In this document: one piece after another, positions 1 to 29,648 of the stretch
How positions within the stretch are numbered: position 1 is the first letter of the stretch
How the letters are laid out: each line of letters begins with the position of its first letter
Virus record (IMG/VR): IMGVR_UViG_3300020280_000115
Location: 1 to 29,648 of that record
DNA length: 29,648 nucleotides
DNA from: a virus
Lineage: Duplodnaviria > Caudoviricetes
Direction: 5' to 3' (one strand)
Program-made: the position numbers and the translations under genes
Notes under the pieces: generated by a model
What the model was told of the DNA's origin: nothing
The model's input: the letters and a program-made list of their open reading frames with translations, nothing else
Database searches by the model: none

Positions 1-612
1 TGTGTTGTGTCTTATGTGTATAAATTCATTCTTGTGTCCACTGTACCCTTGATTGTCTCCATGTTTGCCATCAAGATCTCTATGTTCAAAAGGTTTACCG
101 TCGTGTTCACAATGGAAGAATATCACTCTGCCTATGCTTTCTATGATGCCCGTGTTTACTAATTCTTTTATCCAGTTTACTAAACCTGGAAAATATTTTG
201 CTTCTTCTGTTAAATTTCTTTCTGCGTTTCTGTGATCCCAATCTCCTTCTTCCCAAAGAAAATAATAAATGTATGGATCCTTTGCACCCAACACAGCCTT
301 AAGATATCTTGTAAATTGATTGCGTGTTTTGTAGTCTTTGATATTTGCATAAAGGTCATCACCATTTTTTCTAATAGGATCACTTTCTGGTAGTGCTTTG
401 TATTCTTCCAAAGCCATATAAATTGGTTTCCAATTTAATTGGTAACTCATATCTTTTGGATCGAAACCAGGTGACATCCAAGTTCCTTCTTTGGCATATT
501 CTCTTGCCAAAGCAAATCCTCTACAAATTTCTGGATGTAAATTCCTAAAACCTTCTATGTCTATGTGTTCGTCTAGTGCTATGTACGGTTGACCGCCAAT
601 TCCTTTGATCAT
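1..612 (-). CDS. Putative 2OG-Fe(II)/Asp-Asn beta-hydroxylase-like oxygenase (3' end runs off the window; not in the ORF track)
   Basis: Manual translation from ATG at 612: MIKGIGGQPYIALDEHIDIEGF...IGRVIFFHCEHDGKPFEHRDLDG...NEFIHIRHNT, open to position 1. An HxD (HRD) motif follows a beta-rich GRVIFF segment, as in double-stranded beta-helix oxygenases. Confidence 0.55.
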   Translation of the reverse strand, partial: MIKGIGGQPYIALDEHIDIEGFRNLHPEICRGFALAREYAKEGTWMSPGFDPKDMSYQLNWKPIYMALEEYKALPESDPIRKNGDDLYANIKDYKTRNQFTRYLKAVLGAKDPYIYYFLWEEGDWDHRNAERNLTEEAKYFPGLVNWIKELVNTGIIESIGRVIFFHCEHDGKPFEHRDLDGKHGDNQGYSGHKNEFIHIRHNT

Positions 613-651
613 ACAACTATTTACTTTTAAATACAACACAAATAAATTATT

Positions 652-1215
652 ATGGCTTTTAAGTTAATACCATATTCTGATAGATTAGATCTAACCGAAT
701 TCTACAAAACAGCCGAACGTAAAGGATTTGTCAACAATAGTTCCAAAAAAATGTTGATTGATTCTCTGTCTAAAGAAGACAGATACATGGTATGGATGTT
801 GACATGGAAAGGAAAGATTATAGGATCCACCGCGGCCCACAGTTTTCCTGAAATGGGTCCGGACAGTTTTAGAATTGCTTGTAGGATCTGCACGTTCACA
901 GAAGCATTACCAAAAGAATATCAAGTAGTTAGGACTCGTGAAACAATAAGGACACATCAAACCACAACGCAACAATTTTTCCAACCTGCTGGAATTATGT
1001 GGGCAGGATTTAACAAAAATTATTATGTAACTACAAATGAAAATGCAGAAGGCACTCAAAGGTTAGTGCATTCTATAGTGGCACCAACATTGGAAAGCAC
1101 AGGCGTCTACACAAAAATAAAAGAACTAGATTACAGAGGCACACGTCAAACCGTGTGGCGTGTAAATGCTGATTTGTATTTTAAACAACTTGCACAGGTA
1201 AAGTCATGGACTTAA
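652..1215 (+). CDS. Hypothetical protein, possible GNAT-fold acyltransferase
   Basis: 187 aa ORF; the VWMLTWKGKIIGSTAAH...FRIACRIC strand pattern resembles GNAT beta2-beta4; no canonical acetyl-CoA motif seen. Confidence 0.4.
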   Translation: MAFKLIPYSDRLDLTEFYKTAERKGFVNNSSKKMLIDSLSKEDRYMVWMLTWKGKIIGSTAAHSFPEMGPDSFRIACRICTFTEALPKEYQVVRTRETIRTHQTTTQQFFQPAGIMWAGFNKNYYVTTNENAEGTQRLVHSIVAPTLESTGVYTKIKELDYRGTRQTVWRVNADLYFKQLAQVKSWT

Positions 1216-1898
1216 CAGATTTTAAATATTATTGGAACGACGTTCCTGGTAAAGGTTTGTGTAGAAACAATTTAATTTATACAAGTCTTATAAATCATTC
1301 AAAAAGCGAATTTTGTATGTGGTTCAAACACGACTCAGAATATCATCAAGGACACGAGCAGGTTGTAGACCAAGACTTGATGGAGTCTAAATACTCAAGA
1401 GAAAAAGACTTTCTGTTGTCCTTAGATGTCGATCACAAAGACATAGTTCCAGAATTGACTAGGATAGATTCAGACAATCAAGCAATATATTTTAAAATAC
1501 AAGGAGTAGACTTTTGGGAAGAAAGCCATGGCAAGAAATATGATGAAGTGTTGCCAGACTGGGAGAAACAAATGTTGCGTATTCTAGAAAAACATAAACA
1601 ATTAGGAATATACAAATATAGTTTGCACCCTAGCAGTTATTGGGTAGTAAACAGAGAATTAAAAAATGTAAATTATTTTTTTGCATACAGAAATAATGAA
1701 CCAAATATTACCGTTAAAGATCATCTAAGTCACATATCAACAGAACGTCAAAAAGAACTAATGCCACAAATGACTAAATTAGGTATAGAAGCGGACAAGC
1801 CATATCCATTTGATAAACTTCAAATATTGTGTCTAGAAAGTTTTAGAAATGTGTACCCTGATTCATTCATAGATAAGGCAATTTCAATTTATAAGTAA
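1206..1898 (+). CDS. Protein-kinase-like fold protein with degenerate catalytic motifs
   Basis: 230 aa; REKDFL (alphaC Glu), VPELTRID, and LGIYKYSLHPSSYWVVNRELKNVNYF aligning by eye to GIxHxDLHPxN...IDF of RIO/Bud32/Kdo-type kinases. Confidence 0.45.
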   Translation: MDLTDFKYYWNDVPGKGLCRNNLIYTSLINHSKSEFCMWFKHDSEYHQGHEQVVDQDLMESKYSREKDFLLSLDVDHKDIVPELTRIDSDNQAIYFKIQGVDFWEESHGKKYDEVLPDWEKQMLRILEKHKQLGIYKYSLHPSSYWVVNRELKNVNYFFAYRNNEPNITVKDHLSHISTERQKELMPQMTKLGIEADKPYPFDKLQILCLESFRNVYPDSFIDKAISIYK

Positions 1899-1902
1899 TA
1901 GT

Positions 1903-3045
1903 ATGCAAGATACAAAAACAATCAGTCTATGTCACATATGCTATAGGCACTGCGAAGCAGAAAGAATAACAACTGCTGATGGTGTGTATCTAAACAAAAC
2001 CTGTGTAGAACACGGCAGTTCAAGTCATTTGATCGAAACAGACATCAATTTTTACAATAGTTTAGATTACGACAAGGCTGGATATAGCATACCACAAGGA
2101 GTAATGATAGAAGTCACTGACAAATGTAATCTGATGTGTCCACATTGTTATCATGGTCCAGACAATAAAACTATCGATAAACCTATTGAACAAATACTTT
2201 GGCAAATAGAAAATAGGTTTGACGCAAATGCAGGAGCGGTAATTCTTGCAGGAGCCGAACCTACGGTGAGAAAGGACTTACCAGAACTGATTCAAAGAAC
2301 AAAAGTGTTATTAAAAGAACTTAAAAGACCTGAGGATGTTTGTATTCTTACAAATGGTGTAAAACTTTCTAATAGAAAATGGACAAAGATGATTGCTGAA
2401 GCAGGAACCAATATGGTTATGATTGGTATGAACCATCAATCTTACCAAGGAGAAAAAGTGCATAAGAAACAATTACAGGCAATAGAAAATTGTAATGCTG
2501 AAGGTATATTTGTTTATTATGTTGGATACACTTTAGAAAGTTTGGATCATATGGAGGAAGTATTGGAGGAGATACAGAGTTTAGGCAATCGTGCTTGGCA
2601 ATATAGAATACGAGCAGGATCAGATATTGGAAGGTCTCCTGATGAACCTAAATTCTTTTTAAGCGACCATGTAAAACTAATCAAAAGTATTTGTGATAAA
2701 AAAGGCTGGACATGGGAAAAGAAACCTGCTGATGATAATTTATATCATTACATGGTAAACATCAACGGAATTCCACATAGAATTATACAATGGAGCGATC
2801 CAAAAACAATAGATATGGAGCAGTTGCAGTGTGGTCCTTGGTGCGACTTTGTTCCTGGCAAACCGGTGACTAATTTCTTACATCAAATAATGTTGCGTGA
2901 TGGACACGTGAACAAAGGACAACCTTTACATGACACGGTGCCACCTAAATACCTTTTCAAACCTGAGGATGTAGATTACGAAGTGAGTGAATGGACTTGG
3001 AAAAGTTGGGAAGTGTCAAAACAAAAACAAAGTACTATTGTTTAA
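1903..3045 (+). CDS. Radical SAM protein with N-terminal metal-binding ribbon (COG1964/MJ0619-Tes-like)
   Basis: CNLMCPHC (CxxxCxxC), LAGAEPTVRKDLPELI, ILTNG; N-terminal SLCHIC...KTCVEHG. Confidence 0.85.
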   Translation: MQDTKTISLCHICYRHCEAERITTADGVYLNKTCVEHGSSSHLIETDINFYNSLDYDKAGYSIPQGVMIEVTDKCNLMCPHCYHGPDNKTIDKPIEQILWQIENRFDANAGAVILAGAEPTVRKDLPELIQRTKVLLKELKRPEDVCILTNGVKLSNRKWTKMIAEAGTNMVMIGMNHQSYQGEKVHKKQLQAIENCNAEGIFVYYVGYTLESLDHMEEVLEEIQSLGNRAWQYRIRAGSDIGRSPDEPKFFLSDHVKLIKSICDKKGWTWEKKPADDNLYHYMVNINGIPHRIIQWSDPKTIDMEQLQCGPWCDFVPGKPVTNFLHQIMLRDGHVNKGQPLHDTVPPKYLFKPEDVDYEVSEWTWKSWEVSKQKQSTIV

Positions 3046-3598
3046 ATTTATAATCTAATTTAGAAGCATCCACAGTTACACTTTGAAAATACATTGTTTC
3101 GCATAACAACATATCAGCGATCCATTTAGATACAACATTTGGATCCATTTTCTCTCCTTCAAAGTCTTCTCCTAGGCGTGTATCTGTCATACCTAAAATT
3201 ACATTTAAAATATGAGGACCATATTTTTGTATGCGGTCTTCTATCATTTTGTTTTGTATTCTTTTATTGTGCCCATATCTTTCCATATCGGCATTGATAT
3301 CTTTGTAATTGTAACAGGCTTTGGAACTAATGTTTAATATCTTTTTATCTTTGTTGCCGTCCCATGCTTGTATCACTTCTTCTAATAATTTTGTTTGTCC
3401 TGAATATTCGGACCATGCATTGTTAACAAATATATCGACGTTGTTTAAACCATCTAATATTTTTTGTCTACCTTCTACGGTGTCGATATCATATCCTGTT
3501 GAAAGGCTAAAACCTTCTACGTTGTGTCCTAAGGATTTAAAATATTCGTAAAGGCTCCTGCCAAGTCCTCTGGCGTGTCCCGTTATTCGGATATTCAT
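3035..3598 (-). CDS. Short-chain dehydrogenase/reductase (SDR)
   Basis: ITGHARGLG Rossmann motif, DIFVNNA, NISS, YGHNK (YxxxK). Confidence 0.85.
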   Translation of the reverse strand: MNIRITGHARGLGRSLYEYFKSLGHNVEGFSLSTGYDIDTVEGRQKILDGLNNVDIFVNNAWSEYSGQTKLLEEVIQAWDGNKDKKILNISSKACYNYKDINADMERYGHNKRIQNKMIEDRIQKYGPHILNVILGMTDTRLGEDFEGEKMDPNVVSKWIADMLLCETMYFQSVTVDASKLDYKFKQ

Positions 3599-3607
3599 TG
3601 TGAATTA

Positions 3608-4723
3608 TTAGATTAAGTTGCTCCAAGCACCGTTTTCGTAGCCTTGGAATTTGTTTGTTGTTGTGTTGTACACAATCATTCCGTTTGCGGCTGTTAAACC
3701 ATTTATGGCTGTCTGATCCATTCTGCCTAACAATACTTCAGAAGCAAATTCACCATTACCATTTACTTCTAATTTTTTAGTTGGATTAGTTACGTTTATT
3801 CCGAAATTACCGTCTTTGTCTAGTACAACAAATTTTAATGTGCTACCGTTATCTGGAGTTGTTGCAATTATTAATTGTCCTGGTACAACACCACTTGACA
3901 CTGTCGCATCTGGATCAACACTTGCACTGATCACACTTGATAATCTGTATTGTGCACCATCGTATCCATAGTTTGAATAAGAAAATATAATATCATCTGG
4001 GTTTACTACTGTCGGTGTAACAATTGAACCTCTTGATGCGTATGCTTCCATAGAGTTATGTGTTGAAGGATTTGCCGCATCTGAATAAATCTCTATCGCC
4101 ATGTTGTTTGCGTGGTCAGTTGAATTAATTCTTAAACCTACACCGTTTGCTGAACTTGTAGTTCCAAATGTTACTTTAGATCCTGATTGTAATTGTACCG
4201 TTCCACCGTCTAATGCAATTACTCCATTTGTCATAAAGTCTGAATCGCCGTCTACTCTTAATGAAGAATCACTGCCAAATAAAGAACCTTTTACGTCACC
4301 AGTTACTGGACCTGTATGTACACCTGCTGAATTTCCTGTTAAATTTCCTGAAACGTCACCAGTTAAGTTTGCTGTGACTGTGCCTGCGTTTGCATTTACA
4401 ATAACTGTCGAACTGTTAGATACAACATTACCAGTAAATGAAGCCGCTTCTATTTCACCTGTTGCAACAATACCGTTGAAGTGTCCTGTTCTCCATTGTG
4501 CTGAAGGTGTTCCTAAATCTCTTGTGTTAGAAGCATCTGGTGTTATGTTTGATGGCACACTTAAATATTGTGCTGATAATGTAGTGTCTACTTGTACACC
4601 ACCTACCGTTGAACCGTCTCCAACGAATAGTTTTTTAGTGTCTGTAGTGAAGATAAGTTCACCTGCTAAAGGTGTAATTCCTTGTCTTTGGGTGTCTGTA
4701 CCTCGTCTAATCTGTAATGCCAT
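3608..4723 (-). CDS. Virion fibre/structural protein with Mtd/hyaluronidase-like N-terminal domain
   Basis: MALQIRRGT...GELIFTTDTKKLFVGDG N-terminus; Gly/Thr/Val-rich repeats (TGDVSGNLTGN, TGPVTGDVKG); C-terminal GMIVYNTTTNKFQGY; AGGAG RBS and upstream ATAAATA. Confidence 0.75.
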   Translation of the reverse strand: MALQIRRGTDTQRQGITPLAGELIFTTDTKKLFVGDGSTVGGVQVDTTLSAQYLSVPSNITPDASNTRDLGTPSAQWRTGHFNGIVATGEIEAASFTGNVVSNSSTVIVNANAGTVTANLTGDVSGNLTGNSAGVHTGPVTGDVKGSLFGSDSSLRVDGDSDFMTNGVIALDGGTVQLQSGSKVTFGTTSSANGVGLRINSTDHANNMAIEIYSDAANPSTHNSMEAYASRGSIVTPTVVNPDDIIFSYSNYGYDGAQYRLSSVISASVDPDATVSSGVVPGQLIIATTPDNGSTLKFVVLDKDGNFGINVTNPTKKLEVNGNGEFASEVLLGRMDQTAINGLTAANGMIVYNTTTNKFQGYENGAWSNLI

Positions 4724-4749
4724 TTAAGTAATGCTCCTAATGTATGTAG

Positions 4750-4756
4750 TATTTAT
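4750..4756 (-). promoter_or_regulatory. T4-like late promoter candidate (ATAAATA)
   Basis: Minus strand ATAAATA about 27 nt upstream of the fibre gene ATG, in an intergenic gap. Confidence 0.5.
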
Positions 4757-4781
4757 TCTACTTATATAATTGCTGGAGGCT

Positions 4782-5111
4782 TTATTTTCGCTTTTTAAGG
4801 AACGTTTTTGTACGTTTTGTTATGTCTGCTTTTACCTTATTTGTATCAAGCCTAAAATCAACGTTTTTGATCTCTTCACCATAGGTTTTAAATAGGTCGC
4901 CTATGGTCTTTTCAAGTTCTTTATTGGTCATCTTTTGTCTATTAGGTTTGAGCCTGATTTCCCAGTTTTTGCCGTCTTTAAATGATACTTTAATAGACAG
5001 CAAATACTCTACAGGAATAGACTCTATGGATAAATCGCCGAATACTTCCGGCCAATGTTGCACCACTTCCTTAGGCAGTTTCTTTTTCGTAAATTTGACC
5101 ACGACAGACAC
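4782..5111 (-). CDS. Hypothetical protein (basic)
   Basis: 109 aa ORF in tightly packed minus-strand operon. Confidence 0.7.
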   Translation of the reverse strand: MSVVVKFTKKKLPKEVVQHWPEVFGDLSIESIPVEYLLSIKVSFKDGKNWEIRLKPNRQKMTNKELEKTIGDLFKTYGEEIKNVDFRLDTNKVKADITKRTKTFLKKRK

Positions 5112-5116
5112 TAGAC

Positions 5117-5677
5117 TTACTTAGACTTTTTTGTTGGTGATAACGCCTCTGCTTCTTTACGTAGCCTTGACGCTTCTTTAAAGAATCTATCTGCGTTACT
5201 TCTCATTTGACCTGCTAGTTGTTCATCTGAAAGAGGCTGTGATGGCGTGTTCCTAGCCGTCTGTGATGATGCCACAGGCGTAGCCGTCTTAGGCTGTACT
5301 GCTAGATCATCAATCGATACTCCTCTTTGCTCTGCGATGATTTTATTCAATTCATCCAATTGCACAGAATCAGTTGTAGTAGGTGTCATGATAACCGTAT
5401 CAGTTGGAACTTTCTGCATAAATCCACCTTGGTGGAATTTAATCAACATACTTTGTCCATCTGGAGTTAAGTTTCTACTTAAAACTTCATGCAATTCAAA
5501 AGAAGTTTGACCTGCATTGGATTCGATAACTTGTATCAAAGCATCGTGGTCCGCTGGCGAGATCTTACTTGTTTGAATAACAACCGCTGATTTACTGTCA
5601 CCTGGAACTGTTCTGTAGACAACGGCAACTTTTTCGCCACTGCCTTTCATTTTCCCTACGTGTTTTATCTCAGCCAT
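5117..5677 (-). CDS. Hypothetical phage protein
   Basis: 186 aa ORF with GGAG RBS; start overlaps upstream stop (TAATG). Confidence 0.8.
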   Translation of the reverse strand: MAEIKHVGKMKGSGEKVAVVYRTVPGDSKSAVVIQTSKISPADHDALIQVIESNAGQTSFELHEVLSRNLTPDGQSMLIKFHQGGFMQKVPTDTVIMTPTTTDSVQLDELNKIIAEQRGVSIDDLAVQPKTATPVASSQTARNTPSQPLSDEQLAGQMRSNADRFFKEASRLRKEAEALSPTKKSK

Positions 5678-5982
5678 TATTTTTTCTCCGCTTCTTTCTT
5701 GTCACCTTCTGCAGGTGCCTTGTTGGCGTCCTTTTGAGATTTTTCAACAATCTTCAAAAAGCCATCAAGTTTGTTGTAAGTGGTACCTACTGCCGCCATC
5801 TCGTTGGCTTTGAAGGCTCCACGTTGACTTGCCACATCAATTATTGACCTAATCACCGTTAAGTCTTGTACAGTCAATTCTGCTCCAGCGCCGGCTTGTG
5901 CCATTGCTCCTGCAGGTGCTTGACCTTTAACTTCTTCTGGTGTAGGAGATGTAACAGTCTTTGTTTTACTTTCTTCTGACAT
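5677..5982 (-). CDS. Hypothetical phage protein (start revised to MSEESK)
   Basis: AAGGAG RBS precedes ATG at 5982; helical core ELTVQDL...RGAFKANEMAAVGTTYNKL. Confidence 0.75.
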   Translation of the reverse strand: MSEESKTKTVTSPTPEEVKGQAPAGAMAQAGAGAELTVQDLTVIRSIIDVASQRGAFKANEMAAVGTTYNKLDGFLKIVEKSQKDANKAPAEGDKKEAEKK

Positions 5983-6023
5983 TTTAAAATGCTCCTTTAT
6001 ATTATTTGTATATACAAAGGTAT

Positions 6024-6311
6024 TTAATGACGTTGAATGTAAGGACAACTAAGATTGAATATAGATAGTTCTTTTGGATTTTCGAATGCTACCAAAAGAT
6101 AATTTTTTATGGTACCATTTCTATCTACATCTAGATGTCTACCAATATAATATCTACCTTTTAGATTTTCCAAAATCCATTTTTCGATGTGTTCATTTGT
6201 TTCTGTGTGATCAGTTTGTAATTTTAGGATTTGCAATCCGTCAGGTTTTTTGGAAAACTTTCTACAATCGAAGTAGTTAAGTGAATTTGGTTCGTTAGTT
6301 TTTGAAAACAT
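6024..6311 (-). CDS. Hypothetical protein
   Basis: 95 aa ORF coupled by TAATG overlap to the upstream VWA gene. Confidence 0.7.
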   Translation of the reverse strand: MFSKTNEPNSLNYFDCRKFSKKPDGLQILKLQTDHTETNEHIEKWILENLKGRYYIGRHLDVDRNGTIKNYLLVAFENPKELSIFNLSCPYIQRH

Positions 6312-7570
6312 TATCCATCATAGTGCACCGTTGTACCAAAAGGTGCTTCCATATTTTTATCATGATGGTCATTAATTAAGAACAAAGTATCACAGTATGA
6401 TTCATCTCCCCAACTCTCCCAAGGATAACCATCTGTGAACATAATAAACTTTTTAGGTTGTATATCATTTTCTTTCATATACTCAAAATTAGCATCAAAG
6501 TCTGTACCACCGCCACCTTGTATTTCATAGTTCTGTAAATCACCTTCATGCGGAGTTATATCTTGTTCATTGTGTATTTCAGTATCGAAACACCATATCT
6601 TAATTTTGTAATCTCTGTATTGATCCATTATACCTTGTACCTCACTTAAGAAGTCTTTAGTCTGCTCTTCTCTAATAGAACCTGAAGTGTCTATGGCAAT
6701 ACACAGGTCTATTGTTTGTTCGTTCAATGTGCCTGGTAATATTACACCTGAATGCCAACCTTTTCTGCTAGGTCTCGACCAACTATAATCATTTTTTAAT
6801 ACACTATCAATCTGTTGTTGTAGCAATTCTCTCCAGTTCATTTTTGGTTCTGTAAACTGATTTATAATTCTTTTAATTGCATCTGGTAAGTTTTCTTTAC
6901 CCGCCGCTTGAGCAGATTGTATCATACTCTCTTTTACTTCATCTCTAATCTTATCCAATTCTGCTTTAGAGTATGTTGGTTGACTTTGTTTGTCTTTGCC
7001 TTTACCAGCACCAGCACCATCTTTCTTCTCCCAGTCAACGTGTTCATCTAAAAGTTTACCAATCTTCTCCATAGCCTTTTTACCTTTTTTGTATATGTCA
7101 TCATATACAGCCTCAGAAGACCAACCACTGTATTTGTAATCTTGGAATATGTCAATACCTTTAGGTTTCTCACCAATGTTCTGATCCATCAATGTGTTGT
7201 TCACAATATAGTCACAAGCGATATTATGTAATTGAGGTTCTCTGTCTTCTCTTCTTTTAATATGATCAAATACACAATGTAGTATTTCATGTGCAATAAC
7301 AAATTCAATTTCTTTAGTTGTCATCTTGCTGAAAAATTGTGTGTTGTAGTATAGATGTCTTCCATCAGTTGCGGCAGTTGGACACCAGTCATCACATTCT
7401 TTTATGATTAACCTAGTTGCCATATTACCAAAGAATGGATGTCTTAATAGCAATCCAACTCTGGCTACAATAATTTTATCTAAAACTTCTGCTCTCAAAC
7501 TTTCTAATTGTGCTGGAGTAAGTTCTACTTGTTGTTCTGTTTGTTCTAAAATATCTGTTGTCATGTTCAT
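6311..7570 (-). CDS. Metallopeptidase-VWA protein (DUF2201-like)
   Basis: TAATDG, HEILH (HExxH), C-terminal VWA MIDAS IDTSGS, GGGTDF, FTDG. Confidence 0.88.
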   Translation of the reverse strand: MNMTTDILEQTEQQVELTPAQLESLRAEVLDKIIVARVGLLLRHPFFGNMATRLIIKECDDWCPTAATDGRHLYYNTQFFSKMTTKEIEFVIAHEILHCVFDHIKRREDREPQLHNIACDYIVNNTLMDQNIGEKPKGIDIFQDYKYSGWSSEAVYDDIYKKGKKAMEKIGKLLDEHVDWEKKDGAGAGKGKDKQSQPTYSKAELDKIRDEVKESMIQSAQAAGKENLPDAIKRIINQFTEPKMNWRELLQQQIDSVLKNDYSWSRPSRKGWHSGVILPGTLNEQTIDLCIAIDTSGSIREEQTKDFLSEVQGIMDQYRDYKIKIWCFDTEIHNEQDITPHEGDLQNYEIQGGGGTDFDANFEYMKENDIQPKKFIMFTDGYPWESWGDESYCDTLFLINDHHDKNMEAPFGTTVHYDG

Positions 7571-7583
7571 AAATCCTATTAGT

Positions 7584-7607
7584 GTAGGGCATCCTAAGAT
7601 GCCCTAC
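7584..7607. other. Perfect 10-bp stem, 4-nt loop hairpin between AAA and VWA genes
   Basis: GTAGGGCATC-CTAA-GATGCCCTAC; no U-tract on the coding strand. Confidence 0.8.
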
Positions 7608-7615
7608 TTCACACC

Positions 7616-8728
7616 TTAGTTAGTACTCTGTGCGGCAGTAATATACTTGCCGTATTTTTCGTGGAACTCATCGAAACACTTGACCGCATCAGGATCAATA
7701 GGTAATTGATACTGAGTTAATGCCATCTTGATACCCATAACAACAAGTTCTGTATCAAAATTATCCATCATAAATCTAAGAAATTTGCTGACCTTGTCAT
7801 TAAACTTCTTATCTTTTTTATCATTTGCTTCTTTTAGTTCATAACATAGCGAAACCGTAAGGGAGTACATTGCTGATATTTCTTTCGATTTCATTTCTGT
7901 TATTTTGCCTTCCAATATTTCGGAAGGATTAGGTAGTTCTGATGCTACCTTTCTATGAGCCATGAACTTAACCGCAAGTCCTTCGCCCACTGCACCACTG
8001 ACTAAATCAGTAACGGTGTTCTCATCTAAATCATCTGATAGCAATTCACTAACAAATGACCAAGATCTCGGAGTAGCAAATGACCTACTTGGAGACTTTG
8101 GATCAAAGTCATATAAGTCTTTTTTGCTAAAAGTCAAATATCCAACAACATCTTTGTGAATGTTGTTTTCAACTGCCCACTCAAACCAGTCATCAAATTC
8201 TGGCTTCATTTCCAAGTGGATGAATCTGTTAGCCAACGGAGCAGGCATTCTATATACAACACCTTTGTCTGCCTCTCTGTTACCAGCCGCACAAATTAAT
8301 ACGTTATCTGGCAATTCATATTGACCAACTTTTCTGTTTAATATAAGTTGATATGCCGCCGCCTGCACACTAGGAGCCGCGGAGTTCATTTCATCTAAAA
8401 ACAAAACAATATTTTTGTGCTTCTTCGCTTCTGCTTTTGTTGGCAGTTCCGAAGGTTGTGCCCAAACCATATTATTTTCTTTTGAGTTAAAGTAAGGGAT
8501 ACCTTTAATATCTGTAGGCTCCCATAAACTTAATCTAATATCAATCACGTGTGCATCGATATTTTTTGCAATTTGGTGAATCACTTCCGATTTACCTATA
8601 CCAGGGCCACCCCAAACAAATATAGGTCTCTTAATCTTCAGTGCGTGTAATATAGACGCTTTAGCCTTATTTGGCGATAATTGCCTAGTGCTTAAAGCAT
8701 CTGTTTCTGTAGTTTTTCTTCTTGGCAT
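7616..8728 (-). CDS. MoxR-like/AAA_5 ATPase
   Basis: Walker A GGPGIGKS, Walker B LFLDEMN, AAGN sensor, PLANRF arginine finger, TPRSW. Confidence 0.9.
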   Translation of the reverse strand: MPRRKTTETDALSTRQLSPNKAKASILHALKIKRPIFVWGGPGIGKSEVIHQIAKNIDAHVIDIRLSLWEPTDIKGIPYFNSKENNMVWAQPSELPTKAEAKKHKNIVLFLDEMNSAAPSVQAAAYQLILNRKVGQYELPDNVLICAAGNREADKGVVYRMPAPLANRFIHLEMKPEFDDWFEWAVENNIHKDVVGYLTFSKKDLYDFDPKSPSRSFATPRSWSFVSELLSDDLDENTVTDLVSGAVGEGLAVKFMAHRKVASELPNPSEILEGKITEMKSKEISAMYSLTVSLCYELKEANDKKDKKFNDKVSKFLRFMMDNFDTELVVMGIKMALTQYQLPIDPDAVKCFDEFHEKYGKYITAAQSTN

Positions 8729-8762
8729 TTTGTACTCCGTTTTAAATTGTTGTTATAGTTTA

Positions 8763-8791
8763 ATAATATATTCAAGTACCAAAAAAGTCAA
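8763..8791 (-). promoter_or_regulatory. Sigma70-type promoter
   Basis: TTGACT-N17-TATTAT upstream of the AAA gene (GGAG RBS). Confidence 0.75.
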
Positions 8792-8848
8792 CCAGAAAGA
8801 TTGGGTAAAAACGTCAATGATTATGCGGGTCATTTGCCCTGTGGATAA

Positions 8849-9238
8849 CTATTCTTGGTTTTCTAGGCGGGATAATGCCTTATTCAGACCGTATTTTCTT
8901 ATATCTCCCGAAAATAACATCAATTCCATTGCTTTCTTTTCGTTGGTTACAATGACTCCATCGTCTGCTAGGTAATACGGAGTGTCCAAATACTTGTCTA
9001 GAAATATGATTACTTGGGTCGTTAAATTGAAATCATTTGGAAAAGGAACATCATAGGTTTGTAAATCAAGTTTTTCTTTAATGAATGTAATACCATCATC
9101 GGTAAGCCTTAATCCGCCGGTACCTTTTGACCTACTGTTCTTCCACCACATTGGCATATACTCTTTGAGAGTGTTTTCACCAATTGCTATATTGGCGTTT
9201 TTTAAGAAGATTTTGGTGTAGGTTTCTTTCCAATTCAT
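8849..9238 (-). CDS. Hypothetical phage protein
   Basis: 129 aa ORF, ATGA overlap with upstream gene. Confidence 0.75.
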   Translation of the reverse strand: MNWKETYTKIFLKNANIAIGENTLKEYMPMWWKNSRSKGTGGLRLTDDGITFIKEKLDLQTYDVPFPNDFNLTTQVIIFLDKYLDTPYYLADDGVIVTNEKKAMELMLFSGDIRKYGLNKALSRLENQE

Positions 9239-9525
9239 TTTTCACTGACAGTTTCACCTTGGGTTAATTTAACCACCGTGAATTCTGTAGTGTTGAATAG
9301 TGTATTCAATTTCTTCGCTAGATTAAATGCGTGTCCAGGGTTTGAAAAACTAACCTTTTTGTATTTAGGTCCTGGGTAGTTGTTAAGCAAGTTTGCACTT
9401 TTCAGATTGAACGGCTTGCCCTTATAGAACACTGCCCAAATTCCTTCAGCCGCTAGGATCTGTTCAGACTTGTAGTCTTTCTTATTTGTATACTCTAAAA
9501 GTACTGTTGGTTTAGGTCTACTCAT
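9235..9525 (-). CDS. Hypothetical phage protein
   Basis: 96 aa ORF MSRPKP...GPKYKKVSFSNPGHA, preceded by ATAAATA. Confidence 0.8.
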   Translation of the reverse strand: MSRPKPTVLLEYTNKKDYKSEQILAAEGIWAVFYKGKPFNLKSANLLNNYPGPKYKKVSFSNPGHAFNLAKKLNTLFNTTEFTVVKLTQGETVSEK

Positions 9526-9543
9526 ATCTTGCTTATATATGAG

Positions 9544-9550
9544 TATTTAT
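9544..9550 (-). promoter_or_regulatory. T4-like late promoter candidate (ATAAATA)
   Basis: Minus strand GATAAATACTC in the intergenic gap about 19 nt upstream of ATG 9525. Confidence 0.5.
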
Positions 9551-9566
9551 CGAACTTTAGGTTGTG

Positions 9567-9815
9567 TTATAGTTTACCGCCGTCTACTTGCACGTTTACG
9601 GTTTCTTCTTTGCCTGCTTCTTTCTGCTTATTATGGGCCATTAAAGCCTCATAATCCCCCGCTAGACGGGCCAGCACTGTGGCTAGGGTATATGTGATAT
9701 GCTTGGCTGTGTTGATATCAATCCGCACTTCTTTTTGTTTTCCTAGGTCGGCTCCTTTGACCTGTTCAATAAATCTTTGTAGACTGGCTGTATTAAGTGG
9801 TTCTTTTGTTTGCAT
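9567..9815 (-). CDS. Hypothetical protein
   Basis: 82 aa ORF in operon. Confidence 0.7.
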   Translation of the reverse strand: MQTKEPLNTASLQRFIEQVKGADLGKQKEVRIDINTAKHITYTLATVLARLAGDYEALMAHNKQKEAGKEETVNVQVDGGKL

Positions 9816-10287
9816 TTGCCAACTCCGTTTTCATTTCTAATATTGTTCTGAAAGGGCCTTTGTATGGATACCTTTCTAAAGTGAGTAATTTAGGACAATA
9901 ACTTCTTACCCAACCTTTTTCAAATTTTATTATGTAGTAACCTGCACAATATAAACTTTTGGACTTTTTACTTTTGTTAAACAATGGTAGTTTACGTTTT
10001 ACATCGAACACCATATTGTAAGGAACAAATTTGCTTGGGTAATCATACACATCATTTTTCTCTGATTCAACTGGCCCTGGTGCAGATAAACTTGTACCCC
10101 ACATCCAGTCACCTGTAAAACTTTGTTCTAGTGCGGTTGCAGTATCAAATATTCTAGTTCCTGATTCGCAACTAAACATATATCTTCTGTCTTCCTGTTT
10201 ACATATTGTTCCTACTTTTTTGCCGTCCGATTCCAGTATCCAGAATCTATTTTCTAAAATAGGTTTTGCATATAATTTGTTTGTCAT
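9793..10287 (-). CDS. Hypothetical phage protein
   Basis: 164 aa ORF with GAGG RBS, ATGA overlap with the RNase H gene. Confidence 0.8.
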   Translation of the reverse strand: MTNKLYAKPILENRFWILESDGKKVGTICKQEDRRYMFSCESGTRIFDTATALEQSFTGDWMWGTSLSAPGPVESEKNDVYDYPSKFVPYNMVFDVKRKLPLFNKSKKSKSLYCAGYYIIKFEKGWVRSYCPKLLTLERYPYKGPFRTILEMKTELANANKRTT

Positions 10288-11279
10288 GCCATTACCTCTT
10301 CTTTTTTATATTTTGCGTTTAATGGTTCAGCATAACTTTGAGGATATTCTGCAATTCTTTGCAAGTCCCATTTGGCACAAAATTTAATTAATTTCAGACC
10401 TACTTGTTCTACTGCCTTAGTCTTTGCACTTCCGACTGTTTCTTTAATAATTTCTTTTATTTCATCTGGCTGTGCAGACAAATCACATAGTGTCACGTTT
10501 CTAGTGTAATCATCAATTACTCTATGTTCAAACCCTTCATGGTCCACCCAACGTTGCAACATCATATTGTTCCAACTATAACCTTTTGAATTTCTATCTT
10601 CGAATGCTTCAGTTAAACCGACTCTAGTTTTTGTGCCTTTTGTTCTTACTCCAGGAAAGGCCGAAAATACATTGTCGGCAGTATCTCCTCTCATACATTT
10701 TTCAAATAATAACCATTGTGGATTTGGAGCCGGTCTATCTTCTCCTGTTTTCTTATCTTTCACTCTGTTGCCTTTATCATCAAAGTATCCTTGATGTGTA
10801 ATTGTAACTTCTTGAACTCCATTGTATTGTGCAACATTAGGAGCAATCAATTGGGCGAAATCTCCATCTGTGCTTATAATAAAGTGATTATCATTAGGAT
10901 GTGCTTGTACCCAACCTGCAATTAAATCATCTGCTTCTAATTTGGGATTTTGTAAGACTGTGCAATTAGTTTTTTGATCTATGAAATCTTTGAAGTTGTC
11001 AAATGTTTCCCAAAACACTTCATCCTCTTCGATCTCTTTTTCTGTTCTGGCATCTCTTACATTTTTTCTATTTCTTTTGTAAGGCTCATAAAAGTCTTTA
11101 CGCCAACTTCTACCTTCCAAACAAAATACAACGTGATCTCCTTTGAAGTCCTGCCATACTTTTCTAATGCTATTAAAGGTGATGTGCAACGCCATACCTA
11201 TCTTACTGTCCAAATCGCTCTGTATAGCGAACTTGGATCTAAAGAAAGTGTTTGCAGTATCAACCAAAATATAGTTCAT
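10284..11279 (-). CDS. rnh: T4 RNase H-like 5'-3' exonuclease (FEN family)
   Basis: ILVDTANTFFR, SWRKDFYEPYKRNR, EADDLIA, STDGDF, GDTADNV motifs. Confidence 0.92.
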   Translation of the reverse strand: MNYILVDTANTFFRSKFAIQSDLDSKIGMALHITFNSIRKVWQDFKGDHVVFCLEGRSWRKDFYEPYKRNRKNVRDARTEKEIEEDEVFWETFDNFKDFIDQKTNCTVLQNPKLEADDLIAGWVQAHPNDNHFIISTDGDFAQLIAPNVAQYNGVQEVTITHQGYFDDKGNRVKDKKTGEDRPAPNPQWLLFEKCMRGDTADNVFSAFPGVRTKGTKTRVGLTEAFEDRNSKGYSWNNMMLQRWVDHEGFEHRVIDDYTRNVTLCDLSAQPDEIKEIIKETVGSAKTKAVEQVGLKLIKFCAKWDLQRIAEYPQSYAEPLNAKYKKEEVMA

Positions 11280-11500
11280 TAATCTATATCAATCCTTACT
11301 ATGTGTTTTCTTAATTCCTTAACAAAGAATTCTAACTTATCAATCATTGAAATTAAGTCTTTATCTGTAATATATCGACTTCGTTCCTTCAATCTATCAT
11401 ATTCCCTTAATGATATTTGCACCATTGGAGAAAGATCTCTACTGGATTCGTTTTCCATTGTTGCATCAAGTCCTCTTTGCTTTTCTTCTGAGTCCGTCAT
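11279..11500 (-). CDS. Hypothetical protein
   Basis: 73 aa ORF with AGGAG RBS. Confidence 0.7.
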   Translation of the reverse strand: MTDSEEKQRGLDATMENESSRDLSPMVQISLREYDRLKERSRYITDKDLISMIDKLEFFVKELRKHIVRIDID

Positions 11501-11509
11501 TTTATCTCC

Positions 11510-11890
11510 TTAACTAATCTCTGATTTGTCTTTGCCCAAATCTTTAACATTAATATAACCTGCGCCTCTGTCTGGATCCATGCCTTCTTCTTGCAATATG
11601 TTTCTTGCAATAGTTTTGAACCATCCATCAACTATTTGTTCATTTGTTTCGCCTTTATAGCCTGCGTCCAACAATTTTTCAATAAATTCATTGTTCCAAT
11701 CCAGTTCAAAGAATCCATTTCTTATGTTGTCTTCATTTACCTTAGTGTCTAATACAGCCACCCAGGGTTCGCCTTGTTTTGTTGCCTGTTCTTTTTCTTT
11801 CATCAATGCTTCAAGTCTCTTGTCCTTTTCTGTCTTAGGAGCACCCTCTTTCTTCTTGAATACATCTTTTACTTTTTTTATTACATCCAT
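11510..11890 (-). CDS. Hypothetical phage protein (likely start MDVIKK)
   Basis: ORF with EPWVAVL...NGFFELDWN; ATG at 11890 sits just past the queE stop. Confidence 0.75.
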   Translation of the reverse strand: MDVIKKVKDVFKKKEGAPKTEKDKRLEALMKEKEQATKQGEPWVAVLDTKVNEDNIRNGFFELDWNNEFIEKLLDAGYKGETNEQIVDGWFKTIARNILQEEGMDPDRGAGYINVKDLGKDKSEIS

Positions 11891-11891
11891 T

Positions 11892-12806
11892 TTAAGTTCC
11901 CCATTTATTTCCAAATATATCTACTTGCAATCTTGGAGTGTATCGCCATCCTCTTTCCATTGCCAACTTGGCGACTCCTTGAGTGTTTAGATTATACATT
12001 TCCGATCTGCCGCCTAAAGGCATACAATATACCGGAACATTAATTCCAACAGATTGATATTCTTTTACCGCTCTGCCGACCTCATCAACGTCTGTTTGAT
12101 CAGCAACAACAAATTTAAAATATCCGTCACTGTTTGGAATATCAAAGTATGACCTAGCAACATCAGGTTTGATTGCAGTTTCCCACGGTTCGCCTGATAC
12201 GGAAAGTTTTGGAGAACAACTCCAGGTCACTTCGAATCTGTCTTGTTTACGCAAATACTCTTCGAAATCTTTGTGCAAAGGTTGTGTTGTATTTGTTTCG
12301 AAAGTTACGTTCTTTAAATCTTTCATTCTTGGATGTTCAAATAGTTCTACATAAAATCTCTGCCAACCTAGCAACGGCTCGCCACCTGTCAGAATAAAAT
12401 GTATATCTTGACCATTGGACATCGTCCACTTTTTCTCCGGAGTCAAACCTAGCACATAATCAACCACTTCATCTATTGTATGATCTTTCATATACTTTTT
12501 AAATTCTGGATAGATACTTGCATACGTATCACAACCAGTGTGAACTATAGGCAACTCCTCAAAAGTTTGAACATTTTCTAAAACATTTTCATCTAACAAT
12601 TTTTTAACCTCAGGATTGTATTTGATCCCTTGCTTTAATTTTTCTCTTCTGTTAGGATGTCTTTCCAAGCCAAAGTTCATGCATCTAAAATTACAACCAA
12701 ATGTTCGCAAGAACACGGAAGGAACTCCTACAAATTTTCCTTCTCCTTGTACAGAATAAAATGCTTCACTGTACCTCAGTCTTTGATTGTGTAGTCTACT
12801 AGTCAT
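11892..12806 (-). CDS. queE: 7-carboxy-7-deazaguanine synthase QueE (radical SAM)
   Basis: EAFYSVQGEG, VFLRTFGCNFRC...GCDT, LTGGEP, FETN, SPKLS, KFVV, PRLQ; adjacent to folE. Confidence 0.92.
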   Translation of the reverse strand: MTSRLHNQRLRYSEAFYSVQGEGKFVGVPSVFLRTFGCNFRCMNFGLERHPNRREKLKQGIKYNPEVKKLLDENVLENVQTFEELPIVHTGCDTYASIYPEFKKYMKDHTIDEVVDYVLGLTPEKKWTMSNGQDIHFILTGGEPLLGWQRFYVELFEHPRMKDLKNVTFETNTTQPLHKDFEEYLRKQDRFEVTWSCSPKLSVSGEPWETAIKPDVARSYFDIPNSDGYFKFVVADQTDVDEVGRAVKEYQSVGINVPVYCMPLGGRSEMYNLNTQGVAKLAMERGWRYTPRLQVDIFGNKWGT

Positions 12807-13473
12807 GTCCTTTCATACTCAAACAGATATCATAAAACTCTTTTTTCAATGGAGCGTGTTTATCGAATGCACCCAATAATATAGCAGTTGTCATATCTGA
12901 TTCATGTTCTCTAACACCTCTCTGTGTCATGCAGTGATGTTCTGCCTTAATCAATACTGCCACATTAGGAGTCTTTGCATATTTCTGTAATGCTTCTGCA
13001 ATTTGCGTTGTCATCTCTTCTTGTATCTGTGGACGTTCTGCAATATGATGAACTATCCTGTTAAATTTAGAAAGTCCTATAACTTCTTTTTCTGGAAGTA
13101 TACCTACCCAGCATTTTCCTACAATGTTCTGAAAGTGGTGGGCACACGTGGACTTCACACTAATCGGACCGCTAGTGTATAAACTTCTATATCCCATATT
13201 GGGAAATGATGTGACCTTAGGTGGATTTACAAATCTTCCTGCAAATATTTCATTAATATACATTTTTGCGACACGTCTTGCAGTCTCTTTAGTGTTGTGA
13301 TCATTTTCAGTATCAATCACCAAAGAATCCAAAACATCGCCAAACGAATCTTCTACTTCCTTTTGTAATTCTCCTAGTTCGCCTTGTTCAATATAATCAC
13401 TGATGTTGTCATTACTGTGAAATCGTACGCCTTTTTCTTTAAGCCTCTGCCTAATCTTTTCTGATGTTTTCAT
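12799..13473 (-). CDS. folE: GTP cyclohydrolase I
   Basis: ETARRVAKMY, STCAHHF, IGLSKFNR, RPQIQE, HHCMTQRGV. Confidence 0.96.
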   Translation of the reverse strand: MKTSEKIRQRLKEKGVRFHSNDNISDYIEQGELGELQKEVEDSFGDVLDSLVIDTENDHNTKETARRVAKMYINEIFAGRFVNPPKVTSFPNMGYRSLYTSGPISVKSTCAHHFQNIVGKCWVGILPEKEVIGLSKFNRIVHHIAERPQIQEEMTTQIAEALQKYAKTPNVAVLIKAEHHCMTQRGVREHESDMTTAILLGAFDKHAPLKKEFYDICLSMKGHD

Positions 13474-13686
13474 TTAATCCTTCTTAATAATTTTTTCTAA
13501 AACTTCGATCTGCTCTACATACTTTCCTATATGGTTGATTTCCTTACCAATGCTTTCAAGGATATCAGTATGTTCGCCAACGCCGACTGCATTTTTCATA
13601 TAAACTTCAACATTTGTTTTATGTTTTGCAATCTGACCTTCTGCGTGTTTTACCAGAGCGTCAAATATCATTTGTCTAGTTGCCAT
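13474..13686 (-). CDS. Hypothetical phage protein
   Basis: 70 aa ORF with AGGAGG RBS. Confidence 0.75.
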   Translation of the reverse strand: MATRQMIFDALVKHAEGQIAKHKTNVEVYMKNAVGVGEHTDILESIGKEINHIGKYVEQIEVLEKIIKKD

Positions 13687-13709
13687 AACATTTCCTCCTA
13701 GTTGTTATA

Positions 13710-14312
13710 TTAACAAATTTTAGCCAATTTGTCAATGATTTGATTGTAAACAATTTGGTTTCCTTCCTCCGAATAATGGTTTGCCGTTCCCTTATACTTA
13801 GGCCAGGTCTTACTCAAATTCAAAATATTATCTTCTTTTGCGTAAAAATTGGATATATCAAAATGATCTATTGCCAAATATGGAATTGGTATAAATTTTT
13901 TAATTTCGCTTCTGATCATATTGTAGATGTCAATTGCGTATTCATCGTCATAGTGATGATGGAACCAATTTTTGGCAGTGCGTAATCTTGGATTGAACCA
14001 ATCAAATTTATCCATTATGTCTGTGTAAATTAGATCACAATTCTTGTGCAATCCTTCTTTGTGTACTGGGTGTTTTGGTGTGTGTATCCTGCTTGGACTT
14101 GTATGACACACAATCACGCAATCATAGTTGTTTACCCAATATGCATCTGTGGCACTTAGGTTCCACAGTTGTTTCAATATTTTGTATTCACCAACTCCTG
14201 CCTGTGCAATATTATTCACTGCATGATTCTTTGCCAACATCAAAGGCCAACCTTCTCCAGTGGGCCATTCGCAACCAAAACTGTCTCCTGCCAATACTAT
14301 CCTTTTAGCCAT
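13710..14312 (-). CDS. SGNH/GDSL-like hydrolase or acyltransferase
   Basis: LAGDSF block I, NIAQAGVG block II, ANHYSEEGN block V. Confidence 0.7.
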   Translation of the reverse strand: MAKRIVLAGDSFGCEWPTGEGWPLMLAKNHAVNNIAQAGVGEYKILKQLWNLSATDAYWVNNYDCVIVCHTSPSRIHTPKHPVHKEGLHKNCDLIYTDIMDKFDWFNPRLRTAKNWFHHHYDDEYAIDIYNMIRSEIKKFIPIPYLAIDHFDISNFYAKEDNILNLSKTWPKYKGTANHYSEEGNQIVYNQIIDKLAKIC

Positions 14313-15112
14313 GACAGATACTCCTTTGCGACCAGGTCGTGATATTTTTTATTGAAATGTTCATTGTCTTCTAAGAAATAATCTTCTGCTTTGTGTCCTA
14401 ATGTATTTAGATGGTCTTCGACACTCTTCTCTGCTCTCTTCAGTGTTTTAATTTTACCAAAATATTCGAAGTTGTTGGGCCATATACCTCTGCTTCTAAA
14501 ATTGAATACGTACAACTTGGCGTTGTGTTCTGCACAAATATTGTCCCAAGCATATGCATTCAATAAGAATTCTCTCTTTTCTAATGTTGTATTACACTCA
14601 TTGAAAAGTTTTACCTGCATATAGGAATCTTTTCTTAAGTCAGGCTCTTCCAAACCTCCTTCATTTGTAAATTTAAAACCTTTAGCATTATTATAATCTT
14701 CTGCTGTAGGCTTTGTCAATATTTGAACTGTGTCTCCTGCTATAGGTTGATCAGAATATTTTTTAATCATGTCAGTGGATTGTGGATGTTCTATAGTGAA
14801 ATGATCAACTGGCTCTGCTTCTTGCTTTAATTTTCCATCGAAACTTATAACCATTCTATTCAATGGAGCAAGACACAAGAATACTTCGTCTATGTCATTG
14901 TGTTTTTCAAAGGAAGTTTTCAACCAGTTTGTGTACAGACTGTTAGTTGCTCCTGGCTGTGCATATATGACAATAGGCTTATCGTGTATTTTTGAATACG
15001 TTTCACAATAGTTGTTGTCGTTCCAGAATGAATAACTGCCCGGACCTACCTTTCCTTCAATTGTTTGATATCCGACTGTATGGCTGTCACCTATAAAAAG
15101 TGTTCTACTCAT
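14297..15112 (-). CDS. SGNH/GDSL-like hydrolase or acyltransferase
   Basis: FIGDSHT block I, AQPGATN block II, EDNEHF (DxxH) block V. Confidence 0.72.
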   Translation of the reverse strand: MSRTLFIGDSHTVGYQTIEGKVGPGSYSFWNDNNYCETYSKIHDKPIVIYAQPGATNSLYTNWLKTSFEKHNDIDEVFLCLAPLNRMVISFDGKLKQEAEPVDHFTIEHPQSTDMIKKYSDQPIAGDTVQILTKPTAEDYNNAKGFKFTNEGGLEEPDLRKDSYMQVKLFNECNTTLEKREFLLNAYAWDNICAEHNAKLYVFNFRSRGIWPNNFEYFGKIKTLKRAEKSVEDHLNTLGHKAEDYFLEDNEHFNKKYHDLVAKEYLSWLKG

Positions 15113-15488
15113 TTTTTGTGTAATCCCCTTTGCCTGGTATAACGTTTCTTACACCGCCTTTAGGATTCTCACAATCGCCATCTTTTCTAGGAATAAGATG
15201 CACGTGTGGATACATCACTGTTTGTCCTGCGGCTTCGCCAACATTTATTCCAATGTTGTAACCTTGTATTACGCCTTTCGCAATATTATCATTTCCGATT
15301 TTAATTGCAAGTTCAACACATCTAATAATTCTTTCCTGTGTTGCTTCTTTAGGCACAATTAAACTGTGTCCTTCTGTGACAGGATATCCGTCATTGTACC
15401 ACACCATATCTTTGAAATCATATACGACATCGCTCCAAGGTGCTCTACCTTCTTTCTTCGCTTGTTCTAATGTATCAACTTTTATCAT
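15105..15488 (-). CDS. HIT-family nucleotide hydrolase (likely start MIKVD)
   Basis: YPVTEGHSLIVPK, NVGEAAGQTVMYPHVHLIPR; GGAGG RBS 7 nt before ATG 15488. Confidence 0.9.
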   Translation of the reverse strand: MIKVDTLEQAKKEGRAPWSDVVYDFKDMVWYNDGYPVTEGHSLIVPKEATQERIIRCVELAIKIGNDNIAKGVIQGYNIGINVGEAAGQTVMYPHVHLIPRKDGDCENPKGGVRNVIPGKGDYTKNE

Positions 15489-15940
15489 TACCATTCCTCC
15501 CAAGGAAAAACAATCCAACACGGCAACACATCTTTGTCTATACCGTAGCAGTAGTAATTTAATTTATCGAACTTGCTGGGTGCATTGTGTATGATTGCGG
15601 CAGTTCTTACTCTGTCTTCACCACCAAAATTCTTATTGATGTAATTAAATGTTTCACCAGTGTCATTTATATCATCTATAATCAATATCTTCTTTTGAAA
15701 TGCGTATGCTTTTTCTAAATTTCTAAGATCAGGTTTTGCCTTATGATCTCTTAATCTTACGTCCAATGCTTCATGAGGTTTGTTCAGTCTGTGACTGAGA
15801 TATATTCCAGGTATGCAACCACCTCTGTTTATCCCCATAATCACGTCCGGTTCCCATTTGTCTTCAGCCATTCTATCTGCAATTTTTTCTAATGCGTTAC
15901 GGACCTGTATCATTGTGAAATATTGTTTATTAACAGTCAT
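15488..15940 (-). CDS. Purine phosphoribosyltransferase (Gpt-like)
   Basis: GINRGG, PRPP loop ILIIDDINDTGET, C-terminal WIVFPWE. Confidence 0.88.
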   Translation of the reverse strand: MTVNKQYFTMIQVRNALEKIADRMAEDKWEPDVIMGINRGGCIPGIYLSHRLNKPHEALDVRLRDHKAKPDLRNLEKAYAFQKKILIIDDINDTGETFNYINKNFGGEDRVRTAAIIHNAPSKFDKLNYYCYGIDKDVLPCWIVFPWEEW

Positions 15941-16332
15941 TAATATTTTTCCTCATCTGGATTTTTAGAAACGTAATCATTGTAACAAATTCTCCATATG
16001 TTCCTAAATTTATCATACGCAATTTTTAAACTTGGATATTCTTCACACAGTTCATCAATCTTTGCTAACGTTGGCACAGAGTTTTCAAAAGGTTTAGGCA
16101 CATTGTAATCTTCAAAAGTCATGTTTTCAAAACCCTTGCCTGCATCTTGCCTCATCATGTCTCCCATGTCCACAGTGCCTACACTGCCACTGCCACTGCC
16201 TTCTCCATAACTTACAGTGAATCCTTCCGCAGGTGTTGACCAACCATCAAATGTTCCGCTCTCTGGCACCACGTAAGTTACGTTGTCTTCTTTAGAGACA
16301 ATTTTCTTTTCTGAATCCTCGTCTTTGCCCAT
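15940..16332 (-). CDS. Hypothetical acidic protein
   Basis: 130 aa ORF coupled on both sides by TAATG overlaps. Confidence 0.7.
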   Translation of the reverse strand: MGKDEDSEKKIVSKEDNVTYVVPESGTFDGWSTPAEGFTVSYGEGSGSGSVGTVDMGDMMRQDAGKGFENMTFEDYNVPKPFENSVPTLAKIDELCEEYPSLKIAYDKFRNIWRICYNDYVSKNPDEEKY

Positions 16333-16895
16333 TAATATAACTCTTCAATCTTATCACAAATTTTTAGTTTCAATGCATCTTTGGCATCTAACCAAACATC
16401 CTGCGGTGGTAAAAGTATTTCTCTAATTTGTTTCTCACTCATTCCTATACACTTTTTATAATGGTTAATCATTCTTCTTGTGCTGAGTTCGAACTCTTTA
16501 ACACGAGCAAATAGTTCGTGTTCTTTACCTTCACTGCCCCAACTGTATTGGTGTGATAATATTGAAGTGTTCGGAGTCAAAATCCTTTTTCCTTTTGCAC
16601 CTGCAATGAATAATAAGAATCCACAACTAGCAATAAGTCCTAGTCCAACAGTCTTTATTGGTATTGTACTTGCTTTCATTGTATCTATTAAAGCAAATGC
16701 GGCGTGTACGTCTCCGCCTGGTGAATTTATTATGAGTGTTAGTTGTGGCAATCTATTTTCCGATAGATTGTGATTCATTATCCACTTAATTACATCTCTG
16801 CATGAATCTGTGTTGATGTCATCCATTAGCACATAAATTCCGTTGGATGCCAAATTGTTTGTAGGCGTGTTGTTGTTGCTTTGCTTTTTAGCCAT
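16332..16895 (-). CDS. clpP: ClpP-like serine protease (likely start MAKK)
   Basis: INSPGGDV, GLIASCG (nucleophile Ser), LSHQ (His), DVWLDA; GGAG RBS. Confidence 0.88.
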   Translation of the reverse strand: MAKKQSNNNTPTNNLASNGIYVLMDDINTDSCRDVIKWIMNHNLSENRLPQLTLIINSPGGDVHAAFALIDTMKASTIPIKTVGLGLIASCGFLLFIAGAKGKRILTPNTSILSHQYSWGSEGKEHELFARVKEFELSTRRMINHYKKCIGMSEKQIREILLPPQDVWLDAKDALKLKICDKIEELY

Positions 16896-17964
16896 TTGAT
16901 ATAACTCCATATAGTTGATTTCCTGAAAAGAATGTATCTTTCAATTTGTCTTTTTGTTTATAGATTAAAGGAATATACTTTTTATAATTTTCCATATAAT
17001 CTTCAATTTTAGCAATTAGTTTTTTCTTGTTTGCCAAATAGTTTTGCCAATCTTCAGTCCATATACTTGGATAAGCAAATTCTGGGATAGCCATTTCGCT
17101 ATAACTTAATCTGTCTGGAACCATAGGGATCACATCTAATAATGCTCCCTCATACCAACTTATACCTAATGTTTCTTGTAAGTTTGCACTGAATATCATT
17201 TTAGCACTGCCTAATAGATTGTGATATTCATTTTTACTTAAAGCCTTTTCTTGGCATACAACAAATTCATATTGCGGCATCGCTTGTTTTAAATCATTGA
17301 ATATGGCAGGTTGTTTTTCAGGAGCCATTCTGTGTGGAAACAAAATTATATCTTTCTTATCCATATTCTTATATAAACTTAAAGTTGGTTCCATATATTC
17401 CATAGGCCAACCTACTCTTGATATTTTTGTTGTTGGTCCTGGATTTAAACCTAAATATTTTCCTGCTTCTGGAAATGCTTCTGTAAACATATTGATATGG
17501 AACTCTGTTGCATAGAAATTGTGATCAAATACATCGAACATTGCACGTTCAGTATTTCTAACCCAATCTGCATCTCCAATTAATCTTCCTAGGAAGTCTT
17601 GTGGATCATATGAACCGGCGTGCCACATACCGCCTATTTTAATTTTTACATTTAACAATTCAGCCATATATTTTAATTGCAATACAGTCGGATTCCAAGC
17701 GTCTGTGTAAAGGAAATAATCACCGTCTTTCACTTTACCCTCACAGAACATTGCGCCTATCTTTTCCATTTGTGCAGACTTGTAGACGTTTGTTCCACCA
17801 AAGTTTAGAAAAGCACCTGGAGTTGTTGCTTGAGGCGTGTCACCTCCGCTTATTGTTACCACGTTTTGATTAGTCGCACGTCTCATTTGTTTAGGAAGAT
17901 GCTCTTTCCATTCTTTTGTGTATCTTGTATCTACTGCTTCTAAATCAACTATGTATATTGTCAT
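16888..17964 (-). CDS. GT-B fold glycosyltransferase (GT4-like)
   Basis: FPHRMAPEKQP and QETLGISWYE (Ex7E) donor-binding motifs; PMVPDRLSYSEM. Confidence 0.8.
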   Translation of the reverse strand: MTIYIVDLEAVDTRYTKEWKEHLPKQMRRATNQNVVTISGGDTPQATTPGAFLNFGGTNVYKSAQMEKIGAMFCEGKVKDGDYFLYTDAWNPTVLQLKYMAELLNVKIKIGGMWHAGSYDPQDFLGRLIGDADWVRNTERAMFDVFDHNFYATEFHINMFTEAFPEAGKYLGLNPGPTTKISRVGWPMEYMEPTLSLYKNMDKKDIILFPHRMAPEKQPAIFNDLKQAMPQYEFVVCQEKALSKNEYHNLLGSAKMIFSANLQETLGISWYEGALLDVIPMVPDRLSYSEMAIPEFAYPSIWTEDWQNYLANKKKLIAKIEDYMENYKKYIPLIYKQKDKLKDTFFSGNQLYGVISNG

Positions 17965-18128
17965 TTTTCTTCGTAATATCCTAACACTGCCAAACCAATA
18001 AAAAAGAACGATGCGAACATAAACATATCGCTCACGAACTCATCTCCACCGGGTAAACCAGGCATTGGCATAAACCAAGCGAAGCCTACGAGACAGATAC
18101 CTCCTATTGTTCCAAATAGTAACCACAT
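17961..18128 (-). CDS. Small membrane protein (likely start MWLLF)
   Basis: Two hydrophobic segments; ATG at 18128 avoids overlap with the upstream gene. Confidence 0.6.
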   Translation of the reverse strand: MWLLFGTIGGICLVGFAWFMPMPGLPGGDEFVSDMFMFASFFFIGLAVLGYYEEK

Positions 18129-18132
18129 AATT

Positions 18133-18510
18133 CTACTTTGTGTAGACTGTGTGACTTCCGTTTTCACCATCTTCACTAACATCTATTTCAATATCTCTAT
18201 CAGGATATCTTTTGTTTATTTCAGTGTATAAATCATCACTTATCATTTCGCAAGATTTATAATCTAATTGTAAAGTTTTTTCTGCATACAATTTCTCTAA
18301 CCATCTCTTGAATTGAATAAACTCTATATCTCTGTCATCATGGAATACTTCTATTCCTACTTTGAAATGAAAGATGTGTCTGTGAGGATAGCCAAGAAAT
18401 GAAACATCATATTCATCACCAGTTGCTAGTTTTGGATCATCCAACGCCGCTGGATATTTGTGAATACCTTCTTTTCTAAATGTTACCCATATATTTGTTT
18501 TTTTATTCAT
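18133..18510 (-). CDS. QueD/PTPS-like T-fold protein (LxxxHRHxF, DpdL-type)
   Basis: EGIHKYP, FLGYPHRHIFHF, IEFI, SCEM, VSEDGENG; lacks the QueD CxxxHGH motif. Confidence 0.8.
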   Translation of the reverse strand: MNKKTNIWVTFRKEGIHKYPAALDDPKLATGDEYDVSFLGYPHRHIFHFKVGIEVFHDDRDIEFIQFKRWLEKLYAEKTLQLDYKSCEMISDDLYTEINKRYPDRDIEIDVSEDGENGSHTVYTK

Positions 18511-18515
18511 ATATT

Positions 18516-18544
18516 ATTATAGCAATTTTAGTCGTCGTTGTCAA
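18516..18544 (-). promoter_or_regulatory. Consensus sigma70 promoter with extended -10
   Basis: TTGACA-N17-TATAAT with TGn before the -10; only 5 nt separate it from ATG 18510. Confidence 0.85.
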
Positions 18545-19040
18545 CGTCAATTACCGTATCTCCTACATATTCAGACCAATCAGTGTAGTGCATATGTTCT
18601 GTGATCTGTTTTAAGTTTTTACTCCAAACACCTGTGTTTGAATGTCCCCACGTCACATCATCAATTTTCAGTGTTGTGTTTTTATTCAACTTGTATATGT
18701 TTGGTATTTTAGCACTTACCATTGGAATGAATCTTTCATATTTCATTAGTCCTGTATCTGTCACTGTTTCGATATATTCTATACCAAAGTCTAGGGTCAC
18801 CCAGTACTTGTCTTCTAATAATTCCTGTATCACAGTCTTAAATTTTTCGTTGCCATCATAACTTTGACTTGTTCCAAAGTATATGTGTTTGCAATTATGA
18901 TGATCAGCCAGGTCTTTTATTTCTTTTGAGTCCCGTGTGCCAACAACAAAAAGTGTTCTAAAACCTTTTGCTATTGTATTTTCTATTTCATCACCAACGA
19001 AGTATACAACTTGTTTTCTTTTGTTTGTGTCTAAAGCCAT
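18528..19040 (-). CDS. Hypothetical protein in the deazaguanine locus
   Basis: 170 aa alpha/beta-looking ORF (TLFVVG, HIYFG, KIDD, GVWS). Confidence 0.8.
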   Translation of the reverse strand: MALDTNKRKQVVYFVGDEIENTIAKGFRTLFVVGTRDSKEIKDLADHHNCKHIYFGTSQSYDGNEKFKTVIQELLEDKYWVTLDFGIEYIETVTDTGLMKYERFIPMVSAKIPNIYKLNKNTTLKIDDVTWGHSNTGVWSKNLKQITEHMHYTDWSEYVGDTVIDVDNDD

Positions 19041-19933
19041 TCAATATATCCTCTGTTATAACCTGGCATTCTTTGATTGCCTTCTTTGAAAGCATCTTGC
19101 CATTCTGTTTCTCTCTCATATCCTTTGCTCCAAAATCCGCTTATATCTAACGCACCTGTTTCAATCATTTTTACTGCCATCTTCATACATCTTTGAAAAT
19201 CTTTTTGTCTTGGACTTGGAAATATCACTGTTGCCGCATTCCATAATAGTTTGTCAAACGTTGTTGTGATGCCATTTGATTTTTCAGCACCCAGCACTAC
19301 CAAACCCTGTGGCATTACTAAATCTTGTTTGAATACTTCATCTCTTGTGTTAAGATCAACAACTATATCATAAGGTCCATCTACCTTGTCTTTTAATTTG
19401 TCTTCCCACAGTTCTTTGTTGCTACTGCCTAACACATCCACATCAAAGAAATAATGTGCATTTAGATATTGATATACTACCCATGCTAGAAAACCACTGC
19501 CAATTATTAAAAGTTTAGCACCTTTAACATTACGTTTTTCAAATTGCATTTCATCTTGCATAACAACATTTAAACCACAAGCCACTGGTTCAATGATGTA
19601 TTTAGGGTCAAGCCTTGGAACTTTTACATAAGTTCCTGCACGGGCATTGTATTCATCTGCGTATGCAGGCTCTCCTCTTGTTGCAACTAAATCTCCTTCT
19701 TGCACGTCTTTCACATCTTTACCACACTCTAGCACTTCGCCAAGTCCTTCATGTCCTTGCATTTCCAATGGTAAAGGACCAAACTTTCCATTCATCATAT
19801 CTATGTCACTTCTGCACACACCAGTCATTTTTGCCTGTACACGTATTTCATTGTCTTTTATGTCTGGCAATTCGAATTCTTTTTCTGCAAAAGAACCATT
19901 ACCTTCAGTGTAAAGTATTTTCACGGTCTTCAC
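19031..19933 (-). CDS. Zn-dependent medium-chain (polyol/sugar) dehydrogenase
   Basis: GVCRSD, GHEGLGEV, IEPVACG, IIGSGFLA; lacks the four-Cys structural Zn lobe. Confidence 0.88.
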   Translation of the reverse strand: MKTVKILYTEGNGSFAEKEFELPDIKDNEIRVQAKMTGVCRSDIDMMNGKFGPLPLEMQGHEGLGEVLECGKDVKDVQEGDLVATRGEPAYADEYNARAGTYVKVPRLDPKYIIEPVACGLNVVMQDEMQFEKRNVKGAKLLIIGSGFLAWVVYQYLNAHYFFDVDVLGSSNKELWEDKLKDKVDGPYDIVVDLNTRDEVFKQDLVMPQGLVVLGAEKSNGITTTFDKLLWNAATVIFPSPRQKDFQRCMKMAVKMIETGALDISGFWSKGYERETEWQDAFKEGNQRMPGYNRGYIEWL

Positions 19934-20816
19934 TTAATAACTCCTGTATCCATAAATCTATTTCTATTTGTTTGCTCCAAAACATTTCATCTTCTTGATG
20001 TATAATTGCATTACGTATCATTTCCTTGTATGCATTTTCAGGACATAATCCTAATTGCACTGATTCGCCATTGCTTTCTCCATTTTTATAAAAATGCATA
20101 GCAACATCATCTCCAAACGGACTTTTCCAACTTGCCATCAATATAAAAGTTTTATCACCATTGGATAAGACCATTTCCGTTTGATCGGGCACATTGTATA
20201 CTCCATCCTTGTTTATCTTTCCATAATCAGTGCTAGTGCAATCTTTCAATGTATATTTTTGTTCTGTTGTAAATTTTTTTACACTATAATCTTTGTATGT
20301 CGGTCCAGCCATTGCAACAAATAAACTTATTAGATGTGGCAGTAGATCCTTTTCTACTCCTCCCATTGCAAATTTTTTATCTGTAAACCAAGTACCAGGA
20401 TTGGGTATCCTATCCTTATTGATCCAGTTTATTTGTATGACATCGCTTGTTAATGACCTGTCATACATCTCTTTGATGTTATCACGCCACATATTGTTTT
20501 TTGTCATCATAAATTTTGTAGGTTTGTTTAGATTGTTTAATATACGCCAATGATTTGTTGATTCAACTCCTGGCTTTTCTATAAAAACAATTTTCGTATG
20601 TGGAGCAACTTTCTGTGCTATCTTGAAATGCAAATGGTTAGGCACACAAATATGAGCAGTATCAAATGGACTGTGTGTTGCTAGAGCAGTTGTTAATTCA
20701 ATAAAGTCGGCTTTTTTAGATTGATCTCTGTCCACAGTGATTACGTCATGCCCCATACCTGTAAGGACATCCTTGTATAACTGACCAAATCCCATACCAA
20801 CTATTAAACTTTTCAT
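19905..20816 (-). CDS. Gfo/Idh/MocA-family oxidoreductase
   Basis: IVGMGFG, ICVPNHLH, FIEKPG, GGVEKDLLPH. Confidence 0.88.
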   Translation of the reverse strand: MKSLIVGMGFGQLYKDVLTGMGHDVITVDRDQSKKADFIELTTALATHSPFDTAHICVPNHLHFKIAQKVAPHTKIVFIEKPGVESTNHWRILNNLNKPTKFMMTKNNMWRDNIKEMYDRSLTSDVIQINWINKDRIPNPGTWFTDKKFAMGGVEKDLLPHLISLFVAMAGPTYKDYSVKKFTTEQKYTLKDCTSTDYGKINKDGVYNVPDQTEMVLSNGDKTFILMASWKSPFGDDVAMHFYKNGESNGESVQLGLCPENAYKEMIRNAIIHQEDEMFWSKQIEIDLWIQELLSEDRENTLH

Positions 20817-21010
20817 CTTTCTATCGATCTTTTCATATTATCCAATTGTGTTTTTAAAAACAATTTAATTTTTTTAAATTTTACTAATATGTGTTTACCG
20901 TCCCAACTTCTGTCATAGTCACGTTCTGCTTCCATTTCTACAACTTTCTTTTTGTACCAGTCGTATTCTTTCTGCACTGCCTTTATCTTTTTACTTCGTA
21001 CTTTTGCCAT
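20813..21010 (-). CDS. Small basic hypothetical protein (likely start MAKV)
   Basis: GAGGAGG RBS before ATG 21010. Confidence 0.65.
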   Translation of the reverse strand: MAKVRSKKIKAVQKEYDWYKKKVVEMEAERDYDRSWDGKHILVKFKKIKLFLKTQLDNMKRSIER

Positions 21011-21011
21011 A

Positions 21012-22487
21012 TTATACCTCCTCGAATAAGTTTCCAAATTGTGTAGAAGCATTCACAGTTTTCTTACCTGTTGCTCCTCTTGTTCCTATAATTGACATCC
21101 AGAATCTACTAAACTCTTCAATGACTGCGTTTGCCTCATCTCTATCGCTTGTGGCAAATATTGCATTTACAATATCTTTAAATGCAATCCTATCAAACTT
21201 TTCTTCTACTAACATATGAGGATTGATTCCTTTGTCATATGCTTCATTGGCTTCTTGCACTGCCTTGATATGCATCCAAACATTGTGCGCCATTTGTAGT
21301 GTGTAACTAAAACTATCCCAACTTGTTTTAGGATCATTTTTCATTTTGTTTAAATCACCTGGATTGTAGCAAGTAATATCTTTCAACATTAATCTTTCAC
21401 TTACAGGACTATCTCTAAATGCAGGAAATATGCCTTTGTCTAATACAGCCTCTTTAAATGGTCTAGTATCTTTTGCAAATGCTTTGTCATCTGCACTAGG
21501 CATCATTCTATAGACCCATTTCTTTTTGTCCTTAATTTCTATATCTGTGTACACTTGTCCATTTGCACTTGCTAGGAAAGGACTTGCACAATCAAATGTA
21601 ATCATAAAGTTTTCATTATGATACTTTCTAATTGCTCTTTGTACATCTGTCAATAGCACTGCCCATTCCAATTTACTTGTACCTAAGAAGTGCATTACAT
21701 CATGTTTGCCTTTTTCAAGCAATCCATCAAATCTTAATGCAACCAAACGTTTTAGTGCCAAATGTATATCGCACATATTTTGTCCGCCCATTGCCCAACC
21801 GTTGAAGTGATCTGTATATTTCTTAGGATCACAATAATCTTTCATTTGAAGATACCAATCATCTGCTTGTTGGAAGTTTTCGCCTTGAAGCACATTTAAG
21901 AACTTGCAATTACCATTTCTGTTCTTCATAAAGTAATCATTGTTTATTCTTGTGCCATCAACTGCTTCTTGATAAGAATTGATATTACTTGCTTTTGCGC
22001 CTTGAGGAGACCGCGACACCCAAGCGGGAATATCAAGTATCATACCATAGTCCATATTTCCGTCCATGAACTCAAGCACCTGTTCTCTTTTCTTTTTGGC
22101 TTTAGGACAAGTTGGATCTTTCCAATCTCCTTCCCAAACACCTTTACCAATCTGGAAACCACCCGAATCACCTAGCACCCAATTATCTTTTCTATCTCTG
22201 TTTCTTATGATATCATCTCTCACAGAAAAGTGTTTCATATTCAAGTCGGCGTGTCCTGCCGAATATAAATGCCACTTGTAATAGAAATAAGTGTCCTTTG
22301 GTTTCATATAGTTTAAACCTTCAACGCCATGTTCAAAGTTTTGCGGAACTCTCTTAGGCAAGATGTAATCTTCTTCATGCCTTGCCTTACCTAAGTCCCT
22401 AGCAAAGAAACTGCTCATAGCAGGAAGGAACGTTGCGTAATCCTTCTGCTTGTCAGTTAAACTATCTGTTGGTATCTTCTTATCCAT
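21012..22487 (-). CDS. dpdA: DpdA (DpdA2-like) 7-deazaguanine DNA transglycosylase, TGT fold
   Basis: LGDSGGFQ, MILDIP, NVLQG, GWAMGG, HFLG, TFDCASPF TGT motifs; co-located with folE/queE in a phage replication region. Confidence 0.85.
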   Translation of the reverse strand: MDKKIPTDSLTDKQKDYATFLPAMSSFFARDLGKARHEEDYILPKRVPQNFEHGVEGLNYMKPKDTYFYYKWHLYSAGHADLNMKHFSVRDDIIRNRDRKDNWVLGDSGGFQIGKGVWEGDWKDPTCPKAKKKREQVLEFMDGNMDYGMILDIPAWVSRSPQGAKASNINSYQEAVDGTRINNDYFMKNRNGNCKFLNVLQGENFQQADDWYLQMKDYCDPKKYTDHFNGWAMGGQNMCDIHLALKRLVALRFDGLLEKGKHDVMHFLGTSKLEWAVLLTDVQRAIRKYHNENFMITFDCASPFLASANGQVYTDIEIKDKKKWVYRMMPSADDKAFAKDTRPFKEAVLDKGIFPAFRDSPVSERLMLKDITCYNPGDLNKMKNDPKTSWDSFSYTLQMAHNVWMHIKAVQEANEAYDKGINPHMLVEEKFDRIAFKDIVNAIFATSDRDEANAVIEEFSRFWMSIIGTRGATGKKTVNASTQFGNLFEEV

Positions 22488-22490
22488 ATA

Positions 22491-23219
22491 CTACTTTGTT
22501 TGTGCAGGCAGTATGTAATCATATTGACCAATGCCACTATCTACACTTATTTTCATTGCTCCTTGATCTGATATACTCATTTTGATTCTACCATCGAGAC
22601 TCAATATACTAATAACTTGTTGTATAGGCCAACTCCAAGAATTTTTTAAATCACTGGATACGTTAGTTTCAAATATAAAAGAACCTGCGTGTGAGTTTGC
22701 GTCACCAAAGTAAAATACTAAATTATTGTTTTCAGTTTTTACTGTGAACACAGTTTCTTCAACGTGTGCCGCCGCTTGTAGTTTTAGTCTAGCAATCGCC
22801 GCCACTCTTGGTTCAAACTCTATGTCCCAAGTTGTTCCTTTAAATTTCACAGATTTTAATTTTTCATTTATGATTTCAGTGCTCATAAATCTGTAATCAT
22901 TTTTAAAATCCTTTCCAGCATTCTCGAAGTGAATGTGTGTTGGAATAGTTTTGCCATTTCTTTCCGCTGACTTAACTTCTATCTTTGCGTCCTTTTGATA
23001 TTCAGGACATTTCAAGTGAAGTGCCAACTTATCTAAGTTCGGCATACCAAACACACCATCAAATTCATTAACTTTGTTGTTTGTGTTTGCTGATAGTATC
23101 ACTGATCTATCTTCAGCCATACTTTCTATTTTTGTTTGTTCCTCATTAGACACTTTAACTAAACTTAAAAAGCCTAGCGAATGTGTATGAGCAACTATGT
23201 CTTGTAAGATGTCTTTCAT
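22491..23219 (-). CDS. Sliding clamp (gp45-like)
   Basis: 242 aa, beta-rich two-domain pattern ending YDYILPAQ; located two genes from the DNA polymerase. Confidence 0.7.
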   Translation of the reverse strand: MKDILQDIVAHTHSLGFLSLVKVSNEEQTKIESMAEDRSVILSANTNNKVNEFDGVFGMPNLDKLALHLKCPEYQKDAKIEVKSAERNGKTIPTHIHFENAGKDFKNDYRFMSTEIINEKLKSVKFKGTTWDIEFEPRVAAIARLKLQAAAHVEETVFTVKTENNNLVFYFGDANSHAGSFIFETNVSSDLKNSWSWPIQQVISILSLDGRIKMSISDQGAMKISVDSGIGQYDYILPAQTK

Positions 23220-23239
23220 TATTTTCTCCTCATAGTTAC

Positions 23240-23268
23240 ATTATATTTAGGTTTTGGCGAAAAGTCAA
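23240..23268 (-). promoter_or_regulatory. Sigma70-type promoter for the clamp-dpdA operon
   Basis: TTGACT-N17-TATAAT, with CTAAATA overlapping the -10; GAGGAG RBS downstream. Confidence 0.85.
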
Positions 23269-23280
23269 TCACGAATCCTA

Positions 23281-23820
23281 TCATCTTTTCTTTACTCCAA
23301 AACGTTTATATGCCTTTTGGACACTCTTTGCCTGGAAATAACAATCAGCAAGTGCATTGTGCAAATCCATTTGTATCGATTTCCTTGGGTCTTCAGGTAG
23401 CATACCAAATAGTGTTCTACTATCTCGTATCTGCCAATAGTTCCAAGGCACAGGCGTATTCAATTGTGCATATAAATTTTGTAAGATTGCGTAGTCAAAT
23501 AATGGACCTTGACACCAAAGTTCATCTAGTCCTACACACCATTTGTTAAGTTGTCTAACAAATTCTGTTAATTGCACTCTGTCCTCATCTCCGAGTGCTT
23601 CATTTCTAATTTTTTCATCTTGTTTTGCCCACCACTCTAATGTTCCTTGATCGACATGACGATCCAGTTCGCTTTGCTCGTCAACATTCAATCTTAGATA
23701 TAATCCGCTATGTGGTTCTACATCAGTATATGGATCAAATTTAATTGCTCCTACTGTCAACACGGTAGCGTCTGGTCTAGTGCTTAATGTTTCCAAGTCT
23801 ATCATTCCGTGTGTAGCCAT
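23281..23820 (-). CDS. DEDDh 3'-5' exonuclease
   Basis: MIDLETL, QGPLFD, RDSRT, HNALADC. Confidence 0.9.
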   Translation of the reverse strand: MATHGMIDLETLSTRPDATVLTVGAIKFDPYTDVEPHSGLYLRLNVDEQSELDRHVDQGTLEWWAKQDEKIRNEALGDEDRVQLTEFVRQLNKWCVGLDELWCQGPLFDYAILQNLYAQLNTPVPWNYWQIRDSRTLFGMLPEDPRKSIQMDLHNALADCYFQAKSVQKAYKRFGVKKR

Positions 23821-26490
23821 CTATCCTCCAAAGTCAAATAAGTTGTTGAATGTGTTTTTGCTTTCAGTCGACTTGATATCCCAACCAAGTACTCCCAATA
23901 AATTTCCTAGTTTGTTATCTATAAGTGTGCTTTCCATAGCATCGTTATCAAACGGAAGTTCTTTGAACCAATTTGGTATGTGCATTTCATCTGTTGGGTA
24001 CGCAACAGAAGTATACTCCAATGGATTCTTTTTTAGTTTACACACAATAACTTTCATACCATCGTGTATTTCCATTGAGTATTTGTCACTATGCATTTTC
24101 TTTAAGTTGTTCCAATTTAAACTTGCTCTCACGTGTCCAGGCATATTTGCTTTTCCTAGTCGTGCTTCTTTTTTAGCATACTCTTGAATATTGTTTGCTC
24201 TACGTGGTGATCCTTTTTCCCAACCAGGTCTTTGCTTGAATTCATTTCTAAATTGACTTATCCTATCCAAAACTTCTGCTTCGGTCTTTTTAGTCAATAC
24301 CATCAGCAATAATTCATTTAAGAAGTCTTGTATGAACAAAGGAGTATCTGATCTTTTCAAATCAAGGCCCATTGCTTTTATTTTGCCAGGCTTATCTTCA
24401 ACGTCTTGTCTGTAACCTTCCAAGTCATAGATCAGTATCGCATATCTTTTCTTTGTTATGAAAAGTCCTGTCTCGGCAACAGATTCTCTACCTGCCTGTA
24501 TAACCTCTGCTCTGCTTTTCAAACAATGGAAAGCCTCTGCCATAAACTTTTTAAAACTGCCATTAACTTCTTCACACACCTGATCATATAACTTTATTAC
24601 ACTTTCCTTAGTCCAAGGTATACTGCCATCGTTAATTTCTTTTTTCAATACTTCATACGCACTAAAATAAGCGGAGTCTGTGTCACCATATATAATTGCT
24701 TTGCCAACATGATTGTATTCACCTGTGATCACTTCATTAATTTTTGCCGCCATGTGTTTGCTAATTTGTCTGCCTGATAGTGTAGTTGATTGTCCTATAC
24801 GTTTGTCAAAGAATCTACAACCTGGATTTAATATTGCACCATACAGTGAATTTAAGTTAATCTTTTTTACAAGTTGTCTCTTGTCCCAAAATTCTATTTC
24901 TGCATCGTTACTTGCCTCTTTGGCTTTCTTCAACATACCTTGCATTTCTTTTCTTTCCTTGTACCAACGTGCAAGTAGTCCTGGAATCACTCCTTCAAAT
25001 TCGCTTGTGAATATTGTGCCATTGGCACTTAACATCATAGGATTATTGCTGTCGAATACCATCTTGTATATTTCAGCACCACTCATGATCTCTGATTTGC
25101 CATCTTCCCAATCTACGTGTATAGAAATGTCTTTGCGTTGTTCCATCACTGCATCATATTCTAAAGAACCAAAATGATTCTCCCAAGCACCTGCGAATGA
25201 TTTCTTCTGTAAAGTCATTTGTTCTTCAATGTATTCATCTGTGTGACTAGGTCTCAATTGTCCCATTACACATTCGGGAGCCATATTCAATGCTCTAATT
25301 ACTGAAGGATATAGTGAATTAATATCCATTGATCCTATCCAATCATGCAATCCTTTTTTAGGAAATGCCACATATGCACCTGCGGCAGTTGTGCTGTCCG
25401 AATCTCTTTTTGGTCTATTAGGAACTTGTACTCCTCTTCTGTGTGCTTCGTTGATGATCGCCTGTTCCGTCACCGCAACTGCACCTAGTGTGGTTTGTAA
25501 CAGAACTGTGTTTGCGTGTGCAAGTTCATTTGTTAGTGCAATAAATTTTAATTTTCTATCTAATTTGTCGATAAGATTAACATCTTGTCTGTTGTATTCT
25601 ATGAATGTTCTGAAATCTTGATTGTATAATTGATCTAAACTCCCTTCATAGACTGTTTTCTTTTCTCCTAATTCATGTTCGCCGATAGCATCTAATCTGT
25701 ACGAATGTCTTTCTTCATATGTGTATTTTCTATAAAGTTCTAATGAATCTAAATGAACTCTACCTACTAGGTCGTATGTTTCTTGTTCACGACCAAATCT
25801 TTCAAATACTCTTTTCTTAGGCAGTTGTTTCCATAAGCAAAGTTTTCTTGTGTCATCTTTGCTTAGGATTTTTTGTATTCTGTTTACTACATAAGGAATA
25901 TCATAACCTTCTGAGTTCCAACCACTTATTACATCAGCATCTTGGATAACATCTAAAAATGCTGTCAGCATTTCTCCCTCGTCTTTGTAGAGATATAAAT
26001 TATCAATTCCTTTTGTGACTTCTTGTGCTTCTTCAATACTCATTGTCTTAGGTGGCAAAGCGAAAGTGACTGTGCTATCTAGCCATTGCAAATTGACAGT
26101 GATTGCAGTTATAGGCATAAATGGATCACTTGGATTGCTGAATCCTTTTTCCGGATCAAAGTCTGCTTCTATATCAAAGAAAGCAGTTCTTAATTCTGGA
26201 GCATCGCGATTCAAATAGTTTTCGCTCAAGCATTGGAATATTGGATTTATGTCTGATTCGAATAAATTTTTGTTTCTATTAATTGCAAGTTCTTTATGGA
26301 AATCTTTTGTAGTCTTAGAAATAATTCTGTTTAAGGATTTACCCGTGGTGCTTTTGTATTTGCCTCTTGGGTCTTCATAATAAAATGTGTATTTGATTGG
26401 ATATTCTTTGAAAACTCTTTCGCCATTTTGACGTTCAACTATTCTTATGAGATCTGCACCTCTGTCAAAATAACCATCTATGTAACTCAT
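23821..26490 (-). CDS. polB: Family B DNA polymerase (gp43-like)
   Basis: ExoI FFDIEAD, ExoII WNSEGYDIPY, ExoIII YNRQD, DINSLYPS, KINLNSLYG, YGDTDS, KKRY. Confidence 0.97.
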   Translation of the reverse strand: MSYIDGYFDRGADLIRIVERQNGERVFKEYPIKYTFYYEDPRGKYKSTTGKSLNRIISKTTKDFHKELAINRNKNLFESDINPIFQCLSENYLNRDAPELRTAFFDIEADFDPEKGFSNPSDPFMPITAITVNLQWLDSTVTFALPPKTMSIEEAQEVTKGIDNLYLYKDEGEMLTAFLDVIQDADVISGWNSEGYDIPYVVNRIQKILSKDDTRKLCLWKQLPKKRVFERFGREQETYDLVGRVHLDSLELYRKYTYEERHSYRLDAIGEHELGEKKTVYEGSLDQLYNQDFRTFIEYNRQDVNLIDKLDRKLKFIALTNELAHANTVLLQTTLGAVAVTEQAIINEAHRRGVQVPNRPKRDSDSTTAAGAYVAFPKKGLHDWIGSMDINSLYPSVIRALNMAPECVMGQLRPSHTDEYIEEQMTLQKKSFAGAWENHFGSLEYDAVMEQRKDISIHVDWEDGKSEIMSGAEIYKMVFDSNNPMMLSANGTIFTSEFEGVIPGLLARWYKERKEMQGMLKKAKEASNDAEIEFWDKRQLVKKINLNSLYGAILNPGCRFFDKRIGQSTTLSGRQISKHMAAKINEVITGEYNHVGKAIIYGDTDSAYFSAYEVLKKEINDGSIPWTKESVIKLYDQVCEEVNGSFKKFMAEAFHCLKSRAEVIQAGRESVAETGLFITKKRYAILIYDLEGYRQDVEDKPGKIKAMGLDLKRSDTPLFIQDFLNELLLMVLTKKTEAEVLDRISQFRNEFKQRPGWEKGSPRRANNIQEYAKKEARLGKANMPGHVRASLNWNNLKKMHSDKYSMEIHDGMKVIVCKLKKNPLEYTSVAYPTDEMHIPNWFKELPFDNDAMESTLIDNKLGNLLGVLGWDIKSTESKNTFNNLFDFGG

Positions 26491-26502
26491 TTATTCTCCT
26501 AA

Positions 26503-26548
26503 TGTCATTTGTGGCTGACACATACCTAATAATCACTTGTGGCTGATT
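26503..26548 (-). promoter_or_regulatory. Tandem RNA hairpins upstream of the polymerase RBS (putative translational operator)
   Basis: AATCA-GCCACAAG-TGATT and TGTCA-GCCACAAA-TGACA, followed by TTAGGAGAATAAATG. Confidence 0.7.
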
Positions 26549-26552
26549 GGGC

Positions 26553-26795
26553 CTAACGCAAATAAAATAACATTATACCGCCTATTCCGGTAATTGTCAA
26601 TACTGCATTTGTAGTTATCAGTGCCGGCTCTTTCCAAATCACCGAAACGACTAACCAAATTACTCCTCCTAGTGCTAGAAGCATTGGACCTATCGGGTAA
26701 AGATGAGGAAATCCTGCATTAACGAAAGTTCCTACAATTAAAGTAAATGTAGCAACCCATTTTAAAATTTGATCAATTTTGTTCATACTTGTCAA
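26553..26795 (-). CDS. Small membrane protein
   Basis: 80 aa with about three hydrophobic segments. Confidence 0.75.
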   Translation of the reverse strand: MTSMNKIDQILKWVATFTLIVGTFVNAGFPHLYPIGPMLLALGGVIWLVVSVIWKEPALITTNAVLTITGIGGIMLFYLR

Positions 26796-27825
26796 ATACT
26801 CTGTTGATTACATTGTTCACTCTTACAAAGTGAGCCGCCTTAGGCATATCTTTAATTCGTCTTGCTCCTATATAAGTGCAAGTGCTTCTTACTCCACCTA
26901 AAATTTGTTCAACAGTGTCTTTGACTGGGCCTTTATCCTTCAATGTAACTGTCTTGCCTTCTACGCCTCTGTATCCGTCTTTTCTTTGTCCGTGTGTGTT
27001 CAATGCTGTTTGTGATGCCATTCCATAAAAAACTCTCTTGCCGTCTTGCAATTCTAATTCTGATTCGTCGTGTCCTGCTAACATACCTCCAAGCATTACA
27101 AAATGTGCACCGCCACCTAATGCTTTGGAAACGTCTCCTGGTTGTGTACAACCACCATCTGCAATAATGTGTCCACCAACTCCATTAGCGGCATCTGAAC
27201 ATTCCATTATTGCCGAAAATTGCGGAACACCTACTCCTGTCTGCGTCCTTGTGGTACACACACTACCTGGACCAATTCCAACTTTAACTATGTCTGCACC
27301 TTTTATAATTAATTCTTCTGTCATATTAGGTGTGACTACATTTCCAGCAATTATAATTTTATCTGGATATTCTGTTCTAATTTTTGTAACAAAGTCTACA
27401 AATGATTCGTGATAGGCATTAGCAACATCAATTGTGATACAAGGTATATCAGGAAATGCTGACATCACTTGTTTAAGTGTTTGATAATCATGTGCGTTCT
27501 CGTCCCATATAGCACCCGTTCCAACACAGGCAGAAACGTATTTAAATTTTAATCCTGTGCCTGCGGCTTGTTTCCAATCATCTAGATTATAATGCTTTCT
27601 AATTACCGTGAGCATTTTGTATTCTTGTAAAACTCTCGCCATTGAAAATGTGCCTACTCCATCCATGTTACTAGCCATAATAGGAACATATGACAATTCT
27701 TTTCCACTGTTTCTAAATTTGAATTTTCTCAAGATATCAACATCACGTCTAGAACTTAAAGTTGATCTTTTAGGATGTAATAAAACGTCTGAATAATCTA
27801 AATGTATATTGTAATCAATTCTCAT
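26773..27825 (-). CDS. guaC: GMP reductase
   Basis: LDYSDVLLHPKRSTLSSR, SNMDGVG, DVANAY, KVGIGPGSVCTTR, IADGG, FYGMAS, YRGVEGK. Confidence 0.95.
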   Translation of the reverse strand: MRIDYNIHLDYSDVLLHPKRSTLSSRRDVDILRKFKFRNSGKELSYVPIMASNMDGVGTFSMARVLQEYKMLTVIRKHYNLDDWKQAAGTGLKFKYVSACVGTGAIWDENAHDYQTLKQVMSAFPDIPCITIDVANAYHESFVDFVTKIRTEYPDKIIIAGNVVTPNMTEELIIKGADIVKVGIGPGSVCTTRTQTGVGVPQFSAIMECSDAANGVGGHIIADGGCTQPGDVSKALGGGAHFVMLGGMLAGHDESELELQDGKRVFYGMASQTALNTHGQRKDGYRGVEGKTVTLKDKGPVKDTVEQILGGVRSTCTYIGARRIKDMPKAAHFVRVNNVINRVFDKYEQN

Positions 27826-28114
27826 TAAAAAAGTCCTTTATGTTTACCGCTCTATCATCAACCCAAACATCATACACAGGTTTCTTCATCTGTATTGATG
27901 TGTGCTTTACACCCCATTCTGCAAGTTGTTTGTTTGTTAACTCAGTCCAATCTATGCCTGAATTGCCACCTCTTGCTGTCCAGTAGTGTAATTCGTTGCC
28001 TTCATCAAACAATTTGTTTAACTTTGCTATACGTTCTAGATCAGGTTGACTGTTTTCGTAATCGCTATTTTTATTATAACAAATTGTGTTGTCGATGTCG
28101 ACAATGTATTTCAT
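27815..28114 (-). CDS. Small HAD-superfamily phosphatase
   Basis: VDIDNTI, WTARG, KP, VDDRA. Confidence 0.85.
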   Translation of the reverse strand: MKYIVDIDNTICYNKNSDYENSQPDLERIAKLNKLFDEGNELHYWTARGGNSGIDWTELTNKQLAEWGVKHTSIQMKKPVYDVWVDDRAVNIKDFFNEN

Positions 28115-28374
28115 TACTTGTCTTTGCCAACTGCAATAATTAGATTCTCAAGACTGTCAAAAGCCTCAGAATATTTGCTCCACTCTCCTTTGTGTGCAAT
28201 CTTTATTGCCTTGTTTATTAAAGCAGGTTTTACTTCTAGTTCTTCTGCAACTGCTTTCACAGTGTCTTTTAGTCCTGCGTTTAAGTCTTCTATTTCCTGT
28301 AGAACGTTTGAACCTTCATCTACGATTCTTTTTAGTTTTGCTTGTTCTTCAGGGCCGTATGTTCTTGCTGACAT
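28114..28374 (-). CDS. T4 DsbA-like dsDNA-binding protein
   Basis: 86 aa helical/coiled-coil pattern (EIEDLNAGLKDTVKAVAEELEVKPALINKAIK); AGGAG RBS. Confidence 0.6.
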   Translation of the reverse strand: MSARTYGPEEQAKLKRIVDEGSNVLQEIEDLNAGLKDTVKAVAEELEVKPALINKAIKIAHKGEWSKYSEAFDSLENLIIAVGKDK

Positions 28375-28375
28375 A

Positions 28376-28918
28376 TTATTCTCCTTTTAGATATGCTACC
28401 ATGTTTTCAGGCGTTGATTCTACATATGGGTCATCGTCTGTGCCTTCATTGTTTATGCCTGGCTCTTGCCACCATCTTTCTACTACACCGTCTTTTACCA
28501 CTGCCATGTATCTCCAACTTCTATTTCCAAAGCCTAAATGGTTTTTACCAATCAGCATACCCATAAATCTTGTAAAGTTTCCTGATCCATCTGGAATCAT
28601 TTTTACGTTTTTAATTTGCATTTTTTCTGCCCAAGCATTCATCACAAAAGAATCATTTACTGACACACAATAAATTTCATCAATGCCCATATCTTTGATT
28701 GCATTGTATTCTTTTTCAAATCCTGGAAGTTGTTGTGATGAGCAAGTAGGAGTAAATGCTCCTGGTAAACTGAATATTACCACTCTTTTGCCTTTAAAAT
28801 ATGAGTCAGTTGTTGCGTTATGCCATTCTCCACCGATAGCACAACCGCCATCAGTTTCAACTTCGTCACCTGTTCTTATTCTGAATGTTACTTTTGGAAT
28901 TTTAAATCCTTTAATCAT
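28376..28918 (-). CDS. Peroxiredoxin (Prx5 type)
   Basis: PGAFTPTCS, VSVNDSFVMNAW, DGSGNFT, RSWRY. Confidence 0.95.
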   Translation of the reverse strand: MIKGFKIPKVTFRIRTGDEVETDGGCAIGGEWHNATTDSYFKGKRVVIFSLPGAFTPTCSSQQLPGFEKEYNAIKDMGIDEIYCVSVNDSFVMNAWAEKMQIKNVKMIPDGSGNFTRFMGMLIGKNHLGFGNRSWRYMAVVKDGVVERWWQEPGINNEGTDDDPYVESTPENMVAYLKGE

Positions 28919-28953
28919 AAATTACTTTACCTGTATAAAAATTAATATAATGA

Positions 28954-28982
28954 ATTATACTTAATTCTTACGGTAAAGTCAA
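28954..28982 (-). promoter_or_regulatory. Sigma70-type promoter
   Basis: TTGACT-N17-TATAAT upstream of the peroxiredoxin gene. Confidence 0.85.
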
Positions 28983-28985
28983 TGA

Positions 28986-29639
28986 TTAATCTTTGATAGG
29001 ACTGTCTTTTTCTTCGTAGAAATAGTCGTTGCTGTCACCAAAAGTGACACTGCTTTCGTTTTCACAGAAAAATTCACGTGTGCTTACTTGGAAGTCTGGT
29101 CTTTTTAGTTCTGATGGAGTAAGTGATTGTTCGTACCAAAGCATTCTATTATTTGGTTGTGCGAAATATTGTCCGTTTATCAGTCTGCCAAAATTGTGTT
29201 GTTTGTGTTCACTTGGCACTTCCGAAACACCAGTGTTTACAGAGTTGGCATCACCATGACAAGCGTCAACAGTGAATAGGTATTCACCCTTCATTTTGCC
29301 ACCACCCTTTAACATTATTTCTACGTCACAGTTTTTCAGCATAGATTTTGTCCATACTTGTATATTGGAACTAAAACTGTCCCATAATTCTAATGTGCCT
29401 AGTGGTAATTGTTCTTCTTCTTTGATGTCTGTGCGCCACACAAATGCTGACAATGGAAACTTATCAAAACAAGCACCGTACTCTGGTAGGTATGCTTCGA
29501 ACATTAATGCTCTGCCTTGCACTGATTTAACTGCTATGATAACTGCCTCTACGAACTCGCCGTGGCCTCTCTCAAGGTCGTGTAAGTATTCTTTACGAAC
29601 CCAACATTTTGTATACGGAATATTTGCAACGAAATTCAA
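28986..29639 (-). CDS. Hypothetical protein
   Basis: 217 aa ORF with TTG start near the window edge (start uncertain). Confidence 0.75.
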   Translation of the reverse strand: MNFVANIPYTKCWVRKEYLHDLERGHGEFVEAVIIAVKSVQGRALMFEAYLPEYGACFDKFPLSAFVWRTDIKEEEQLPLGTLELWDSFSSNIQVWTKSMLKNCDVEIMLKGGGKMKGEYLFTVDACHGDANSVNTGVSEVPSEHKQHNFGRLINGQYFAQPNNRMLWYEQSLTPSELKRPDFQVSTREFFCENESSVTFGDSNDYFYEEKDSPIKD

Positions 29640-29648
29640 GACACAACC

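Follow-up and report, generated by a model that had tools for sequence, protein, structure and literature searches.

The stretch of viral DNA analysed here (29,648 nucleotides, hereafter the window) and its relatives carry a gene set that, judging from sequence, likely replaces some of the guanines in DNA with 7-deazaguanine. Because the gene for a glycosyltransferase (GT) is kept beside that of the DNA transglycosylase DpdA in distant phages and bacterial islands, a sugar-bearing substitute for guanine is likely present in the DNA, of which we found no description in the literature. The mechanism proposed here, in which a DpdA-DpdL module partly replaces G with 7-deazaguanine and a fixed GT4-like GT adds a sugar to the base, shielding it from host nucleases, is given an even chance of being correct.

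Composition of the locus

Positions 11892–22487 hold 17 open reading frames (ORFs) of 70 aa or more. The 12 genes named in the initial annotation were all found where it had placed them, all on the minus strand (as are all features below), and five further ORFs were absent from its list. Its identities for folE, queE, HIT, PRT, the Zn-dehydrogenase and Gfo/Idh/MocA were upheld by Pfam, PHROGs or NCBIfam. The dpdA, glycosyltransferase, T-fold and two SGNH-like genes gave no family match as single sequences, and the first three were secured by other means, namely PA5oct/Paride homology and invariant motifs for dpdA, the predicted fold for the GT, and homologues for the T-fold. The run had also been described as one co-oriented, coupled unit. 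The shared strand was confirmed and is unremarkable, the minus strand carrying almost every long ORF between 3035 and 29639; the single-unit character did not hold. The module is flanked by polymerase/clamp and RNase H-like genes, and the window itself is a fragment of a jumbo phage.

Gene conservation was surveyed in 75 sister loci anchored on dpdA (57 informative for the GT, 31 extending to queE), which are close kin with DpdA identities of 70–100% (the best 80 of 295), in 39 further loci anchored on the medium-chain dehydrogenase (MDR), and in a distant set of 17 loci from bacterial assemblies. Only dpdA, the gene for a 170-aa protein, dpdL, the GT, folE and queE are stable across the sister loci.

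The core enzyme at 21012..22487 is a long DpdA-family DNA transglycosylase of 491 aa, identified by homology and invariant motifs. It shares 33.6% identity (E = 1e-65) with the PA5oct/Paride protein; by gene order and accession spacing, the PA5oct counterpart would be QCG76197, given as DpdA3 in Data S1 of Cui et al. (2023; PMC10516641). D107-SGG-Q, D152, Q201-G202, H266-LG and D299 are invariant in 20 DpdA sequences. These residues presumably correspond to the catalytic residues of TGT. Sequence searches of the PDB with DpdA returned nothing significant, the best profile row being archaeosine TGT (E = 0.64). At 491 aa and with DSGG, the protein falls outside the phiST-like short DpdA3 type (about 260–290 aa, DN(G/S), grouping with phiST) and is nearer to the DpdA2 type of ACP17 and BUDD (hhalign 96%, as against a weak 19% to the short type). 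In the DpdA tree, the short DpdAs of GT-less DpdL phages lie across a 100/99 branch from the long type, a split that is a single event, and most GT-positive rows of that tree had been selected via the GT. A point against the proposed GT role is Vibrio phage 2.275.O, where the long DpdA type is accompanied by QueF and an amidoligase-like gene, without the GT.

The gene at 18133..18510, initially read as a QueD-like T-fold, is instead dpdL, encoding a core QueD paralogue and predicted CDG decarboxylase, as its LxxxHRHxF motif (LGYPHRHIF, residues 39–47) and its homologues indicate (59% identity to ACP17 and PA5oct, 32.5% to phiST DpdL); the QueD catalytic Cys is missing. The window is therefore without QueD, a family encoded in three of four sister fragments and in Paride. 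The reported absence of QueC and QueF was borne out among the 45 window proteins. QueC also had no match in any of the four sister fragments, each only 30–47% complete, and none above the cut-off in the five complete cultured genomes bearing the GT. CDG itself would be supplied by the core enzymes FolE (GTP cyclohydrolase I, 12799..13473; PF01227, E = 8e-46) and QueE (the radical SAM CDG synthase, 11892..12806; phrog_2076, E = 2e-49). QueE has its cysteines at C38-x3-C42 and then C92 beyond an insertion, and TIGR QueE models score below cut-off on it. A 79-aa accessory protein (20813..21052) has no family match and is present in 56/75 loci.

The role of DpdL as CDG decarboxylase of a QueC-less dDG route is a prediction of Cui et al. 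(2023; PMC10516641), and E. coli with DpdA and DpdL of phiST and ACP17 formed no dDG (PMC10516641), so that even this core step is putative. The initial reading of a deazaguanine locus stands for the gene core; it had missed that DpdA with DpdL is an already described set (Cui et al., 2023; PMC10516641). DpdL phylogeny is not sorted by GT presence, with five changes, the same as in shuffles.

The glycosyltransferase and neighbouring genes

The core gene at 16888..17964 encodes a predicted GT-B fold, GT4-like retaining glycosyltransferase, on the basis of predicted structure, motif and linkage. Its structure model (pLDDT 95.7) has the two Rossmann domains of a GT-B fold, and the top Foldseek matches are BshA (E = 9e-10), glycogen synthase, GlgM, PimA and MshA. 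The T4 DNA glucosyltransferases (AGT/BGT) are missing among the structural neighbours listed (ranks to 50, with gaps). The donor-binding motif E-x7-E (E264, E272) is kept across 122 sequences. PF00534 was detected in 9/24 family members at scores below cut-off, and the family has an acidic character, with a median pI of 5.7.

Co-occurrence of the GT with dpdA, which the initial annotation had put forward as a check, was found in 57/57 informative sister loci and in all 17 distant loci, where the two genes are never more than 1.5 kb apart. This adjacency persists in unrelated phage families and bacterial islands despite differing gene orders and strands. Among the distant bacterial loci, a YhhQ/Vut_1 deazaguanine importer gene is adjacent in the four tested, and dpdL is present in four loci, plus three of five genomes searched. 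The GT was found in seven cultured phage lineages. In Paride and ACP17 it separates dpdA from dpdL, and in Phosso, BUDD, BCSR5 and BUCT-ZZ01 it lies beside the two; whole-genome searches of six DpdL phages, phiST among them, found no GT. Around the module, genes for sugar-nucleotide enzymes (epimerase, UDP-glucose dehydrogenase, deacetylase) turn up repeatedly. In BCSR5 and PhiXhv-16 a gene for a PIG-L N-acetylhexosamine deacetylase lies close to the GT, which points, at the level of gene content, to real sugar chemistry.

Two optional tailoring genes encode a Gfo/Idh/MocA oxidoreductase (19905..20816; PF01408, E = 2e-5; EKP motif kept) and a Zn-dependent MDR (19031..19933; PF08240, E = 4e-12) in which C40 and G60-H61-E62 are intact in the window and lost in Paride. 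Their expected co-occurrence with dpdA was only partly realised: they are present in 39/75 dpdA-anchored loci, and in 36 of the 39 further MDR-anchored loci they lie next to dpdA. Gfo is always paired with the MDR (39/39 MDR-anchored loci). Among cultured phages, the MDR occurs only in 11 Wroclawvirus records, where the oxidoreductase catalytic residues are lost. The conserved 170-aa protein (18528..19040) may, on a weak QueE-like fold lead, be a cluster-less QueE-fold relative; it lacks the three cluster cysteines, its one Cys itself not being conserved, and its gene was not detected in 4/5 GT-bearing cultured genomes.

Passenger status is probable for clpP, PRT, HIT and the two SGNH-like genes. 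The ClpP protease gene (16332..16910; PF00574, E = 8e-31), missing from the earlier list, overlaps the GT gene and is present in 26 of the 31 loci extending to queE. All 31 contain the purine phosphoribosyltransferase-like PRT (15488..15940; PF00156, E = 2e-12); a similar gene lies near dpdL in Paride and BUCT-ZZ01, and the annotation of the ACP17 and BUDD regions shows none. For the HIT hydrolase (15105..15521; PF01230, E = 7e-11), tblastn of five cultured-phage regions gave no match. The SGNH-like/DUF6071-like protein SG271 (14297..15112), in whose Atlas cluster 38% of members carry DUF6071, and a second SGNH-like protein (13710..14312), with no SGNH family match, were tentatively recognised by eye from GDS motifs, the marks of the family being a block I GDS and a C-terminal DxxH. 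The second gene is present in 25/31 loci extending to queE and 10/39 MDR-anchored loci. The co-occurrence with dpdA expected of these proteins failed, SG271 occurring in one of five genomes searched (not found in Paride, Phosso or ACP17), and they are likely uninvolved in base modification.

Relation to known systems

Among the closest described systems is the one that Cui et al. (2023; PMC10516641) reported from the Cellulophaga phage phiST, which shares FolE, QueE, DpdL, a DpdA-family enzyme and, within the sequences searched here, the lack of QueC; QueD is found in relatives of the window. Of the DpdL lineages, phiST alone has had its DNA measured, and plain dDG fully replaces G there. Its DpdA has 259 aa with DN(G/S) and lies beside P-loop kinase-like and MazG genes without a GT, whereas the 491-aa DSGG enzyme of the window has the GT and the 170-aa gene attached. 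An orthologous dpdA-GT-dpdL-queE set occurs in the Pseudomonas Wroclawviruses PA5oct and Paride and in Acidovorax phage ACP17, all given as DpdA + DpdL phages by Cui et al. (PMC10516641). Paride also has the Gfo-MDR-170-aa gene triple, but 28 kb away and with catalytic residues lost. PA5oct DNA resisted five restriction enzymes, taken to reflect modification of G in GA/GG context, the base being left unnamed (PMC12191111); we found no chemical identity for the PA5oct, Paride or ACP17 base in the literature. The GT is undiscussed in the supplement of PMC10516641, where "glycosyl" occurs once, within a synthesis protocol, and the eight deazaguanines reported from DNA in that study all have small C7 groups.

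Two other glycosylation systems invite comparison. The T4 alpha- and beta-glucosyltransferases are GT-B enzymes, like the window GT, that sugar-coat 5hmC against restriction; their acceptor is a pyrimidine with a hydroxyl handle, and the fold neighbours listed for the window GT do not include them. In huimycin biosynthesis, a GT, HuiG, is reported to add GlcNAc onto a free 7-deazapurine base (10.64898/2026.04.15.718813). The product there is a secreted metabolite built on preQ0, with no transglycosylase described, and the likeness of HuiG to the window GT is one of proposed function.

Proposed pathway and alternative explanations

In the proposed pathway, FolE, QueD (encoded elsewhere and seen only in relatives) and QueE would yield CDG by the established route, and DpdL would convert CDG to 7-deazaguanine, as predicted by Cui et al. 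Once the DNA has been replicated, the long DpdA would put this base in place of G at some motifs, as its own motifs and the PA5oct digests suggest, and the GT would transfer a sugar from an NDP-sugar donor. Transfer onto the C7 side of the free base, ahead of insertion, is slightly favoured because the GT is acidic, its nearest relatives are small-molecule GT4 enzymes, and an N2-linked sugar would, given the TGT mechanism, collide with the pocket of the invariant D152. A hydroxyl handle is lacking on 7-deazaguanine, and no conserved handle-making gene was found. An optional step in which the Gfo/MDR pair alters the sugar through oxidation and reduction is a tentative addition, in our view rather doubtful. 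No nucleoside analysis of any GT-bearing phage was found in the literature.

The DNA could instead contain plain dDG as in phiST, where FolE, QueD, QueE, DpdL and DpdA give 100% dDG, with the GT a long-standing neighbour that glycosylates a virion protein, the host surface or another base. The GT4-like, non-basic character of the enzyme fits this explanation, as does the presence in the run of clear passengers such as clpP; in Xanthomonas phage PhiXhv-16, moreover, a distant GT homologue belongs to a sugar cluster and is separated by about 94 kb from a weak DpdA-like match. We consider it unlikely, as phiST itself is without the GT and its DpdA is of another type, and GT-dpdA adjacency recurs across unrelated phage families and bacterial islands in varied orders and strands. 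The same linkage, together with the small-molecule GT4 neighbours, would equally suit a GT-fold enzyme that acts in the pathway and leaves a sugar-free final base, either by activating or shuttling an intermediate or by yielding another small C7 group with the QueE-like 170-aa protein. The fold lead for that protein and the failure of DpdA + DpdL alone in E. coli are in its favour; the E-x7-E donor motif in 122 sequences, the recurring sugar-nucleotide genes and the missing 170-aa gene in most GT-bearing cultured genomes speak against it, and we hold it to be similarly improbable.

That the module targets tRNA instead of DNA, or that its product is a free metabolite, a glycosylated deazapurine of the huimycin or tubercidin kind, seems very improbable. 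PRT and an IMPDH/GMP-reductase gene (26773–27825) recall the tubercidin cluster, and archaeosine TGT heads the DpdA profile search, but at the non-significant E-value given above. The IMPDH/GMP-reductase gene is clade-limited, metabolite clusters are described without transglycosylases, the module lies between polymerase/clamp and RNase H-like genes, and PA5oct DNA contains a modified G.

The glycosylated-base reading offers a testable answer to both the modified G of PA5oct/Paride and the failure of DpdA + DpdL in E. coli, and Pseudomonas phages available in culture allow the test. A broader scheme, to which we give somewhat less than an even chance, would recognise two kinds of DpdL system: one with a short DpdA and a nucleotide kinase, giving plain dDG, and one with a long DpdA and a GT4 enzyme, giving glycosylated 7-deazaguanine, in which sugar variation would come from the optional Gfo/MDR pair and assistance from a cluster-less QueE paralogue. 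Its users would be very abundant aquatic jumbo phages, therapy-candidate Pseudomonas phages and mobile bacterial islands. The family is huge, with at least 7,979 DpdA clusters and at least 8,000 GT clusters among 8,000 candidates scored, and a sugar-bearing base, if true, would therefore be common in aquatic viral DNA. Glycosyl hypermodification would then reach beyond pyrimidines to purines, and nuclease defence, as well as possibly the library bias of metagenomes, would be affected.

Genomic setting and deazaguanine core

The 29.6-kb window is a piece of a large T4-like phage, carrying B-family polymerase, clamp and RNase H-like nuclease genes. Its sister fragments (105–165 kb) were scored as 30–47% complete, which puts the genome at about 350 kb. 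All twelve genes named in the initial annotation were present among 17 minus-strand ORFs at 11892–22487, together with five ORFs absent from its list, including clpP. The co-orientation it stressed is true but carries little weight, since minus-strand genes fill almost all of the window. At 652–3598, three plus-strand genes, the last encoding a radical SAM protein with an HMPTM zinc ribbon, face an SDR/epimerase-like gene. An IMPDH/GMP-reductase gene (26773–27825) upstream of the polymerase is mostly confined to the closest clade. CpG and TpA are depleted across the whole window (observed/expected 0.61 and 0.76).

The deazaguanine core is an already known gene set. Family-profile searches returned no family match for the 491-aa DpdA; TGT-type motifs are invariant in 20 DpdA sequences with identity as low as 22%, and the invariant residues presumably have the catalytic roles known from TGT. 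DpdA is 33.6% identical (E 1e-65) to the PA5oct/Paride protein. In Paride, the dpdA homologue is followed by the glycosyltransferase (GT) gene, the T-fold gene and, six genes further, queE; judged by order, this agrees with the PA5oct DpdA3, DpdL and QueE accessions in Data S1 of Cui et al. (PMC10516641), and a PA5oct deazaguanine system is mentioned in PMC7824862. The 125-aa T-fold protein bears the DpdL signature LxxxHRHxF and is 59% identical to the DpdL of ACP17 and PA5oct, an enzyme predicted to be a CDG decarboxylase (PMC10516641). No QueD was found in the window, although it was present in three of four sister fragments, more than 40 kb from the locus in the closest. QueC was found in none of the four viral sister fragments searched, nor above cut-off in five complete cultured genomes; a fifth record belonged to a host assembly, in which QueC lies on different contigs.

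Genes that travel with the core

In a DpdA-anchored survey of the best 80 of 295 IMG/VR loci (70–100% identity; close kin, some near-duplicates), GT occurred in all 57 loci extending at least 1.5 kb past dpdL, bearing out its proposed place in the locus, and the 170-aa gene in 71/71 dpdL-bearing loci. Gfo and MDR, the two oxidoreductases, were present in 39/75; among the 31 loci that extend as far as queE, 27 carried one SGNH-like gene and 25 the other. An MDR-anchored survey kept 80 of 448 matches, from which 41 (mostly contigs already counted) were left out; the 39 scored carried Gfo (39), dpdA and dpdL (36), the 170-aa gene (34), GT (33) and the SGNH-like genes (11 and 10), and in one the Gfo-MDR pair stood without the module. 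MDR was not detected in four fragments of the MDR-less subclade and, among cultured phages, was found only in 11 Wroclawvirus records. In Paride, the Gfo, MDR and 170-aa genes are separated from dpdA by 28 kb, and the Zn ligands and EKP motif, preserved in the window, are missing from them. SG271, one of the SGNH-like proteins, was detected in one of five genomes searched. On these counts GT is a core gene of the module; the redox pair, linked to dpdA as proposed but not constantly, is optional; and the SGNH-like genes, proposed as possible members, are likely passengers.

An AlphaFold model of GT from 122 sequences (pLDDT 95.7) resembles retaining GT4-type enzymes, namely BshA (E 9e-10, TM 0.57–0.66), glycogen synthase, GlgM, PimA and MshA, and T4 DNA glucosyltransferases are absent among the structural matches listed for it. 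The motif E264-x7-E272 is conserved; GT family members are acidic proteins, with a median pI of 5.7. GTDB assemblies yielded 26 GT loci, nine of them phage-contig-like with the same layout. In all 17 others dpdA lies within 1.5 kb of GT, in varying order and strand, and the 170-aa gene is absent; a YhhQ/Vut_1 importer gene adjoins in 4/4 tested. A dpdL gene was found in four of these 17 loci and in three of five genomes searched, adjoining an integrase-like ORF. Alphaproteobacterial islands (L094–L110) combine yhhQ-GT-dpdA with a conserved ~590-aa protein and a two-component pair, in the vicinity of defence genes for an EcoRI-type methylase, GmrSD-HNH, nSTAND3 and OLD-like ATPases, and are possibly bacterial DNA modification or defence islands.

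Two kinds of DpdL phage and their exceptions

DpdL matches comprised 28 cultured records in 13 lineages. Seven bear GT (Wroclawviruses, Phosso, ACP17, BUDD, X1, BCSR5 and BUCT-ZZ01); none was found across the whole genomes of phiST, RHph_I1_18, Ahp1, D479, Bakedbeans and MA9V-3, in a search that detected 4/4 positive controls. Five of these six have a short DpdA domain, with none identified in Bakedbeans, and in four of the five a nucleotide-kinase-like gene adjoins it (phiST, L112:9326–10586; also L120:7342–8609, L115:7429–8879 and L118:7692–9094). The phiST neighbour, CGPG_00066, matches AAA_18 and that of Ahp1 matches DNMK; phiST also has a MazG gene nearby. This adjacency hints at full dDG replacement at the nucleotide level before replication, which runs against the proposal that all such modifications are post-replicative (PMC10516641).

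phiST DNA was measured as 100% dDG, and E. coli expressing DpdA and DpdL of phiST or ACP17 gave no dDG (PMC10516641). The phiST result does not fix the base of GT-type phages, because the DpdA types differ: phiST has a short DpdA and no GT, whereas the window type has a long DpdA with GT. In a tree of 25 DpdAs, whose GT-positive members were mostly picked via GT, a 100/99 branch parts five short from 20 GT-linked sequences, a single event. The DpdL phylogeny is unsorted by GT (5 changes; 313/500 shuffles equally low).

Two phages speak against a strict rule tying GT to long DpdA. Vibrio phage 2.275.O, outside the DpdA tree, has a window-type DpdA with no GT; after the long DpdA (L209:5911–12937) come amidoligase-like, QueF, YhhQ, queuosine, aminohydrolase and FolE genes, making acylated preQ1 a candidate base and showing that the gene beside such a DpdA varies with pathway. 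In Xanthomonas phage PhiXhv-16, a run far from dpdA (L210:3669–7755) holds glucosamine-6-P synthase, a PIG-L deacetylase, a distant GT homologue and a Gfo gene, which shows that the family can occur outside the dpdA neighbourhood and ties it to amino-sugar chemistry and a Gfo partner. Synechococcus phage BUCT-ZZ01 has two GT4-like genes on either side of dpdA-dpdL (L119:4370–8527), for which a disaccharide is a candidate product. PAPS-reductase-like and PIG-L deacetylase-like genes lie immediately upstream of GT-dpdA in BUDD (L114:2894–5621) and BCSR5 (L117:8261–11201). Slots near dpdA in relatives hold an epimerase, UDP-glucose dehydrogenase, 2OG-Fe oxygenase or class III aminotransferase (L054:8311–9066, L050:7271–8014, L056:11746–12336, L066:10805–12082, L089:9080–10324), and this changing content of the slots suggests variable tailoring.

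Predicted chemistry

The genes, the families to which they belong and their linkage are direct observations. It is established that FolE, QueD and QueE make CDG and that DpdA enzymes swap G in DNA. In the window type, DpdL would convert CDG to 7-deazaguanine, DpdA would place it at some DNA motifs and GT would attach a sugar. The chemical weak point of this model is that 7-deazaguanine has no hydroxyl handle; the sugar might sit at C7 as a C-glycoside, on CDG as an acyl glycoside, or at N2, the position reportedly glycosylated in huimycin. We lean slightly towards transfer on the C7 side and onto the free base: GT resembles small-molecule GT4 enzymes and has an acidic surface, importer genes accompany GT and dpdA in islands, and HuiG offers a precedent for glycosylation of a free base (10.64898/2026.04.15.718813).

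That this is a deazaguanine DNA locus we hold with high confidence, and GT probably belongs to it. Whether the final base bears a sugar is evenly balanced; a role for Gfo and MDR in shaping that sugar is rather less likely than not, and acylation of the base by the SGNH proteins is very improbable. No report of a glycosylated deazaguanine in DNA was found in the openly accessible literature, searched at the level of titles and abstract openings. The locus is a real deazaguanine module with GT, smaller than the initial annotation claimed: a widespread variant of the DpdL system with a fixed, unexplained glycosyltransferase, its chemistry predicted from sequence. In GT-type DpdL modules, that chemistry is directly testable in cultured phages.
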